In this document: positions 1 to 64,000 of the stretch, in pieces
How positions within the stretch are numbered: position 1 is the first letter of the stretch
Layout of the letters: every line of letters starts with the position of its first letter
IMG/VR virus record: IMGVR_UViG_3300015245_000002
Location: 19,745 to 83,744 of that record
Direction: 5' to 3' (one strand)
Source of the DNA: a virus
Length of the DNA: 64,000 bases
Notes under the pieces: model-generated
Database searches by the model: none
Seen by the model: the letters and a program-made list of their open reading frames with translations, nothing else
Told to the model about the DNA's origin: nothing
Program-made: the position numbers and the translations under genes

Positions 1-293
1 GCGGCCACGATCTCGAGCAGCGCCGGTGCAGCGTTGCGAAGGTCGGCGATCGCGATGGCATCGGAGGCGACGCCGAATGGAGAATTGCAGCAACCGCAGC
101 CACCGATCACGAGCGTAGCAGCGGTTCCCTGCTTGCTGTCATCGACAGTAATACTGACGTCTTCGGCGCTCGATGGCGCGATTTCGGTGTAGACAAGCTT
201 CTCATTCATCTCGTACTGCCATGAGCCAGCCTTCCAGGGACCGGCGGTCATGCTGGCTACGGACCGCTGCAATTCGTCGATGCTCGGCATCAT
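1..293 (-). CDS. Ead/Ea22-like phage early protein (3' end outside window)
   Basis: Translated by hand: MMPSIDELQRSVASMTAGPWK...DAIAIADLRNAAPALLEI; T-x-GPW and DA-x-x-IA-x-x-RNA-x-P-x-LL pattern of this phage family; AGGAGAG RBS upstream. Confidence 0.6.
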   Translation of the reverse strand, partial: MMPSIDELQRSVASMTAGPWKAGSWQYEMNEKLVYTEIAPSSAEDVSITVDDSKQGTAATLVIGGCGCCNSPFGVASDAIAIADLRNAAPALLEIVA

Positions 294-439
294 GTCGTCT
301 CTCCTTTGTCGGCCGTCGCTGGCGTCTGCTGCGCCCTCACGCCAGCCTCGAACCCTCGTCTGTGTGCCATCGCGAACAGGTACGTGTCCGCGATCCACAC
401 GGCGCCGACAGACACCGGAATCCACCACCAATGAATCAC
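290..439 (-). CDS. Small membrane protein (49 aa)
   Basis: MIHWWWIPVSVGAVWIADTYLFAM...; GTGA/ATGA overlaps with both neighbours. Confidence 0.55.
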   Translation of the reverse strand: MIHWWWIPVSVGAVWIADTYLFAMAHRRGFEAGVRAQQTPATADKGETT

Positions 440-684
440 GCCTCACCGCCATGTGGTCGCCCAGGCGTCAGCCAGCTCTGCGCCGCGATGGAAGCGGACA
501 AGCGGGCGTTCTCAGCCTCCAACTCGCAAACACGCCTCGCGGACCATTCCGCGCTGGCGAACCTCACCGCTGCCGCGAAGCGTTCCTCGCGGAGGTCGAT
601 GCGCAGCGCGGTGATGATGCGAGCCGATGACCGGATGGCTTGCAGCGCGACGAGGAGCGACAGGATGGCGAGGAGCGCGATCAT
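436..684 (-). CDS. Small protein with N-terminal hydrophobic helix and coiled coil
   Basis: ORF 436..684, MIALLAILSLLVALQAI; translationally coupled in operon. Confidence 0.6.
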   Translation of the reverse strand: MIALLAILSLLVALQAIRSSARIITALRIDLREERFAAAVRFASAEWSARRVCELEAENARLSASIAAQSWLTPGRPHGGEA

Positions 685-980
685 CAGGTGCCGCCCAGGA
701 TCCGAGAGATCACGGCGCGGGCTGCGTTGACCATAGACGTGTGTTTCCTGGACACGCTGTCGACGCAGCCGGCGACCGGGTTGTTACAGATCAGGCGATC
801 GGCGTATCTGAGCGCGTCGATGTCTGTGTCGGACAGTACAGATCGATCGTCGAGGCGTAACAGCAGTGCATCCCGCTCCGCCACCAACGCCGCGGCGACC
901 TGATGCGCATGATCGAGCTGAGCCGACATCTCCGCGACCGCCTGTACGTGTTCGCATCTCTCGTCGACGATGATAGTCAC
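684..980 (-). CDS. Hypothetical phage protein
   Basis: GTG at 980 overlaps TGA of upstream peptide gene (GTGA); MTIIVDERCEH... Confidence 0.6.
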   Translation of the reverse strand: MTIIVDERCEHVQAVAEMSAQLDHAHQVAAALVAERDALLLRLDDRSVLSDTDIDALRYADRLICNNPVAGCVDSVSRKHTSMVNAARAVISRILGGT

Positions 981-1231
981 TGCGGCTCCTCCGTGCCGCA
1001 CACGTCGCTGCCTCCGCCGCCGAGTGTGCCGCCGCCGCCGCCGGGCGGCCACGGACACACCGCTGGGCAACTCGCTCCGCCAGATCGACCGCCGCATCCG
1101 TCACTGCATGTGGCGTAGAAGGTGACCGGGACGGTCTGCGGTCCAGCGCCCCGCACGCCGCCAAGACTGGCAGACGCCAGGAGACGGATGGTGTCGGAAT
1201 TCAGGTGCAACTTCTTGTCGTGTCGCTTCAT
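977..1231 (-). CDS. RiPP (lanthipeptide-like) precursor peptide A1
   Basis: 29-aa leader MKRHDKKLHLNSDTIRLLASASLGGVRGA ending in GA double-glycine-type site; core with 5 Cys and 9 Ser/Thr; ATGA/GTGA coupling to both neighbours. Confidence 0.75.
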   Translation of the reverse strand: MKRHDKKLHLNSDTIRLLASASLGGVRGAGPQTVPVTFYATCSDGCGGRSGGASCPAVCPWPPGGGGGTLGGGGSDVCGTEEPQ

Positions 1232-1476
1232 TTGATCCCCATCGAGATTGTTTCAATCAGTTGCATGATCGGCACCCCTGTATTCCTGGAGCAAGCGGAC
1301 AACCTTGCGTACGTATCGCCCGACACCGATATGCTGCCGCGTGTGGATCGGTTGTGTGGCGATCGCTGCATCACGGCTCCGCACCGAGGACATGGCGCCG
1401 ATGGTGCAGCGAGCCCCAGGGTGCTGACGCTGATGCGCCCGTGACTGGGGCAAGTATATTTGGCCGGTCCGCTCAT
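1228..1476 (-). CDS. Zn-ribbon plus ribbon-helix-helix DNA-binding protein
   Basis: CPSH...CPRC then SISVSGDTYARLSACSRNTGVPIMQLIE (beta strand, helix, G, helix pattern). Confidence 0.6.
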   Translation of the reverse strand: MSGPAKYTCPSHGRISVSTLGLAAPSAPCPRCGAVMQRSPHNRSTRGSISVSGDTYARLSACSRNTGVPIMQLIETISMGIK

Positions 1477-1480
1477 GACG

Positions 1481-1735
1481 CTACGGAGATCCGCCGTTGC
1501 CGCAGTCGAGCGACGCAGCGTTGCACGTCGGCATGTTCACCGACATGAACTGGCACTGATTCGCTGTGCATGCAGCATCGAAGCTGTTGCAAGTCATGAC
1601 CCGCGAGCAGTCGCAGGTTGCACCGAACGTTGGGTTCGGCACGGATGCGCCGCCCCATGCCCTGCCGAGCTGCGGAGAGGTCAGTGAGCGGACCGCTTCT
1701 TTTCGAAGGTGTAGCCTTTGGGAGATCTTGTGCAT
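1481..1735 (-). CDS. RiPP (lanthipeptide-like) precursor peptide A2
   Basis: 29-aa leader MHKISQRLHLRKEAVRSLTSPQLGRAWGG ending in GG; core with 7 Cys and 11 Ser/Thr; AGAGGA RBS 4 nt before ATG. Confidence 0.75.
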   Translation of the reverse strand: MHKISQRLHLRKEAVRSLTSPQLGRAWGGASVPNPTFGATCDCSRVMTCNSFDAACTANQCQFMSVNMPTCNAASLDCGNGGSP

Positions 1736-1743
1736 GTTGTCCT

Positions 1744-2865
1744 CTAAAACGGTGAATCTGCCACTGGTTCGTCGTCAGTCGTGACGAGCTGCGGCTTGGT
1801 GTCGTATTCCTCGATCACTGTCGTAGACTTGCGCTCGGATCCGCCGGCGGCCCGAACCGCCTCGATCACGGCCTTCGCCGCGCCGCGCTTGCCCTTGAGC
1901 GCCGCGTCGAGCCGAGTCTTCGTGGCGACACGCGCGACCGCAGCGTCGGCCGTTGCTTGGTCGTGCAGCCGCTTGACGGTCTCGTAGACCACGTCACCGT
2001 CGAGCTTTTCGTTGCCGAGCTTGTGGTGCGGGCCGAATGTCTTGCCTAAGCGCAGTTGGATCGGTCGCTCAGCGGCCCGCGCATGCAACGCGGCGTTGAG
2101 CCTTGATACAACAATCTTGATCCGCTGCAGTAATTCATACGCCTCCGCCGCTTCGGTGTCGTCCTGGAACGGGATCATCGCTTCGATGCGTACCGCGATC
2201 TCTCCGGTTCCAGCCTGAATCGCGAGTGCTTTTTGTTCGGGGCACGACAAAAACGCGTGGCAGTATTTGCAGTGTGGTCCGGTACGCAACGTTTTGTCGG
2301 TTGAAATCAACATGTCCCGCAACCGAACGAAATGAGCGTCGAGTTCGAGCACGCCAAGTGTAGCGATGTCAGCAGGAAGCCACGACGCACCGAGATAGAC
2401 GATTGCTACGGTGACCTCGTCACGACCAGAAGCTCGAGCAACCGCGAGCGCTGCGCATGCGAGCTGCCGGTTGTCGGCTGCGGACGTGACTCGCTCAAAG
2501 CCCTTGTAGTCCACGACGAGGATTCGCCGCTCGCCGTAGACGATCAGGTCAATCGTCCCAGGGATCTCGAACGGTCGAAGTCCGGTGTAGTCGCGCCATG
2601 CGATGTGACCAAGAGCGCGCGCCGTGTCGTCGCTGGTGTCGATCGCCATGGCACATTCAGCCGACAGAACATCGCCGGGCTCGAGGAGCTTGCGTACCTG
2701 CCACGGAAGATCTTCGTTCGCGCCAAGCACCACCGCCGCTTCCGCATCCCCGTGCCGATCGTTGCCCTGATCAGCATACGTCGTGTGGTAGTCGTGCTGC
2801 GGCAGGTGAGCGGAGCCTGGGCATGCCAGGACGCGCTCCACGGACGAAAACGAATGACGGATCAT
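1744..2865 (-). CDS. PD-(D/E)XK exonuclease, Cas4/RecB-like (recombination)
   Basis: N-terminal SFSSVERVLACPGS, GTIDL...VVDYKG catalytic motif, QL motif, C-x2-C-x5-C cluster (HCKYCHAFLSCP); start at ATG 2865. Confidence 0.88.
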   Translation of the reverse strand: MIRHSFSSVERVLACPGSAHLPQHDYHTTYADQGNDRHGDAEAAVVLGANEDLPWQVRKLLEPGDVLSAECAMAIDTSDDTARALGHIAWRDYTGLRPFEIPGTIDLIVYGERRILVVDYKGFERVTSAADNRQLACAALAVARASGRDEVTVAIVYLGASWLPADIATLGVLELDAHFVRLRDMLISTDKTLRTGPHCKYCHAFLSCPEQKALAIQAGTGEIAVRIEAMIPFQDDTEAAEAYELLQRIKIVVSRLNAALHARAAERPIQLRLGKTFGPHHKLGNEKLDGDVVYETVKRLHDQATADAAVARVATKTRLDAALKGKRGAAKAVIEAVRAAGGSERKSTTVIEEYDTKPQLVTTDDEPVADSPF

Positions 2866-2867
2866 GG

Positions 2868-3179
2868 CTACGGCGCCTCGGTCCAGGAGCTCGGCGCCTC
2901 TTGGTCCACGACGAGTCTGTCGTGATGTTCCAGCGCGTCGCACAGCACGCCAATCACCTCTCCTTCGTTGCGCATGGCGATCGCCTTTCTGACCGCCTGC
3001 AGTACGACGCGCGCTGCATCGAGCTCGTTCATGATCGAGCGCAGCGCGTTCGATGCCTCGCCTTGCGGAGGATGCCAATGTTCGTCGTATCGCAGGATGC
3101 TGACCCTATAGTCACCAGATGGGACGACGAAGGTGAACTTGCCTCCATCAACACGGACACGGCGATCCTGATTGTTCAC
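2868..3179 (-). CDS. Hypothetical phage protein
   Basis: 103-aa ORF packed between nuclease and recombinase. Confidence 0.65.
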   Translation of the reverse strand: MNNQDRRVRVDGGKFTFVVPSGDYRVSILRYDEHWHPPQGEASNALRSIMNELDAARVVLQAVRKAIAMRNEGEVIGVLCDALEHHDRLVVDQEAPSSWTEAP

Positions 3180-4054
3180 GACACCTCACCCGTGCTTGCG
3201 TCGGATTGCGTCACGGGGACCACAGGCGGCATCGCTTCGACCGATGACGAACCGCCTGATGTAGGGCGCCGCTTGAGGTCTGCCACCTTGGCCTTGTACT
3301 TCGCGTTGATCGCCTCGTACGCGGGATGTCCGGGCTTGAGCCCGCGCTTGGAAAAGCGATTGGCAATCACTTGGCATTCGGACATCGAGTCTGCGACGTC
3401 CAGTTCGGCGAACTCCTGGTAGTCGCTGGTGTTGAACGGCGGTGGAGTCGTTTGTGCGTCGGTGAACTCGGCGTCGATGACATCGGATTGCGTAGCGGCG
3501 GATGAAGCCTGCGCCACAGTGCTCGGCTCGCGATCGGCGATCTCGTCACTGGTGAAGCAGCCAGCGAGCACGTCCGGGTAAACGTCGCGTGCGAGCTCTG
3601 ACTTCGCACGCGACGCCAGCATTGCGCGCGGAAAGGTCCGCCAGTTGTCCTTCTGGTGCAGCGCCGCTGACTTGGCCATCTCGATCGTCCACGTGCACTT
3701 CTGCTCGGGCTCTCCTCGGCGCTTCGTCACGTACGTGACGCTCCTGTCGGTCCCCTCGCCGGAACGGCGGAAGTACTCCGCCTTGCCACTGCCGAGCACG
3801 ACCGCGACCATGGCGTCTGCGGTCATCACCGGCTTGCCAGAGATGATGTTGAAGCTACGTAGCGACGCCATCGAGTACAGGCCGAGTTCCTGACCGGCCA
3901 TGATCTGCATCAGGACGTCTGGAACCTTGCCCTTGAGGGCGTCGGGCAGTAGGGAGGACTTCGCAAGACGTTCCGCGAGGTCAATCACTTCGGCGAGGGT
4001 GCGCGGAACGATAACCGTCGTAGTCTGGCGGACCAGTGCGTTTTCTTCGCTCAC
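3176..4054 (-). CDS. RecT-like single-strand annealing protein
   Basis: LPDALKGKVPDVLMQIMAGQELGL..SLRSFNIISGKP and W..FPRAML..RA....ARDVYPDVLAG motifs; next to exonuclease and SSB. Confidence 0.85.
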   Translation of the reverse strand: MSEENALVRQTTTVIVPRTLAEVIDLAERLAKSSLLPDALKGKVPDVLMQIMAGQELGLYSMASLRSFNIISGKPVMTADAMVAVVLGSGKAEYFRRSGEGTDRSVTYVTKRRGEPEQKCTWTIEMAKSAALHQKDNWRTFPRAMLASRAKSELARDVYPDVLAGCFTSDEIADREPSTVAQASSAATQSDVIDAEFTDAQTTPPPFNTSDYQEFAELDVADSMSECQVIANRFSKRGLKPGHPAYEAINAKYKAKVADLKRRPTSGGSSSVEAMPPVVPVTQSDASTGEVS

Positions 4055-4662
4055 CGCAGCACCTTGGCGATCTGCGCGACGGTGCGGTCATACGCTGACG
4101 AGCAGGAGATGAACGGGATCGCATCCTCGTCACCCGGCGGCGGAATGTCATCCGATGGCGGCGCCCCACTGTACATCTGACCGCTCTGACCGCCGGCGTC
4201 TTCCGCCAGTGCGGCACGCAGGGCAGCGTCGGAATCGGTCAGGTTCTCCTGGCTCGACGCCTTGAGTGGCGCCGGACCGCGACCGATGCTGTTCGGCTTC
4301 ACCCAGATCGGCGCAGGCCCAACCCTGCCGCCGCGGTCCCACTCGTCAAACCTCTTCCCCCTCCTCATCTCAATGTGCTTGATCTCGATGGTCGACTCGC
4401 CGCCGGTTGCCTTGACCCATTCTGCGACATCGCTCTCGATCGTGGCCAGCGTCTGGCATTTCCAGCCAACCGCCTTGCAGGTCCGCGCGATGTACGGCGC
4501 CTGCTTGTTGTTAACCGCCTCTTCGTACGTGTACATCTTCCCTTTGTGCTCACCCTTGGTGATCTCGACATTGATCCGAACCACCGGGATATTGCGACTG
4601 TCGTCTCCGTAAAAACCGTCGAGAACTTTGCATGGCCAAAAACCAGCTGCGATATCTGACAT
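4051..4662 (-). CDS. Phage ssDNA-binding protein (DUF669/gp2.5-like)
   Basis: Start ATG 4662; OB-fold-like N-terminus (INVEITKGEHKGK), acidic tail DDIPPPGDEDAIPF; position in recombination module. Confidence 0.65.
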   Translation of the reverse strand: MSDIAAGFWPCKVLDGFYGDDSRNIPVVRINVEITKGEHKGKMYTYEEAVNNKQAPYIARTCKAVGWKCQTLATIESDVAEWVKATGGESTIEIKHIEMRRGKRFDEWDRGGRVGPAPIWVKPNSIGRGPAPLKASSQENLTDSDAALRAALAEDAGGQSGQMYSGAPPSDDIPPPGDEDAIPFISCSSAYDRTVAQIAKVLR

Positions 4663-4993
4663 TTTTGTGTGTCCTTGTATTTTCCGTCGGTGGACCGCTG
4701 ACGAGTCGAACGTCAAAACCCGGTCGATCCAGATCTCGGCAGGCTGTCCTGGCTCAGCCTTGGGTGTCTCGTCCGTCCAGCTGGGATTAGCAGCATGCAG
4801 CCGGATCGGCACAACCGAGAAAGCGATTATAGCCCTAGAGCGGACTCGTTGGGCAAGAGTATAAGGCCGTCCGTGAGTGAGAACGCAACGCGGCAATGGG
4901 AGTGCGACTGAGTGTGGCATCCGCAAAGCTCGGCAACGGCGCTGCCGGATCTGGCGATCCAGACATCGATGTTGTGGCGAGACAGGGATACCT

Positions 4994-5200
4994 TCACGTC
5001 CGCACCACACGGCGCATGCGAACAGTTTCCTCGCGCCCGATCACTGGAATGCGAGATCCCAGCGATTGTCGACGGGGCCATGCCGACCAAACGATCAGGG
5101 CAGCGCACCCGATCGCGGTTCCGGTCATCGAGTACCATCCGGTCGACCAGAAGCTAACCTGGCCGACGAACAGGGCGAAGAGGACGAGCAGAGCGGTCAC
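4994..5200 (-). CDS. Small two-helix membrane protein
   Basis: VTALLVLFALFVGQVSFW...IGCAALIVW; GTGA overlap. Confidence 0.5.
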   Translation of the reverse strand: MTALLVLFALFVGQVSFWSTGWYSMTGTAIGCAALIVWSAWPRRQSLGSRIPVIGREETVRMRRVVRT

Positions 5201-5724
5201 TTGACGGCTCCGAGGAGGCGGTCGATGAGCGCGCATGCGACATGGACATCCCGGACTGCAGTTCCGACTCTCCAGTCGTGGCCACCCTCATCCAGGTGGA
5301 GGCGGATCAACTGAAACCCACGTAGTTCTGCGTCGGTAATCGTGTACGCACCGATCGGCGACGACGGCGCCAGCCGCAACCTCGCCAGTTCACGTAGCCA
5401 CGCCAGACCTCGCTCGACGCGAGCGGTCCGCATCGCCTGGTCCTCCAGGATCTTGATCTCAGTAGCGAGACCGTCATCGGTCGCAGTGGACTGCCTGCCG
5501 ATCCACCCCATGCCAGCGCGTTCTGCCTCGAGATCGGACTCCAACTTTCGGATGCGCTCTGCGTATAGCTTCGCTTCTTCGATGCGAGCCCACAGAGCCT
5601 CGCGAAGTGCCACAAACTCGGCGGTCCGCTCGTCCCTGCTCCGCTTGAGCTCATCCAGCGCATCGCGTAGTTGTGGATCGATTTCGGTCTGCAGCCAGCT
5701 GTCGAGATCGTCGTCGGTGATCAC
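5197..5724 (-). CDS. Hypothetical coiled-coil phage protein
   Basis: 175-aa ORF, helical heptad-rich N-half. Confidence 0.65.
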   Translation of the reverse strand: MITDDDLDSWLQTEIDPQLRDALDELKRSRDERTAEFVALREALWARIEEAKLYAERIRKLESDLEAERAGMGWIGRQSTATDDGLATEIKILEDQAMRTARVERGLAWLRELARLRLAPSSPIGAYTITDAELRGFQLIRLHLDEGGHDWRVGTAVRDVHVACALIDRLLGAVK

Positions 5725-5896
5725 GGTCCACCGTCCGGTAGCGACATGACGCCGTCAGCGCCGACGTACCCGCCGCGCAGGTTCGCGCCGCGCAGGACGA
5801 GCGATTCAACCGCTTCACGAATCGGCTGAGTCGACCCGTCTGGAACATCGACGGTGCGGATGCCTGCGTCGGTATAGCGGTTTTTGATTGTAACGA

Positions 5897-6262
5897 TCAT
5901 GGATTTCTCTCGATCTCTGTCGTGTCAGGCGGGACATTCGGCCACTGATCCGCGAGTGGCCGGTCGATGGACCATGGGTAATAAGTCTCACCGTGGGTCA
6001 ACATCGAAAGCCATCCCTCGGTATCGATCCACGCGTCGAGGGCATACCCGACCCGCGCGAGAGTTCTGGCTATGTGATCGATAGTCTCCGCGGCATCCGA
6101 GTCATTGCTCGGGACAATACCCTTGGTGGCTCCGCATCTACAACTGTAGCCGATCCAGAGATCGGACAGATCACCGGTATACTGGTACAGCGAACTCTCG
6201 AAATCGGTGCTAGTTCCATCGGCATAGGCGTACGACCACCGATGACTACACTTATCAGTCAC
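5897..6262 (-). CDS. Hypothetical phage protein
   Basis: 121-aa ORF with C-x-H and C-x-C residues, coupled to neighbour. Confidence 0.55.
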   Translation of the reverse strand: MTDKCSHRWSYAYADGTSTDFESSLYQYTGDLSDLWIGYSCRCGATKGIVPSNDSDAAETIDHIARTLARVGYALDAWIDTEGWLSMLTHGETYYPWSIDRPLADQWPNVPPDTTEIERNP

Positions 6263-6531
6263 CTCAACACCTCCTCCGGTATCCCTGCCGTGTTGACGTC
6301 ATCCGACATCATGGGCACGGCCTCCCGGCTCGCAATCACCGCTGCAATGTAGCCTCGCCGTTTCGACTGCATCAGGCCGCACGAAGCGGCCATGCTGCTA
6401 TCCGGATCCGGGCAGCTCATGGCGATCTCGCCGATGGCATCACACAGCGCGGCGATGGCAGGCATCGGACGGCTACCGGCCGCTGCGAGGGCATGCGCGG
6501 CCAGCGCCTTGATCAGTCCGTTGTCGGTCAC
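6259..6531 (-). CDS. Hypothetical phage protein
   Basis: GTG 6531 overlaps upstream stop; GGAGG RBS. Confidence 0.55.
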   Translation of the reverse strand: MTDNGLIKALAAHALAAAGSRPMPAIAALCDAIGEIAMSCPDPDSSMAASCGLMQSKRRGYIAAVIASREAVPMMSDDVNTAGIPEEVLR

Positions 6532-7133
6532 GATTTCACCTCCGTGCACGCCGCGTCCGTGCACGCCGCATCCACGATCGAAAGCCGCCGACCGATTCGC
6601 GAGGCCAGCCGAAGCGCGGCGTACAGCGCCGTGGTGATCTTCACGACCTCGACGGGTCGTCGATCCTCGAAGGCGACGTCGTCGGCAGGCGGCACCGCGA
6701 GATCCGCCGCGAGCTCGGCGACGGTCCGCCCGGTGATTGCCAGCGCGGCGCGACCAAACATGGCATCAAGCCTGTCCCGCGCTGCCAGCTCCGCGGCCAC
6801 GTCGGCGATGTGAAGCTGCAGCGCTCTTCGCGCCCGCTCGGAGCGCTGGAATGAATCACGCAGATCCAACAGCGTGCCGCAGAGCTGCAGGACATGGCGC
6901 GGCGACCCGAGCAGCATGCCGAGCTCCGGGCGAGACGGGTCGGCGGCGACGTCGGCCATGGCGAGCATGGAATCAGTGAGTCGACCGAAGTCCGGATCGT
7001 CGAGATCGGGCAGCGGGGTGACCGGCTCGCGGAGCGCCGGGAGATCCATGCGGGTCCCGGTGCGTGACATGATCTCGACAGCCTCGTAGGGCGCCGTAAG
7101 ATGGCCATCTTCGTCGTAAAACGGGTGAAGCAT
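6528..7133 (-). CDS. Hypothetical phage protein
   Basis: 201-aa ORF, AAGGA RBS, operon context. Confidence 0.6.
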   Translation of the reverse strand: MLHPFYDEDGHLTAPYEAVEIMSRTGTRMDLPALREPVTPLPDLDDPDFGRLTDSMLAMADVAADPSRPELGMLLGSPRHVLQLCGTLLDLRDSFQRSERARRALQLHIADVAAELAARDRLDAMFGRAALAITGRTVAELAADLAVPPADDVAFEDRRPVEVVKITTALYAALRLASRIGRRLSIVDAACTDAACTEVKS

Positions 7134-7178
7134 TTGCTGAATCCTTGTTGTGGAGCCGCGGGATGCGGCGCAGTCAGT

Positions 7179-7556
7179 TCAGTCGACGACCGGAAACTCG
7201 CACTCGGTGGCCGCGCTCCACGCGGCCCGAAACTCCTGCCGATCACTGCACAGATCGATCAGATCGCTTCCGGCGTCGCGATCGCTCGCTCGAAGGTCGC
7301 CGAGCCTGCCATAGAAGATCGCCCAGATCCTCGCCGTGGGCGACCGCGGATCATCTACGCCAACGAACGACTGCTCTGCGGTATCGCGCAGATACCTGAT
7401 CACGCAGGCGACCTCCGCGGCGCTCTGCTCCCGAGCGGTCACTGACTGGAACGCGACCCGGCTGTCGAGGCCGATTGCGGCATAGGAGGTATGGCGCAGC
7501 GCGTGGTCGGAAGTGGCGATGGCCACGCGCTGGCAGTGGGAGACGGCTGGGGTCAC
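7179..7556 (-). CDS. Hypothetical phage protein
   Basis: 125-aa ORF coupled to first PL gene. Confidence 0.55.
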   Translation of the reverse strand: MTPAVSHCQRVAIATSDHALRHTSYAAIGLDSRVAFQSVTAREQSAAEVACVIRYLRDTAEQSFVGVDDPRSPTARIWAIFYGRLGDLRASDRDAGSDLIDLCSDRQEFRAAWSAATECEFPVVD

Positions 7557-7762
7557 GACCGCACCTCGTCCCCGCCGAAAGTCGGAAGATCGCGGGTTCG
7601 CGTGCGGCCAATCGTCGGCAGCACCATAGTGACGGTGTGGCTCTCCGTGCGCATCGCAGCGCTCGGCGACGGCGGAGCCAATGTGCCCTGTGCGACGAGC
7701 TGATCACGCGGAGACCAGCCGGTGGGGAGGACTTCGGTGGTACGTCCGGGTCGGTTCGTCAT
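7553..7762 (-). CDS. First gene of leftward early operon (hypothetical, leaderless)
   Basis: ATG 7762 lies 6 nt after the predicted -10 box. Confidence 0.5.
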   Translation of the reverse strand: MTNRPGRTTEVLPTGWSPRDQLVAQGTLAPPSPSAAMRTESHTVTMVLPTIGRTRTRDLPTFGGDEVRS

Positions 7763-7819
7763 ATGCACACCGTGCACTCTCCAAGCCCCGCCGTCAACCC
7801 CTAAAATGCACTCTGTGCA
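7763..7819 (-). promoter_or_regulatory. PL-like promoter with two operators
   Basis: TTGACG (7797-7792), 17-nt spacer, CACGGT (7774-7769); palindromes TGCACACCGTGCA 7764-7776 and TGCACTCTGTGCA 7807-7819. Confidence 0.7.
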
Positions 7820-7831
7820 ACAGCCGCGAAT

Positions 7832-8035
7832 CTATTGAATGTTTCCCGTCGGGATCAACGCGGCTCGAGCGAGCAGATCGGCGGGGGACGTCACCGGGGT
7901 CTCGTAGATCGAGACGTAGACCAGCATCAGGTGCAGCACAATCTGAAATCTCGCCGGATCTATGGCGATCAGCTTACGAGCGGCCTCGGCGAGTGCCTCT
8001 AGCCCTGACTCCACTGCCACCGTGCGGATCGCCAT
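7832..8035 (-). CDS. Small protein downstream of repressor
   Basis: 67-aa ORF overlapping the repressor 3' end. Confidence 0.45.
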   Translation of the reverse strand: MAIRTVAVESGLEALAEAARKLIAIDPARFQIVLHLMLVYVSIYETPVTSPADLLARAALIPTGNIQ

Positions 8036-8462
8036 TGGTCGACGACACTACCGCAGTGAGCGATTTTGTCACAATGCCTCGTGCGATTTCTTTTTGCGCC
8101 ACCCCGTCGATCACATCCAGGGCTTCTGCTCTGGCAGCGTGTGCCGCAAGTTCCTCCTGTGCGCGACGTACAACAGCGAGCATTTCGGATGCCGCGCGTT
8201 CCGTCGGCGCGATGAAAAACGGAGGTGGTACGCCGAGCGCCGCGCTGATTCCGTTGGCGAGGGCCACGCTTCGACCGACACCGTCCTTGAATTTCGAGAT
8301 CGAATCAGACTTCCACTCATGACCGTTCGGTCGTCCAGCATGCGCGCTTGCAGCGCGTGCAATATCTGCGTTCTTGATCGAAGGGCTGTCGAGCAGTGGG
8401 ATCGCCTTGCGGAGCCACCACTCAGGTAGATCCGGGTTACCGGCTCGCTCTTTCCTAGACAT
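7974..8462 (-). CDS. CI-like XRE-family HTH repressor
   Basis: NADIARAAS...WKSDSISKFKDG..RSVALANGISAALGVPP HTH pattern; divergent from Cro-like gene; TAATAT -10 six nt before ATG (leaderless, as lambda cI). Confidence 0.72.
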   Translation of the reverse strand: MSRKERAGNPDLPEWWLRKAIPLLDSPSIKNADIARAASAHAGRPNGHEWKSDSISKFKDGVGRSVALANGISAALGVPPPFFIAPTERAASEMLAVVRRAQEELAAHAARAEALDVIDGVAQKEIARGIVTKSLTAVVSSTNGDPHGGSGVRARGTRRGRS

Positions 8463-8507
8463 TACAAAATATTACGCGATGACGCGTGGCTACAGGATAC
8501 ATGACCA

Positions 8508-8536
8508 TTGACGTTGCACGGTGCACACTGTACAAC
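8508..8536 (+). promoter_or_regulatory. PR-like promoter with overlapping operator
   Basis: TTGACG 8508-8513, 17 nt, TACAAC 8531-8536; operator TGCACACTGTACA 8522-8534. Confidence 0.72.
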
Positions 8537-8544
8537 GAACAGAG

Positions 8545-8814
8545 ATGTCGGATCCGAGAGATGCCCTTCGCGCTGCGATGCGCGATCGGGGCTACACGCA
8601 CGAGCGACTGCTGCTTGAATCGGGCCTGAAATGCGATCTAAGCTCCCTGAACCGCAAGCTAAACGGCGGTCAGGGACTCGAAGCACATGAGGCACGTGAT
8701 CTTGCACGCGTACTCGGCGTGCGCGTCGCCGGCATCGACCGCATGCTGGCGCTGGCCGACACCATCGGCGCCATTGCGACGTGGCCCGCGGATCGAAGGA
8801 GAGGTGAGTCATGA
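8545..8814 (+). CDS. Cro-like XRE-family HTH regulator
   Basis: LRAAMRDRGYTHERLL...DLSSLNRKLNG...EARDLARVLGV. Confidence 0.8.
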   Translation: MSDPRDALRAAMRDRGYTHERLLLESGLKCDLSSLNRKLNGGQGLEAHEARDLARVLGVRVAGIDRMLALADTIGAIATWPADRRRGES

Positions 8815-9029
8815 TCGTAGGCGAAACAAGTAGCCACCCGGGCGATGGTCCACAACAGGACCATGCGTACAGTGCAACCGGAAAGCAATCCGGAGTGTTG
8901 TGGTCGGTCGTCGCGGCGTACGTCGCGATCGTCGCCCTCGGACCGCACGACATTGCCTGGCTCGCTCTGGTCGGCGTGTCGTTGTCTGCCACGGCTCTAC
9001 TGATCGTCATCCTGGACCGGGACGCATGA
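8811..9029 (+). CDS. Small membrane protein
   Basis: Two hydrophobic segments, ATGA overlaps. Confidence 0.55.
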   Translation: MIVGETSSHPGDGPQQDHAYSATGKQSGVLWSVVAAYVAIVALGPHDIAWLALVGVSLSATALLIVILDRDA

Positions 9030-9826
9030 CGCCGGAAGACGTAATCGTGAGGATGAGCAGACTCAGAGTTCCGCTCGCGCATGTCGCGGCGCATCTGGCC
9101 ATGCACGATCGGATCTCGATCGCCGCAGCGGCTCGCATCGTCGCGGATCTGACAGGCGAGCGCGTCATGGCAGCTGCTGCTGTCGCGGCGTGGCGGAAGC
9201 TGTACCCAGGTCGCCGGCCATTCGACCGCGAGCTACGTCCGCGATCGTCCAATTCGCAGTCGGCTAAGGCCGTCGAGTGGATCGAGGCCAACGGCGGGTC
9301 GCTGACCGACGGTGCACTTAGGTTCGGCGTCACCGCACAGTCAGTGTCTCGGCGCTGGCATCGGGTCCACGGGGACACTCCGACGCCGCTGGGACAGCGC
9401 AGCGCCCGGGTACGAGTCGAGGTGGTCGAGCTGCTACGGCGAGGCATGAGCCTGCGAACTGCGGCCCGCGTCGTTGGGACCTCGCACAGCACTGCGGAGC
9501 GGTTCGCGAAAGCCGCTGGAGTCTCCACGGTAGAGATTGCTGCGCAGCGGAGAGCGGAGGTCCGCCAGCGGATCGTCGCGGAACTGGCTGCTGGAGCGAC
9601 CCTGCAGGATGCCGGGATCAACGCTGGCGTCTCTCGTCGCCTCGCGACGTGCCTCGCCGCCGAGGCCGGCGTCCGTCCTGCAGCACGGAGCAGCCGCCGC
9701 GACGGGTGCATGGCTCGCGCAGTAGCGCTGGTCCACGGCGGGATGAGCGTGGTGGCGGCTTGTAGGTCCGAGCGCTGCTCGGAGACGGGCGTGTACATCA
9801 GGACCAGGGAATTGAGGCAGAGGTGA
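9026..9826 (+). CDS. Multi-HTH DNA-binding protein (paralog 1)
   Basis: About five tandem HTH-like units (e.g. GMSLRTAARVVGTSHSTAERF); start ATG 9026. Confidence 0.7.
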   Translation: MTPEDVIVRMSRLRVPLAHVAAHLAMHDRISIAAAARIVADLTGERVMAAAAVAAWRKLYPGRRPFDRELRPRSSNSQSAKAVEWIEANGGSLTDGALRFGVTAQSVSRRWHRVHGDTPTPLGQRSARVRVEVVELLRRGMSLRTAARVVGTSHSTAERFAKAAGVSTVEIAAQRRAEVRQRIVAELAAGATLQDAGINAGVSRRLATCLAAEAGVRPAARSSRRDGCMARAVALVHGGMSVVAACRSERCSETGVYIRTRELRQR

Positions 9827-9974
9827 CCCGCCGAGAGCGTCGAGCCGCGGTGATCGCGAAGCGGCTGGCAAGCAAGACGCGCGGCGCGGTACCACCGCTG
9901 CTCGAAGGATCGGCACGAGCCGATGATCCGAAGTGGCATGTGGTGTGGGTGGACACGGATAAGGAGCAGATCTG

Positions 9975-10172
9975 ATGATGCGATGGGTTCGAGGCTGGAG
10001 TTTATTCGACTGGGTTCTCTTGGTTATCGTGATCACGTTCGCCGCGAGCCAGTTCAGCTACGCGGTCGACTGGGTAGATCGACGATCGTGTCGCACCAAC
10101 GGCGGCCGAGTCATTGAAAGTGAGCATCATGACTGGCGCTGCGCAACGACACCGCCAGAGCGTGCGCCGTGA
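9975..10172 (+). CDS. Small membrane protein
   Basis: TM segment followed by C..NGG....C; AAGGAG RBS. Confidence 0.55.
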   Translation: MMRWVRGWSLFDWVLLVIVITFAASQFSYAVDWVDRRSCRTNGGRVIESEHHDWRCATTPPERAP

Positions 10173-10608
10173 GCGCCCCACCATGCATCTGGTGCCACGA
10201 CGCCAACTGCTCACCGAGGAATTCACCCGAGCATTACTGCCTGGACTGCGAGGCGCCACTCGAACCGTGTCAGTGTCGTTCGGGCTGCCCAGGCGGACAG
10301 TGCTCGGGTGGATGTCGCTCAACTCCAGAGGTCGGGTACATCCCATGACAATCTCGATCACCGTCCACTCGGCCCGCGAAGTCTCCGTCCACGATGAGCC
10401 AGGCCCGATCGCTCGACTCATCGGACGGCGCCGCAGGGACTATGCCGCCTTCCTCGCCGTCGATGACTGGTTCGGGCCGGACAACCGATCACTGCCGGAT
10501 CGGCTGCAAGATCGGATCGATCGCGCAGTGACGCGGTGGTTCGCGCAGAACCGAATCGACGGACTCAAGAGACAGTAGTTCCCGACACCGTCGGGTAGGA
10601 GCTCACAG

Positions 10609-11196
10609 GTGACATACACGAGTCGTAGGCCGCGCGTCCTGGTAGACGTCGACGGTGTGCTGGCCGATTTCATGGGCGCAGCGCTGAAAATCATCAATCG
10701 AGAGCTCGGGACTCTTCACGTTATCGAGGACGTGACCGAGTTCGATTTCGCCAAAGCACTCGGCCTGAGCGCCATGGATGCCACGACGGTCAAACGCGCC
10801 ATCGGCAACGAACCAAGGCTTGCGGCCGGACTCGGCGTTCTGGCCGGCTCGGTTGATGGCATGCGCGCGCTACGCAGCGTCTCCGACGTCTACATCGTCA
10901 CTTCATCCTGGGACAGCAACGAGACATGGGAGTTCGATCGCAAGGCGTGGTTGCGCAGGAACTTCGACATCCATCACCACGAAATCGTGTTCACCGCGGC
11001 CAAGCATGTCTGCGGAGGCGACTTCCTCGTCGATGACAGGACCGAGACGCTCGTGCGATGGCAAGCCGAGCATCCGAGTGGCCGCGCTGTGCAGTGGCGG
11101 ACGTTGCACAACCGGCGCGACGAGTGGAATGGAATCAGCACAGCGTCCTGGGGCAAGATCATCGATCTCGTTCGTCGTCGAGTCGGGTGTCCATGA
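10609..11196 (+). CDS. 5'(3')-deoxyribonucleotidase, NT5C/HAD family
   Basis: LVDVDGVLADF motif I, YIVTS, K.WL, K...GDFLVDD motif. Confidence 0.9.
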   Translation: MTYTSRRPRVLVDVDGVLADFMGAALKIINRELGTLHVIEDVTEFDFAKALGLSAMDATTVKRAIGNEPRLAAGLGVLAGSVDGMRALRSVSDVYIVTSSWDSNETWEFDRKAWLRRNFDIHHHEIVFTAAKHVCGGDFLVDDRTETLVRWQAEHPSGRAVQWRTLHNRRDEWNGISTASWGKIIDLVRRRVGCP

Positions 11197-11356
11197 TCCG
11201 CGTCAACCACAGTATGATCGGCCCATTCGACGTGCGCTGCCCTACGTGCAGCGCAGGCATTGGCTCGGCATGCCACAGCGATCGTCGGCGATCGCTGATC
11301 GATCCGACTCCGCCGCCGCACCCGTTGCGAGTCACACGAGCAGCAAGAGGTAACAG

Positions 11357-11647
11357 ATGATCCGCGTCACCATCGCCCTATCAGGCGACAGATTTCACTC
11401 GATCCTCGCCTATGTCTATGGGGACTGGGCAGTGCACAGCGACGGCACCCCCGAGGGGTGGAGAGTCACGCTGCTGAATTCCGGCCGCAGCGCGAACCCG
11501 ATCAGCATGTCAAAAGCCGGCGCCCGGCGTGCCGCGGCCTGGCTCCAGAGACACATCACCCACGACGAGATCCTCGACTGGGCAGAGCTCAACGAAAGCG
11601 TCAAGGCACGGATCCAGCAGGGCATCGAGATCGGAGCGGATAAATGA
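11357..11647 (+). CDS. Hypothetical phage protein
   Basis: 96-aa ORF with GAGG RBS, ATGA coupling. Confidence 0.55.
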   Translation: MIRVTIALSGDRFHSILAYVYGDWAVHSDGTPEGWRVTLLNSGRSANPISMSKAGARRAAAWLQRHITHDEILDWAELNESVKARIQQGIEIGADK

Positions 11648-11913
11648 CCCAACGACGGTCCTACTCCAGGTGGAACCCTAAGACCGGAGATGTCGACTGG
11701 ATCGATCCATCCACGCCGGTCACGCCGCCGCGGGTCCGCTCACGTATCGAGACTGACGATGAGGTCCGGGCACGGCTCACGCCAGCGCATCACGCGCAGA
11801 ACCCGCACTATCCGCCGGAGCACTTCCGCGGGACGCATGGTCGATCGCTCGACGACTTGCTCAAGATCTACGGACTACCGCCCAGGCGGTATGTCGACGA
11901 GGTGATCTCATGA
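11644..11913 (+). CDS. Hypothetical phage protein
   Basis: 89-aa ORF, ATGA coupling on both sides. Confidence 0.55.
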   Translation: MTQRRSYSRWNPKTGDVDWIDPSTPVTPPRVRSRIETDDEVRARLTPAHHAQNPHYPPEHFRGTHGRSLDDLLKIYGLPPRRYVDEVIS

Positions 11914-12170
11914 AGGCCCCCGGCAGACGCACTCGCGAAGATGCAGCCCTGATATGTGCGGTCGCAGAGAGCACGTTCGCCGGCATGGGATACCGCGCGA
12001 TCGGAAGGTGGCTCAATGTCAGCAGAGCTGCGTGCGATCTTGCCATCAGCGCCGAGTCGGCAGTGTTTGACGTATCCGTCGATGGCACACAAGGCGATGC
12101 AGAGGCCGAATCTCTACTGCGCTGCGGCTGGTGCCCTGGTGATCTGATCGAGCGCAGGGGTGCGAAATGA
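11910..12170 (+). CDS. Hypothetical phage protein
   Basis: 86-aa ORF, ATGA coupling. Confidence 0.55.
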   Translation: MKAPGRRTREDAALICAVAESTFAGMGYRAIGRWLNVSRAACDLAISAESAVFDVSVDGTQGDAEAESLLRCGWCPGDLIERRGAK

Positions 12171-12523
12171 CCCCGCTCGCGCTCCACCGCGCCGAGGTCC
12201 GCCGTCTACGGGCCAGCGGCTACCACACCACGAGTCGGGTCCGAGTCGCGGTCCGCTACGCCGTGATCATGGACTGCTCCATCACCGAGGCGGCTCGTGT
12301 CCTCGGGGTCTCCGCCGGCGGCGTCTGGCATGCCTGGGATCGGATGTTCCCGGATCTACCGCATCCGCTGGAACCAGCGGGCCGGGCCGGACGCGGTGAG
12401 TACGCGCTCGAGCTCGTCGACAGTGGCATGTCCACGCGGGCCGCAGCCGCTACAGCCCGCGTGTGCGTTCAGACCATTTACGGCGCGCGATCGAGACGAC
12501 GCGCGGAAGCGCGGGGGACGTGA
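12167..12523 (+). CDS. Multi-HTH DNA-binding protein (paralog 2)
   Basis: CSITEAARVLGVSAGGVWHAW and GMSTRAAAATARVCVQTIY HTH units. Confidence 0.65.
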   Translation: MTPLALHRAEVRRLRASGYHTTSRVRVAVRYAVIMDCSITEAARVLGVSAGGVWHAWDRMFPDLPHPLEPAGRAGRGEYALELVDSGMSTRAAAATARVCVQTIYGARSRRRAEARGT

Positions 12524-12702
12524 AGCCGCTGCGCAAGATCGCCAGCGACGCGGTTCGTTTCTTCTCTAAGACCATGCGATCCGGCAATGGCCGTCTCGAG
12601 TGGATCGGCGGGATCGTTCGCGCTACCGCAATTCACATGGGGATATCGCCACCCACAGCATATGGTGCCGTGGGTGGTGCAAACTGGAAGTATGTAAAAT
12701 GA
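12520..12702 (+). pseudogene. HNH homing endonuclease remnant (catalytic core deleted)
   Basis: RFFSK...G.LEW.G N-terminus joined directly to GISPPTAYGAVGGANWKYV C-terminal HTH end; no HNH motif between. Confidence 0.5.
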
Positions 12703-13268
12703 GTAGCGCCTACAGCGTAATCGTCGCAGATCCACCTTGGGCACCGCGCGACAAGTTGCCTGGCAAGACCCGCGGCGCGGCCAAGCAGTACCGTGTGCTA
12801 TCGACGCCGCAGATCTGCTCGTTCCTCGTCGACAACAGCGTCCGGGTCGCCGATAACGCGCTGCTGTTCCTCTGGAGGATCGCCAGCATGCAGCGCGACG
12901 CGCTGGACGTCGCGCTGGCCTGGGGGTTCGACGTCAAGGCCGAGTTCGTGTGGCGCAAGCTGACGCGGACCGGAAAACCGCACTTCGGCATGGGCCGATA
13001 CGTCCGCAACGGTCACGAGGTGTGCCTGATCGGTGCACGCGGTCAGGCGGCCAAGTTGATCGCCAGCCACAGCGTGCGATCGGTGTTCGAGGCGTCGGTG
13101 CCAGCCGACGCAGACGGCAAGATCATCCACAGCAAAAAGCCCGAGGCGTTCTGGACCGAGGTCGTCGAGCCGCTGACCACCGGCTACGGCATCGAGCTGT
13201 TTGCGCGCACACGGCGACTCGGCTGGGACGCGATCGGCGATCAACTACCCGCGCAGGAGGCCACATGA
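12699..13268 (+). CDS. MT-A70 family adenine methyltransferase
   Basis: YSVIVADPPW, LFLW, WGF, FGMGRYVRNGHE, HSKKPE, IELFAR...GWDAIGDQ. Confidence 0.93.
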   Translation: MSSAYSVIVADPPWAPRDKLPGKTRGAAKQYRVLSTPQICSFLVDNSVRVADNALLFLWRIASMQRDALDVALAWGFDVKAEFVWRKLTRTGKPHFGMGRYVRNGHEVCLIGARGQAAKLIASHSVRSVFEASVPADADGKIIHSKKPEAFWTEVVEPLTTGYGIELFARTRRLGWDAIGDQLPAQEAT

Positions 13269-13924
13269 GGCGCCCGGTCGCCGCCCGCCCCTCCTCCTGC
13301 GCGATCTGCGTCGATCGCCCGCCGACGGTGTACCGCCAGCTCGAGGGCGACGATTTCTCCTGCTGGATCTGCTCGGAGTGCGACGGGGAGTCGATCGCAC
13401 CGGCGCGCCCGCGCCGTGACCGTGGCTACGAAGTCCCTGAGCGCTCGGTTCGGTCCGGAAGCACTCTCGAGCAGTTCAGAACCGGATCCGCTCTCGTGGC
13501 TCCCGCCACCTCGCCGCGCGTCCCGTACATCGGACGCGACCCGACGCCTGGGTTCTTGCTCGTCAAGGTCCCGCGCAGCCGTGCGCGAGTCCCCATCGAT
13601 CGTCGCCAAGCGCTGGACACCCTCAGCGGGAAGCCTTGGTTCGCAGAGGTCCGCTACGTCGGCTGTGATGTTCGCTGGTACGTGTTCGAGCGTCCCGATG
13701 ACAAGCTTTCCGCAGCCGCGCGGCGGGCACCGACGTACGACGTAACGGAAGCGCTGAAACAGATGAGTTCTACGTCGCGCGAGCGCGAGTATCAGGCCGA
13801 CCGCCGCGATGCGGCGCGCGCCGCTGGCAGTTGCATCAACGAAACGAACGCGGGCACACACGGAATGGCGACGGATGGTGTCAGGTGTGCGACGTGCGCG
13901 GCAACGCATCGGAGGTCGGCATGA
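13265..13924 (+). CDS. Hypothetical Zn-finger-containing protein
   Basis: CAIC...CSEC N-terminal and C...H...CATC C-terminal; start ATG 13265. Confidence 0.6.
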   Translation: MRRPVAARPSSCAICVDRPPTVYRQLEGDDFSCWICSECDGESIAPARPRRDRGYEVPERSVRSGSTLEQFRTGSALVAPATSPRVPYIGRDPTPGFLLVKVPRSRARVPIDRRQALDTLSGKPWFAEVRYVGCDVRWYVFERPDDKLSAAARRAPTYDVTEALKQMSSTSREREYQADRRDAARAAGSCINETNAGTHGMATDGVRCATCAATHRRSA

Positions 13925-14343
13925 AGCTCATCGATCTCAAGGAACTCTGCAAGTTGTACATCCCCAAGGCGTCGAGGCACCCCGCGTCGATCCGCGGTCC
14001 CGGAGACTGGTGGCCGGCGCACGAACTCGGCCACCTGCTCACGGTGCCGCGGCGGACGATAGGTAAGCCGCTCTTCGGCATGGATACCACCACGGGCACA
14101 TGGGCGCCGGACTTCGATCGGGTCTCCGCCTATGAGATCGCCGCGATGTTCATCAGCGAACGGCTGCTCGTGGCGTGCGGCAGGACCGACCTGTTCGACG
14201 AGGAGGTTGCCAACACGGACCCCGAAATCAAGGAGTACGGTTCCCGATCTCGCGCATCGCAGATCTTGCGCCGAAGGTGCCCGCGGGTATCGACCACACG
14301 CGCGGGGCTCGAGCGGATGTGCCGTCGGGCGGTGGGCAGATGA
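13921..14343 (+). CDS. HExxH zincin-motif protein (ImmA/IrrE-like metallopeptidase?)
   Basis: AHELGHLL with downstream YEIAA glutamate. Confidence 0.5.
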   Translation: MKLIDLKELCKLYIPKASRHPASIRGPGDWWPAHELGHLLTVPRRTIGKPLFGMDTTTGTWAPDFDRVSAYEIAAMFISERLLVACGRTDLFDEEVANTDPEIKEYGSRSRASQILRRRCPRVSTTRAGLERMCRRAVGR

Positions 14344-14609
14344 CCCCTGTCTGGATCCGTACTCACCGCCAGTGGTGCGTGCTCCGCTACGCCGATCCGT
14401 CCGGCTGCATCTCCACGCTCTGCCTCGATAGCTATGAGCGGCCCACGGGCCTCATGCTGCGCACCACGGATCCAGGCGCGGATGCCTGCACCGCGTGCCG
14501 AAACGAGATCCGTGCGGGTACGCAGGGCGCGGCCGTGGCCGTCGGAAGAGTGAAGACAAGGGACCTCAGACCACCGGTTGAAGTGGAGATCGAGGAGTGG
14601 GGACCATGA
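14340..14609 (+). CDS. Hypothetical Cys-containing protein
   Basis: MTPVWIRTHRQWC...CTAC; ATGA overlaps. Confidence 0.5.
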   Translation: MTPVWIRTHRQWCVLRYADPSGCISTLCLDSYERPTGLMLRTTDPGADACTACRNEIRAGTQGAAVAVGRVKTRDLRPPVEVEIEEWGP

Positions 14610-15046
14610 AGCTAAAAATAGTCCCGATGACAGTGACAGCAGCAAGGGCCTTTGTGAAGGAACACCACAGACATCTTCCGGACATCCAGGGCGGACTATT
14701 CGCCGCCGGAGTATCGATTGATAACGAAACCAAGGGAGTGGCCATCGCCGGAAACCCAGCGCGCGTTTGGCAGGGAACGGGGCGAATCGTAATCGCACGT
14801 GTTGCGACCGACGAGACGCGCAATGCGTGCTCAATGCTTTACGGATCACTGTGTAGGGCAGCCGCTGCCCTGGGGTACATCGAAGCGTGGACGTATACGC
14901 TTCCCGACGAACCAGGAACGTCATTACGCGCGGCAGGATTCACGCTGATCGGCGTATCTGCCGGTGGAGAACACAATCGTCCATCGCGCCCACGCGGCCC
15001 GGCCGTTTGCCCACAGCCCAAACAGCGATGGATGAGGAAATTGTGA
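14606..15046 (+). CDS. XF1762-family / Mom-like GNAT DNA-modification protein
   Basis: A.AFV..HHRH, GVAI.G.P, R.ATD..RNACSMLYG...RAA.ALGY....TYTL..E.G.SLRAAG signature. Confidence 0.82.
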   Translation: MKLKIVPMTVTAARAFVKEHHRHLPDIQGGLFAAGVSIDNETKGVAIAGNPARVWQGTGRIVIARVATDETRNACSMLYGSLCRAAAALGYIEAWTYTLPDEPGTSLRAAGFTLIGVSAGGEHNRPSRPRGPAVCPQPKQRWMRKL

Positions 15047-15773
15047 CCGATCCATTTCACGAACTCTGCCAAATCCTGCGCGAGATCGGGGCAACGCTGA
15101 CCTATTACGGCGGGCGGGGACCATTGAGCCGTTCGCCGGCGCCGCTGGGTACTCGCTCCGATACCCAGAGCGGCAGGTGATCCTCGTCGAGAAGTATCAC
15201 GTCATCGCCGAGATCTGGCGGTGGCTGATCGGCGCCGACCCGGCGGAGATCCGCGCCATCCCGGAGGTCGATGCGGTCGCGGATCTACCCGAGTGGGTGC
15301 CACAGGGGGCGCGGTGGCTGGTGGGGTTCTCGATGAACTCGGTGGCGTCGACTCCGAGGCGAACACTATCTGCCGGACGACGGATGCTGCGAGCCGCAAA
15401 CCGTCAGTTCGAGGGATGGACGCCGAGCCTGCGAGACCGCGTCTCCCAACAGGTCACAGCGATTCGGCATTGGCGCATCGTCGAAGGCGACTACACCGCA
15501 GCGCCAGATATCGAGGCCACGCAGTACATTGACCCTCCGTACCAAGGACGGCCAGGTTCTCACTACACGCATGGCAGCAGAAAAATCGACTACCCTGCTC
15601 TCGCGCGCTGGTGCCGCGCGCGCCGCGGCCAGACCATCGTCTGCGAGTCAGCCACAGCCGACTGGCTCCCGTTCGTGCCGTTCGGCTCCGTGCGTGGCAT
15701 GTCCGGCGCCGCGTCCCGCGAAGCGATCTGGTGGTCGGACTCGGCGAAGCAACAAGAGCTGATGCCGTGGTGA
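15043..15773 (+). pseudogene. Dam/D12-class adenine methyltransferase, frameshifted near 5' end
   Basis: YYGG in one frame (15103-15114), TIEPFAGAAGYS...YIDPPY in the -1 frame from 15120 with no upstream start codon. Confidence 0.72.
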
Positions 15774-15975
15774 CCTCCGACCTCTGCTCCAATTGCCACC
15801 GCCCCGCGATCGCACTCGCCATCCTCACCCACCACACCGGTCCGTATCAGCTCTGCGCGAGCTGCTACGGGCATGACGGCGAGCGGCGCGCGCCCGCGCC
15901 GGCCTGGTCCACTGCACCGGCGCCAGCACCGAAGACATCCACCCCGCGCCATATCACTCGAGAAATGGACCTCAA

Positions 15976-16266
15976 ATGACCGCCATCATCCTTCCGCGCC
16001 AGTACGGCGTAAAGCTCGTGTGCAATGGCTGCGGCGCGACCCAGCGAACCGCCATGTGCGGGATCCGCGCGAGCCGCAAATGGTTCGCTACCCATGGTTG
16101 GGGCCGCGGATCGTACCGCGGATCGCGCTACCGGACACCTACGACGTCGTATGACCTATGTCCGGTCTGCCTCGCCGTGGACCACACAGCCAAGGCAGCG
16201 CGCGGTGCCAGGCGCGCCGCGCAGATCACGGCCCGCGACGCGAAGAGGAAGCAACGCGCGGCGTGA
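15976..16266 (+). CDS. Zn-finger protein
   Basis: CNGC...GW...DLCPVC. Confidence 0.55.
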   Translation: MTAIILPRQYGVKLVCNGCGATQRTAMCGIRASRKWFATHGWGRGSYRGSRYRTPTTSYDLCPVCLAVDHTAKAARGARRAAQITARDAKRKQRAA

Positions 16267-17600
16267 CCGCGCTTCGTCCATATCAGGAGCGCGCGATCGA
16301 AGCGCTCCGCCGCAGTTACACCAGCGGACGCCGCGCACCTTGCCTCGTTCTTCCCACCGGATCAGGGAAAACGGTCATCGCGGCCACGATCATATCCGGC
16401 GCTCAGGCGCGCGGAAACAGGGCACTATTCGTCGCGCCGCGTCGCGAGCTCATTCAACAGACCGTCCGCAAACTAGCCGACGCAGGGATCTGGGATGTGC
16501 GGGTAATCCAGGCGTCGAACGACACCGGTCGGCCCGACGCCCCGGTGATCGTTGGCTCGATTCAGACCCTGACCATGGCGCGCTGGCTCGGCCAACTCCC
16601 ACCGGCCGAGCTCGTGATCCCGGACGAATGCCATCATCTAGTCTCCGATCACTGGAGTAAACTGGCCGCCGCTTATCCACAGGCGCGCTGGCTCGGGCTC
16701 ACCGCGACACCAGAGCGCAGCGATGGCCGGCCGCTGGGCGATGTCTTCGACGATCTGATCGTCGGCGCTTCGGTTCGCGAGCTCATGGAACTCGGCTACC
16801 TCGTCCCATGCCGCGTCTTCGCGCCGCCAGAGGCGCTCGAAACCGCACAGCTCGCAACCGATCCGGTCGCGGCATATATGACTTATGGCGAAGGCGGCAG
16901 AGCCATCGTGTTCTGCGTCACCGTGGATCACGCGACCCAGGTCACCGCCGCGTTCATCGCCGCAGACATTCCGGCCGGCCTGGTCACCGGATCCTGCGCA
17001 GTTGCAGATCGCTCCAGTGTTCTGCAGCGCTTCTCCGCTGGCGAACTCCGGGTCTGCGTCAACGTCAACGTGTTGACCGAAGGCTTCGACGATCCGCCGG
17101 TGTCGTGCTGCATCCTGGCCCGCAAACCACAACACGCTGGCACGTTTTTGCAGATGGTCGGCCGCGTACTGCGCCCCGCGCCGGGCAAATCCAGAGCAAC
17201 CGTCGTAGATCTCTGCGGCTCGGTACACGAACATGGTCCTCCTGACCTGGAACGCGAATACAGCCTTGACGGCAAGGCGATCAGCGGCGTCGGGCGCATT
17301 CCGATACGGCAGTGTCCGAGCTGTGGATGTGTGTTTCGCGCCGGACCGCAGGCATGTCCGGAATGCGGAACACAACTGCCCGCGCATGTCGTAGAGTCGC
17401 CACGATCGGTCGGTGTCGGGCTCGTCGATATCGCCACGTTGCCCCGCGCGCTAAAACGCGTCTATACCTTGTCAATCACGGCGAAATTCCCCGGTAGGTG
17501 CCATAAGTGCACCGGATCTATCGATCCTGGTCAGCAAATCTATTGGGCCAAAGGCGAGAAACCACGACACGTCGAGTGCCGTAACGCGGAGGCTGTATGA
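16263..17600 (+). CDS. SF2 DEAD/DEAH-box helicase with C-terminal Zn ribbons
   Basis: LRPYQ, LPTGSGKT, DECHH, GLTATPER, LTEGFD, QMVGRVLR; CPSC..CPEC; GTG start 16263. Confidence 0.95.
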   Translation: MTALRPYQERAIEALRRSYTSGRRAPCLVLPTGSGKTVIAATIISGAQARGNRALFVAPRRELIQQTVRKLADAGIWDVRVIQASNDTGRPDAPVIVGSIQTLTMARWLGQLPPAELVIPDECHHLVSDHWSKLAAAYPQARWLGLTATPERSDGRPLGDVFDDLIVGASVRELMELGYLVPCRVFAPPEALETAQLATDPVAAYMTYGEGGRAIVFCVTVDHATQVTAAFIAADIPAGLVTGSCAVADRSSVLQRFSAGELRVCVNVNVLTEGFDDPPVSCCILARKPQHAGTFLQMVGRVLRPAPGKSRATVVDLCGSVHEHGPPDLEREYSLDGKAISGVGRIPIRQCPSCGCVFRAGPQACPECGTQLPAHVVESPRSVGVGLVDIATLPRALKRVYTLSITAKFPGRCHKCTGSIDPGQQIYWAKGEKPRHVECRNAEAV

Positions 17601-17950
17601 GCCGCTCTCAGCAAGAAACGTTGATCATGGATCAGATCCGGCTCGCCCTGGGCCGAGATCCCGGTGTGCTGTTGTTCCGGAACAACATCGGTTCAGCGCA
17701 GATGCACGGTGGGTTCCGCGTCACTTTTGGTGTCGGCGGCCCTGGCGGAGCGGATTTACTGGGCATTCTCGACGCGCGCCCGCTGGCCATCGAGGTAAAA
17801 TCCGCCACCGGGCGGCAGTCACCGGAGCAGCGGCGTTTTCAGGTCCTGTGGGAAGCGCGCGGTGGGATCTATCTGATGCCGCGCAACGTCGACGAAGCGG
17901 TTGCTCAGGTATCCGATGCACGGTCCGCGTCTCGCGCCGGCGGCCAGTAA
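17597..17950 (+). CDS. VRR-NUC domain nuclease
   Basis: FRNN.G, G.ADL.G, AIEVKS.TGR.SPEQ..F, GG.Y. Confidence 0.9.
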   Translation: MSRSQQETLIMDQIRLALGRDPGVLLFRNNIGSAQMHGGFRVTFGVGGPGGADLLGILDARPLAIEVKSATGRQSPEQRRFQVLWEARGGIYLMPRNVDEAVAQVSDARSASRAGGQ

Positions 17951-20016
17951 TGGTCACGATCAGTCGCTTCGTCGGGCTGCTGAAGACGGACGCCGAGGCC
18001 ATTCAGATCGATCTGGATCAATGGCTGGACTCGCTCGCGCTCGAGCCCAGCGAGGACTACTCGGGGCAGTTCTACCATCCCGGTTGGAGCCCGGTGCTCT
18101 ACGACCCGCCGAAACGGGCCGCATCGAACGTGCGCCATGTCTATGCGCTCGTACTTGATCACGATGACGGCGCGACATGGAATTCCCTCGCGACGCTCTG
18201 GCAGCAAAGTGCCGGCGTTATCTACACGACGAAGTCTCACACCGCCGATAAGCCTAGATACCGAGTTATCCTTGCGCTGTCGAGACCTGTGTCCCCACTT
18301 GAGTACGCCAAGATTTGGCGCTGGGGGGCGGATCGCAGCGCCGCCGCGAGTTGCCCCGTGGACGAGCAGTGCAAGGACGTGTCCCGGTTCTGGTATGACC
18401 CCACCACGCCGCCAGGTGGCTGGCGCGCGCAGCGCCTGAGCGGATCCGCGACCGATCCGGACGTTATCCTCGCCGCCGCACCTGCGCCGCCGCAACTTCG
18501 CGTCGTCAGGACTCAGGCCACACCGACACCCGATGACAAGATCCGTCGAGCTCGTGCCTATCTCGCCAAGATCCCCGGCGGAGTCAGTGGTTCATCTGGT
18601 CACACCGCCACGTTCAACGCCGTGGCGGCGGTCCTTCTCGGGTTTGACCTCTCAGAACCAGACGCGCTGCGCTTGATTACCGAGGACTATAATCCGCGCT
18701 GCGATCCACCATGGTCAGAGAAAGATTTACAACACAAGATTTCATCTGCAGCTCAGCGCTGCAAGCGCGAGCGTGGTTATCTGCTCACCGACAGGAGCCG
18801 GGTATCAGACACCAGATCTGCCGCGGCTCAGGCCCCGCAGCCCGCCGAAGATCTGGACGTTGACTGGGCATCAAAACTTCTGGTCTCGGACAAAAATAAG
18901 ACACGCAAGGCATATTACAACACCGCATTATTCGTCAGGCATCACCCAGAGTTCCGCGGCAGATGGTCCATGGATCTAATGACGAGACTGCCCTGGTTCG
19001 ATGACACTGTCATGGATCCGTCGATGGTGCACCATATCCGCGGTCAGGCCGACTGCAGGCTCGGCTACACGCCACCGGCAACCGACGTCGAGGCTGCGAT
19101 CGTATCTGCGGCAATGGATCGCCAGTTTCACCCGATCCGGCAATACCTGCGCTCATTGGACTGGGATGGTGAGCCGCGACTGTCAGCCATGGCACGCGAT
19201 TACTTCGATAGCGATGATGCACTCCACTCCACCATGCTCCGTATGTTCATGATCGGGGCTGCGGCCCGGGCCCTGTGGCCCGGCTGTAAGCATGACACCG
19301 CATTGATGCTGGTCGGCGCTCAGGGCACCCGGAAATCTACGTTTTTCAAGATTCTGGGTGGGTCATGGCACAGTGATACCTATCTAGATCTGGGGAATCA
19401 TCGAGACGCGACCATGCAGCTTCATGGCGCATGGATCTATGAACTGTCTGAGCTCGAAAACGTACTGGCCGGCAAGGCCGAGTCCCGGATGAAGGCCTGG
19501 ACCTCCTCGACTCACGACAATGTCAGACTGCCGTATATGAAGACTACCTCGCAGCTCGCACGCGGCACCGTACTCGCCGGTACCACGAACCGAACCCGGT
19601 TCCTGACCGACGAGACCGGATCGCGACGAAGTTGGATCATCCCGGTTACGGGGATGATCCCGTTTCAACTGCTCGAGTCCTGTCGCGATCAGTTGTGGGC
19701 CGAGGCGTGCGCGGCGGCAGAAGCAGGCGAGCCATGGTGGCTGGACGGATCCGACGACCGCGCGCGCGAGGACCGGAATCAGGCCTATATTGACGAAGAT
19801 TCATGGGAAGAGATTATCGCCCTCTGGACCGTTGGGCGTGAGATCACTTCAATGTCTGAAACACTTTCAGAGGCACTAAAGCTTGATGTAGGTAAACATG
19901 ATAGATCATCGCAGATGAGAGTGGCGAAAGCGCTCAGGAGGTTGGACTGGGTCAGGCGTCGGCGCGGGGGCATTTGGGTGTACGAAAGGACCATTGCCAG
20001 TAACGTGCCATCATGA
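17950..20016 (+). CDS. Primase-helicase: N-terminal primase domain plus VapE-like P-loop NTPase
   Basis: LDHDDG and YTTKSH...RYR primase motifs; YNPRCDPPWSEKDL linker domain; FHPIRQYL..L.WDG, PGCK.D, GAQGTRKST Walker A, GTTN...L.D.TGSRR. Confidence 0.9.
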   Translation: MVTISRFVGLLKTDAEAIQIDLDQWLDSLALEPSEDYSGQFYHPGWSPVLYDPPKRAASNVRHVYALVLDHDDGATWNSLATLWQQSAGVIYTTKSHTADKPRYRVILALSRPVSPLEYAKIWRWGADRSAAASCPVDEQCKDVSRFWYDPTTPPGGWRAQRLSGSATDPDVILAAAPAPPQLRVVRTQATPTPDDKIRRARAYLAKIPGGVSGSSGHTATFNAVAAVLLGFDLSEPDALRLITEDYNPRCDPPWSEKDLQHKISSAAQRCKRERGYLLTDRSRVSDTRSAAAQAPQPAEDLDVDWASKLLVSDKNKTRKAYYNTALFVRHHPEFRGRWSMDLMTRLPWFDDTVMDPSMVHHIRGQADCRLGYTPPATDVEAAIVSAAMDRQFHPIRQYLRSLDWDGEPRLSAMARDYFDSDDALHSTMLRMFMIGAAARALWPGCKHDTALMLVGAQGTRKSTFFKILGGSWHSDTYLDLGNHRDATMQLHGAWIYELSELENVLAGKAESRMKAWTSSTHDNVRLPYMKTTSQLARGTVLAGTTNRTRFLTDETGSRRSWIIPVTGMIPFQLLESCRDQLWAEACAAAEAGEPWWLDGSDDRAREDRNQAYIDEDSWEEIIALWTVGREITSMSETLSEALKLDVGKHDRSSQMRVAKALRRLDWVRRRRGGIWVYERTIASNVPS

Positions 20017-20040
20017 TTGGTAAGACCAATTCACTATATC

Positions 20041-20315
20041 GATCCAACCTAACGCCTAAAAGGTTGGATCAATTGGCTGTTGGGCATGAGGTTGGGCAGG
20101 TCTTCAAGTGCTAATTATGACTAGTCTTTCCGACCCTGATCCAACCTTACCAACCTATATATATATATATATAATAAATATATATAATAGGGGTAGGGGG
20201 TAGAACTCGCGGCCGGGTTGTCAGTAGGTTGGTAAGGTTGGATCAGCAACCAAAACATGAACTAAATCATTAACTTAACATGTGGCCAACGTTGGGCGAA
20301 GGTTAGATCGGTTGG
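20041..20315. promoter_or_regulatory. Putative replication origin (AT tract flanked by iteron inverted repeats)
   Basis: Perfect 22-bp inverted repeat 20136-20157 / 20225-20246 around a (TA)n tract; 10-bp IR 20041-20050 / 20061-20070; repeated CCAACC/GGTTGG; directly after primase-helicase. Confidence 0.75.
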
Positions 20316-20376
20316 TCATGCGTACTAAAACCTACTAGTAGCATTTCACAGTACCGCAAATGAAGGTGACTCACCA

Positions 20377-21036
20377 ATGAACGACAGCGAATCCAACGAC
20401 CAGGACTCGGACCCCGCCGAAAAGGCTTCTGGCTTGCCCGTGGCGCAATTGGAGTTGGACGACCGGCCGCAGGGTTATCCGGCTCCGCGCGAGCTCCTGG
20501 AGCATTTGGTGAAGGAGCCACCGCATCCTGTCACGCACCCCAATAGTGCGCTGATGTGGTCAAATAGGCTACGAGAGCTAGTAGCAGATATGCGTACAAA
20601 TTACGACATGTCACCATCGGAACCAGCCGCACCTTGCACGCTGGACGATCTGCTCGATGCGCAGCAGGCGTTAGGCGTACTCCGAACGGAAGCGCTTGGC
20701 GCTCGCAACGCGCTGGCGCGCGAGCTCGAGCGAATCGACGGAGAGCACTCGTCGAGCCTGACGGATTGCGCGGAGCGAGCCGCGAAGCTGCTGGCCGACG
20801 GCCCGGTGGGCATCGTAAGGCGCTGCGAGACCCTTGGCACCATCCTAGGCGAGATGGTTCGACAGGCCGAGCGCCACGACCTAGGCAACCTGGACGACGA
20901 ATTTGAGCGCGTTGTTTCGACGGCCAGGGAAGCCCTGGCGGCGTCGACGTCTCCGACGCCACGACCGGCCGCATCCGCGAGCTCGAGCACGCACTCGCCG
21001 CGGTGGAGTTCATCGTGGAGTTGCTTACCGAGATGA
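20377..21036 (+). CDS. Hypothetical protein (3' end probably frameshifted)
   Basis: 219-aa ORF with AAGGTG RBS; helical content until about 20950, where protein-like sequence continues in another frame. Confidence 0.5.
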   Translation: MNDSESNDQDSDPAEKASGLPVAQLELDDRPQGYPAPRELLEHLVKEPPHPVTHPNSALMWSNRLRELVADMRTNYDMSPSEPAAPCTLDDLLDAQQALGVLRTEALGARNALARELERIDGEHSSSLTDCAERAAKLLADGPVGIVRRCETLGTILGEMVRQAERHDLGNLDDEFERVVSTAREALAASTSPTPRPAASASSSTHSPRWSSSWSCLPR

Positions 21037-21394
21037 GCCCGGGTGACACGCCACGGAAGGGACGGAACTCGTCGACAGTCTCGACGGCCCCGACCCGGGA
21101 AGCCGTCGATGCCGTCGGTGACGCCCAGTGTGTCTACGCCACCAAACCGGACGGATACACTATCGCGCACGCGCACCGCGTCTGCGGTGCGCGATAGAAA
21201 GCCGCGCACCACCCGCGAGATCGCGCTCGCCGCCAAGGCCATACATCTCTGGGTGAACGAGGGCAGCGTCCCGGCGGCAGTCGCCCGAATGGGCACCATG
21301 GATCCGCCGCTGCAACTCGTTCAACAGGGCGAGAACGATCGGGGGCACCCGCTGTATATCCTAGCTCCGACGGAGACGTCACTATGAACACACG

Positions 21395-21700
21395 AATCCC
21401 GGGCCGCCTCGGCGCGGATCGACGAGAGCAACAGAGGAGGTAAGCCGAGGCCGATGTCCGGAATGGCGAAGCCGCCCTGGCAGGGGCGGCTTCTTGATCG
21501 ACACCGAGGGGTTAGCCTCAGAGGGACCGTCAGTACCCTTGAGGCTAGCGCGTTGCCGCTCCTCGGTCAACTACAGTGGCACGAAGAGGTAACTGGACAA
21601 ATGCGCGTCAAATAGCTGAAAGCAGAGCGGGCTCCGATTCGTCGGGGCCCTCTCTGCTTTCGGTCGGCGCGATCCCGGGGTGGTCGGCGATCACGCCATG
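21395..21700. ncRNA. Candidate structured non-coding RNA / multi-hairpin element
   Basis: Five consecutive stem-loops in an intergenic gap between convergent operons (see finding). Confidence 0.4.
21618..21661. terminator. Strong hairpin, probable bidirectional terminator
   Basis: GAAAGCAGAG.GGGCTCCGA-TTCG-TCGGGGCCC.CTCTGCTTTC between convergent genes. Confidence 0.6.
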
Positions 21701-21708
21701 GCTTCGGC

Positions 21709-22005
21709 TCAGCGCGAGCGCTTGCCGCCGCGAGCCGCCGCGAGCTGCGCCGTCAACTCCTCGTCCCGCTCCAGCACGCCCTGTGCGCGCTCGGAGGTCT
21801 TGGAGACGAGCGTGTACAGCCGCTTCAGGGTCCGCTTGTGCTTCCCCGTCGGGGTCACGGGCAGGTTCGTTACCGCTTCGTCGGCGGTGACCGCAAGGGC
21901 CTCGATCTCGACGAGGCCATCGTAGACCAGCGAGATCGTCGTCAGGATCTCGGGGTCCAGGTTGTGGGGTGGCACGTGGTACACCGTACGAATATATTCG
22001 CGCAA
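21709..22005 (-). CDS. Hypothetical helical protein
   Basis: 98-aa ORF; exact start uncertain. Confidence 0.5.
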   Translation of the reverse strand: MREYIRTVYHVPPHNLDPEILTTISLVYDGLVEIEALAVTADEAVTNLPVTPTGKHKRTLKRLYTLVSKTSERAQGVLERDEELTAQLAAARGGKRSR

Positions 22006-22026
22006 CGGGGAGGGGGTCGGCGCGGT

Positions 22027-22353
22027 TCAGATCCGCAGCACGGCCTTCGGCCGGACACGCCATTCGCCATCCGGCAGTTGATCGAAATCTCCGCTGAGGT
22101 ATCCGAGATCCACATCGACTGCATCGACGCGAGTCACATGCCACGTACTATCGCGCTCGTCGAGCACGCGACACATGTCGCCGACCCGCCACCCGCCAAC
22201 GGGATGCGCCCTGATGTCGCCGAGCCCAACGGTCATGCTCGTCATCGCGAGATCGAATAGCTCGGCGGTAAGATCGCCGGTGATCCTGGCATCGAACCAG
22301 TGAGCGCCCTCGCGGAGCCGTACCTGTACTACCTGTCCAATTTCGTAGCTCAT
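22027..22353 (-). CDS. Tandem SH3/Tudor-like small beta-barrel protein
   Basis: YEIGQVVQV...W..ARI and WRVGDMCRV...WHVTRV repeats; AAGGT RBS. Confidence 0.55.
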   Translation of the reverse strand: MSYEIGQVVQVRLREGAHWFDARITGDLTAELFDLAMTSMTVGLGDIRAHPVGGWRVGDMCRVLDERDSTWHVTRVDAVDVDLGYLSGDFDQLPDGEWRVRPKAVLRI

Positions 22354-22440
22354 AATTTTACCTTCCCGCCGCTCCCGCGGCGATTCAAAAACAGATGACG
22401 ACAGGAATCTGTGAAACGGGGTCCTGTCGTCGGATACGGA

Positions 22441-22683
22441 TCAGATCCGCGCGACCTTGGCGCCGAGAACCATCAGTTGGTGGGCCTCTTCCGAGGTCAG
22501 CCAGCGCTCCTCGGTGTAGGGCGAGATCCGCGCTGCGTTCCAACGCTCGGCTGCATCGAGCTTTGCCTCGATGGCCTCTGACTCGACGTAGTACGGCCCC
22601 CATCCGACTAGACCGCCCATCCAATGCTGCTCCGGCGAGGTCCGTATGGCGAGATGCCAGACCGTGACGAGATACTTATTCAC
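22441..22683 (-). CDS. Hypothetical phage protein
   Basis: GTG 22683 overlapping upstream stop; GGAGGG RBS. Confidence 0.5.
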   Translation of the reverse strand: MNKYLVTVWHLAIRTSPEQHWMGGLVGWGPYYVESEAIEAKLDAAERWNAARISPYTEERWLTSEEAHQLMVLGAKVARI

Positions 22684-22943
22684 GTGATCCCTCCGATCAC
22701 GGCCGAGCACTTAGGCTCGGTCCGGTCAGTGACATCGGCCCAGTCGGCCATCTCCACCGTGCCATAGATGTAATTGTTGGCTCCCGGCGTGGAGGTGTGA
22801 ATCCGGCTGTCCAGGGCGACGACGCGATAGACCTCGCCGTCGTTCCCCGCAACGAAGTCCCCTACGTCGGGGAACCCGTTTCCCCGCTCGTGGATGGTTG
22901 AACTGACTGCGCTGAGTGCTTCATATCCGTCCGTGATCGTCAT
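22680..22943 (-). CDS. Hypothetical leaderless early protein
   Basis: ATG 22943 six nt after consensus -10 box. Confidence 0.65.
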   Translation of the reverse strand: MTITDGYEALSAVSSTIHERGNGFPDVGDFVAGNDGEVYRVVALDSRIHTSTPGANNYIYGTVEMADWADVTDRTEPKCSAVIGGIT

Positions 22944-22949
22944 GTTGTT

Positions 22950-22978
22950 ACTGTACGTACAGAAGTGCCCGGTGTCAA
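22950..22978 (-). promoter_or_regulatory. Strong sigma70-type leaderless promoter with palindrome
   Basis: TTGACA-17-TACAGT-6-ATG; palindrome CTGTACGTACAG 22951-22962. Confidence 0.8.
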
Positions 22979-23068
22979 GCCCGATCTCTCCCCACGAGTG
23001 ACGCCGTGTGCACCGCCGGCGGAGGAGAGGATCCGCGGGGCACGGCGTCACGCCTAGGGAGGGATCGG

Positions 23069-23419
23069 TCATAGCCAATGCATGCAAGCGGCCAGACCGC
23101 TAACGGCCGCGAGCAGCAGCGCTGCGTTACGCGCGGCGTCGCGGAGCGCAGAGCGGTGATGGGGTAGGGGCGTAACTGCCAGCACGACCTGCTCCGGCGC
23201 CGTGTACGCGGGTGCCTCGGTCCGCAGGTGCAGCTCGCGGCGGCGCGCGTAGATCGCCAGGTCGGGGAGCGTCGCGGCCCACACCTCGGCCGCGTTGCGG
23301 GTGTCGATCTCGACCGACCGGACGCGTGGCGCAGGATAGACGCGCACCTGGATCTCGTCGCCCGGGAGTTCGAGCGCGTCTAGCCAACGCGGGCTGTTGC
23401 GGGTGGTGGCCTTACTCAC
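23069..23419 (-). CDS. Hypothetical protein with C-terminal TM helix
   Basis: 116-aa ORF, GTGA overlap. Confidence 0.5.
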   Translation of the reverse strand: MSKATTRNSPRWLDALELPGDEIQVRVYPAPRVRSVEIDTRNAAEVWAATLPDLAIYARRRELHLRTEAPAYTAPEQVVLAVTPLPHHRSALRDAARNAALLLAAVSGLAACMHWL

Positions 23420-23781
23420 GGGTCACGTCCGATCAGCGCAATGGCCTCGCACGTGAAGAACATAGCGCCGATGTCGGCCTCCGGCTGCGTCGGCTCGGGC
23501 GCCTCGGCATACCTGAGTTGCGCAGCGTCGACATCGATGCGCCGCTGTTCCAAGATGCGATCCTCACACCAGTTGCGGGCCTCCTCCGCGGTCATTGCGA
23601 GGATCTCCGTGAGGCGTTCGGGCGCAATCGTGGCGCCCGAGCTCGTCCAATAGTCGAGGACACTCCTTGACGCCAGCACCATGAGTCGGTGCTCCTCGCA
23701 GTCAAGAGCAAACGCATGGATGTCATCGTCGGTGATGGTGTCGTGCCACACGCACGGGTCCCGAGTCGGTAGCCAAGTCAT
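23416..23781 (-). CDS. Hypothetical phage protein
   Basis: 121-aa ORF, AGGA RBS. Confidence 0.55.
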   Translation of the reverse strand: MTWLPTRDPCVWHDTITDDDIHAFALDCEEHRLMVLASRSVLDYWTSSGATIAPERLTEILAMTAEEARNWCEDRILEQRRIDVDAAQLRYAEAPEPTQPEADIGAMFFTCEAIALIGRDP

Positions 23782-23787
23782 GATTTC

Positions 23788-24006
23788 CTAGACTTTGGCC
23801 GCGATGAGCAGATCACCGCGCCGGGTGACCAGTTGCGTGCGCTCCATCAGGTTGATCATGCTCTCATACCCGGCGAGAGAGTCGAACGCGGGCATCATCT
23901 CGGCATAGAGATGGCCGCTCGGTTTGCCGCTCGCTCCAGCGGACGCAACGATGGTGTATGCAATGCGGATAAGGTCGATGACTGCGGATGCTTGCGCGTT
24001 CGTCAT
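23788..24006 (-). CDS. Small winged-helix-like protein
   Basis: G.PSGHLYA.MM......YE.MI..M....LV.RRG.LL; AGGA RBS. Confidence 0.55.
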   Translation of the reverse strand: MTNAQASAVIDLIRIAYTIVASAGASGKPSGHLYAEMMPAFDSLAGYESMINLMERTQLVTRRGDLLIAAKV

Positions 24007-24024
24007 GATGTCCTGTAGTTATGG

Positions 24025-24270
24025 TTACGATGCGCAGTCGTAGCAGCGGCAGTCGCTGCGGTCGGTGCAGTAGCCCGCGTACCCCTTCACTGCGGCTGCG
24101 GATCCGTGACCGCGTCCGAGGGTGCTCGATTGCGGGCGCGGAGTCTGTCCGGCATGGATCCGGCATCGCACCTGCCAGCCCGTCGTCGTCTTGGTTGCTG
24201 TACCCGCTGCTGCTGCCACCGAGCACGAGCAGACCGAGCATCGACCGGGGTACTTGTTTGCGATCGTCAT
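24025..24270 (-). CDS. Cys-rich Zn-binding protein
   Basis: NKYPGRCSVC...C..H and C-terminal CTDRSDCRCYDC; leaderless after TTGCGC-17-TACAAC. Confidence 0.65.
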   Translation of the reverse strand: MTIANKYPGRCSVCSCSVAAAAGTATKTTTGWQVRCRIHAGQTPRPQSSTLGRGHGSAAAVKGYAGYCTDRSDCRCYDCAS

Positions 24271-24357
24271 GTTGAAAGTTGTAATGCACGTTCGCCCCGC
24301 GCGCAAGCGAAATCTTTGGCCTTGCGTAACGGTCGCGGATGCATTACGGTTTTCAAC
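24271..24357. promoter_or_regulatory. Symmetric divergent promoter pair
   Basis: Left TTGCGC-17-TACAAC, right TTGCGT-17-TACGGT; 18-bp inverted repeat TGCATTACnnnTTTCAAC at 24271-24288 / 24340-24357. Confidence 0.68.
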
Positions 24358-24468
24358 GATGAGACTACAGAAGCAGGTCCAACGCGCGCAGCTGACTGAC
24401 TGGTCGCTGGCTGTCACCGCTTGGGCGATTACCTCGGCGATTGGTGCTGCGATCGGCTGGGCGGCGCT

Positions 24469-24666
24469 GTGAGCCACGGCGGTTCTCGCCGTGGAAGCGG
24501 GCGCGGCAAGCTCGGAGACGACAAGCTGACCGCGGTCATCGCGGCGACACGGCTCACTAGCGGTGAGCGGCAACTCATCGAGGAAGCTGCGGCTCAGGAA
24601 GGGTTGAGCCTCGCTGGGGCGGTGCGGCGGGCATTGGCAGAATGGGTGCAGAGGGTGCTGAAATGA
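24469..24666 (+). CDS. Ribbon-helix-helix DNA-binding protein
   Basis: HGGSRRGSGR N-arm; RLTSGERQLIEEAAAQEGLSLAGAVRRAL. Confidence 0.72.
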   Translation: MSHGGSRRGSGRGKLGDDKLTAVIAATRLTSGERQLIEEAAAQEGLSLAGAVRRALAEWVQRVLK

Positions 24667-25088
24667 GGACATGGATGATGTACGCGCATTGCAACGCGCG
24701 CGGCCAACTGATGCATATCGGCACTCGTCGGTTCGTAGAGCTTCACGATCTGCCAGATCCGATTGTCCCGGTCCTAGTTGAGGAAATCGAAGGCGATCCG
24801 AAGACGCCAGAGGTCACTCACTATGGCTGGCAGGAATTCGACCGGCCGCACGGAGCAGACAAAGGCTTACCTTGCATGATCCAGGTCCGGTGCGGATCGA
24901 CCGAACAACAATTGCAGATGCCGTGGATGATTCTCAACATATGCTTCCCATATGGCATGAAGTTGGAGGTTGATCATGGTAGCGGTCGCATGCTCGCGCT
25001 GAGAATTACAGAGAGGACTGAGGATGAAGACTTCGCTCGCGCGTTCGAGCATTGGAAGCGCCGCATCGCGGCAGGAGGTGACGAGTGA
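24663..25088 (+). CDS. Hypothetical phage protein
   Basis: ATGA overlap with RHH gene. Confidence 0.55.
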   Translation: MRTWMMYAHCNARGQLMHIGTRRFVELHDLPDPIVPVLVEEIEGDPKTPEVTHYGWQEFDRPHGADKGLPCMIQVRCGSTEQQLQMPWMILNICFPYGMKLEVDHGSGRMLALRITERTEDEDFARAFEHWKRRIAAGGDE

Positions 25089-25318
25089 CTGAGGACGAAA
25101 TCCAGGAGCGCTTGAAGATTTGTCAGGCGCTGCTCGCGAGCATCACGGCGACCAACCCGAATGAGGTTCTGGTTACGATACTCGATCAACTCGTCGAGCT
25201 GTCGTGCGGCGCCAACCCGGCGCTCAGGAGTCTGATGAGAATGAAATTCTACGAGGCCGTTTGCGAGAAACTGAGCCGCAACTTGTTCCCGCGACTGGGC
25301 GAAAGGAGTGAGTCGTGA
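25085..25318 (+). CDS. Hypothetical phage protein
   Basis: AGGAGG RBS, GTGA overlap. Confidence 0.55.
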   Translation: MTEDEIQERLKICQALLASITATNPNEVLVTILDQLVELSCGANPALRSLMRMKFYEAVCEKLSRNLFPRLGERSES

Positions 25319-25851
25319 TCTACGCGGTGATCTACGAGGTGATCTACGAGGTAGGCGAGCTGGTGCAGGCGAATACCGGCGAGTGGAAGATCGGAGATGA
25401 GTGCTGGGCGACGAGTCCATTCTCTCGTTACCCGGCGGGGGAACCACGATTCGGTGTTATCGCTGAGGTCGCCGCCGAGCGCATCTCCGTTCGTTTCAGC
25501 GACGACTGTGTTTCGCATTACTACGATGACACCTTCCACAGATTGAGCCGCGTGGCGCCGCCTCCGGTATGCGAGGTTCTTCTCATCGAGAAGGTGCCAC
25601 CATCTGATCCGCTCGACGCAGTCATCTCGCCCGGCGACACGCTGCGCGCACTTCTCGCGGTCGATCGTTTCAACCAACGAGAAGCCGACGATTGCCCGAT
25701 CCGTCTCACCGCCATTCAGCGCGTAGCGGTGTCGTCTCACCGCTCCGCCGAGTTCCGCGCTCTCGTCGCCGCGGGCCCATCGGTCGACGCCGCTCGCTGG
25801 CGCAAGGATCAGCAGCCCAGCGTGTGGCTGGACTGCGCGGAGGACATGTGA
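25315..25851 (+). CDS. Hypothetical protein with 12-bp tandem repeat at its start
   Basis: (GTGATCTACGMG)x3 at 25315-25350; AAGGAG RBS. Confidence 0.55.
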   Translation: MIYAVIYEVIYEVGELVQANTGEWKIGDECWATSPFSRYPAGEPRFGVIAEVAAERISVRFSDDCVSHYYDDTFHRLSRVAPPPVCEVLLIEKVPPSDPLDAVISPGDTLRALLAVDRFNQREADDCPIRLTAIQRVAVSSHRSAEFRALVAAGPSVDAARWRKDQQPSVWLDCAEDM

Positions 25852-26216
25852 CCGCGCTCTGCACCCACGGCGAGCCGCTGTGCCCTCACGGCGACTGCGC
25901 AGCGCGCTGCACACCATGCCTGATCGCGCCGTGGAACTGGCGGGCTGCCGAGAAGCTGGCCGCGCGCTGGAGTCCGCTACTGGATGCAGCAGCGCTGCTG
26001 CTTGTGAACATGGGCTACACTGCCCGCGTGACGCAGGTGGTGCAGTCTGATGGCATTGGCGGTCGCCGCGTACTCGTGCTTGATGCGGTCGAGAAAGACG
26101 GACGCATCGTCGGCGGACGCGAGGTCTTCGAGGTCGTCACCGCCGTAGAGCAGGTGGACTGGACGTTCACGTTCACGCACACGTTGAAGTGGCTGTGGCG
26201 GGAGGTGACCCCGTGA
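25848..26216 (+). CDS. Hypothetical phage protein
   Basis: GTG overlap, C-x-H/C-x-x-C N-terminus. Confidence 0.45.
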   Translation: MTALCTHGEPLCPHGDCAARCTPCLIAPWNWRAAEKLAARWSPLLDAAALLLVNMGYTARVTQVVQSDGIGGRRVLVLDAVEKDGRIVGGREVFEVVTAVEQVDWTFTFTHTLKWLWREVTP

Positions 26217-26611
26217 ACTGTCCTGCCTGTGGCACGCCGATCCCAAGGGTCGTCAAGCCGACCCCATGCCGCAACATCGATTGCAAGAACCAGTACGCGG
26301 CAGTGTGGGCGGTCGCATCGGCGTCGGCATATAAGCTTACTGTGCAGTTGGACACCGACGTGCATGCTGTACGTCAGCGGTTGCCACGCCGTGTGAACAT
26401 GGTTCTTGAGTGGTTCCGTGATGCGTGGGAATGCTGGACGTTGAACCTAGTGCGACCAGACGTAGGATGGAAGCTGGACATGGAGAAAACCATGGTGGTT
26501 CAGATCGCAGATTTCAGCCCGGCTCGTGATTCGGTGGCGGGCACCACCTCCGACACGCCGGTGTTCCGGCCGACGACGCGGGTGCAAGGTCTCACGAGCA
26601 ACTTTCCGTGA
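26213..26611 (+). CDS. Hypothetical Zn-ribbon protein
   Basis: MNCPACG...CRNIDC; GGAGG RBS. Confidence 0.5.
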   Translation: MNCPACGTPIPRVVKPTPCRNIDCKNQYAAVWAVASASAYKLTVQLDTDVHAVRQRLPRRVNMVLEWFRDAWECWTLNLVRPDVGWKLDMEKTMVVQIADFSPARDSVAGTTSDTPVFRPTTRVQGLTSNFP

Positions 26612-27062
26612 TCGACGTCGACGTCGACGTCGACGTCGACGTCGTGTCGCCGTCGGGCCCATGGTGGACGCCGGAGCGCGAGCAGGCGTTCGTCCTGACG
26701 CTCCAGGGTGTCCCGCAGCACCAGGTCGCGGCCGAGCTCCAGCGTGACCGCCACACGGTTGCGCGGTGGGCGGAGGACGATCGCTTCACGCAGCGGCTGT
26801 TCGACGAGAACGCGTCGCGGTTCAAGGCGTCGCGGCAACGCCGGGCGATGCAGACCCTGCGGCTCACGGACAAGGCGGAGCACCTCGCGACATCGCCGCT
26901 CTGCAAGCAGTTCGCTCCGTGGTCGCCGACGTCTTCCAGTACCCGCGGATCGCACTGCAGCGGCACAACGGCAACGTGCTGGCGATCTACCCGATCGGCG
27001 AGAGCAATGAGAAGTACGAGTTGAACAGCCTGCAGATCGTGATGTCACGCCGGCGGATCTGA
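26608..27062 (+). pseudogene. Degenerate HTH protein (terminase-small-subunit-like N-terminus), chimeric 3' end
   Basis: GVPQHQVAAELQRDRHTVARW...F HTH; frame break near 26890. Confidence 0.4.
26614..26643. repeat. (GACGTC)5 palindromic hexamer tandem repeat
   Basis: Direct reading; encodes DVDVDVDVDV. Confidence 0.95.
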
Positions 27063-27135
27063 CTTTTATGGAGCGTCACCACGGGCTCGGTGGTCGACAT
27101 CGATGCAGTCGGACGCCTAGCCGGCCGTGCTCTTC

Positions 27136-27876
27136 CTATTGCACTGTCTCGTTACAGTGCGTGATCGCGAACGTCCCCGTGCCTGACGTCACCGCCTCGT
27201 AGTAGTGCCCCGCTGGCACGTCGTACTCGAGAGACCACGGCGTGGTCACGCCGACTCCGATCCCGAGCGTCACGGCGCAGGACTGGTTATCGCGTACCGT
27301 GGTCGGCGTCGTCGCGCTGTCCGATCGAAGCTCCACCGTACCGCTCGCAGTCACCGTCGAAGTCCACGTACCGCTCACGCGCACCCGCGTCCCGCGGCTA
27401 TCGCTGCGCACCGCCGATGGGTTGCGGGCCGTGTTCAGCGCCAGAGACACCGAGGTCCCGGCCGTGGCCTGTGCGCACCTCGAGCTCGCATCAGGCACTG
27501 CGGTTATGGCCGACGCCACGTCGGCGAACGTCGGTAGCGCTTGTACCGCGGTCAATAATGCCTGGTTCCCGAAGTCGGGATCCCCGATCTCGTTGAGTGC
27601 CGCGTTGGCCTGGTTGTTGGTCGAGATCAGATCTGACGCGTTTGCCAACCAGCCGGTAAGGCTCAGATTTGAGCTGTCGTACTGTCCCGTGCCTGAGCCC
27701 GCGGAGACGCCAGCGACGTGCTTGATCAGCACGCCCGGCGGCTCGCCGGTGGGCCATGCCGCACCGTCGCCGTAGGCGTCCAGATCGACGGTACTGGCGC
27801 CGATCGCCGTGACCCTGGCTCCGTGCCAACGGCCGGAGGCGGACTGATATCTGATTGCGTCACCAATGGTAGGCAT
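27136..27876 (-). CDS. Putative virion-associated protein outside the structural module
   Basis: Ala/Thr/Gly/Ser-rich, beta-rich C-terminus; late-promoter-like TGGCCCC exactly 36 nt before ATG. Confidence 0.55.
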   Translation of the reverse strand: MPTIGDAIRYQSASGRWHGARVTAIGASTVDLDAYGDGAAWPTGEPPGVLIKHVAGVSAGSGTGQYDSSNLSLTGWLANASDLISTNNQANAALNEIGDPDFGNQALLTAVQALPTFADVASAITAVPDASSRCAQATAGTSVSLALNTARNPSAVRSDSRGTRVRVSGTWTSTVTASGTVELRSDSATTPTTVRDNQSCAVTLGIGVGVTTPWSLEYDVPAGHYYEAVTSGTGTFAITHCNETVQ

Positions 27877-27913
27877 GCCACTGGGGTAACGCTGGGGTAG
27901 TCAGCGGGGCCAT

Positions 27914-28084
27914 TCACCGGGCGCGGCGCGCCGCGGCGAGTAGTTCGTCTCTGATCCAGTCCGAGGCCGTTGCGCCGGCGGGAACCGCTGCGGCGAGCTC
28001 TTGCTGCTCCTCGGGAGAGACTCGCACAGTGGGCAGACGCCGGCTGCGTGCGGATCCGGTAACCGGGGGTCGCCCGGACCTCAT
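27914..28084 (-). CDS. Ribbon-helix-helix DNA-binding protein
   Basis: GRPP...PTVRVSPEEQQEL.AA..G...SDWIRD.LL. Confidence 0.72.
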   Translation of the reverse strand: MRSGRPPVTGSARSRRLPTVRVSPEEQQELAAAVPAGATASDWIRDELLAAARRAR

Positions 28085-28605
28085 GGAATCACCGCGCAGC
28101 AGAAGATGGGCCACCATCCTCGCTCCTCGAGCCGGACCCAATCGAATGGCTCACCGCCGCGGCGCGCCGGCACCGGGCGGTGCTCGGCGATCACGTCCAC
28201 GTAGATCCGGCGCGGCTCGGGGTTCGTCACCACGACGCGTGTACCCACGGGATCGGACGGAAGCGCCGTCCGCAGTCCGGGCGCCGGTGTTGCGTCGGGC
28301 AACTGTCGCGTCAACCCGCATGTCGTGCACGGATACGCCGTCGAGCCGTGACCGCGTTGTGTGGTGGGTCCGCGTACGCAAGGCGCGCCACATGGAGCGC
28401 TGTGCCGGGCGATACAGCGATACTGCGGGTGCGGAGTCATCAGGCCATCGTAGTACTGCACATGCTCCTGGGTGAGGCCACAGCCATCGCAGGGGCGGGT
28501 AACGATCTCGGTGGTGCGCACGCAGCGCTGACACACGAGATCGAGATCTCGGAGCGGCGTGCAGGTACCGGGCTCGCCGCAGAGCTGGCATCCGCGGGGC
28601 TTCAT
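28081..28605 (-). CDS. Cys-rich Zn-finger protein
   Basis: Multiple CxxC pairs; ATGA overlaps. Confidence 0.55.
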   Translation of the reverse strand: MKPRGCQLCGEPGTCTPLRDLDLVCQRCVRTTEIVTRPCDGCGLTQEHVQYYDGLMTPHPQYRCIARHSAPCGAPCVRGPTTQRGHGSTAYPCTTCGLTRQLPDATPAPGLRTALPSDPVGTRVVVTNPEPRRIYVDVIAEHRPVPARRGGEPFDWVRLEERGWWPIFCCAVIP

Positions 28606-28823
28606 GAACCGATCGCCTTGACGCAGAGCGCCCGGGCGACCTCGTCGGAATCGACGAGCGCGGGGTAGATACCGAGCGCCTCGAGAGCGGCCCGATGCTC
28701 TCCGACCTCAGCGATTTCCGGCCACTCGGTTAGTGCCACGTTGCAGATCGCGACCTGGAGATGGTCACCAGCGATGTTGGCTTCTTTGCGGAGTGTGCGG
28801 ATCTGGTCGTCGGTGATGTTCAT
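28602..28823 (-). CDS. Small leaderless early protein (ITxxQI-LR-EA-GD-QV-C-AL domain)
   Basis: ATG 28823 six nt after -10 box. Confidence 0.65.
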   Translation of the reverse strand: MNITDDQIRTLRKEANIAGDHLQVAICNVALTEWPEIAEVGEHRAALEALGIYPALVDSDEVARALCVKAIGS

Positions 28824-28829
28824 GCTTCT

Positions 28830-28858
28830 ACTGTACGCACAGAAGTGGGCCTCGTCAA
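28830..28858 (-). promoter_or_regulatory. Strong sigma70-type leaderless promoter (second copy)
   Basis: TTGACG-17-TACAGT-6-ATG; shares CACTTCTGTRCGTACAGTA with the 22950 promoter. Confidence 0.8.
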
Positions 28859-28881
28859 GCCCAGTCAGCCGGAGGCCCGCC

Positions 28882-29226
28882 TTACCGCTTCGCGGCAGCA
28901 TTTGCCACGGCAGTTAGCCATGCGCTCACTGCCGAGTGGCCGGCGCGCTTCGTCGCCCCGGCCCATGCCTTGAACTGCAGCGGATCGGGGCGCAGTTGCA
29001 CTGCCTTGCGCGCAGCGGTGGCCAGGCGCGGCTGTCGCCGCACCAGCAGACCGACATCAGCCTCTGCCATGGTCCACGTGCCATCGGGCTCGCGTCGCGC
29101 TGGCACCCTGCCGCGGGTTACGAGCGTGTGTGCATGGGACCGGGATATACCTTGGGCTCGAGCCGCGGCGACGAGGGTAACGCGGCCGAGCGGAGCGGTT
29201 GCAGGTGGTCGGCCTCGTGGGATCAC
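28882..29226 (-). CDS. Excisionase/MerR-like HTH plus RHH-like regulator
   Basis: TLVAAARAQGISRSHAHTLVTRGRVPARR..G.W; C-terminal VQLRP...W..A....G...VSAWL. Confidence 0.6.
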   Translation of the reverse strand: MIPRGRPPATAPLGRVTLVAAARAQGISRSHAHTLVTRGRVPARREPDGTWTMAEADVGLLVRRQPRLATAARKAVQLRPDPLQFKAWAGATKRAGHSAVSAWLTAVANAAAKR

Positions 29227-29762
29227 TTGTTGCCTCGCAGACATGCCAATGCATTGTACAAGCCGCTCACAGAGCACCCCTCGAACTTGGAGGCAGACGA
29301 GATCGACACGCGGCCCTCAACGACTTGTTTTACGGCTCGTGCGATCGCTGCATGGCGGTCTGCAGCTCGCAGCTGGCCAAGCGTGGGAGACTCACTATAC
29401 GTTCGTCTCCATTCGAATCGAACGGCCTGGCGTGTGACGCCGAAGCGCTGGGCTGCTGCGAGCGGTGTGCAGCCCTGATCGAGCATCCATTCGACAGCGC
29501 GCTGTGATGGAGATCTGGAATGGCAAATGCCCATTCGCCGGCCCGATGTTTTGACTCCTGGGTAGATCAGCGACCATGCCGCATATACCGAATGGTCCGA
29601 TACCGGAACGCCGGTAATTTCGGACAGGTCACGCGCTGCCTGCACGAGCTTCACCCCAGCGATCATCGCGTAGTGCGCTGCGACCCGAGACAGAGCGGTA
29701 GCTGGTGGCGTCAGCGGTGCGCGCGGTCGACCCGCTCCGGCACGGCGTCCGCCGCGGGTCAT
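29223..29762 (-). CDS. Multi-HTH DNA-binding protein (paralog 3)
   Basis: RGGRRAGAGRP arm; aligns by eye with 9026..9826. Confidence 0.7.
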   Translation of the reverse strand: MTRGGRRAGAGRPRAPLTPPATALSRVAAHYAMIAGVKLVQAARDLSEITGVPVSDHSVYAAWSLIYPGVKTSGRRMGICHSRSPSQRAVEWMLDQGCTPLAAAQRFGVTRQAVRFEWRRTYSESPTLGQLRAADRHAAIARAVKQVVEGRVSISSASKFEGCSVSGLYNALACLRGNK

Positions 29763-29992
29763 GGGCGCAACGCCTGCAATATGAGCTTGCGCAGGTCACC
29801 CAGCGACAGCCGCGGGAAGATCTGCCGCAGGAGTTTGACGGCGTGCGTTTCGCCGATGTCAATGTCACGTGGACTGTATCCGACGTCAGCGAGGACCATG
29901 CGGGCCAGCTCGACCATCTGGGAGTGCGTGTAGGACACGGTCTCGCCGCGCTCGTTGATGTGGTAGTAGGGCTTGAGGCCGACGGAGATCAT
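29759..29992 (-). CDS. Hypothetical phage protein
   Basis: 77 aa, ATGA overlaps. Confidence 0.5.
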   Translation of the reverse strand: MISVGLKPYYHINERGETVSYTHSQMVELARMVLADVGYSPRDIDIGETHAVKLLRQIFPRLSLGDLRKLILQALRP

Positions 29993-30240
29993 GGCGTCAC
30001 CGTCCTAGCCCGCCGCAGATCGTCGCGCATCGCATTTCGCTCACTCTGGACTCGAAGCAACAGCACGAACACCGCGTGGATGTGCTCGACGGCGTGTTTG
30101 GCCCAAGCGTCGGTCTGCGACAGGTAGCCCTTGGTGCCGGGGATTGGATCGGGTTCCATGTTCAGGGCTGACTCTGCGGAGATCAGCTCGCTGATTGCTC
30201 CGTTGACGGCGTCTTCGTGGTCGAAGTGTGGGGCGCTCAT
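29989..30240 (-). CDS. Hypothetical phage protein
   Basis: 83 aa, GGAG RBS. Confidence 0.55.
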   Translation of the reverse strand: MSAPHFDHEDAVNGAISELISAESALNMEPDPIPGTKGYLSQTDAWAKHAVEHIHAVFVLLLRVQSERNAMRDDLRRARTVTP

Positions 30241-30412
30241 GGCTTGCTCCAGTCATGGCCCGGATCTCGAGCTTTTGAAGCCAGCGAGAGCGTCACACCG
30301 AGGTCGCGCCGGGTCGGTCGAGACAGCATCACCTGCGTGGTCTCGTGATCGGCGAAGCGCCAGGTTTCGAGCGGGTCGCCGAGGATCAGCATGCCGTCGG
30401 GGTTGTCGTCGG

Positions 30413-30649
30413 TCACTTGGCCTCCTTGTCGTAGTACTCCACGTCCCACTCCTCGGCTGTCATCACCTTGGCGCAGATCGCGCACACGCGGGTCTGGCAT
30501 TCCGGTACGTAGCCAACGGCGGGCTCGAGGCACTGCGTCTCGAGGTGCAGCGTGCCGTAGTCGGGCTCGGGGGAGCTGACCTCGACCATCTCGCACTGCG
30601 TCGCGGTCGGCGCCACGTGCGGCTTGCCGATGTTGCTCTTGAAGCTCAT
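30413..30649 (-). CDS. Hypothetical Cys-containing protein
   Basis: 78 aa with CAIC. Confidence 0.5.
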   Translation of the reverse strand: MSFKSNIGKPHVAPTATQCEMVEVSSPEPDYGTLHLETQCLEPAVGYVPECQTRVCAICAKVMTAEEWDVEYYDKEAK

Positions 30650-30652
30650 TGG

Positions 30653-30844
30653 TCAGATCTCGATCTTGTTGGTTTTGTCGCGCCGACATGCGCGGCATTC
30701 GTGCGACAGCCTCTTTGCCGTATGGCATCCGGCGTGATGCGCGCACAGGTCGCACTTCTGGCCCTCATAGTCGAGCCCATGCTTGCCCGTCGGGCACATT
30801 CCGCTCCATGGCTTGCTGGACGACTTTGCGTACGGCTTGCTCAT
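30653..30844 (-). CDS. Small Cys/His-rich protein
   Basis: 63 aa, CPTGKH, CDLC, CRAC. Confidence 0.5.
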   Translation of the reverse strand: MSKPYAKSSSKPWSGMCPTGKHGLDYEGQKCDLCAHHAGCHTAKRLSHECRACRRDKTNKIEI

Positions 30845-31058
30845 GGCGTGAGGCTCCGCCCGAGCATGTCGTCGAGCATGATGCGGGATTCGCGGTCAAG
30901 TGAGTCTCCGATCGACCGCATCACGATGATGGTGCGGCCCGCTCGCCTCGCAGCCTCATGACTGCTCTTGTCGTCCGCCAGGGTCCGGACAAACTCCGCC
31001 GCCCAGACCATGCGCTCGCCGGGGGACAGCGTCCGGTCGTCCTCGATCCGGCGATCGG

Positions 31059-31343
31059 TCATGGGGTCTCCTTGCGCTTGATTGGGCGATAATCCAGGTA
31101 CCCTAGATCTGGCTCTAGGGCCAGCCCGAGGCGCTCTGCCACGATACGGCAGAGTTCCGCATGACTCGCCATCCGGATCATGGCGCAAGCATCTCTCTCG
31201 ATAATGCCAGCGCCAACGTATTCGTGCCGCTCACGGAGTCGATGTGCAGCGGCTAGCCGCTGGACAGCTTCGGCTGAGGAGTGTGAATAAGCGCGTTCCC
31301 GCTCGTCGTACGTGGCGAGCTTCAGTAGGTCTCGTTCGGTCAC
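31059..31343 (-). CDS. Hypothetical phage protein
   Basis: 94 aa, GGAG RBS, overlaps. Confidence 0.5.
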   Translation of the reverse strand: MTERDLLKLATYDERERAYSHSSAEAVQRLAAAHRLRERHEYVGAGIIERDACAMIRMASHAELCRIVAERLGLALEPDLGYLDYRPIKRKETP

Positions 31344-32038
31344 TTGTTATCTCCATTGCGGGCCTCGGCGCGGGTCGCGAGGCCGCCATCGCGCTTGAGG
31401 ATGGAGACCAGGCGTCGTCCACCATCGTGGCTGTCAACCCAATGCGCTCGTCCGGCATGAATCACCCGGATCGCGGTCGCGAAGTAACACGGCTCCTCCA
31501 CTTGGGCACCGGACGGCAGAGCGCCACGCAACCACGCCGCGAGGGGCGGAGCCCACCCACCCGATCCTCCGTCGAGCATACGGATCAGGCTGATGCTGAT
31601 GACCTCGGCGCAGATACGCCGGGCCTCGGAGCGCGTTGCCGGTGCGCCATTCCATGGCCACACGAGATCCGTGACGTCACCGTTGCCATCGACGTCCTGT
31701 GTCTCCCATCGGGAGAGTGCGAGATCGCAGCACTCAACCTGACGATCGTCGCCATCCTCCACGGCTGCCTCGCGTAGTCTGACGATCTCCGCGACGGTGA
31801 TCTCGATCTCCATCTTGCGCGCGATGGCGCCGTCGGGACGGGCGGTGTCGATGTTGCCGATGAGGTCGACAACGGCGCTCTCGTCGCAGGGAGCGAAGCA
31901 CCACTCGTCCACGACCGACGCGATACGCCCAACCGCCCACCCCTCACCTGCGAGCGCCGCGGTACAGAGGTGCGCGAAGTCTATCTCGTTGTTGGTAACT
32001 GCGAAGCTGCGGAGGGACTCGATGGCCGTCTTATTCAT
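31340..32038 (-). CDS. Leaderless early protein with two copies of the I-x-x-LR...C-x-x-AL domain
   Basis: TTGACA (32073-32068)-17-CATGGT-6-ATG promoter; internal repeat similar to 28602..28823. Confidence 0.65.
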   Translation of the reverse strand: MNKTAIESLRSFAVTNNEIDFAHLCTAALAGEGWAVGRIASVVDEWCFAPCDESAVVDLIGNIDTARPDGAIARKMEIEITVAEIVRLREAAVEDGDDRQVECCDLALSRWETQDVDGNGDVTDLVWPWNGAPATRSEARRICAEVISISLIRMLDGGSGGWAPPLAAWLRGALPSGAQVEEPCYFATAIRVIHAGRAHWVDSHDGGRRLVSILKRDGGLATRAEARNGDNK

Positions 32039-32149
32039 GCCATCACCATGCCCCTCCCCGAGCCTCTTGTCAACAACGGACCGAATGAAACTATGCTTAC
32101 GGTGCTATTCGCCTCCCCCGCCGGGCCCACCGCATGCTCGCGATCGAAC

Positions 32150-32542
32150 ATGCCAACCGATCCTCCTACCATCAACTTCGACGCTGTGACCCGCAACCCG
32201 GTATACGCTGAGGTCGTCGTGACCGCGAACGCGGTCGATCCGGCCACTGGAAGCAACCCCGGCTCGATCGACACTTCGACCACGCTCACGTTCGATTTCC
32301 TCCAAGGGGGGCCGGGCCCGGCCCCCGCCGCGGTGAATATCACCGAGATCGGGCAGGCGGCCGGGGCCCGAGTCCTGCGCTTCGCGCCTGGCATCACCAC
32401 GAGCGGCCAGCCCTGGAGCGTGCGAGTTTCCGCTGCGGGTCGCACCGGGACCGTGACGTTCAGCGGGACCACGCCTGCGCCGGCTGACGTCAGCGGTGTG
32501 AGCTGGAACGGTGTCGGGCCGCAGGTCACGCCGCCCGCGTGA
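32150..32542 (+). CDS. Ig-like beta-sandwich protein, putative virion decoration
   Basis: Thr/Pro/Gly/Val-rich all-beta pattern; late-promoter-like TCGCCTC-17-CATGCT upstream. Confidence 0.5.
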   Translation: MPTDPPTINFDAVTRNPVYAEVVVTANAVDPATGSNPGSIDTSTTLTFDFLQGGPGPAPAAVNITEIGQAAGARVLRFAPGITTSGQPWSVRVSAAGRTGTVTFSGTTPAPADVSGVSWNGVGPQVTPPA

Positions 32543-32830
32543 TCGCCCTTATGCTCGCGCTGGCCACTGGGCGTATCCCGTGCTCGTCGGCGCAGCGGAC
32601 CGCGGCTGTGTGGTGGATACGCGTGCGCGGTCCTGTGCTATCCTGATCTCAGGGTGCAGTCCGCCATAGGAGCGATGGGAGATCCATCGACCGCCGACCC
32701 CGATGTTGGGATGTGCGTCGGGGAGTTCATTGAACAGCGGACACCCGACTTATCTAGTTCCGTACCGCGTGTGTCGAGAGCGCTCGAATGGTGTACAGTG
32801 ATCGTCATGGGTGAGTTCAACCCCGTGCAC

Positions 32831-33461
32831 GATGCCTGCTGAGAAGCTTTCGTACCTGGACCGCAAGTCCATCGGGCGCTGTGTGCAGGATGGCTGCGAC
32901 AGGGAGGCGGCACCCGACATCAACAGGTGCATCATGCACCATCGGCGTGCGCTGAAGTCAGCCGCGGAGTCTGCGGCTCGCAGGCGCGAGGTGAGGCTAG
33001 CCGACGGCCTGTGCGTGAGGTGTCCGGTCGGCAATGTCAGGAAGGTCTGGCCGGCTACTAGTGACACCTGTTTGGCCTGTCGAGTCCTGCGCCGCAGGAT
33101 CAGAAAGGCCGACGGTACGCGCGATAAGGAGCTAGATAGGGACGCCGCCATCGCCGCGGCTACCCGCACCCACGAGGACGGACGAACTCGCTACCATGGT
33201 CAGGGCAAGCGCGGGCAGCAACCCCAGGCGCAATTGAACCGACAGGATATCGGCATGGCGCGCCGAGCAATCGACGCCGGCGAACAGGGGCTCGAGCTCC
33301 TCGAGACCGAGGAGGTCAGGGCGCTGCCGCGGATTCAACGGAGTGACGTCAAGCAAGCCGCGGCGCATCAATTGGATCGAGCGACACGGCACATCGACGA
33401 TGTGCTCGAGCGGCTGGGACATTTTGGAAAGAAACACGGACGTAGAACAGGTGACGAATGA
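32831..33461 (+). CDS. Basic Zn-finger protein
   Basis: GRCVQDGC...C..H, GLCVRC...CLAC; ATG 32831. Confidence 0.6.
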
Positions 33462-33820
33462 GCGCCGCACGTCCGGGTCGCCCCGTCTCCGTGTACACAC
33501 GAAAGCGCGTCCTGGAGCGCCTGCGTCGTGCTCGATTGCGCATCGCACGTCAGTGTGTGGGGTGTGCTGCGCCGGTCGAGGCTGGGTGCTTATGTGACAC
33601 CTGCGCTGGCTTGAGTCGTGCCTCGCAGGCCAAAACAGCGCACCGGAGACGGCAGCTCAGGGTCTGCCGCGAATGCGGCAAGCGGCGCACGGAATTCGGC
33701 TTTACAAGGTGCTCCAACTGCCGTGAGAAGCGAGCGCTGGTCCCGAGCAGACAGCCAGCCGCGCGGCGGCTTGAAGGCGAACGCAGGAAGCGGCAAGGCC
33801 GCAAGACAGGAGACGAGTAG
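33458..33820 (+). CDS. Arg-rich tandem Zn-finger protein
   Basis: CVGC..CDTC, CREC..CSNC. Confidence 0.6.
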   Translation: MSAARPGRPVSVYTRKRVLERLRRARLRIARQCVGCAAPVEAGCLCDTCAGLSRASQAKTAHRRRQLRVCRECGKRRTEFGFTRCSNCREKRALVPSRQPAARRLEGERRKRQGRKTGDE

Positions 33821-34279
33821 ATGAGCGAAGACACCGATCCCCACCGTCGCCTCGCCACGGAACTGGCCGGCCCACTCGAGACGAGCACGGTCGGGATTCC
33901 GATCATGCGGGCGCCGTCGCCCGAGATGACGCCTGATATAAAGCGCAAACTTGCGGCGATTCGTGCCTCGGCCGGCCCGCTGCTCGGCGTGCTGAACGAC
34001 GGGGCATGGACCGAGCTCGCCGCCGCAGTGGCCGACGTCCCGCCTGGCGCTGTCAGCAGCGACGCCCCGGCGTGGTTGATCCGGCTGCACAGCGCTGCGT
34101 GCGATGTGGTCGGGAAGGAGAGCATCGCCCAAGGCGATGTCGTCTACCTGTGTTCGGGTGGACCGGCGATGACGGTGGAGTTCATCGCCGGTGGCCAAGC
34201 GCTGTGCGCATGGGGGGATGACACGACGACGGAGTACGCCAAATTCTCCGTCGTCGCGCTGACCAAGGTCAGGCCGTGA
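33821..34279 (+). CDS. YodC/DUF2158-domain protein
   Basis: GDVVYLCSGGPAMTV......C.W........F....L C-terminal signature. Confidence 0.72.
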   Translation: MSEDTDPHRRLATELAGPLETSTVGIPIMRAPSPEMTPDIKRKLAAIRASAGPLLGVLNDGAWTELAAAVADVPPGAVSSDAPAWLIRLHSAACDVVGKESIAQGDVVYLCSGGPAMTVEFIAGGQALCAWGDDTTTEYAKFSVVALTKVRP

Positions 34280-34479
34280 GCGCGGAGCGCTGGTGGCAGT
34301 GGCCAGCGTTTACGCTTTTGGCGCTCTTCACACTTCACGATGCGAGGATTCTCATCCGCAAGGCGTGGATCGCGCCGAAGACCACTGTGCCGATGCGCAA
34401 CATGGGGCAGCCGTTGATCTGGTCAACTGTGTGGGTCACGTTGACACTGGCCGTGGCGCTGACGATGGTGCCGAAGTGA
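34276..34479 (+). CDS. Small two-TM membrane protein
   Basis: Two hydrophobic segments, GTGA overlaps. Confidence 0.5.
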   Translation: MSAERWWQWPAFTLLALFTLHDARILIRKAWIAPKTTVPMRNMGQPLIWSTVWVTLTLAVALTMVPK

Positions 34480-34829
34480 GCACCAAGGTCCTCCGCGAAA
34501 CTCACCGCATCCCAGCGCTTCACGGTGGAGATGCGCTCGGTTCCTTCACGCTGCGACTGTACTGGGACACGCGGTCCGATGGTCGCGTAGGTTGGGTGGA
34601 GTTCGAACTGTTCGAGGTCGTTGGTACCGGCGGATCGCCGTCGCTCGACGGCGCCAGGGCAGTAGCCTCCGGCATGGTGGAGTGGGACGGATGTACGCAG
34701 TTCGAGGTGGCCAACGTTCATATCGAAGAGCTGTGCGATCTCGAGAACCTGTTCCACGGGATCCGCGAGACCCGGAAGCTATGCGCCAAGGCGATGGCGT
34801 GGAGCACGCGCAATTGGAGCGGAGTATGA
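34476..34829 (+). CDS. Hypothetical phage protein
   Basis: MSTKVLRETH..., G.V.WDGC motif. Confidence 0.55.
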   Translation: MSTKVLRETHRIPALHGGDALGSFTLRLYWDTRSDGRVGWVEFELFEVVGTGGSPSLDGARAVASGMVEWDGCTQFEVANVHIEELCDLENLFHGIRETRKLCAKAMAWSTRNWSGV

Positions 34830-35149
34830 TCTATGTTGAGCACTCTCGGTCTCATCGTGAGGCGTCCATGAAGCTTCCGCGGCACATCTCGATGCGCATC
34901 AGCCACAACCCGCACGCCGGCGACTACCAACCACTCGAGGAATGGCTACACCTGCAGATCTACTTGGAGGCCTGTGCCGGTTTCTCGCAGGATGAGTTCG
35001 TTTCTCCAGCCGATTTGGCCGAGATCCTGTCACGCGGCGAGGTGTGGGAGATCAACTGGAACCCGGACACGCCGGTCGGCTCGTGCACCGTGATCGCTGC
35101 AACGCTGGAGCGCGCGCTGGAACTGGCGTGCGCGGGAGACGATCTGTGA
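34826..35149 (+). CDS. Hypothetical phage protein
   Basis: HNPH...Y, W...W.PDTPVG motif. Confidence 0.55.
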   Translation: MIYVEHSRSHREASMKLPRHISMRISHNPHAGDYQPLEEWLHLQIYLEACAGFSQDEFVSPADLAEILSRGEVWEINWNPDTPVGSCTVIAATLERALELACAGDDL

Positions 35150-35440
35150 CCGTTCGCCGCTGCCCCCAGTGCTCCGCACCGCTTCGGCGTGATCTCCGCC
35201 ACCTGAACGGTGACGATTCTCAGTTCTGCGACCTCAACGAGACCGCGTTGGCCATGGACGTGCCGTGCTGATCTCCCTCCCCTGCGGCGCGACCTGGCTC
35301 ATGGACTCTATCCACCGCGGACTCCATGGCCTACCAACTCGGTTCACGCAGATCGGGGTGACAAGAGCTTCGCTGGAGCGAGTGATGACGATCGCGCCTC
35401 CAAATCGTCACCTCACCACCCCTACCAGTAAGCTGATCAA

Positions 35441-35920
35441 GTGACCGCAGACGGACGACGACGTAATGCCCGCAATTTTGTGGCCGGTAAGGGCAACCCG
35501 CATTGGGAGAAAGGCAAGAGCCAGAACCCCGGCGGCAGGCCCAAGGCCGACAAGGTGATGCGGCAGATGATCGCCAGCGAGACGTGCAACGGCCGCGAAC
35601 TCGCGGCCTATGCTCTTGGCGTGATGCGCTCCACCAATACGGTCAAACTCAAGGACGACACCGTGTACAAGTTCACGGATTTGCCAACCGACGGCAAGAG
35701 CCGGAACTACGCCCATGACTGGCTCACCGTGCGCGTGGCCGGCAAGGCGCCGTTAGTCGTGACGGTCGAGGCGCACGAAAGCGATGCCGAGTCGCCCGTG
35801 AACTTCGATGCGCTCACCGATGCGCAGCTCGAAGCGCTCGAGGCGCTCGATCGCGCCTCGGAGCCCAAGCCGGATGTGCCCGATGAGGACGCTGTACCCG
35901 CCGCAGACGGCCAGAACTGA
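35441..35920 (+). CDS. terS: Terminase small subunit (DUF5681-like)
   Basis: WEKGKSQNPGGRPK motif, C-terminal FDALTDAQLEAL; directly before terL. Confidence 0.8.
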   Translation: MTADGRRRNARNFVAGKGNPHWEKGKSQNPGGRPKADKVMRQMIASETCNGRELAAYALGVMRSTNTVKLKDDTVYKFTDLPTDGKSRNYAHDWLTVRVAGKAPLVVTVEAHESDAESPVNFDALTDAQLEALEALDRASEPKPDVPDEDAVPAADGQN

Positions 35921-37769
35921 GATCGCCGCTGGGGCCAGGGAGGCGCTGGCGCGGAGACGTAGACTCGTCAGCGCCGATGCCGCCAGGGAATCGTTCGCCG
36001 AGTTTTGTCGGCAAGCTATTGTGGCTGGCGAGGTCGAAGGAATCACGCGCGTTGAATGGGGTAGGCATCTTGAACTTCATTGCTGGGAAGTTCAGATGCA
36101 GCTCGAGTCCTGGTTGGTGGCCAACGGCCACGGCACCGAGGAGATGGTGCAGCGCCAGCGCGGAGCATGGGAGCGAACCGGCGCGACCTGGGAGGATGGC
36201 GATTCGGATCCGTGGCTCCGTTACGTATTGGTGCAGAACGCGATCGACAATCTGCCGCCGGGCACTCTCAAGAGCACGATCGTCATGGTGCTGGCCTTGC
36301 CGTGGATCTGGCTGTGGTGCGCCACGTTCTCGATGGGCGCGCTATCCGGGATTGATGCCAACGTCGGCCGCGACTCGCGCGCCTGTCGCGAACTCGTGCG
36401 CAGTGCGTGGTATCGTGAGACGTTCGGGATCTCATGGACCGACTGCACCATCGACGATCCGCTCGATCCGGGCGATGCCCTCGATCTGACGATCAAACGA
36501 GACGCCGACGCCGTGGAGGCCTGGGCCACATCGGCTGGAGGTAAGCGTATCTCGCGAACCATCACCAGGGGGCTTACGGGCGCGCACGTTGACGGAATTT
36601 TCCTCGACGATCCAGACGATGCGGATCGCGTCTACAGCGAGCCCGACAGACTTCGTCCGCAGAACCGATGGGCCCGAGTTGTTGAAACGCGCGTCAACAG
36701 TGATCACAGTTCGATCCGCCGAGTCTTGCAGCAGGTTACCCATCCCGAAGGCTTCACGACCTACGTGCTATCGATCGCGCGATGGTCTCCGGCGCGCCCC
36801 AAGGGTTGGTCGTTGTTCTGTTTACCGGCCGAGTTCGGCTTCGGTCCCGATGATGCGCCGGCTGAGACGCCATACGGGACCCGGGACTGGCGCAGTCTCA
36901 AGGGGGAAACACTACATTCGCGACTATCGCCTGGCGTGCTCGCGGATCGCAAGCTCAAGATCCCAGGCTACGAGTACCAGTTCAATCAGCGGCGAGACAC
37001 ACTGACCGGCGGAGATTTCGAGCGTCGCTTCGCCAAGTTCTTTATTTTTGAAGGCGAGCGCATGCCGACCCGTGCGCGTCCGTTGATGTGCGTGACGCGG
37101 CTCGATTGTCCGCCGCTAATCGTCAAGCAATCATCACTCGATCGATGGACGCTGAGCGTTGACGCTGCGAACAGCATCGATCCGGATCCAAAAGGAAAAA
37201 CCAGCGCAGTCGGCCTGATCGTCGGCGCGACTCGAGCTGACGACAGGTTCATCGTTGATGATCGCACTCGAGTCCTCGGTGCGTCGGCGACCTATCTGGC
37301 GATCTACGAGGCCATCGTCGCCTGGCCGATCGCCTGCGTTTTGGTCGAGCTCAAGGCGATGGGCCCCAGCGTGATCGCCGAGATTAGGCTGACGATTCAG
37401 CGCGGCTGGTATATCCATCCAACATCGAGCGAGCGGATCGATCTGCTCGGCCCGGACGGGCGCCGTCCTCGCTGCGAGGTTGAGGCGTTCAAGCCTGGCA
37501 AGGACAGTAAGGAACAGCGTTGGCAGGGCATGCTTCCGGACTGGCAAGGCGGACGCATATACATGCACGACGGTGCGGACTGGCTGGATCCGACGGTAGA
37601 TGAGAACCGCCGGACGCTGGACGAGGGATTCGTCGGGGAAATTTCAGCCTTGCCGAAATCACGGCGTACAGATCGAGCTGATGCGACCGCGCAGTTTATC
37701 GCCAAGTACCGCGGACCGCCTGTGTCTCGCCCCTCCTACTCCGGCTGGGTCGTCCCGATAGCGCGCTGA
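35874..37769 (+). CDS. terL: Terminase large subunit
   Basis: NLPPGTLKST Walker A, IFLDDP Walker B, QFNQR, LSVDAA RNase-H acidic motif, VELKAMG, DRADATAQ; start uncertain (35874 or 35883). Confidence 0.92.
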   Translation: MCPMRTLYPPQTARTEIAAGAREALARRRRLVSADAARESFAEFCRQAIVAGEVEGITRVEWGRHLELHCWEVQMQLESWLVANGHGTEEMVQRQRGAWERTGATWEDGDSDPWLRYVLVQNAIDNLPPGTLKSTIVMVLALPWIWLWCATFSMGALSGIDANVGRDSRACRELVRSAWYRETFGISWTDCTIDDPLDPGDALDLTIKRDADAVEAWATSAGGKRISRTITRGLTGAHVDGIFLDDPDDADRVYSEPDRLRPQNRWARVVETRVNSDHSSIRRVLQQVTHPEGFTTYVLSIARWSPARPKGWSLFCLPAEFGFGPDDAPAETPYGTRDWRSLKGETLHSRLSPGVLADRKLKIPGYEYQFNQRRDTLTGGDFERRFAKFFIFEGERMPTRARPLMCVTRLDCPPLIVKQSSLDRWTLSVDAANSIDPDPKGKTSAVGLIVGATRADDRFIVDDRTRVLGASATYLAIYEAIVAWPIACVLVELKAMGPSVIAEIRLTIQRGWYIHPTSSERIDLLGPDGRRPRCEVEAFKPGKDSKEQRWQGMLPDWQGGRIYMHDGADWLDPTVDENRRTLDEGFVGEISALPKSRRTDRADATAQFIAKYRGPPVSRPSYSGWVVPIAR

Positions 37770-37771
37770 TT

Positions 37772-37801
37772 TCGCCCCATTGCACCTCGCGCGCCGACAC
37801 T
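37772..37801 (+). promoter_or_regulatory. Late promoter motif (portal)
   Basis: TCGCCCC-17-GACACT-6-GTG. Confidence 0.7.
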
Positions 37802-37807
37802 TCAGCG

Positions 37808-40252
37808 GTGAAGTGGCGATTTCCGTGGAGCCGCGAAGCGGCCGTTATCGATAAGGCCGCGGCTGCCGGCCCGGGGGGCTTCACGCCAACAGTGACTGTC
37901 CCGCCGCCCACGAAGCCAGCCGGCGCCGACGGCACGGCGATCATCGGCGGTTTCGTCGTCTCGGGCGAGCGCGATCCGAAGCTGACCTCGCTCAACAAGT
38001 GGGTGACCTACGACAACGCGACGCTCAACGTCGCGATCATCGGCTCAGCGATCAACGTTTGGACGCAGCTCGCGGGCTCGGCGACTTGGAGTGTCGAGCC
38101 GAACAAGCGCGGCGGCGCGGATGCGCAGCGGGCCGCGGATCTCGTGCAAGAGGGCTTGCTCGATGCGCAGCTCTCGGTGCCCTGGCGGCAGATCGTACGC
38201 CGCCAGATCATGAAAAAGTTCCGTGGTTTCGCGATGCACGAAATCGTGTTGCGGCGACGGAGCGACGACATGATCGTCGTCGGGGATATCCAGGACAGGC
38301 CGCAGTGGACAATATACCGCTGGAACAGGCCAGATCCGCAGGCTGAATGGGAGGGCGTCGAGCAGCTCACTCAGCAGGGTTACTCGAGTACGTACTACAT
38401 CCCGCGCGAGCGGCTGTTCTACAGCGTCGAGAATACGCTGTCGCCGAACCCGGAAGGCGTCGGACTCCTGCGGCAGATGGCCGAGAGCGTGCGCGTGCTG
38501 GAGATCTACCAGCGGCTCGAGGGTGTCGGTTTTCAGACCGAGCTCGGTGGGGTGCCGATCGCCAGGGCGCCGTTATCGAAGATCGCTCAGGATCTCGGCA
38601 CACAGGGCAAGTCAGATCTGGAGATTCAGGTCGCTGTCAGGGAGAAGGTCTCGATGCTCGAGGCATTCCTGCGTAGCCACAACCGGAACCCCGAGTCTGG
38701 CCTGATGCTCGACAGCGCGACCTACACGAACCGGGACGCGTCGCTCACCCCGAGCTCGATCTACGAGTGGGCCTTCGATCTGATCAAGTCCTCGGGTGGA
38801 GACATGGGCTCGATCGGTACGGCGATCGGACGTGTCACCCGCGACATCGCCCGGGTCATGTGCGCGGAGTGGCTACTCCTCGGCGGCGAGGATAGCGGCG
38901 GCGCGTACTCGATGCACGCGGACAAGACGGCCATGTTTGGCCTCGTCGTGAACTCCGCGCTAAACGACGTGGCCGACGACGCTCGCCGGGACATCGCGAC
39001 GCGGCTCGTGGCGCTCAACGGCCTGGATCCGGAGCTCTGCACGCCGCGTCTGGTCGCTGCGCCCGTCGCCACGGGTGCGGTCAAGGACGCATGCGCAGCT
39101 CTCGCTGCGCTGTTCCAGGCCGGGCTCAATCCGACCGATCCAGCCATCAACGTGCTGCGCAGTCGGATGGATCTGCCGCCGGCGCCCTCGATCGACGAGA
39201 CGGATCTACTCCTGCCCCGCGGCACGGAGATCGAGCGTCTTGGAGCCGATGGGCGGATCGAGGCGGTCGAGGCCGCGACGGGGCAGCCTGTCGGCCCTGG
39301 GGCCGCACCGACCGACGCCGCACCAGGCAAGCCTGGGAACGCGAACGCGCGATCCGTGGGGAAATACGCGCCCGATCAGTCAAGGGATGAGCATGGGCAA
39401 TGGTCCAGCGGAGGTGGCGGTGGCGGTGGCGGGGCGTGGACGCGCGCCTTTGACTCTCGCGATCACATGCGAGAGATCGAGATTCACCGATCTACCGAAT
39501 CCGAGCACCGGGCCGCGGCCAGTGATCTAAAATCAAAGATCGGCGAGCTCCGAAGTCAATCGAAAGACGCAACGCCGGGCCGGGCCGCGCAAATCGATCG
39601 TCGTATCGGTCGACTGCAGGCGCAGCACGACGAGCATGTCGGGATCGCGCATGACGCCGCATCCGCGCGGCGTGCCACGCAGGCAGATCTCGCGGGTCGC
39701 CGCGCCTCGCATGCTCAGGGCTTACGCGATCAGGCCGATGCCCGTCGCGAGGCAGATGCGCATCAGGTACAAGACGAGCGAGACGCGATCGGCAGAGTCG
39801 GCGGTATGCGGATCGGCGGTGAAGGCGATCACGGCGCCGAGGGCGAGAGCAGCAGCCCCGTTCCGCACTACTCGGATACGCCCGATCACCACATGGGGAT
39901 CGGTACAGGTGAACGGATCGCTGGCGAGCCTGTCGTGGCGCCAGTGGTGCCCCAACGGGGACTGACCTCGGAGGACTGGGCGGAGCGTGGCCGTGCGAGC
40001 CACGCCGAGTGGGCCGCGGCGCAGGATCATCAACGACTGCAAGCCGAGACCGCGGCGCGCCAAACGGCCCGCGCCAACGATGAATACAAGCAACGGGAGC
40101 AAGGCGCCCGTGATCTGCCAGTAGCCAGCGCCAGGCCCAGTCTCGGGCAACGGCTACGCGGGATGCTGGGCAGCAAGAAGGCATCGGCCACTGCGGTCGA
40201 CTTGCTCGAGCTTGAGGCGATGCTCGATGAGCACGAGGAGCCGACGAAGTGA
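37808..40252 (+). CDS. Portal protein (DUF935/Mu gp29-like) with long C-terminal extension
   Basis: GFAMHEIV, NPEGVGLLR, GVPIA, IAR...AE.LLLG...G.Y, LV.LNG motifs in first ~460 aa; follows terL. Confidence 0.9.
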   Translation: MKWRFPWSREAAVIDKAAAAGPGGFTPTVTVPPPTKPAGADGTAIIGGFVVSGERDPKLTSLNKWVTYDNATLNVAIIGSAINVWTQLAGSATWSVEPNKRGGADAQRAADLVQEGLLDAQLSVPWRQIVRRQIMKKFRGFAMHEIVLRRRSDDMIVVGDIQDRPQWTIYRWNRPDPQAEWEGVEQLTQQGYSSTYYIPRERLFYSVENTLSPNPEGVGLLRQMAESVRVLEIYQRLEGVGFQTELGGVPIARAPLSKIAQDLGTQGKSDLEIQVAVREKVSMLEAFLRSHNRNPESGLMLDSATYTNRDASLTPSSIYEWAFDLIKSSGGDMGSIGTAIGRVTRDIARVMCAEWLLLGGEDSGGAYSMHADKTAMFGLVVNSALNDVADDARRDIATRLVALNGLDPELCTPRLVAAPVATGAVKDACAALAALFQAGLNPTDPAINVLRSRMDLPPAPSIDETDLLLPRGTEIERLGADGRIEAVEAATGQPVGPGAAPTDAAPGKPGNANARSVGKYAPDQSRDEHGQWSSGGGGGGGGAWTRAFDSRDHMREIEIHRSTESEHRAAASDLKSKIGELRSQSKDATPGRAAQIDRRIGRLQAQHDEHVGIAHDAASARRATQADLAGRRASHAQGLRDQADARREADAHQVQDERDAIGRVGGMRIGGEGDHGAEGESSSPVPHYSDTPDHHMGIGTGERIAGEPVVAPVVPQRGLTSEDWAERGRASHAEWAAAQDHQRLQAETAARQTARANDEYKQREQGARDLPVASARPSLGQRLRGMLGSKKASATAVDLLELEAMLDEHEEPTK

Positions 40253-40890
40253 CCATCTTCACCCAAACCATCGGCTCGAACTCCTACGAGGTCTACGGGG
40301 GACTCACCGCTGCACTGGCGTACCTGACCGCAGCGGCGGATGATGGTGCGGTAGCGTTCATCGGGCTCGATGCAGACAACCAGGTCAGGCGTCTGGTCGG
40401 CGCGACCCGCTACATCGACTCGATGTCGTGGGTGGGCGCCCCGACGGGGCTCGCAGGTGCCACGCCGACCACGCTGCAGTTTCCGCGCACCGGACTCACC
40501 AACGGACTCATGCAGCCGGTGGATAGCACCACGGTGCCGCTGGTCGTGGTCGAGGCAGCGTTCGAAATGGCTGCGATCCTCTCAGGGGACTCGAGCGCAG
40601 CGGCGAACGTCGACACCGGAAGCAACGTGCAGAGCCTTGGTGCCGGCCCGGCGAACCTGTCGTTTTTTAGGCCGCAGTCCGTGGCCGACGGCAACGCGAC
40701 CCGGCTACCGACTGTGGTGGACCGGCTCATCGGCAGGTGGCTGGCCTCGAGCGGCAGCACGGTGGTTGCGGGGATCGCTACGGGCGTGGATGGACGCAGC
40801 GACTTCAGAGAGGCGGCGTGCGGCAGGTGTGGGGCCACGAGCGGGTGCCGCTGCGTGAGGGGTGTGCGGGATGTTAAGTGGCCGGTGTAG
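40249..40890 (+). CDS. Head-tail adaptor (DnaT-like family)
   Basis: LV.ATRYID...W.G, LQFPRTG, VP..V..A..E.A signature. Confidence 0.8.
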   Translation: MTIFTQTIGSNSYEVYGGLTAALAYLTAAADDGAVAFIGLDADNQVRRLVGATRYIDSMSWVGAPTGLAGATPTTLQFPRTGLTNGLMQPVDSTTVPLVVVEAAFEMAAILSGDSSAAANVDTGSNVQSLGAGPANLSFFRPQSVADGNATRLPTVVDRLIGRWLASSGSTVVAGIATGVDGRSDFREAACGRCGATSGCRCVRGVRDVKWPV

Positions 40891-40944
40891 ATTGTCGCTG
40901 ACGTGATCTCGCCCCATCCCGTCACCCGCCGCGATGCTGTCCTC

Positions 40945-41322
40945 GTGGCTCTCAACATCGCCAAAACGATCGCCTCGGCCCTTTCCAAGGCTGGCAAGCC
41001 GTTGGGCGTGAAGTCCTGCACGCTGCTCAAGTCGAGCCCCGGCACCCGCGCTCCAGGCGCCACTGCCAGCGGCACAAATCCGACCGTGACGAGTTACGCG
41101 GCCGTCGGCATGGTCACGGCTTATGCGACCGAGATTTTGCCCGACTCCACGATCGCGGTGAAGAAGCGCTCCGTGCTGTTGCTTGGCGCGACCATCGTGG
41201 GCGGTGCTATGCCGGCTCCAGGCGACCGCATCGTCATCGGTGGCGAGACGCTGACCATCGATCCGGGTGGCGCCAAGGCGGATCCGGTCCAAGCCACTTG
41301 GCAATGCGAGACCACGCTGTGA
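40945..41322 (+). CDS. Head closure / head-to-tail stopper protein
   Basis: P.PGDRIVIGG, DP..ATW.C; start set by late promoter TCGCCCC(40909)-17-GATGCT-6-GTG. Confidence 0.72.
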   Translation: MALNIAKTIASALSKAGKPLGVKSCTLLKSSPGTRAPGATASGTNPTVTSYAAVGMVTAYATEILPDSTIAVKKRSVLLLGATIVGGAMPAPGDRIVIGGETLTIDPGGAKADPVQATWQCETTL

Positions 41323-41323
41323 C

Positions 41324-42304
41324 ATGCGGACCGCCGCCGACGCTCAATCCCTGATCGGCAACACCGCCGCTGCGGTCAAGCATGCCTGGATCGCGCTCGT
41401 GGTTCGGCTGCGGGCCGCGAACCCGCCGGACGCGCTCCAGCACCGGCTGCATGCCATGGAGCCGGTGCTCGGCACTGATCCAGCGGCTCGCGCCCTGGCC
41501 GCTGCGTATACTTCGCAGTTCGTGGCCACGGGCGCCGCGGTCGCGGCAGATGCGACGCAGCAGTCGGCCGCTTCGGTCCGCAAGGACGTCGGCTCACCCG
41601 CCGACGTGATCGGGTTCGATCCAATCGCCCAAGGCGTGTTGACTTGGGCCGAGCGTAACCGGCTCGATCTGATCCGGGGCATCACATCCGAGCAGCGGAT
41701 CATGATCCGTTTCGCGCTCAGCGAGGCGCAGTCCAGCGGCGAGAGTCCGCTGACCACGGCACGGGTGATCCAGGAGTCGATCGGACTGAGCGAGCAGCAA
41801 CTCGAGTGGGTGCAGAGCTTCGAGCGATCCCTGCGCGCCGGTCAGCTCTCCGCAGCCGCGGATCGCGCTCTGGTCGATGGCCGCACCGCGCGCATGCTGC
41901 GGACCGCGGACGAGCTCGCGCCCGCGCAGATCGATCGCGCTGTCTCCAGGTACCGCGACAAGATGATCACGTTCCGTGCTCAGACCATCGCTAGAACCGA
42001 GGCCTCGCGCATCGTGGGTCAGGGTACAACCGAGATGTACGATCAGGCGATCGAGCGCGGAGACTTAGTCGCGACGCAGCTCGAATGCACGTGGAATCAC
42101 AGCCCGACGGCCAAGGATCACAGCCACGATCGCGACTTCCATGTTTCGATGCACAAGCAGACTCGCGCATGGGGTGAGCCGTTCGTCTCGGGCCTCGGCA
42201 ACGAACTCATGTATCCGTGCGATCCAGACGCGGAGCCGAAGGAGACCGTGAACTGTCGTTGTGCGCGTACGGTACGACTGAGACCGAGGCGCAGTTTGGT
42301 GTAA
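41324..42304 (+). CDS. MuF-like minor head (head morphogenesis) protein
   Basis: RAQTIARTE, R..H...H, F....G..LMYP.DP......VNCRC. Confidence 0.9.
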   Translation: MRTAADAQSLIGNTAAAVKHAWIALVVRLRAANPPDALQHRLHAMEPVLGTDPAARALAAAYTSQFVATGAAVAADATQQSAASVRKDVGSPADVIGFDPIAQGVLTWAERNRLDLIRGITSEQRIMIRFALSEAQSSGESPLTTARVIQESIGLSEQQLEWVQSFERSLRAGQLSAAADRALVDGRTARMLRTADELAPAQIDRAVSRYRDKMITFRAQTIARTEASRIVGQGTTEMYDQAIERGDLVATQLECTWNHSPTAKDHSHDRDFHVSMHKQTRAWGEPFVSGLGNELMYPCDPDAEPKETVNCRCARTVRLRPRRSLV

Positions 42305-42340
42305 TCGCCCCCAGGTGCCAGCGGGCACGAAGCTTGCTGT

Positions 42341-44362
42341 ATGCCCGCAGCGCCATACTACAGGCTTCGAATCAAGAGCCTGAAATTCATTTCTGCCGTC
42401 GATGCAGGCGCGCAGGGACCCATCGCAAATGTGGCGCTGATCAAGCGCGCGCCGACCGGGGATGACGTCGATGCGACTTGTCGGGTCGTCAAGGTCGACG
42501 AGAAAATGGGCCTTGTCTTCGGGTGGGCCCTGGCCACATCGCTTGACGGCGGCGAGACGCCACATGTCGATCTCCAGCAGGACGCAATCGTCGGTGACGA
42601 CGAGCTGATCAAGATCGCCGCGGAGTTCATGGAGGCTTCTGCGGCGTCGGACGTGATGCACGATGACAGCCCCGACGGGAAGATCGTGTTCTGTATCCCG
42701 CTCACCAAGGCGGTGACCGACGCTCTTGGCATCGCGTCCAAGGTCCACGGCCTGGCGATCGGCATGCGACCGTCGCCGGAGACGTTTGCGCGGTTCGTGA
42801 GCAAGGAGCTCAACGCGTTTTCCATTGCCGGCATCGGCGAGCGAGAGCTCGTTGCGAAGACTGACGTGCCGGCGTGCTCGAGCTGCGGCAAGTACGGCAA
42901 GGCAGACGACGAGACTTGCAAGGATTGCGGCAAGGCGATGAAGGCTGCGACCACCAAGTCTGTCCTCTCCACCGCGGACAAGGACTCGCTGCCAGACAGC
43001 GCGTTTCTGTTCGTCGAGAGCGGTGGCACCAAGGAAGGCGGCAAGACGACCCCGCTCTCGTTGCGGCACTTCCCGTATCGCGACAGCGCCGGGAAACTGG
43101 ATATCGTGCACTTGCGCGCGGCGTGCAGCGATATCCCGAAGTCTTCGTTGCCCAAGGATGTTCGCGACAAGCTCCAGGTCAGGGCCGAGAAGTTGCTCGG
43201 ACAGCAACACATGGCGGCGAAGCGCGCCGCCGTTTCGGTCCCTGGCCAGGTCGCCAAGGGTACCGTCCTGACCAGCGCCGTCGACGGCCATGCGCACTCG
43301 ATCGTGCTCACGGATCCGGCTGACAAATGGCGCTGCGGCGCATGGTCCACGAGCTATCAGGCCAGCGAGGGCTCGGACATGACCCACAACCATGCGCTGA
43401 CCTACGACGAAGCGACCGGAGTCATCACCGTTGGTGAGGACAGCGGCCACACGCATACGGTCGACGCGATCGTGCCGATTGGACTTCGGGCCGCGGCGGT
43501 CTCCGACGAGTCGAGTGATGGCGTCTGCGCGGCGCCACCTGTCGACGATGATGATGGGTCCGGGCCGACGATCGTTATCGTCTCAGCGCGAGCCCCTGAA
43601 GGTATTTCGCCCCCCTCAACCCAAGCACGTAGCGTGAAGAGTAAGGACAAGGAGCCCACTGTAATGGCCGACCACAACGATGTGATTCGCGCTCTCCAAA
43701 CGGAGAACGCACTGCTCAAGAGCATGGCCACGCTGACCGACGCGCAGCGGGCCCACCACGACAAGCTGATTTCCAAGGGCGTCAAGAGCGATGCCGATGC
43801 ATTCCTGTCGCTCACCTCGACGCAGCGGAATGTGGTTCTCGGCGAGATCGCCAAGGCCAACACCGAGGTCTACACCTCCAAGAGCACCGGGCGCGTCTAC
43901 CGCAACGATGACGCCATCGAGATTATCGAGGCGGCCCGTCAGACCGATGCGATGGCCGAGACCATGAAGCGTCTCGACACCGAGCGTACCGAGTTGGACT
44001 TCTCCAAGCGCGGAGCGGTCGCCTTCGCAAATTTCGCGAAGGGCGTGAAGGGCAACCTACACGGCCGATTCATGAAGGCGCTGGCTGGTGAGTTCACTGA
44101 TCCGGCCGAATTCGCCGAGGCCGAGCGTGCATTCAAGCAGGCCAATGTGGCACTCGCCGAACTCACCAAGGTCCGTGGCTACACGCCGAGCGAAGAGGAG
44201 TCTGGCGCGAACGTGGCGCAGAAGAAACTGCACGTCGCCGTCGACGAATTCGCCAAGGCACACAAGCTTTCCTACCCAGTTGCCCTCGAGCGCGCGACTG
44301 CGCCCGGCGGTGACGATGAGATCCGTCGCCTCTACAACGACGCGATGGCCGAGCAGAACTGA
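42341..44362 (+). CDS. XkdF-like capsid maturation protease fused to scaffold
   Basis: ISAVD.GAQ, KVDE..GLVFGWA, D.Q.D, MH, FSI.G; helical C-terminal scaffold region. Confidence 0.85.
   Translation: MPAAPYYRLRIKSLKFISAVDAGAQGPIANVALIKRAPTGDDVDATCRVVKVDEKMGLVFGWALATSLDGGETPHVDLQQDAIVGDDELIKIAAEFMEASAASDVMHDDSPDGKIVFCIPLTKAVTDALGIASKVHGLAIGMRPSPETFARFVSKELNAFSIAGIGERELVAKTDVPACSSCGKYGKADDETCKDCGKAMKAATTKSVLSTADKDSLPDSAFLFVESGGTKEGGKTTPLSLRHFPYRDSAGKLDIVHLRAACSDIPKSSLPKDVRDKLQVRAEKLLGQQHMAAKRAAVSVPGQVAKGTVLTSAVDGHAHSIVLTDPADKWRCGAWSTSYQASEGSDMTHNHALTYDEATGVITVGEDSGHTHTVDAIVPIGLRAAAVSDESSDGVCAAPPVDDDDGSGPTIVIVSARAPEGISPPSTQARSVKSKDKEPTVMADHNDVIRALQTENALLKSMATLTDAQRAHHDKLISKGVKSDADAFLSLTSTQRNVVLGEIAKANTEVYTSKSTGRVYRNDDAIEIIEAARQTDAMAETMKRLDTERTELDFSKRGAVAFANFAKGVKGNLHGRFMKALAGEFTDPAEFAEAERAFKQANVALAELTKVRGYTPSEEESGANVAQKKLHVAVDEFAKAHKLSYPVALERATAPGGDDEIRRLYNDAMAEQN
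43664..44362 (+). CDS. Nested in-frame scaffold protein
   Basis: Internal TCGCCCC (43607)-16-TAGCGT promoter, AAGGAG RBS 43649-43654, in-frame ATG 43664. Confidence 0.6.
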   Translation: MADHNDVIRALQTENALLKSMATLTDAQRAHHDKLISKGVKSDADAFLSLTSTQRNVVLGEIAKANTEVYTSKSTGRVYRNDDAIEIIEAARQTDAMAETMKRLDTERTELDFSKRGAVAFANFAKGVKGNLHGRFMKALAGEFTDPAEFAEAERAFKQANVALAELTKVRGYTPSEEESGANVAQKKLHVAVDEFAKAHKLSYPVALERATAPGGDDEIRRLYNDAMAEQN

Positions 44363-44374
44363 GGAGCGAGGAAC

Positions 44375-45079
44375 ATGGCATTCGATTGCTCAAATCCATT
44401 TTCACTGCCGGCTGGCGTCGATCTGAGTTCGTCGCAGTACTGCGCGGTCACCACCGACTCGTCTGGCAACCTCGCGCTACCCAGCGCCGGCGGCATGGCG
44501 CTCGGCATCCTCTACACTGCGCCGATCATCACCAAGGCCGGTGAGGTCTACGGGCCCGGCTCCGGCATTCGCAAGGCCAAGTACGGCGGCACGGTCACCC
44601 TGCCCGCGGCGCTCAAGCTCGATTCGTCGGGCCGGTTTGTCACGGCATCGGCGACGGATATCGCAACTGGATCCGCAGTCGCGATCGCGATCGACGCAGG
44701 TGCGATCAACGAGATTCACAGCGTCATCTTCTTTGGTGGCGCCTCTCCGGTGGCCCTTGGCGTCGGTTTCGACGACATCGTGCTCGGTACGACTGCGCCC
44801 AGCGCGCTGACCCAGGTTACCTTTGCGCAGGTCACCGGAACCAAGACGGGCGTCCTCGCGTCCGGTGCATTCACGGGGCAGCTGAAGCGGATCGTCCAGT
44901 CCGTTGCCGCGTCAACTCCGGTCGGCACGATCACCGGCGCGTTCAAAACGCTGGCCGGTGCGGCGGCAACCACGCTCACGCTCGGTACCGCCGTCGCGAC
45001 AATCGCAGATTTCGTCTGGGACGGGGCTGCATGGCGCGCGACGAGCGCAATCACCGGCACCAGCTCGTCTCTCGCCTGA
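44375..45079 (+). CDS. Capsid decoration/cement protein with extra C-terminal domain
   Basis: AG.DLS..QY..V, GIL...P, G.V......L..DS.GR.V; between scaffold and capsid. Confidence 0.75.
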   Translation: MAFDCSNPFSLPAGVDLSSSQYCAVTTDSSGNLALPSAGGMALGILYTAPIITKAGEVYGPGSGIRKAKYGGTVTLPAALKLDSSGRFVTASATDIATGSAVAIAIDAGAINEIHSVIFFGGASPVALGVGFDDIVLGTTAPSALTQVTFAQVTGTKTGVLASGAFTGQLKRIVQSVAASTPVGTITGAFKTLAGAAATTLTLGTAVATIADFVWDGAAWRATSAITGTSSSLA

Positions 45080-45115
45080 TCACCCTCTGAACAAAGACGC
45101 AGGAGCACCAGTATC

Positions 45116-46183
45116 ATGTCGATCGACTTCGCTCACCGAAACCCCGCGGGCCGCATGGATCGGTTCGCGAAGAACAGCCCGGACCCGTCCACCGTGTACG
45201 TGGTTCCGGCGCTCACGACCATGTCAGTTGGCTTCATGTTGAAGCCGCAAACCATGGTCTCCAACCGGCTTTGCCCCTCGGTGCCGGTGACGATCCAGCA
45301 GGGCAAATACGCCAACTACCCCCGTGGCTTTTTCTTTCGCGACGACATGCAGAAGCGTGCCGATGGCGCCGAGAGCGCCGGCGGCGGCTTCAATGTCGAC
45401 TGGTCGAACGGCTACAACGCCGATGTCTGGGCGTACCACACCGATCTCGGCCCCCAGGCGCGCGCGAACTCGACGCAGGTCGATCTGGATCGCTCGGCAA
45501 CGATGCTGGTCAGCAACAAGGCGTTGCTCAAGCGGGAAGTGCTGTTCCTGTCCACGTTCTTCAAGACTAGCGTGTGGACCACGCAGGTCGTCGGCGCGAC
45601 GTCCGGCGGCGGCGGCGTCGCTGGCGTTAACTTGACCTGGAAGGACGACAGCGCGAAGCCGATCAAGCAGATCAAGGCTGCGGTTCGGTCGCAGCAAGTC
45701 GCGGCCTCCGGCTACAAGCCGAACAAGGCGACGTTCTCGCCTGACCTCTGGGATCTGTTCTGCGAGCATCCGAACGTGACGAACCGGGTGAACGCCGGCC
45801 AGACCCCCGGGGGGCCGGCCGAGGTCACCACGCAGATGGCGGCTGGCTGGCTCGGACTTGACGAGGTCCTCGTGGCCGAGTCGGTGCGCACGACCAGCGC
45901 AGAGAACAGCAGCAACACCGGAGTCGGTGATGCGTTCAACTATATCGCTCCGGCCGGCCAATTGATGCTGACCTACACCCCGCCGGCGCCTGCGATGCTC
46001 GAGCCCAGCGCGTTCTACTTCTTCGACTGGGTTGCTGACGGCATGGTCGGCTCGTACGGCAACGCGGTGAGCCGCTGGTTCAACCAGGATCGCAAGGCGT
46101 TCCGTTACGAGATCGAGATGGCGACGGACTGTCACCTGATCTCGGCCGATCTCGGCACGATGATGAGCAACCTGAACGCCTGA
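45116..46183 (+). CDS. Major capsid protein (HK97 fold, lambda gpE-like)
   Basis: LT..SV.F, P.VPV....KY..Y, W.DD...PI..I, KPN......W......HP, EPSA.Y.F.W; 355 aa. Confidence 0.88.
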   Translation: MSIDFAHRNPAGRMDRFAKNSPDPSTVYVVPALTTMSVGFMLKPQTMVSNRLCPSVPVTIQQGKYANYPRGFFFRDDMQKRADGAESAGGGFNVDWSNGYNADVWAYHTDLGPQARANSTQVDLDRSATMLVSNKALLKREVLFLSTFFKTSVWTTQVVGATSGGGGVAGVNLTWKDDSAKPIKQIKAAVRSQQVAASGYKPNKATFSPDLWDLFCEHPNVTNRVNAGQTPGGPAEVTTQMAAGWLGLDEVLVAESVRTTSAENSSNTGVGDAFNYIAPAGQLMLTYTPPAPAMLEPSAFYFFDWVADGMVGSYGNAVSRWFNQDRKAFRYEIEMATDCHLISADLGTMMSNLNA

Positions 46184-46190
46184 GGATTTC

Positions 46191-46433
46191 ATGGCGCGCA
46201 AGGCATTCGATCTGACCCGTGAGGCAGTTGCTTCGACTGCGTTCACGTATGCCGGGGCCACGTACGCCAAGGGCGCGCGGTTTCCGCATCGGGATCTGAG
46301 TATCAGCGATCACGACGTCGCGAACCTGTTCCGGTGCGAGCGGATCGATTTCACGGACAGGGCGTATCAGGCCCCGCCTCCTCCTCCACCGGCCGCGAAG
46401 CAGCAGCAGAACCCGCTCCTCGCCCGGAAGTGA
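46191..46433 (+). CDS. Small head-associated protein
   Basis: F.Y.G..Y..G..FP motif directly after capsid gene. Confidence 0.6.
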   Translation: MARKAFDLTREAVASTAFTYAGATYAKGARFPHRDLSISDHDVANLFRCERIDFTDRAYQAPPPPPPAAKQQQNPLLARK

Positions 46434-46436
46434 CCC

Positions 46437-46913
46437 ATGGCTTCGATGACCGAAGCCATGGCCGAGCTCAGAGCGCAGGTGGCCGACGCCGCCAAGGCGC
46501 TCACGCTCGGCGTTGCGGCTGAGCTCACCGAGGCATGCCCGGTCAAGACTGGGCATGCGCGGCGCAATTTCGTGCCGAGCATATCCGCACCCGGCACCGG
46601 CGAGGATGACGGCGCGGCCCAAACAGCCGGCACCGAGTCCGTGTTGAGCTATCGGATCGGGGACGGTGATCTGTACGTTGTCAACAACGTCCCGTATATC
46701 GGCCAACTGATCCTCGGCAGCTCGATCCAGGCCCCGGCCGGTTGGGATCTGGTCGCGATCGACGCTGCGGTTGCCGATGTGAATCGGCAGTTCGGTGTGT
46801 CGATTGACGTGTCGTCCGCGGGCCAGGCCGCGGATCGTGGTGCGCAGGCCGCGGAGAATCTCGTCGCGGCAGTGGCCGGCGGCAGTGGGTTCGGCCCCAC
46901 AGGTGACGAATGA
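46437..46913 (+). CDS. Neck / tail completion protein (HK97 gp10-like)
   Basis: PVKTG.AR.N, Y..NNVPYI..L..GSS.QAPAGW. Confidence 0.82.
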   Translation: MASMTEAMAELRAQVADAAKALTLGVAAELTEACPVKTGHARRNFVPSISAPGTGEDDGAAQTAGTESVLSYRIGDGDLYVVNNVPYIGQLILGSSIQAPAGWDLVAIDAAVADVNRQFGVSIDVSSAGQAADRGAQAAENLVAAVAGGSGFGPTGDE

Positions 46914-47338
46914 CCGAGTCGCAGATGCGCCAGCTCGTCATGGGCACATTCGCGGCTGGTTGGCGCGCGGCTAGGCCAGATGTACCGCTGTGGCTCGAGA
47001 ACGAAGCGCAGCCGACGGCTGACCTGTTCGTGCGGCTGATCATAACACCGACGACGAGCCAGCAGACAACGATGGGGCAGGTCGGGAACCGGCGGGTGCG
47101 CCGCAACCTGTGGCTCCAGGTGAAGATGTGGGCGGCACAGGATGTCGGCAGCGTTCAGTTGGCCGACCTCGGGGACGCCGCACAGAAGTTGCTGGAGCAG
47201 AAGTCATTCCCGTCCCCGGTCGTGCCCGACGAACCGGTTACGACGTACACCGCGCAGTCGCAGGGTTCGCCGAGTGTTCAGGGCAGATGGATGATGAGCT
47301 TGATGCGGATCCCGGCGTGGTATGCGGAGATGAAGTAG
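46910..47338 (+). CDS. Tail terminator protein
   Basis: W.EN....P....VRL, Q.TMG..G.R..RR; position before tail tube. Confidence 0.75.
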   Translation: MTESQMRQLVMGTFAAGWRAARPDVPLWLENEAQPTADLFVRLIITPTTSQQTTMGQVGNRRVRRNLWLQVKMWAAQDVGSVQLADLGDAAQKLLEQKSFPSPVVPDEPVTTYTAQSQGSPSVQGRWMMSLMRIPAWYAEMK

Positions 47339-47410
47339 AGCGGAGCGCGGTGGAGTCGAACGCCACCTGCGATTTCGCCCCGCACCCCCTCTTCGCCCGA
47401 CGCTGGCCCT

Positions 47411-48946
47411 ATGTCCAGCCTGCCTGTCGCCAAGGCCGAAGCCGCAAATCTGATCGTGGTCAAGGAGACCGCACTGGGCACCCCGGCGGCTGCCGGTGGC
47501 CAGACCCTGCAACCAAACGCCGATGGAATCGGCAACTTTTATCCGCAGATCAAGACGGTCGCGCCGAGCCCGCTCTCGAAGCTGCGGCAGATGGAAGCGC
47601 CGGTCATCGTCGATGTCGACGCCAAGCCGACGCTGACACAGGACTTGACCAAGGATGTTACCGACGCATTCGCTGAGGGCATGATGATGGCCAAGGCGAA
47701 ACACTCGGGCGGCACGGGGGTGGCGTACTTCACGAACAATCTTCCGACGCCGACGGTCACTGCGCGGACCACGACCGCGTACACGGTTTCCGCCGCTGGC
47801 GCGCTCCAGGCCGGCACGCTGGTCGTGCCGCGCGGTTGGATCACGGGCGCAAACGCGACGGCCAACGCGACGCTGCAGGTGGTCGGGGCGAGCTCGACTT
47901 CGACATCGATCCCGGTCGCGGCTGGCGTTGCCGAGACCCCGTCGGGGTACACGGTCACGCTCGAGGTGGCAGGGTTCCGTGGTGCCTCGGGAGACATTCA
48001 ATTGAACGGATCAGGGAACCTGATCTCGACCGCAGCTGACTTCACGACGATGGGCCTGAACGTTGGCCAAGTGATCTATGTCGGCGGCACCATCGGATCC
48101 GGCCACGACTTCGCAACCGCGGCATATCGTGGCTTCGCCAAGATCACCGCAATTGCAGCCGCGCTGCTCACGCTCGAGCGGCGGCAGTGGACGGTCGCCA
48201 GCGCCGATACCGGAAGTGGCAAGACGATCGATCTGTACTGGGGTCGCTGGCTTCGCACCGTCGCGTTTACTGACGCGGACTATCTCGAGACGAGCTACAA
48301 CATGGAGCTCGCGTATCTCAAGCTGTCAGCCGGCACGACCGACGAGTACGTGTACTCGAACGGGAACTACATCGATCAGGTCAAGATCAACTCGCCGGCG
48401 CAGAACCTACCGACGGTCGAGTACAGCTTCCTGGGCACCACGATCGCGGATCCAACCACGACCCGCGCCACCTACGGCGGCGTCGCCGCGAGCCCGCTCG
48501 GGATCGATCGCTACAACACCGTGACCCGCGAGCCGTACCTGTCCCTGCGCAAGAAATCAGACGAGTCGGTGGTCAGTGACGACATCGAGACATGGGCGCT
48601 GACCTACATGAACCACGTCTCTGCGCAGAAGCAGCAGGGGACGCAGGGCACCAAGCGCGTGATCGTTGGCAAGGCCGAGGTCGGGCTGTCGGTGACCGCC
48701 GCGGCGACCAGCGACGCCGCGATGATCGCGTGCTCGCAAAACACCACGCTGACTTTCGGCGCTGGGTTCAACAGCAGCGACGGCGGGATCTTCTTCGACG
48801 TGCCGAGCGTGAAGTGCACCAATGCACCTCCGAAGTTCCCGGCGAACAGCCAGGTCATGCTCGATCTGACCGCCGCGGGGTTTCGCGATTCGGTCGGCAA
48901 CTACACGCTTGCGGTGTCGCTGTTTCCGTACTTGCCGGTGGTGTGA
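47411..48946 (+). CDS. Major tail tube protein with inserted beta domain
   Basis: ET..GTP N-terminus, SY..E..Y, F..P.V C-terminus; position before chaperones. Confidence 0.82.
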   Translation: MSSLPVAKAEAANLIVVKETALGTPAAAGGQTLQPNADGIGNFYPQIKTVAPSPLSKLRQMEAPVIVDVDAKPTLTQDLTKDVTDAFAEGMMMAKAKHSGGTGVAYFTNNLPTPTVTARTTTAYTVSAAGALQAGTLVVPRGWITGANATANATLQVVGASSTSTSIPVAAGVAETPSGYTVTLEVAGFRGASGDIQLNGSGNLISTAADFTTMGLNVGQVIYVGGTIGSGHDFATAAYRGFAKITAIAAALLTLERRQWTVASADTGSGKTIDLYWGRWLRTVAFTDADYLETSYNMELAYLKLSAGTTDEYVYSNGNYIDQVKINSPAQNLPTVEYSFLGTTIADPTTTRATYGGVAASPLGIDRYNTVTREPYLSLRKKSDESVVSDDIETWALTYMNHVSAQKQQGTQGTKRVIVGKAEVGLSVTAAATSDAAMIACSQNTTLTFGAGFNSSDGGIFFDVPSVKCTNAPPKFPANSQVMLDLTAAGFRDSVGNYTLAVSLFPYLPVV

Positions 48947-48996
48947 GCGCGCGTGGGCAATCGCCCCGCTCGTGCCGCGGCGCGACGCTGAGATGC

Positions 48997-49431
48997 ATGA
49001 CGGACTTCGGACTCGATCGCTACGACCTGTCTCGGATCACTCGGCGCATCCCGCTGCCGGAGATCTCACCGGATCCGGCCAAGCCGTTCACGCTGATCGT
49101 GTGCAGCGCGAGCAACGGGAACCGCGGTTACCGAAACGCGTTGTTCAAGCGCAGCAAGCAAGACGACGCAGTGACAGATCCACTGGTCAGAGACGAAGCG
49201 GCGCTCGCAGAGCTTGCTCAGGACCTCGCCGGAACGGTGATCGTGGGCTGGGAGAATGTGTTCGAGGACGGCAAGCCGCTGGCGTTCAGCGCCGAAGCAG
49301 CGAACCGCCTCGTCGTTGAGCTCCTGACGCGCGTCCGCGATGTTTGGAACGCCCGCGTGGCTCCGGTGATCTGGTCCGATCCCGGCAGCTTTCGCACCGC
49401 GCCGGATCCGGTCGAACTGGGAAAAGAGTAG
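48997..49431 (+). CDS. Tail assembly chaperone (gpG-like)
   Basis: A.TVIVGWENV...G....FS.E.A; ends at slippery site. Confidence 0.82.
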   Translation: MTDFGLDRYDLSRITRRIPLPEISPDPAKPFTLIVCSASNGNRGYRNALFKRSKQDDAVTDPLVRDEAALAELAQDLAGTVIVGWENVFEDGKPLAFSAEAANRLVVELLTRVRDVWNARVAPVIWSDPGSFRTAPDPVELGKE

Positions 49432-49829
49432 CGGCGTGGCTCGCCTGGCAGGCCAGCACCGCCGCATCGATACAGGGCTTTGAGCGCGAGATCGAGCGAA
49501 CTACCACGTCGGTCGGCGCTCGGGCACAGGCCGAGCAACAGCTCGCCCGGATCCGCGGGACCGAGCCGCCGCGGGACTACGCGGCCCATACCTGTCTCCG
49601 GGCCTGGGGCGACCTCGGCACGTGCAGGCAGATCGGCATGGCTGTCGGCGAGATCCCGTGGACCGCGATCGAGCGGTGGGCCGAGGTTGAGTTTGGAGAC
49701 GATCGCGAAGCCAAGTTGGTTCTGATCACTGTCATCCGTCGGCTCGACGTCGATTTTATCTCAGCGATGAGAGCGGAGCAGCAGAAGGACAAAACGCTCG
49801 GAGCGAACCGAGCCCGAGGGCGCACATGA
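49419..49829 (+). other. Programmed -1 frameshift (G GGA AAA) giving gpGT-like extended chaperone
   Basis: GGGAAAA at 49419-49425 just before TAG; -1 frame open to 49829 with W.DL.TCR..GM..G.IPW.AI..W motif. Confidence 0.85.
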
Positions 49830-52800
49830 GCATCGATCTAGTGGTCAAAATCGACACGAGTCAGGCCGTTCCGGCTGTCGACAAGCTCGACGACGGGCTG
49901 CAGGGCGTTGCCACGAGCGCGACCAAAGCAGGTGCAGCCGGCAAGGCTGCGGGCAAGGATATCGCCGACGGCATGGGCACGGCTTCGTCCGGCACGAAGA
50001 AAACCGGAGACGAGTTCGAGGCGCTGGCGAATCGTCAGCGTTCGATGCTCGAGCGAATCAAGGCGCCATGGCGCGAGTATTCCGCCGACATCAATTCGGC
50101 GATGACGCTGCTCCGCCAGGGCAAGATCACGACCGAGGAGTACGGGACGGAACTGGCCAGACTGCAGTCCAAGCGCGACGCGTTCGTTCGAGGCAGCATG
50201 ACGCCGGAGCTCCAGCGCGAAGCCGCGGCCCTCGAGCGCATCAACGCACCAATGCGCGAGTACGAGGCCAACGTCGCAGCGCTGAACTCATTGCTACAGA
50301 AGGGCGAGATCGAACTCGGCGTGTACAACCGCGAGCTCGAGCGGGTGCAGGACAAGCAGAGCAAGGGGCTGGGTCCGGTCCTGGGTCCGGTCCAGCAGCA
50401 GGCCGGAGGCGGGGGCACCGAAGGCGAACGTGGTATCGGTGCACAGATCGGTGGCGTGCTCGCGGGTCAGCTTGGTCCAGCTGGATCTATCGTCAATAGT
50501 GTTACCGAAGGGGGCGCATTGATGTTCGCCGGGATCACGGCTGGCGCCATTGCGCTCGGCCGCGAACTCATGAACCTAAGTGACGGATGGTCACTGCTAC
50601 AGAACCGGGTCATGCGGTTCACTGAGGACGGCCACTCGGCTAACGAGATCCTTGCGAATCAGGCAGTTTTGTCAGGGGAGCTCCATGCGTCACTGGAGAG
50701 CACCGTAGGCTTGTATACCAAGTTTCGCGAGGTCACGTACGAACTCAACCTCGGCCAGGCGAGGCAAGCTGTCTTGACCAAGGAGATTGGCGAAGCAGTC
50801 GTCGGATCCGGCGGTAGTGTAGAAGAGGCAACCGGACTTGTTCAGCGTCTTAGTCTGGCGTTTTCGTCGGGAGCGGTACAGCAACGCGAACTGCGCAGCG
50901 TGATGAAAGAGTTCCCTGAGATCGCAACAGGCTTTACCGAAGCAACCGGCAAAAGTCGCCAAGAACTGCTAGCGCTGGCGAGTAAGGGCGAACTCGCATC
51001 GGAAACTCTTCTCGGTACTTTTGACAATATGTCCCAAAAGATGGGGCAGCGGGTTGGGAAGCTGAACCGAACATGGTCTGAGATGTTCGGCCACTTCGCC
51101 GACGAGGCCAAGATCGCATTCTCGGACGCCACCGAGGCGGCCGGGAAGTTTCTGGCCGGTCCCGTGATGGCGAAGCAGATTACCGATTTCGAGACTTCTT
51201 ACCGACTACTCCAGCGTCAAGCCGAGGTCGAACGCCGAATCAGTCAGGAACGAGAGCGCGTTTCCCGTCTCGCGCCTGTCGCTGAGGCCGGCAATGCACT
51301 CGGTATCAACATCGGTGCATTCTCCTCGGAGCAAGTCAACGCACTGGACGCTGTGCGGATCCGGATGAGCGAAGTTGGGATCGTCATCGCAGACTCCTTC
51401 AAGGATGCGCGCAGCCGAGCCACACTATACGCTACCAAGATTGACGAGATCAAAGACTCCAAGGCAGCGGAAGAAATTGCAGCTGACGCGAAGCGAATCT
51501 ACGAGGCGATGTACGGCGCAGATACCGCCGTGCGCGATCAGACGAGACATTGGGCGGAGCTTTCCGATCAGGTCAGGCTAACCGCTGGAGTCGTCGACAA
51601 GTTGAATTTTAAATCAGGCATACTTGGCGGCGTCGGGGATGCATTCAAATTCGGTGGTCTCCCGCCGGAGCAGCTCGCGCAGATGCGCCGTGACGCTGCA
51701 CTGCAGGCGGCTGATGCAAAGACAGCAGTCGACGATCATCGGTACGGCGCCAGCACGGTCACCTACGCGCAGGATCTCAATAAGGCGAAGACAGAACTTG
51801 AGGCGCTCAATCGAGCCCACCGTGATGGCGTGGTAACCGGCGAAGCGTTCCGTACTAAATACGACTCGCTCATGACCACGATCAACGACGGGCTCCTTCC
51901 GTCTATGATCAAGCTTCGAGAGGAGATCAACCTCCCGATGCGGCAGTTCGCCCTGGACACGGCTGCTGCTAACGCGCTGCTGAAAGACGGGACGTATACG
52001 CTGCAGCAGTACCAGATCGAGATGCAAAAGCTGGCCGACACCGCCGGCCAGGGCGCATCGTGGAAGGAGCGGCAAGGGATCCAGGATCTGCTCGATGGTC
52101 GACAGGCGACTGTGGGCAAGTACCTTCACGGATTCAACCCGGCACAGGAGTCGCGGATCGACGCAATCGACAAGTCCAGTGGGGCGCCGATCGACGACTA
52201 CATAAAGCGCCTGAACGACATCAACGCGGCGACCGCGAAGCTTAAGTTGAGCACCGAGGTCGTGGCGACGCTGCAGGATCAGGCGCGGGAGCAGTTCGAC
52301 TCCTCGGCTGCAGCGGTGACCCGCGCGACCGTTGCCATCGCAGGATACAGGGAGCGGCTGGCTCAACTGGGCGCCCAACACAGCCAAGGCGCGCTCAGTG
52401 ACGAGCAGTACCAGAGCTCCGTCGCTGCGCTCGATCGCGAGCGCGCGATCCTCGCCGAGTACGCACAGCCGGCCGCGAACTACAAGCGGGCGCTTGAGGA
52501 CATCGCCGGGGCCCAGAAGGATCTCGGGCTGACCGAAGACAGCGCCTCGGTCCGTCGCCGCAAGGCCAAGGACGACTACAATGCGGCGACAGAGGCGCTG
52601 CAGAAGCAGAAGGGGCCGCTACAGGAGTACGAGGCGGCGTTGAGGAAGATCAACACCGCCGAGCGCGATCAGGAAGTCAGCGAGAGCAAGGCTGAGACGC
52701 AGCGAGAGAAAGCTCGCATCACCTATCTGCAGGCGACCGAGGCCGGTGAGACCTTCGCCGGATCCTTCGAGATCCAGATCCGTCAGTTGAACGAATCCAC

Positions 52801-53359
52801 GAAGGAGTTCGGCGCGACGTTCGCGAAACTTGCCGTCGACGACATTGGCAAGTTCTCGGACGCGCTCGTCGATGCGGCGAACGGCGGCAAGATCTCGTTC
52901 TCATCGCTGGCGAGCTCGATGCTGTCTGACCTCGAAAAAATCGCCGCGCGCGCGCTCGAGGTGAAGGCGATCACGTCGCTGTTTGGAGCGATCGGGGGCG
53001 GTAGCGGAGGCGCGGAGGCCGACGCATTCAGCACGGCCACGAGCTGGCTCCCTGGTTTCGCCACCGGCGGCTCATGGACCGTCGGCGGTTCCGGATCTGG
53101 CGATACCCAACTCCAGATGTTCCGGGCCACGCCCGGCGAGCAGGTCACGGTCACCCCGGCCAGTGCTTATGTGAGCGGGGGCGCTGGCGGATCGCAACCG
53201 ACTGCGCGGACCGCGCAGCCGGTGATCCACATCCACAATCACATCGATCCTGCGACGACGATCGCTGCGCTCGACAGTCGCCAGGGCAGTAAAACCGTGG
53301 TCAACCAGATGCGCGCGAACCGTGGCGCGGTGCGGAGCTTCCTCGGGATCAGGGGGTGA
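49826..53359 (+). CDS. Tape measure protein
   Basis: 1177 aa helical; tape-measure domain (Y.K.....ELRSVM.E.P.IA), C-terminal FATGG...GG..GD.......TPGE.V.V.P. Confidence 0.93.
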   Translation: MSIDLVVKIDTSQAVPAVDKLDDGLQGVATSATKAGAAGKAAGKDIADGMGTASSGTKKTGDEFEALANRQRSMLERIKAPWREYSADINSAMTLLRQGKITTEEYGTELARLQSKRDAFVRGSMTPELQREAAALERINAPMREYEANVAALNSLLQKGEIELGVYNRELERVQDKQSKGLGPVLGPVQQQAGGGGTEGERGIGAQIGGVLAGQLGPAGSIVNSVTEGGALMFAGITAGAIALGRELMNLSDGWSLLQNRVMRFTEDGHSANEILANQAVLSGELHASLESTVGLYTKFREVTYELNLGQARQAVLTKEIGEAVVGSGGSVEEATGLVQRLSLAFSSGAVQQRELRSVMKEFPEIATGFTEATGKSRQELLALASKGELASETLLGTFDNMSQKMGQRVGKLNRTWSEMFGHFADEAKIAFSDATEAAGKFLAGPVMAKQITDFETSYRLLQRQAEVERRISQERERVSRLAPVAEAGNALGINIGAFSSEQVNALDAVRIRMSEVGIVIADSFKDARSRATLYATKIDEIKDSKAAEEIAADAKRIYEAMYGADTAVRDQTRHWAELSDQVRLTAGVVDKLNFKSGILGGVGDAFKFGGLPPEQLAQMRRDAALQAADAKTAVDDHRYGASTVTYAQDLNKAKTELEALNRAHRDGVVTGEAFRTKYDSLMTTINDGLLPSMIKLREEINLPMRQFALDTAAANALLKDGTYTLQQYQIEMQKLADTAGQGASWKERQGIQDLLDGRQATVGKYLHGFNPAQESRIDAIDKSSGAPIDDYIKRLNDINAATAKLKLSTEVVATLQDQAREQFDSSAAAVTRATVAIAGYRERLAQLGAQHSQGALSDEQYQSSVAALDRERAILAEYAQPAANYKRALEDIAGAQKDLGLTEDSASVRRRKAKDDYNAATEALQKQKGPLQEYEAALRKINTAERDQEVSESKAETQREKARITYLQATEAGETFAGSFEIQIRQLNESTKEFGATFAKLAVDDIGKFSDALVDAANGGKISFSSLASSMLSDLEKIAARALEVKAITSLFGAIGGGSGGAEADAFSTATSWLPGFATGGSWTVGGSGSGDTQLQMFRATPGEQVTVTPASAYVSGGAGGSQPTARTAQPVIHIHNHIDPATTIAALDSRQGSKTVVNQMRANRGAVRSFLGIRG

Positions 53360-53360
53360 T

Positions 53361-53771
53361 CTACTCTGATCCGACGCACTCGAAGAAGTGCGCGGAGACC
53401 GTCTCCGATGTCGGAGAGGTGAGCATGCAGCAGCCGAGATGACCGCCCGTACTGTCGTTCGCAACGAACGTTGCGCCACAGGCTACGGACGGACCGATCG
53501 GATTGTTCGAGGCGTCGTGGTCCCGTGCGGCGGGACACGCCGGGAGATCGTCACAGGGTCGGCCGAACTTGCGCCCGTTCGGCGTGCAGTCTGGCATTTG
53601 GATGCACGCTGACGCGCACGCGGTTACGACTGCAGAACCCGCCGCAGTTGACCAGCCCTGATCGCAGCCGGTAAGCAGCATGTCGTGGACCGGCTGCGGC
53701 GTTGCGACGTCGGGAGGGGCGGATGGCTCCGAGGTGCAGCCGGCCAAGATCAGGATCAAAAGAAGCTTCAT
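53361..53771 (-). CDS. Cys-rich lipoprotein (antisense moron)
   Basis: MKLLLILILAGC lipobox; 10 further Cys; own promoter TTCCAC-17-TACGCT-6-ATG. Confidence 0.75.
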   Translation of the reverse strand: MKLLLILILAGCTSEPSAPPDVATPQPVHDMLLTGCDQGWSTAAGSAVVTACASACIQMPDCTPNGRKFGRPCDDLPACPAARDHDASNNPIGPSVACGATFVANDSTGGHLGCCMLTSPTSETVSAHFFECVGSE

Positions 53772-53856
53772 GCGCGGAGCGTAACCATGTTCAGGGCTGG
53801 GTGGAAGAGGCGGGGGTGATTTGGACCCATGCGCGTCCGGTAAGCGAGCGTAAGCC

Positions 53857-54309
53857 ATGGCCAATTACGGCGCAGAGATCACGAAGGGTACCACGAGCAC
53901 ATCGGTCGGTATCGCCTCGCTCGAGGCCCCCGCATCGAGCATGCGCAGGATCAAACTGTACGATGTGTGGCTAGGCTCCGATGCCGGTACGCTCGGAACT
54001 AGCGATTTTCGTTTCGAATTTACACGATCGACAACGGCAAGCACCGGAACCTCGGTGACCCCGTCGCTGCTCGATCTGGCCGATGTGGCGTGTGTCGCCT
54101 TGGTCAAGACGAACCTCACCGTCGAGGGAACCACTGCCGGGCTCATCCCCAAGGCTGTCGCGATGTCGGAGCAAAACACGGTGCGGTGGGTCGCGAATCC
54201 AGGCAGTGAACTCGTGATTCCAGCCGTCGCATCGGCCGGGATCATTCTCCGCACGCCCGTCGTCGGCAACACCGTCGGTTTCGCTGGAACCTTCGAATTC
54301 TCGGAGTAA
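53857..54309 (+). CDS. Putative virion structural protein
   Basis: Beta-rich 150 aa ending FEFSE, in tail module. Confidence 0.6.
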   Translation: MANYGAEITKGTTSTSVGIASLEAPASSMRRIKLYDVWLGSDAGTLGTSDFRFEFTRSTTASTGTSVTPSLLDLADVACVALVKTNLTVEGTTAGLIPKAVAMSEQNTVRWVANPGSELVIPAVASAGIILRTPVVGNTVGFAGTFEFSE

Positions 54310-54638
54310 TGCCCATGATGCTCAATGATGACCACTACGATCATGCTGGTCTGCGTGCCGAAGTTCTCGCGGTCCTCGACGCGCAGATCGCGCAGAACCC
54401 AACCCATCACCTGACCGGGGCGCTCATGTCCGCCAGGGAGCAGGTCGCTGCGATGACCGCAGATCACGCTGGCGTGTCGATCAAGCTCAGCGAGCATGTG
54501 TGGCCCCAGGAGCCTGGCACCACGGTCGCCATTTCATGCTCCGAGTTCCCGGCATGGGTGCAGATCCGAACGCCGGCGAAACGCAAGCCGTACGTGCATC
54601 CGGTACCGCCGATGAACATCGGAAACTCGAAGACTTGA
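54309..54638 (+). CDS. Hypothetical protein
   Basis: 109 aa, TAATG coupling. Confidence 0.55.
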   Translation: MPMMLNDDHYDHAGLRAEVLAVLDAQIAQNPTHHLTGALMSAREQVAAMTADHAGVSIKLSEHVWPQEPGTTVAISCSEFPAWVQIRTPAKRKPYVHPVPPMNIGNSKT

Positions 54639-54640
54639 TC

Positions 54641-54904
54641 ATGCGGCGTGCGCGCGCGGAGCAAGGCGTGCTGATCACGACGTGCGGCAGTCAGCACGTG
54701 GAGCAATCGACGATCACGTGCTGTCACTGCGGGTCGCTGACGATTATCCCAGTTCGGGCATCCGCCGACGAATGCGGCGGGTTCTGTCGTCGGTGTATGC
54801 GGCAGACCTGCGCGGCATGTGCGGACCAGGGCTGCACACCATTCGAACGACGACTGGAGAAGGCAGAGGCTCGCGGCCGACTTCTGGCCAGCATGGGGTT
54901 GTAG
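54641..54904 (+). CDS. Small Cys-rich Zn-finger protein
   Basis: TCCHCG, CGGFCRRCM..CAAC...C.PFE..LE..E. Confidence 0.6.
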   Translation: MRRARAEQGVLITTCGSQHVEQSTITCCHCGSLTIIPVRASADECGGFCRRCMRQTCAACADQGCTPFERRLEKAEARGRLLASMGL

Positions 54905-54907
54905 ATC

Positions 54908-56875
54908 GTGTCGACGGCTACCGATCCGTCGCCTCGCCGATCGCCGCGCGCGGCGTATGCGGCGGCGGTGTTCACGGTACCTGCGGATCTCACCGTTCCG
55001 ACGCCGCAGGCAACGCGCGCGGTCTACCCGGATCGGGTGCCGGGCCTGCCGTCACTTGCGGCCTACATGCCCGCGGTGTTCTCGCCGCAGCATCAGATCA
55101 CTGCTCCGACGCCGCAGGCACTAAACGGGGTGTTTCCGAGTTCGCTGCCTGGGCGTCCATGGCGCGCGGCCTACATGCCTGCGGTGTTCTCGCCGCAGCA
55201 TTTTATTACGCCGGTCACACCACCGACTCCAGGATTCGGTCCGCAAGGCGTCGCGACGCTTGAGCTCGGGCTCGAGCCGGGCACCAAGATCACCTACTCG
55301 TGGCCAACCGCCATTTTCAAGAGCTACAACGGCAACGAGCAACGGATCTCGCTTGGCGCGATCCCAAGGATCAAGATCGAAGGCGTCGCGTTTCTGCACG
55401 ATACACAGAGCCGCGACGTCCGCTCGGCGCTGATGCGATACGCGGCCCAAGGCTCGGTATTCCTCCTCGGCATGTCCAACGAGGAGGTTCGCGTCGCGGT
55501 CGACAGCGTGAACACGACGATCACGTTGAACAGCACGAGGAACGTGGACTGGCTCCAGGTGGGCCAGCGCGCGCTCGTGGTTGCGGGGGACGATACGTCC
55601 GTGAGCGTGGTGATCCAGTCCGTGTCGTCGCCGACGACCGTCGAGATCGCCACGTTCAATTCCTCGGGGTCGCCGACGTTTGGCGTCCTCGGTAGCATTG
55701 GCCTCGCCGGGGCGCGCTTCATGCCGCTTCTACAGGTCGTGCTCGAACCGCAGCAAGGGTTCGCGCGCTACCCCGTGGGCGCCGACCTCTGGTCGATCAA
55801 TGCCACGGCCAGCTCGTATGGTTGGGCAGGGACCGACAGCATGGGCATCGGCACGACAGTCACGACGTATTACAGTGGGCCCAATGTCGCGATCGCCAAC
55901 GTGACCGAGAACGATCTTGTCATCTGGGATCGCGGAAACGATGTCGAAGACACTGCGAGCGAGTCCATGCTGGCGCTGACCGAGCTCGTTGATCTGGGCG
56001 CGATCCCGTTCACGGCGGGTGCTGCGGTAAGCCCGGATTGGATGCGCACGATCAAATTTGCCTCAAGCGGCGTCGATGACTGGCAGTGGGCCAAGGGGAT
56101 CTTGCGCCATTGCCGCGGCGCCCAGGTCGCGTTTGCGTTGCCCAGTGGTCGCGCGGATCTGATCTACCTCGGCGTGGCGCCACCCAGCGTGACCCCGGGC
56201 GGGATCATGGTCGCGAGCGGCGCGGTCGCCGGCGGAAACGACTACCAGGCATGGTTCGCCTCCGGGCTCTACACACGGCTCGCGCTGACTCTTTCGACCG
56301 GCTCGATGCAGTACGTCACCGTGCGATCCGTGGTCGACGACAATGCCGGGACGCTCACGCTCACACTTGACCAGTCACTCGATGGCGTAGTGACCAAGGT
56401 TGCGTTCCTCGAACAGGTCAGGCTGGAGAGCGGCGACGTTGAGACGACCTGGGACAGCGGCCAGTTCGCGATCGAGATGCAGGCACGGGTGAGCCGCGAA
56501 GTGCTGACGCTGCAGCGCGGTGTCCTGTTCGACAAGATCATCTCGATTTTCAATCCGAACACCTTCCCGCTGCCCCCGGATGACCAGACCTTCGGGGGTG
56601 CGCTGGGTCAGAACACGTTGATCAACTGGAGCGGCGATCGTGGCTGCAATCTCTGCGGGATCACGAACAGCTCCGGGATCTACGCCAACGGGCTGGTCGT
56701 GTGCGTGGTCAACGTCGGGAACACCTCGCAGACGTTCATCACGTCGCCTGAAAACACAGGGTTCCCGGCGTTCGTGCGCCTGCAGGGCAAGCTCCACGTC
56801 GATACCGGGATCGCGATCTGGTACCGCTATGATGCGTTCATCCAGCGTTGGGTTCAGTTCGCCTGCACGGGTTGA
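54908..56875 (+). CDS. Distal tail / tail-tip structural protein with N-terminal repeats and C-terminal accessory domain
   Basis: W.T.I.KS.NG.EQRI.L...PR and RGAQVAF.LPS motifs; precedes DUF2163 gene. Confidence 0.75.
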   Translation: MSTATDPSPRRSPRAAYAAAVFTVPADLTVPTPQATRAVYPDRVPGLPSLAAYMPAVFSPQHQITAPTPQALNGVFPSSLPGRPWRAAYMPAVFSPQHFITPVTPPTPGFGPQGVATLELGLEPGTKITYSWPTAIFKSYNGNEQRISLGAIPRIKIEGVAFLHDTQSRDVRSALMRYAAQGSVFLLGMSNEEVRVAVDSVNTTITLNSTRNVDWLQVGQRALVVAGDDTSVSVVIQSVSSPTTVEIATFNSSGSPTFGVLGSIGLAGARFMPLLQVVLEPQQGFARYPVGADLWSINATASSYGWAGTDSMGIGTTVTTYYSGPNVAIANVTENDLVIWDRGNDVEDTASESMLALTELVDLGAIPFTAGAAVSPDWMRTIKFASSGVDDWQWAKGILRHCRGAQVAFALPSGRADLIYLGVAPPSVTPGGIMVASGAVAGGNDYQAWFASGLYTRLALTLSTGSMQYVTVRSVVDDNAGTLTLTLDQSLDGVVTKVAFLEQVRLESGDVETTWDSGQFAIEMQARVSREVLTLQRGVLFDKIISIFNPNTFPLPPDDQTFGGALGQNTLINWSGDRGCNLCGITNSSGIYANGLVVCVVNVGNTSQTFITSPENTGFPAFVRLQGKLHVDTGIAIWYRYDAFIQRWVQFACTG

Positions 56876-56915
56876 GTTTTCGCCCCGGGGCCGCGCGGTC
56901 GCTGACGATGGCTGT

Positions 56916-57269
56916 ATGGGGCTACCCCTATTCGGCACGGTCATCGACTACAGCGTCGCGAGTAACAACTCGGAGATCGTGCTCGCGCTGGGCACGGTCA
57001 CGTTCGTCAACCTGACCAGCAGCAGCGATTTTCTCAACGTCATCGGGATCCAGAACACCGGCGGCAACGTCGACGGATTTCTGGTTTGCTTCGTCAACAA
57101 GGGTCCGTTCGGGATCGTTTTCTTACACAACTCGTCGCTCGAGTCCACGGTCGGGAATCGTCTCCTGAATTTCAGCCTCGCGAGCAAGCTGATCGCGAGC
57201 GCGACGTCAGCGGCGTGGCGTTACGACGGCGGCACGAACCGCTGGCATCACCTCTGGAGCTCGTTCTGA
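56916..57269 (+). CDS. Stand-alone paralog of the upstream gene's C-terminal domain
   Basis: ATG 56916 set by TCGCCCC-17-GACGAT-6; shares ALG..T..N, GI.N..G, VC.VN.G, RYD....RW. Confidence 0.7.
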   Translation: MGLPLFGTVIDYSVASNNSEIVLALGTVTFVNLTSSSDFLNVIGIQNTGGNVDGFLVCFVNKGPFGIVFLHNSSLESTVGNRLLNFSLASKLIASATSAAWRYDGGTNRWHHLWSSF

Positions 57270-57270
57270 T

Positions 57271-58152
57271 ATGGCGACGACATTTGACGAAGACGAGCGC
57301 TCGACGAGCCAGAGTCGTCCGATTGATCTCTTCACGATCATGACGCCCACGACCGGGACGTACCGGATCACGTCACACGAGACCGATGTCTCCTATGGTG
57401 GGTTCACGTACACCGCCACCACCGCGAGTCGCGGCAATTTCGCGCTGCAACCGGACAGCTCACAGAACGAGCTCATCGTCTACCTGCCGATCTCGCATCC
57501 GTTCGTCCAACGCTTCGCCAGCGGGATCCCGGAGATGGGCGTAACGATCACGCTGGTTCGGATGCAGTCGCTGAGCGCCCAGGCCGGTCAGTTGTGGACC
57601 GGATACGCGCAGTCGCTGAGTGTTGACGGTCATGTCGCGATGATCCGCGTGCCAGGCCTGACCGCGGATGCGTTCAAGACACAGTTACCGACGGTCGGGG
57701 CTCATACCACGTGCAACCATCGGCTGTTCGACGGGCGCTGTGCACCGAATCCCGGCGGGGAGTGGCCGACGGGGCTGGGGGCAGGGAGTGGCGGTCCGGA
57801 TTTTGCGGCGTTTCAAATTTCGAGCTCGATTGCGTCGGTATCAGCTGACGGCAAGACGATCACACTGTCATCAATTGGCGATAATCAGGATAGATGGGCG
57901 CAGTACGGAAGGATCATTCTCAGCAACGGAGATGCACGTTATATTGTTAATCAGATCGGAACTACGATTACGATTACGAAACCGTTCTACTCGATAACTA
58001 CTGGCGTAGTGATTGAGTCTGGATGCGATCATTCTATCTTTGCCTGCAATGCTAAGTTCAACAACATCTACAATTTTGGCGGTCATGCGCGGATGACCTC
58101 AGAGTCCGATCCGTGGCATCCGGGCGGACTCGGAATCGTGGTTCAGGTCTGA
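57271..58152 (+). CDS. Tail hub protein (DUF2163 / BR0599 family)
   Basis: E.S....RPI.LF, C.H.LFD..C, GCDH....C..KFNN..NFGG. Confidence 0.9.
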   Translation: MATTFDEDERSTSQSRPIDLFTIMTPTTGTYRITSHETDVSYGGFTYTATTASRGNFALQPDSSQNELIVYLPISHPFVQRFASGIPEMGVTITLVRMQSLSAQAGQLWTGYAQSLSVDGHVAMIRVPGLTADAFKTQLPTVGAHTTCNHRLFDGRCAPNPGGEWPTGLGAGSGGPDFAAFQISSSIASVSADGKTITLSSIGDNQDRWAQYGRIILSNGDARYIVNQIGTTITITKPFYSITTGVVIESGCDHSIFACNAKFNNIYNFGGHARMTSESDPWHPGGLGIVVQV

Positions 58153-58153
58153 A

Positions 58154-59815
58154 ATGTGGGGCCTAATCATCGAAGCCGCGATTCTGACTGGCTCATATAT
58201 CTATCATCGTTGGTTCGAGGATCAGCCGGCGGTGTTGCGCTGGCAACCAATGGTGCTGCCTCGCACCGCGGAGGGCACACCGCTGCCGCTCGTTTATGGC
58301 AGTTGTCGAGTCCGAAATCCGGTGATGGTCTGGTCGGGCAACAACATCACTCCGGGGGATGCATATCATCCGTTTGATCCCGGAGTCGGAGACGGCGGAG
58401 TAAATCCGCAAAATCCAATCGCGGACCATTTCAGTGTCGATATGATCTTCGTGCTGGGGATTCCTCCATATTCTCCGCCGAATACCCAATTTTCAGCTGG
58501 TGCTGCGTTTGTCGGACTGTGGTACGGAGATTCCAGAGTACTAAATCTATTCACAGATAAAACTGATGGCCTCGGTGGGCAGATTGGATCCGAACTGACT
58601 AGGTTCTATGCTGGTCGTTTGTTTTTCCCGGGAGAGATCGGACAGGATCTGACTCCGCTTCAACGCGATGAGTTCAACATCGCCGGCATGTTCTATTCCG
58701 GAGACACCGCCGGAAAGTTCCCCCTCGATGCAACCGACATCCAGCCGTTCTTCATCTTCTTTGATCGTGGCGGTCTCGGTCAGATCCTCGCAACGTACCC
58801 GGACCGCGTTTACTATTCGACCAATGCTGGCGCCGGTAATTGCTCCGCCTTGACTGCGCTCACACAGGCCGGCGACGCCAACAAGATGGGCGCAATACGC
58901 AATCAGGTCGGTGTGTACCTGCACGTCGGACTTGGCCAATCGTCATCGATTAGCGGATTCTCATTCGAGATCTATGCGACGACAAACTTTACGGCCTCTG
59001 ACCTCGGCATCGCAGACTGGCGCTCGCCGACAGGTATCCACATCGATATGCGCTCCGAATGTGATCCTGCTGCAGTGCTCTACGATATTCTCACGAGCTC
59101 GTGGGGCAAGCTTGGGATCGGGACGACACGCATCGATATCGCCAGTTTTCAGTCCGCGAGCCAGACACTGTTCGACGAGTTTAATGGCTACTCGAGGTGC
59201 ATCGACCAGGGGACCGACGCATCACAAATCATTCAAGAGCTGCTCCAGCAGATGGATGCTGTGCTCTATGAGGAACCGTCGTCTGGTAAGTTGACGCTCA
59301 AACTGATCCGGTTCGATTACAATTCGGCGTTGCTTGATGATGTGAACCCAGGCAACGCAACGCCGGAGGGCTCCGGATGGTATTCAGTGCAGTCGTGGGC
59401 CGAGGTGACGAATCAGGTTAAGATCACCTGGACGAACCGCAGCCTATCCTATCAGGACGCGATAGTCACCGCGCAGGATTCGGTCGTTGCAATCAATAAC
59501 GGTGGCCGGATTCGCACTGCGTCGCTGTCGTTTCCTGGTGTCTGCACCTCGACGTCGGCAACGCGAATTGCAGCCCGCGAACTCAATGCGATAAGCCAGC
59601 CGATGGTCAAGGCAACGGTCAAGGTCAGCCGAGCATTTTACCAGCACCGCCCCGGAGATGTTGTCACGTTCACGTGGCCGGATCTGGGGATCAACAAAAT
59701 GGTCATGCGAATCGCCGGGGTTGACTTCGGCCAACTTCATGATCCGTCGATTACGATGCAACTAATGCGGGACGTGTTCGACGTGCAGGGCGGTGCCTTC
59801 CCCTACAATCGATGA
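58154..59815 (+). CDS. Tail tip protein (tip attachment protein J-like / Phage-tail_3)
   Basis: PRT.EG.P.P.VYG..RV..P..VW.G; DPA...Y.ILT..WG.LG, N.V...W.NR, A.R.A.REL, PGDV....WP. Confidence 0.88.
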   Translation: MWGLIIEAAILTGSYIYHRWFEDQPAVLRWQPMVLPRTAEGTPLPLVYGSCRVRNPVMVWSGNNITPGDAYHPFDPGVGDGGVNPQNPIADHFSVDMIFVLGIPPYSPPNTQFSAGAAFVGLWYGDSRVLNLFTDKTDGLGGQIGSELTRFYAGRLFFPGEIGQDLTPLQRDEFNIAGMFYSGDTAGKFPLDATDIQPFFIFFDRGGLGQILATYPDRVYYSTNAGAGNCSALTALTQAGDANKMGAIRNQVGVYLHVGLGQSSSISGFSFEIYATTNFTASDLGIADWRSPTGIHIDMRSECDPAAVLYDILTSSWGKLGIGTTRIDIASFQSASQTLFDEFNGYSRCIDQGTDASQIIQELLQQMDAVLYEEPSSGKLTLKLIRFDYNSALLDDVNPGNATPEGSGWYSVQSWAEVTNQVKITWTNRSLSYQDAIVTAQDSVVAINNGGRIRTASLSFPGVCTSTSATRIAARELNAISQPMVKATVKVSRAFYQHRPGDVVTFTWPDLGINKMVMRIAGVDFGQLHDPSITMQLMRDVFDVQGGAFPYNR

Positions 59816-59851
59816 ATCGACCCCCGCCCGCCGCCGAGCGAACCTCATCCG

Positions 59852-60715
59852 GTGAGCTACCCCGGCGCGCAACACTCGGCATCGCGATGGACCGCGACCG
59901 TGTACTCGATTGCGGCCAGTACGCGGCCGGCGGTCGGCATGGGCACGAGTACCACGCCGGGGAACAACACGTACGGGACCGCCGTCACACTGATCAGCGG
60001 TGCGAACCTGACCTTCGACTGCTGCGAGTTGGTGGTCTGCGTCAACAATGCCGCGATTTCGGCTACGGCGCGCGACACCGTTGCCGCGCTGCTCGTTGAT
60101 CCAGCTGGCGGAGCGTCGTTTACCTCGATCGCGGATCTGGTCTGCGGTCCATGCTCTGGATACGTCACCGCGAACGTCGGTTTTGGCGGCACGATATTCC
60201 GCCTCCCGCTTTGGATCAAAGCCGGAACGAGCATCGGCATCGCCACGGCGGTGAACTCAGCCACGGTCACCGCGCTCAATGCGTTCTGTCGCGTCAATGG
60301 CCAGCCGAGCGATCCGCGGACCGCGCCGTTCATCGGTACCTATATCGACCAGTTCGGCGTGTCGCTGGCGACTAGCGCCGGCACGACCGTCACGCCGGGC
60401 ACGACCACCGATGGCGCCTACGCGCTCATCGGTACGACAACGCGCCCCCTGTACGCGCTCGAGTTCGGCTACGGCATCAACGATGCGACCATGACCGCTG
60501 CGGTTTGCGATGTCGACATCGCCGCAGGGGACGGCACCACGAACACCGTGATCATTCCGAGGTGGCCGGTGGCGACGAGCGCCATCGAGGCGGTCTCGAA
60601 GTTCCCGGCCCTGGCCTACACCTCGATCGCTGCCAATGTGGGGCTCTACGCGCGGGCGCAGTGCTCGAATACGCCTGACAGCGCAAACTCGGTTGCAATC
60701 TACGGAGTTGGGTGA
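59852..60715 (+). CDS. Putative tail accessory / receptor-binding protein
   Basis: Two internally similar beta-rich halves (TPG....G....I.; L.I.AG..I / IAA...LYARAQC). Confidence 0.6.
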   Translation: MSYPGAQHSASRWTATVYSIAASTRPAVGMGTSTTPGNNTYGTAVTLISGANLTFDCCELVVCVNNAAISATARDTVAALLVDPAGGASFTSIADLVCGPCSGYVTANVGFGGTIFRLPLWIKAGTSIGIATAVNSATVTALNAFCRVNGQPSDPRTAPFIGTYIDQFGVSLATSAGTTVTPGTTTDGAYALIGTTTRPLYALEFGYGINDATMTAAVCDVDIAAGDGTTNTVIIPRWPVATSAIEAVSKFPALAYTSIAANVGLYARAQCSNTPDSANSVAIYGVG

Positions 60716-60718
60716 ACC

Positions 60719-61849
60719 ATGGCTGTTCCGTTTACCCCGACGACAGGTAGCGCGAGTGCCGGCGCGAGCGAGATCTCGTTGATCAGTGGGACGACGTCGT
60801 TACAGGCGTCAACCACGGCTGGTGATGTCGAGATCTGGATCGATCTGTCCAACATGGTGGTGGGTGACCAGTACCAGGTTCGCCTCGTCGAGAAGGTGAA
60901 CGGGGGCACGGCTGCCAACGCGTTCATCTCCTTCCCCAAGGATGTCCAGGTCGGGCTGTACCGGGTCGGTCCGTTGCGCGTAAGCGAGGGGTGGGATCCG
61001 CGTCTGAAACTGACGAGCGGTAGCGCGCGTACCGTCAACTGGTCGATCCGCCAGTACGTCGGCGATGTCAACGCGCTCACGCTCGGCTCGGGCGCGGTGA
61101 CCGCGACGGCGATCGCCAGTTCGGCCATCACGAGCGCGAAGTTCGCGACCGATGCGCTCGATTCGAATGCGCTTGCGGCCAGTGCTGTCACAGAGATCCA
61201 GACCGGACTCGCGACGTCAACGGCGCTCGCCAGTGTGCAGACCGACACGACGACGCTCACAGGGCGCCTGACGAGCACTAGGGCCGGACTGCTGGATAAT
61301 CTCGACGCGACAGTCTCCAGTCGAGCGGCATCGGCCACGGCGCTGTCAACCGCCACATGGACGAATGCCCGTGCAGCCGAGATCGACAACCTCGACGCAG
61401 CGGTGACCACGCGCGCGCCGGCCAGCACCGCGCTTAGCACCGCCACGTGGACCAACACGCTCGCCGCGCTGATCACTTCCATGCTCGATGTCGCGGTCAG
61501 TACTCGGGCATCGGCTGCGGCGCTCGCTGCGGTCGCTGCGCAGTTACCGGCCACGCTCGACGGTAGCGGGAATATCAAGGCCGGGGTGCAGTCGATCGTG
61601 GGTGCAGCTGCGACGACGATCGCCGACACGGTGATGAACTACGCGATCGAATCCGGCTGGACCAACGCGGCAACGTTCATCACACAGGCGCGCGTCATGT
61701 TCGGCATCATCGTGAATAAGGCGAGCGGCCTGGCTATCACGACCGGAAGTACCGAGCACTTTCGCAACGCGGCAGACACCAAGGATCGCGCTGTTTACGC
61801 AGTCGCCACCGATGGCACGCGTACCCCGACCACCGTGGACGGGACCTGA
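60719..61849 (+). CDS. Putative tail fibre / virion protein with LDxxVxxRA repeats
   Basis: Three LD(A/V)(T/A)V(S/T)(S/T)RA repeats, C-terminal FR....TKDR.......G.RT. Confidence 0.65.
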   Translation: MAVPFTPTTGSASAGASEISLISGTTSLQASTTAGDVEIWIDLSNMVVGDQYQVRLVEKVNGGTAANAFISFPKDVQVGLYRVGPLRVSEGWDPRLKLTSGSARTVNWSIRQYVGDVNALTLGSGAVTATAIASSAITSAKFATDALDSNALAASAVTEIQTGLATSTALASVQTDTTTLTGRLTSTRAGLLDNLDATVSSRAASATALSTATWTNARAAEIDNLDAAVTTRAPASTALSTATWTNTLAALITSMLDVAVSTRASAAALAAVAAQLPATLDGSGNIKAGVQSIVGAAATTIADTVMNYAIESGWTNAATFITQARVMFGIIVNKASGLAITTGSTEHFRNAADTKDRAVYAVATDGTRTPTTVDGT

Positions 61850-62049
61850 TGCATCTGGGGCAACATTTCGGGCAGCATGTGGGCCAGCACTTCGGTGCGA
61901 TCGGCGGGCCGATCGTCCTCGCGCCGACGCTACCGATCTGCGTGCACGTCACCTCGCTGTCCACGCTCTGCGCCGTCTCCGCAGGCATGAGCGTGCAGAT
62001 AATCGACAACAGCATCCACGCGACGATCGTGCGAGGCCCCTGTGACTGA
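61849..62049 (+). CDS. Small protein with GQH repeats
   Basis: MHLGQHFGQHVGQHFG; TGATG coupling. Confidence 0.55.
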   Translation: MHLGQHFGQHVGQHFGAIGGPIVLAPTLPICVHVTSLSTLCAVSAGMSVQIIDNSIHATIVRGPCD

Positions 62050-62362
62050 TTCGATCACATTCCAGATTCGCCAAGGGGATTTGCTGCCAGCGATCACGGT
62101 GCAAGTCTTCAACGTGATCGGCGCGGTTGATCTCACTGCGTTCAGTGGTGGAATCACGTTCCGCATGGTCAAGGGTACGACAGTGATCACGGGCGCTGCG
62201 AGCGGTACCTCGGGTGGGCTCGCCACGTATCAGTGGCAGAACGGCAACACGGACATCGCCGGGATCTATGCCGCAGTGTTTGTCGGCATCGACGGTGGTG
62301 GTAGGCACGAGACGTTTCCGACCGCGCAGAACCTGTCCGTAGTGATCGTCGCGGCGATTTAG
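62042..62362 (+). CDS. BppU N-terminal-like baseplate/fibre adaptor domain
   Basis: F.I.QGDL.P.I, VDLT, G...Y.W..G.T..AG.Y...F.......ETFP. Confidence 0.78.
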   Translation: MTDSITFQIRQGDLLPAITVQVFNVIGAVDLTAFSGGITFRMVKGTTVITGAASGTSGGLATYQWQNGNTDIAGIYAAVFVGIDGGGRHETFPTAQNLSVVIVAAI

Positions 62363-62395
62363 ACCCCCTCGGCCTGGTCGGGTGAGCCTGCTTAC

Positions 62396-63820
62396 GTGAA
62401 CCGAATACTCTGTGTGCTGGTCGTCCTCGGTGCCTGCGGTGACAACCTCACCGAGCCGATCACCGGGGAATGGGTGGACTACGGTGCCGCAGCGAGCGGT
62501 CCGCCGCACGCGCAGGACGTGACCGCTGTGATCTGCGACGGCACGACCGATACTCGAGCGGCCGTTCAGGCCGCAATCAACGCCGGTGGACTCGTCCAGC
62601 TACTCCCAGGTGGCGTCTGCGCTATCGCCGCGCCGAGCGCGGGCGCTGTCGCCGATCTCGTGCTGCCGCTGTGTCCTGTCGGCGAGACGTGCACGCTGGA
62701 CTGCGCCGGCAGCACGCTGCTCCAGGCGCCTGGCCAACCCCCGAGCGCGCGGCTCATCGATGTGTCCGGCGCCGGATGGACGATCCGCAACTGTGTGCTC
62801 GACGGCAATGCCGCGGCGCAGCCCCTGTGCGCGCTGACCAAAAACGGCGTCACGTCGCAGGTGCCATGTGAGCACCGGGCCGGCGTGTTCGGGCGCGCGC
62901 CGGTGACGATCGAGTTCGTCACGTCGCACAACTCGTCCGGGGACGGTTTCTCGCTGTACACCGGAACCGGCTACGTGCTGGATCACGTCACGGCGATCGG
63001 CAACCTGCGAGATGGTTTCAGCTGCGTCGGCAACGCTGGCGGGATCGCGATCACGAACTCCACGTTCACGGGTAACACGGCACAGCAGGTCGACCTCGAG
63101 CCGGCCACCTGCAACGATGTGACGTTGCGCGACTCGCTGCTCGACGGCGCCGGGGCGTCGAGCGACTATGTCCTGGCCATCGCGCACGGCGATCGCTTCG
63201 TCGCTGACCACAACGTCATCAATGGGCCGATCGACATCGTCCACTCGCACGGCGTTGTGCTCGAGCGCAACATCGGCACGAACACAACCACGAGTTCGAA
63301 CGTCCTCGTTTATGAGGACAGCGACGCACGGCTGACCGACAACACGTTCACTGCGACCGTGGCCAGGAGCGTGGTGCAGGTCACCGGGATCAGCGTTGCT
63401 GGCGCTCAGCCGTCGGCGACGCTGATCGGTAACACGCTGACGAGCAACGGCACCGCCGCCCTGGTCTATGCCCAGGGCGCGGGCACGATCACGTTGACCG
63501 GCAACACGCTGAACTGCACCACCGCGGGCCTCGCGGTCATGGCTCGGTCCTCGCTCCCGACGTTTTCATTCCAGCGTGTCGAGATGCGCGACAACGCGAT
63601 CGCGGGCTGTGCGCGGGCAATCGCGGTGAGCGGAATCGGCGGGACGGCGACGGTCGGCCAGTTGATCATGAGCGGCAACAGCGCAGGTACCGCGACGTCA
63701 ATCGCGGACGATGGTACCGGCGCGCTGCAGTTCGCGTTGGTCGATGCGCCAATCCTGAGGTGGCCGGTAGGCGCCGTCCTGACGGCCACGACGGCCGGAA
63801 CGATGATGACGCGGCCGTGA
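62396..63820 (+). CDS. Right-handed beta-helix (pectin-lyase-like) protein with lipoprotein signal
   Basis: VLVVLGAC lipobox; DG.TD..AAVQAAINAGG.V.L.PG motif, DGN, GDG, N.RDG, I.N.TF..N stacks. Confidence 0.8.
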   Translation: MNRILCVLVVLGACGDNLTEPITGEWVDYGAAASGPPHAQDVTAVICDGTTDTRAAVQAAINAGGLVQLLPGGVCAIAAPSAGAVADLVLPLCPVGETCTLDCAGSTLLQAPGQPPSARLIDVSGAGWTIRNCVLDGNAAAQPLCALTKNGVTSQVPCEHRAGVFGRAPVTIEFVTSHNSSGDGFSLYTGTGYVLDHVTAIGNLRDGFSCVGNAGGIAITNSTFTGNTAQQVDLEPATCNDVTLRDSLLDGAGASSDYVLAIAHGDRFVADHNVINGPIDIVHSHGVVLERNIGTNTTTSSNVLVYEDSDARLTDNTFTATVARSVVQVTGISVAGAQPSATLIGNTLTSNGTAALVYAQGAGTITLTGNTLNCTTAGLAVMARSSLPTFSFQRVEMRDNAIAGCARAIAVSGIGGTATVGQLIMSGNSAGTATSIADDGTGALQFALVDAPILRWPVGAVLTATTAGTMMTRP

Positions 63821-64000
63821 ACGACGACGAGGACACGCCGCGCAGTTGGGTTCGCCCCAGGGTGCGCACTTCAGGCCATGGAGTGCCGACGGATTATGAA
63901 GATCCGATCGACACCGGGGTGTTCGATCTGCTCGATCGGGAAGTATCCGATGAGGAGCACGAGATCGTGCGTCGCAGCAGACGCCCGAGCGATGCGCCGC
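63817..64000 (+). CDS. Hypothetical protein (truncated by window end)
   Basis: GTGA overlap; MNDDEDTPRSW... open to the end. Confidence 0.45.
   Translation, partial: MNDDEDTPRSWVRPRVRTSGHGVPTDYEDPIDTGVFDLLDREVSDEEHEIVRRSRRPSDAP

What the first reader, a model, noticed from the sequence alone, without database searches (positions are those of the whole stretch)
977..1735. Phage-encoded pair of orphan RiPP (lanthipeptide-like) precursor peptides in the early operon
Seen: two 84-aa ORFs whose first 29 residues align without gaps (MKRHDKKLHLNSDTIRLLASASLGGVRGA / MHKISQRLHLRKEAVRSLTSPQLGRAWGG) and end in GA/GG; their 55-aa cores start with a shared VP(x)xTFxATC motif, end in xxCG, and carry 5 Cys + 9 Ser/Thr and 7 Cys + 11 Ser/Thr. 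Both have good translation signals (AGAGGA RBS; ATGA coupling) and lie in the repressor-controlled leftward operon after the recombination genes. Known: KKLxLxxxTIRxL...LxxVxGG leaders with Cys/Ser/Thr-rich cores typify lanthipeptide-type precursors, double-glycine sites are cut by C39 peptidase transporters, and such precursors normally sit beside their synthetases. No LanB/C/M/KC, radical SAM, YcaO or transporter gene occurs in these 64 kb. Inference: the phage supplies substrates for the host's RiPP machinery, to make a phage-specified modified peptide (signal for lysis/lysogeny or toxin) or to act as a decoy that titrates a host RiPP/defence pathway.
Basis: partly seen in the sequence, partly recalled or inferred. 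Interest (0 to 1): 0.92.

Follow-up and report, generated by a model that had tools for sequence, protein, structure and literature searches.

The report
Phage-borne orphan lanthipeptide-type precursor peptides
A complete soil phage genome carries three small genes for peptides whose front part matches the leader of bacterial lanthipeptide precursors, yet has no enzyme to modify, cut or export them, so they probably depend on the host's machinery; their function is untested.

Summary
Both 84-codon ORFs exist as described and are tightly coupled in one operon behind the Exo/RecT genes.

- **More copies.** A third copy lies outside the window. Two other complete or near-complete phage genomes carry 2 and 3 such genes.
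- **Family.** A profile of the phage leaders finds 895 small proteins (E<=0.001) among 1.84 billion. Of the 39 I aligned, 25 match NCBIfam NF038153, the class I lanthipeptide leader with the LxLxKx5L...GG motif. A profile built only from bacterial members picks the five peptides of this phage and its relative G002 as the top hits among 2,650 phage ORFs.
- **Bacterial context.** In bacteria, mostly Acidobacteriota, the family sits beside LanC, LanB and C39 transporters far more often than chance. Most copies, though, are dispersed orphans, up to 58 or more per genome.
- **Phage context.** The phage genomes hold no LanB, LanC-like, C39 or radical SAM gene. This phage also has no YcaO or ABC ATPase gene.

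The "orphan precursor using host machinery" reading is supported by context only. The Myxococcota host and the signal or decoy roles are untested, and the host is unresolved. This scan noted the same phenomenon before on other phage DNA, including the related phage. I found no paper on it.

The parts
1481..1735 (-). P2: 84-aa precursor-like peptide. It has a 29-aa leader with an exact LxLxKx5L motif ending in GG, and a 55-aa core with 7 Cys and 11 Ser/Thr.
   Evidence: ORF. RBS AGAGGA 4 nt upstream. Bacterial-only leader profile E 7.9e-5. NF038153 gives 12-13.8 bits, below the cut-off of 22. No close homologue among 5.8 billion proteins.
1228..1476 (-). 82-aa Zn-ribbon plus ribbon-helix-helix protein between the two peptide genes, translationally coupled to both.
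   Evidence: Weak Pfam/NCBIfam hits: Zn_ribbon 0.009, RHH_3 0.011, HVO_2523 1.5e-4, all below cut-off. ATGA overlap with P1. A 39%-identical RHH protein (49 aa, E 5.5e-5) lies two genes upstream of a family peptide in the unrelated phage G809.
977..1231 (-). P1: 84-aa precursor-like peptide. The leader ends in GA. The 55-aa core is Gly-rich (16 Gly) with 5 Cys and 9 Ser/Thr.
   Evidence: ORF. Bacterial-only leader profile E 2.1e-8. 57% identical over 83 aa, core included, to metagenomic protein P0008 (E 1e-20). ESM Atlas nearest cluster: 83 aa, PF28317 Lant_leader_dom on 63% of 57 members, score 0.87, a lead only.
684..980 (-). Next ORF of the operon (98 aa from the GTG that overlaps P1's stop), no known family.
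   Evidence: GTGA overlap read. No Pfam or NCBIfam hit for the longer 684-1097 form.
1744..3078 (-). PD-(D/E)XK / DUF2800 exonuclease, the gene directly upstream of P2 (context).
   Evidence: PF10926 9.1e-14 and PF12705 8.7e-6. 74-88% identical in the related phages L006, L007 and L008.
3176..4054 (-). RecT-like recombinase (context; used to find related phages).
   Evidence: PF03837 3e-4. 57-77% identical in three IMG/VR contigs.

Best explanation
P1 and P2, with a third copy P3 outside the window, are real phage genes. They encode divergent members of the LxLxKx5L...GG leader family of class I lanthipeptide precursors (NCBIfam NF038153 lant_leader_L1a). Each has a conserved about 29-residue leader and a hypervariable Cys/Ser/Thr-rich core.

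The phage has no enzymes of its own. The most likely mechanism has three steps, all inferred:
1. The host's LanB/LanC-type enzymes recognise the leader and install dehydrations and thioether rings.
2. A host C39-peptidase ABC transporter cuts after GG/GA.
3. The same transporter exports the product.

The infected or induced cell would thus release phage-specified peptides. The host lineage is presumed to be one that already runs many dispersed precursors of this family on a few synthetases.

- **Shown:** gene reality, family membership, the family's link to LanB, LanC and PCAT in bacteria, orphan status in three phage genomes, and recurrence of such genes in phages.
- **Inferred:** recognition, modification, cleavage, export and the biological role (bacteriocin-like weapon or signal).
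For: **Family.**
- A profile of four phage leaders found 895 proteins at E<=0.001 among 1.84 billion. The best non-phage E-value was 1.8e-9.
- All 48 sequences I read are small leader-plus-Cys/Thr-core peptides. Two of them carry two units in tandem.
- 25 of 39 aligned members hit NF038153 at E<=0.01; P0007 scores 33 bits against a cut-off of 22.
- An HMM of 88 bacterial peptides ranks the five peptides of G000 and G002 first among 2,650 ORFs.
- Walker et al. 2020 (PMC7268733, passages read) describe class I LanAs with LxLxKx5L leaders ending in GG, often with a C39 protease in the cluster.

**Bacterial context.** 76 of 80 pattern-found loci hold 97 such peptides.

| Neighbour | Loci of 76 | Expected | Binomial p |
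|---|---|---|---|
| LanC-like | 8 | about 1.0 | 9e-6 |
| LanB | 3 | about 0.2 | 1e-3 |
| C39-ABC | 6 | about 0.2 | 8e-8 |

**Whole genomes.** Five genomes hold 26, 58, 1, 23 and 6 copies, with 1-5 LanB and 1-13 LanC-like genes each.

**Phage side.**
- 0 of 4 phage records hold LanC-like, LanB, C39 or radical SAM.
- The own genome has no YcaO and no ABC ATPase.
- Three phage genomes carry 3, 2 and 3 copies.
- P1's core is conserved in P0008 (57% identity).
Against: - **Below the curated cut-off.** Neither peptide reaches the NF038153 cut-off: P2 scores 12-13.8 bits against 22, and P1 has no hit. The phage leaders are divergent, and P1 has Ser where the motif has Lys.
- **Weak bacterial link.** Only 7 of 114 family copies in five bacterial genomes lie within 10 kb of LanB or LanC (my reading of the coordinates). 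About 60 of 76 loci show no RiPP enzyme within the 8-kb locus. For most members the link to lanthipeptide enzymes is therefore itself an inference.
- **Host unknown.** It is not shown that the host has such enzymes.
- **Expression.** The genes sit in an early lytic-type operon with no promoter of their own found. That leaves little time for maturation and export.
- **Missing data.** There are no expression or chemistry data.
Confidence: 0.55

Rival explanations
1. The peptides are unmodified double-glycine-leader peptides. A host C39 ABC transporter only cuts and exports them, and the Cys-rich cores fold by disulfides (class II bacteriocin or pheromone style). No lanthionine chemistry is involved.
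For: - The leaders have GG/GA with hydrophobic residues at -4, -7, -12 and -15 (read).
- C39-ABC transporters lie in 6 of 76 bacterial loci, two of them verified by Pfam.
- Most family copies have no Lan enzyme nearby.
- P1's core is Gly-rich (16 of 55) and P3's core has a single Cys. Both are poor material for many thioether rings.
Against: - LanC-like and LanB genes are enriched beside family members.
- NCBI curates the leader as a class I lanthipeptide leader.
- Cys and Ser/Thr co-occur in nearly all cores read.
Confidence: 0.2
2. The peptides act inside the cell as decoys. Their leaders occupy the host's LanB/LanC (or C39) recognition sites and so blunt a host lanthipeptide pathway, for instance an anti-phage one.
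For: - Class I lanthipeptide clusters with anti-phage function exist in Actinobacteria (10.1101/2024.06.26.600839, abstract and outline read).
- The genes lie in an early operon.
- The phage leaders diverge from the bacterial consensus: 12-34 bits, against about 25-56 for bacterial members.
- There are several copies per phage.
Against: - P1's core is conserved with P0008 (57% identity over the full length). A pure leader decoy would not need that.
- The cores keep the Cys/Ser/Thr make-up of substrates.
- No anti-phage role is known for this leader family or in these phyla.
- Nothing was tested.
Confidence: 0.1
3. The genes are passenger DNA picked up from hosts rich in such genes. They have no function for the phage, or are not translated.
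For: - The cassette is variable. It is absent behind the 88%-identical exonuclease of L006 and absent from the complete related phage G003.
- P2 has no close relative.
- Bacterial genomes hold dozens of copies that could be captured.
Against: - The genes show tight translational coupling and an RBS, and high GC3.
- All eight phage copies have intact leaders.
- Such genes recur in three phage genomes.
- P3 and one G809 copy both lie between a g11-like gene and the amidase gene, although the amidases are only 45% identical.
Confidence: 0.08
4. The peptides and the RHH protein form a self-contained regulatory module of the phage, with small proteins acting on DNA or on the RHH protein. The leader-like N-terminus would be used for something other than RiPP maturation.
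For: - A Zn-ribbon/RHH gene is coupled between P2 and P1.
- P3 is followed by an RHH/NikA-like gene (PF21983, 6.8e-6).
- A homologous RHH gene lies near a family peptide in G809.
Against: - The bacterial family has no such partner among its neighbours. No RHH family appears among the 25 commonest of 151 families in 96 neighbour proteins.
- Small RHH genes are common in phage early regions anyway.
- The leaders match an export/modification leader family.
Confidence: 0.05

Closest known systems
Class I lanthipeptide precursors with LxLxKx5L...GG leaders (NCBIfam NF038153 lant_leader_L1a; described for Bacteroidetes, pinensin family I-17, in Walker et al. 2020, PMC7268733)
   Same: - The leader architecture matches: the Lys/Arg-rich start, LxLx(K/R)x5L, and GG or GA about 29 residues in.
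- The cores are hypervariable and Cys/Ser/Thr-rich.
- Bacterial members retrieved with the phage leaders hit NF038153 (25 of 39) and lie beside LanB, LanC and C39-ABC genes.
   Different: - The phage copies score below the curated cut-off.
- They are encoded in phage genomes with no LanB, LanC or C39 gene.
- The bacterial relatives found here are mostly Acidobacteriota (61 of 80 loci by record title), not Bacteroidetes.
- I could not see the paper's supplementary logos or family lists, so membership in family I-17 itself is not checked.
Prochlorosins (many dispersed ProcA precursors served by one promiscuous LanM, ProcM)
   Same: - There are tens of precursors per genome with a conserved leader and hypervariable cores, most far from any synthetase. 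The five whole genomes hold 26, 58, 1, 23 and 6 copies, and 7 of 114 lie within 10 kb of LanB or LanC.
- PMC7268733 notes that prochlorosin precursors are encoded far from their LanM.
   Different: - The leader type differs: L1a rather than Nif11/NHLP.
- The enzymes differ: class I LanB/LanC and stand-alone LanC-like proteins rather than ProcM.
- The phyla differ.
- That one enzyme serves many substrates is not shown here.
- I found no report of phage-borne prochlorosin genes (one paper holds both words, and neither word stands in its title or abstract; I did not read its text).
Double-glycine-leader bacteriocins and pheromones exported by peptidase-containing ABC transporters (PCATs)
   Same: Both have a GG/GA cleavage motif with hydrophobic -4/-7/-12/-15 positions. 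PCAT genes lie next to some bacterial family members.
   Different: The leader has the extra N-terminal LxLxKx5L box, typical of enzyme recognition. There is no PCAT or ABC ATPase in the phage.
Prophage-encoded complete RiPP or bacteriocin clusters
   Same: A temperate phage (integrase present) carries bacteriocin-type peptide genes.
   Different: Those prophages carry the whole cluster: precursor, modifying enzyme, transporter and immunity. Here only the precursors are phage-borne.

Membership tests
Class I lanthipeptide precursor, L1a leader (NF038153) | The leader scores at or above the curated cut-off of the NCBIfam model (22 bits). | tested here: not met
   P2 scores 12 bits (E 0.18) full length and 13.8 bits (E 0.048) for residues 1-45. 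P1, P3 and P4 have no hit at E<=10. Bacterial relatives do pass, for example P0007 at 33 bits.
Class I lanthipeptide precursor, L1a leader (NF038153) | The leader is homologous to family members by an independent profile. | tested here: met
   An HMM of 88 bacterial peptides was run against 2,650 phage six-frame ORFs. Scores: P4 2.9e-9, P1 2.1e-8, P2 7.9e-5, P5 8.8e-5, P3 0.019, next best 2.2. The reverse search from the phage leaders found 895 proteins.
Class I lanthipeptide precursor, L1a leader (NF038153) | LxLx(K/R)x5L box, and a GG-type end of the leader. | tested here: met
   P2 has the box exactly and ends in GG. P1 has Ser at the K/R position and ends in GA. P3 has LxVxRx5L and GG (sequences; motif from PMC7268733).
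Class I lanthipeptide precursor, L1a leader (NF038153) | The core holds both Cys and Ser/Thr for (methyl)lanthionine rings. | tested here: met
   P1 has 5 Cys and 9 Ser/Thr. P2 has 7 Cys and 11 Ser/Thr. P3 has 1 Cys and 4 Ser/Thr.
Class I lanthipeptide precursor, L1a leader (NF038153) | Encoded in a cluster with LanB and LanC. | tested here: not met
   There are 0 matches to PF04738 and PF05147 in G000, G002, G003 and G809. The same searches found both families in five bacterial genomes.
Class I lanthipeptide precursor, L1a leader (NF038153) | Dehydrated residues and thioether rings in the mature product. | not testable with these tools
   This needs co-expression and mass spectrometry.
PCAT-exported double-glycine peptides | GG/GA site with hydrophobic residues at -4, -7, -12 and -15. 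| tested here: met
   Read from the sequences. P1 has V, L, L, I and P2 has A, L, L, V at these positions.
PCAT-exported double-glycine peptides | A cognate C39-ABC transporter is encoded nearby. | tested here: not met
   PF03412 gave 0 matches in four phage records. PF00005 gave 0 matches in G000. A PCAT is present in 6 of 76 bacterial loci.
Prochlorosin-like system (many precursors, few enzymes) | Many dispersed precursors with one leader type in a genome that has few synthetases. | tested here: met
   This holds for candidate host-type bacteria, not for the phage. The five genomes have 26, 58, 1, 23 and 6 copies against 3, 2, 5, 1 and 1 LanB genes and 13, 13, 6, 7 and 1 LanC-like genes.
Prochlorosin-like system (many precursors, few enzymes) | Nif11/NHLP-type leader and a ProcM-type LanM. 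| tested here: not met
   The leader matches NF038153, and 3 of 39 also match TIGR04149. No Nif11/NHLP model appears among the four families hit.

The most novel reading that the evidence does not exclude
Temperate soil phages carry their own small repertoires (2-3 per genome) of lanthipeptide-type precursors. The host's promiscuous class I machinery matures and exports them, so the virus reprograms which natural products the infected cell or lysogen releases. The product could be a weapon against non-lysogens or competing phages' hosts, or a phage-to-phage signal. The recurring RHH gene next to the peptides would be the module's own regulator.
Probability: 0.3. Interest if true: 0.85.

Novelty: new variant of a known kind. 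Interest (0 to 1): 0.62.

Why it matters
RiPP precursors are thought of as parts of bacterial gene clusters. Suppose phages routinely carry only the substrate genes and rely on host enzymes. Viruses would then be both vectors for diversifying lanthipeptide cores and users of host secondary metabolism. That would be a new type of auxiliary gene.

The idea is directly testable by co-expression and mass spectrometry.

The work also shows that a few Acidobacteriota genomes hold dozens of dispersed class-I-type precursors. This is a prochlorosin-like situation outside cyanobacteria. It would explain how an orphan phage copy could find an enzyme.

Tried and rejected
**Genomic context of the closest relative**
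- Close homologues of P2: none among 5.8 billion proteins. P1 has only P0008.
The metagenome scan returned only a spurious low-complexity match, L132. The viral scan found nothing.

**Searches for more phage copies**
- The search for related loci with the three-peptide alignment found nothing in viral contigs.
- With P1+P4 it found only the related phage again.

**Neighbour analysis**
- Pkinase neighbours (5 of 96) looked like possible LanKC or LanL enzymes. The five I scanned are ordinary Ser/Thr kinases with TPR, PD40 or no LanC domain, so class III/IV was rejected.
- Several about 1,000-aa neighbours are unrelated proteins: TonB receptor, BNR/sortilin, histidine kinase.
- The lipoproteins before P4 (G002) and before G809's third peptide look alike by eye. 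tblastn gave no match at E<=1e-3, so I make no claim.

**Host search**

| Query | Sample | Result |
|---|---|---|
| Portal | 401 Acidobacteriota | 1 hit, 36% identity |
| Portal | 401 Myxococcota (stricter filter) | 0 hits |
| Exonuclease | 401 Thermoanaerobaculia-class genomes | 0 hits |
| Exonuclease | 401 Myxococcota | 1 hit, 32% identity |

- Isolate phages match at 35% identity or less, or not at all.
- No tRNA gene was found.
- The host is unresolved.

**Other checks**
- Promoter and terminator scans near P2-P1 and P3 found nothing.
- The local Pfam copy has no model for this leader: 0 of 39 members match.
- Sequencing runs: none was listed and no RNA holder was listed.
- Complex prediction (LanB with the P1 leader) was not available.
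- Literature searches for phage-borne lanthipeptide or RiPP precursors found none. Supplements of PMC7268733 were not seen.
Full report
**What is in the sequence.**
- Their first 29 residues align without gaps, 10 of 29 identical. BLASTP of the pair gives 38% identity over 60 residues, E 9e-6.
- The cores are 55 residues, with 5 Cys + 9 Ser/Thr (P1, also 16 Gly) and 7 Cys + 11 Ser/Thr (P2).
- The genes are packed into one leftward operon. The stop of a PD-(D/E)XK/DUF2800 exonuclease gene lies inside an AGAGGA box 4 nt before P2's ATG.
- Four bases after P2's stop starts an 82-codon Zn-ribbon/ribbon-helix-helix ORF (weak hits). Its TGA overlaps P1's ATG. P1's TGA overlaps a GTG that opens a further 98-codon ORF.
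- GC3 is 0.74-0.75 in the peptide frames.
- No sigma-70-like promoter or terminator was found in 300-3300. The peptides are therefore most simply co-transcribed with Exo/RecT.

**The genome and further copies.**
- The window is bases 19745-83744 of an 83,744-bp IMG/VR virus record with direct terminal repeats, rated complete. It encodes an integrase, so the phage is probably temperate.
- A third gene of the same kind (P3, 47 aa) lies outside the window at G000 5989-6132(-). It has a GGAG box 7 nt upstream and is followed by an RHH/NikA-like gene.
- RecT found three related phage contigs.
  - G002 (76 kb, 97% complete) carries two such peptides, P4 of 60 aa and P5 of 53 aa, at other positions.
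  - G003 (complete) carries none.
  - L006 is an 8-kb fragment whose exonuclease is 88% identical. Behind that gene it has a 53-aa and a 476-aa ORF instead of the P2-RHH-P1 cassette.
- An otherwise distant complete phage, G809 (58.4 kb, 69% GC over the 12-kb locus L134), carries three copies. It shares with this phage only an amidase (45% identity) and one small domain among the pieces compared.
- Together that makes eight phage-borne copies in three genomes.

**What family it is.**
- A profile of four phage leaders plus about 15 core residues was run against 1.84 billion representative proteins. It gave 895 proteins at E<=0.001. The best hits outside the phages scored 1.8e-9 to 1e-8.
- The 48 I read are all small. 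Each has a Lys-rich start, L-x-L-N-R-E-T-(I/V/L)-R-x-L, a GG (sometimes GA) about 29 residues in, and a hypervariable Cys/Thr/Ser-rich tail. Two carry two such units in tandem.
- Of 39 aligned sequences (34 of these hits plus 5 phage peptides), 25 match NCBIfam NF038153 lant_leader_L1a ("class I lanthipeptide") at E<=0.01. Three match TIGR04149.
- The local Pfam copy has no model for this leader: 0 of 39 match.
- The phage peptides themselves are divergent. P2 reaches only 12-13.8 bits against the cut-off of 22, and the others do not hit.
- As an independent test I built an HMM from 88 peptides taken only from named bacterial genomes and searched 2,650 six-frame ORFs of phage DNA. The five peptides of G000 and G002 are the five best hits: 2.9e-9, 2.1e-8, 7.9e-5, 8.8e-5 and 0.019. 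The next ORF scores 2.2.
- Walker et al. 2020 (PMC7268733, passages read) describe this leader type. It occurs in class I LanAs with LxLxKx5L instead of FxLD, often ending in GG, with a C39 protease often in the cluster. P2 has that box exactly. P1 has Ser at the Lys position.

**Where the family lives and what sits next to it.**
Eighty loci were listed.
- By record title, 61 are Acidobacteriota: 34 Thermoanaerobaculia or Thermoanaerobaculaceae, 23 labelled Acidobacteriota or Acidobacteria, and 4 Holophagae-type. Three are Myxococcota, 3 Eisenbacteria, 5 unnamed bacteria and 8 other.
- The leader HMM confirmed 97 peptides in 76 of the 80 loci. Two of these loci (L055, L072) look like chance hits.
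- Among 96 of the 119 nearest large neighbour ORFs, Pfam counted LANC_like in 4, Lant_dehydr_N in 2, and Peptidase_C39 plus ABC domains in 2. I did not scan the other 23.
- All-against-all BLAST of all 438 ORFs of 120 aa or more in the 76 loci gave three relevant clusters:
  - nine LanC-like proteins in 8 loci, five verified by Pfam;
  - six C39-ABC transporters, two verified;
  - three LanB proteins, two verified.
- Given the density of these genes in two of the genomes, chance would give about 1.0, 0.2 and 0.2 loci. The binomial p values are 9e-6, 8e-8 and 1e-3.
- The five protein-kinase neighbours that I scanned are ordinary Ser/Thr kinases, not class III/IV synthetases.
- About 60 of the 76 loci show no RiPP enzyme inside the 8-kb locus.

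**Whole genomes.**
- The five whole genomes hold at least 26, 58, 1, 23 and 6 family copies. Only 150 of about 250-300 candidates were scored per genome.
- They hold 3, 2, 5, 1 and 1 LanB genes, 13, 13, 6, 7 and 1 LanC-like domains, and 2-3 C39 domains.
- By my reading of those coordinates, only 7 of the 114 copies lie within 10 kb of LanB or LanC: 3 of 26, 3 of 58, 1 of 1, 0 of 23 and 0 of 6.
- The family therefore behaves like the prochlorosins. Many dispersed precursors stand against few enzymes, and being an orphan is normal.
- Across even samples the family is patchy. It occurs in 8 of 171 Acidobacteriota genomes (this count includes the centre genome and one genome flagged unpublished, G160) and in 6 of 171 Myxococcota genomes at E<=1e-6. 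Only 37 candidates were scored per genome, so these are floors.

**The phages have no enzymes.**
- Six-frame family searches found no LanC-like domain (which also covers LanM, LanKC and LanL), no LanB, no C39 and no radical SAM in G000, G002, G003 or G809.
- G000 also has no YcaO and no ABC ATPase.
- The LanB and LanC searches worked on the five bacterial genomes.
- Pfam and NCBIfam scans of the 8 ORFs around the finding, and Pfam scans of 20 larger ORFs elsewhere in G000, showed ordinary phage functions only.

**Signs that the phage copies are kept for a reason.**
- P1 is 57% identical over its whole length, core included, to one metagenomic protein, P0008 (E 1e-20).
- P3 in G000 and one G809 copy both lie between a g11-like gene and the amidase gene, although the amidases are only 45% identical.
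- An RHH protein 39% identical to the one between P2 and P1 (49 aa, E 5.5e-5 in a small search space) lies two genes upstream of another G809 copy. P3 too is followed by an RHH gene.
- These are hints, not proof. Small RHH genes are common in phage early regions.

**Host.** The host is unresolved. Portal and exonuclease searches gave one distant hit each in samples of 401 genomes: 36% identity in Acidobacteriota and 32% in Myxococcota. The other two samples gave none. Isolate phages are 35% identical or less. There is no tRNA gene.

**Mechanism.**
- Shown: the genes are real, belong to the L1a leader family, are orphans, and recur in phages. In bacteria the family is linked to LanB, LanC and PCAT genes.
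- Inferred: in a host that already serves many dispersed precursors, the phage leaders are recognised by LanB/LanC, the cores are dehydrated and cyclised, and a C39 transporter cuts after GG/GA and exports the product.
- I put this at 0.55.
- Rivals:
  - export without modification (0.2);
  - an intracellular decoy of a host lanthipeptide pathway (0.1). Anti-phage class I lanthipeptides exist in Actinobacteria (10.1101/2024.06.26.600839, abstract and outline read);
  - passenger DNA (0.08);
  - an RHH-linked regulatory role (0.05).

**Novelty.**
- I found no paper on phage-borne orphan lanthipeptide precursors. I read passages of PMC11118758 and PMC12360287; they treat host RiPPs against phages, not phage-encoded precursors.
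- Complete bacteriocin clusters on prophages are known (recalled, not checked here).
- This scan has noted the same phenomenon before on other DNA. One search lists notes from at least 8 genomes, including the related phage G002 (e1-6075024, e1-6075025). Those are unchecked AI notes. I reached P4 and P5 independently.

**Limits.**
- Loci are 8-kb stretches not centred on the peptide.
- Supplements of the papers could not be seen.

Noticed in passing
L011 (G000) 17266-18321(-), 16835-17269(-), 16590-16838(-); outside the window: The phage encodes a 351-aa membrane protein with a weak single-Cache hit and a HAMP domain but no output domain. It overlaps by 4 nt a Cro/C1-type HTH gene, which in turn overlaps a small one-TM/coiled-coil ORF (ORFs). 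A phage sensor next to a repressor-like gene could matter if the peptides are signals. This is pure speculation.
   Followed up: no
L136 2702-2893(-) in phage G809; window 1228-1476(-): Homologous RHH proteins (39% identity over 49 aa, E 5.5e-5) lie in the same operon as family peptides in two otherwise distant phages.
   Followed up: partly
G005 (unnamed Acidobacteriota chromosome, 7.7 Mb), whole genome: At least 58 dispersed L1a-type precursor genes lie in one genome that has only 2 LanB and 13 LanC-like genes, six of the latter in about 1,100-aa LanM-sized frames. This is a prochlorosin-like expansion outside cyanobacteria.
   Followed up: partly
L030, L038, L058, L059, L064, L085, L090, L091: Stand-alone LanC-like genes of about 430-460 aa lie directly beside family peptides, with no LanB inside the 8-kb locus. 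In the Eisenbacteria loci (L059, L064) a C39-ABC transporter is present too. LanB may lie further away, or the cyclase may work with another partner.
   Followed up: no
P0004 (168 aa) and P0005 (132 aa), metagenomic proteins: Two family members carry two complete leader-plus-core units in tandem in one ORF.
   Followed up: no
L011 (G000) 8427-9440(-) and 12009-12752(-); outside the window: The phage also encodes an RNA-ligase-family protein (PF09414, 1e-11) and a 247-aa pentapeptide-repeat protein (PF00805, 7.7e-41).
   Followed up: no
L007 3865-4203(+) with 4214-4396(+); L137 1489-1836(+) with the peptide that follows: In G002 and in G809 one family peptide directly follows a Cys-rich lipoprotein gene. 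The two lipoproteins look alike at their C-termini by eye, but tblastn gave no match at E<=1e-3.
   Followed up: partly
window 436-684(-) and L011 16590-16838(-): Two 82-aa ORFs both start with a hydrophobic segment followed by a coiled-coil-like Arg/Glu/Ala-rich tail. They may be paralogues. I did not compare them.
   Followed up: no
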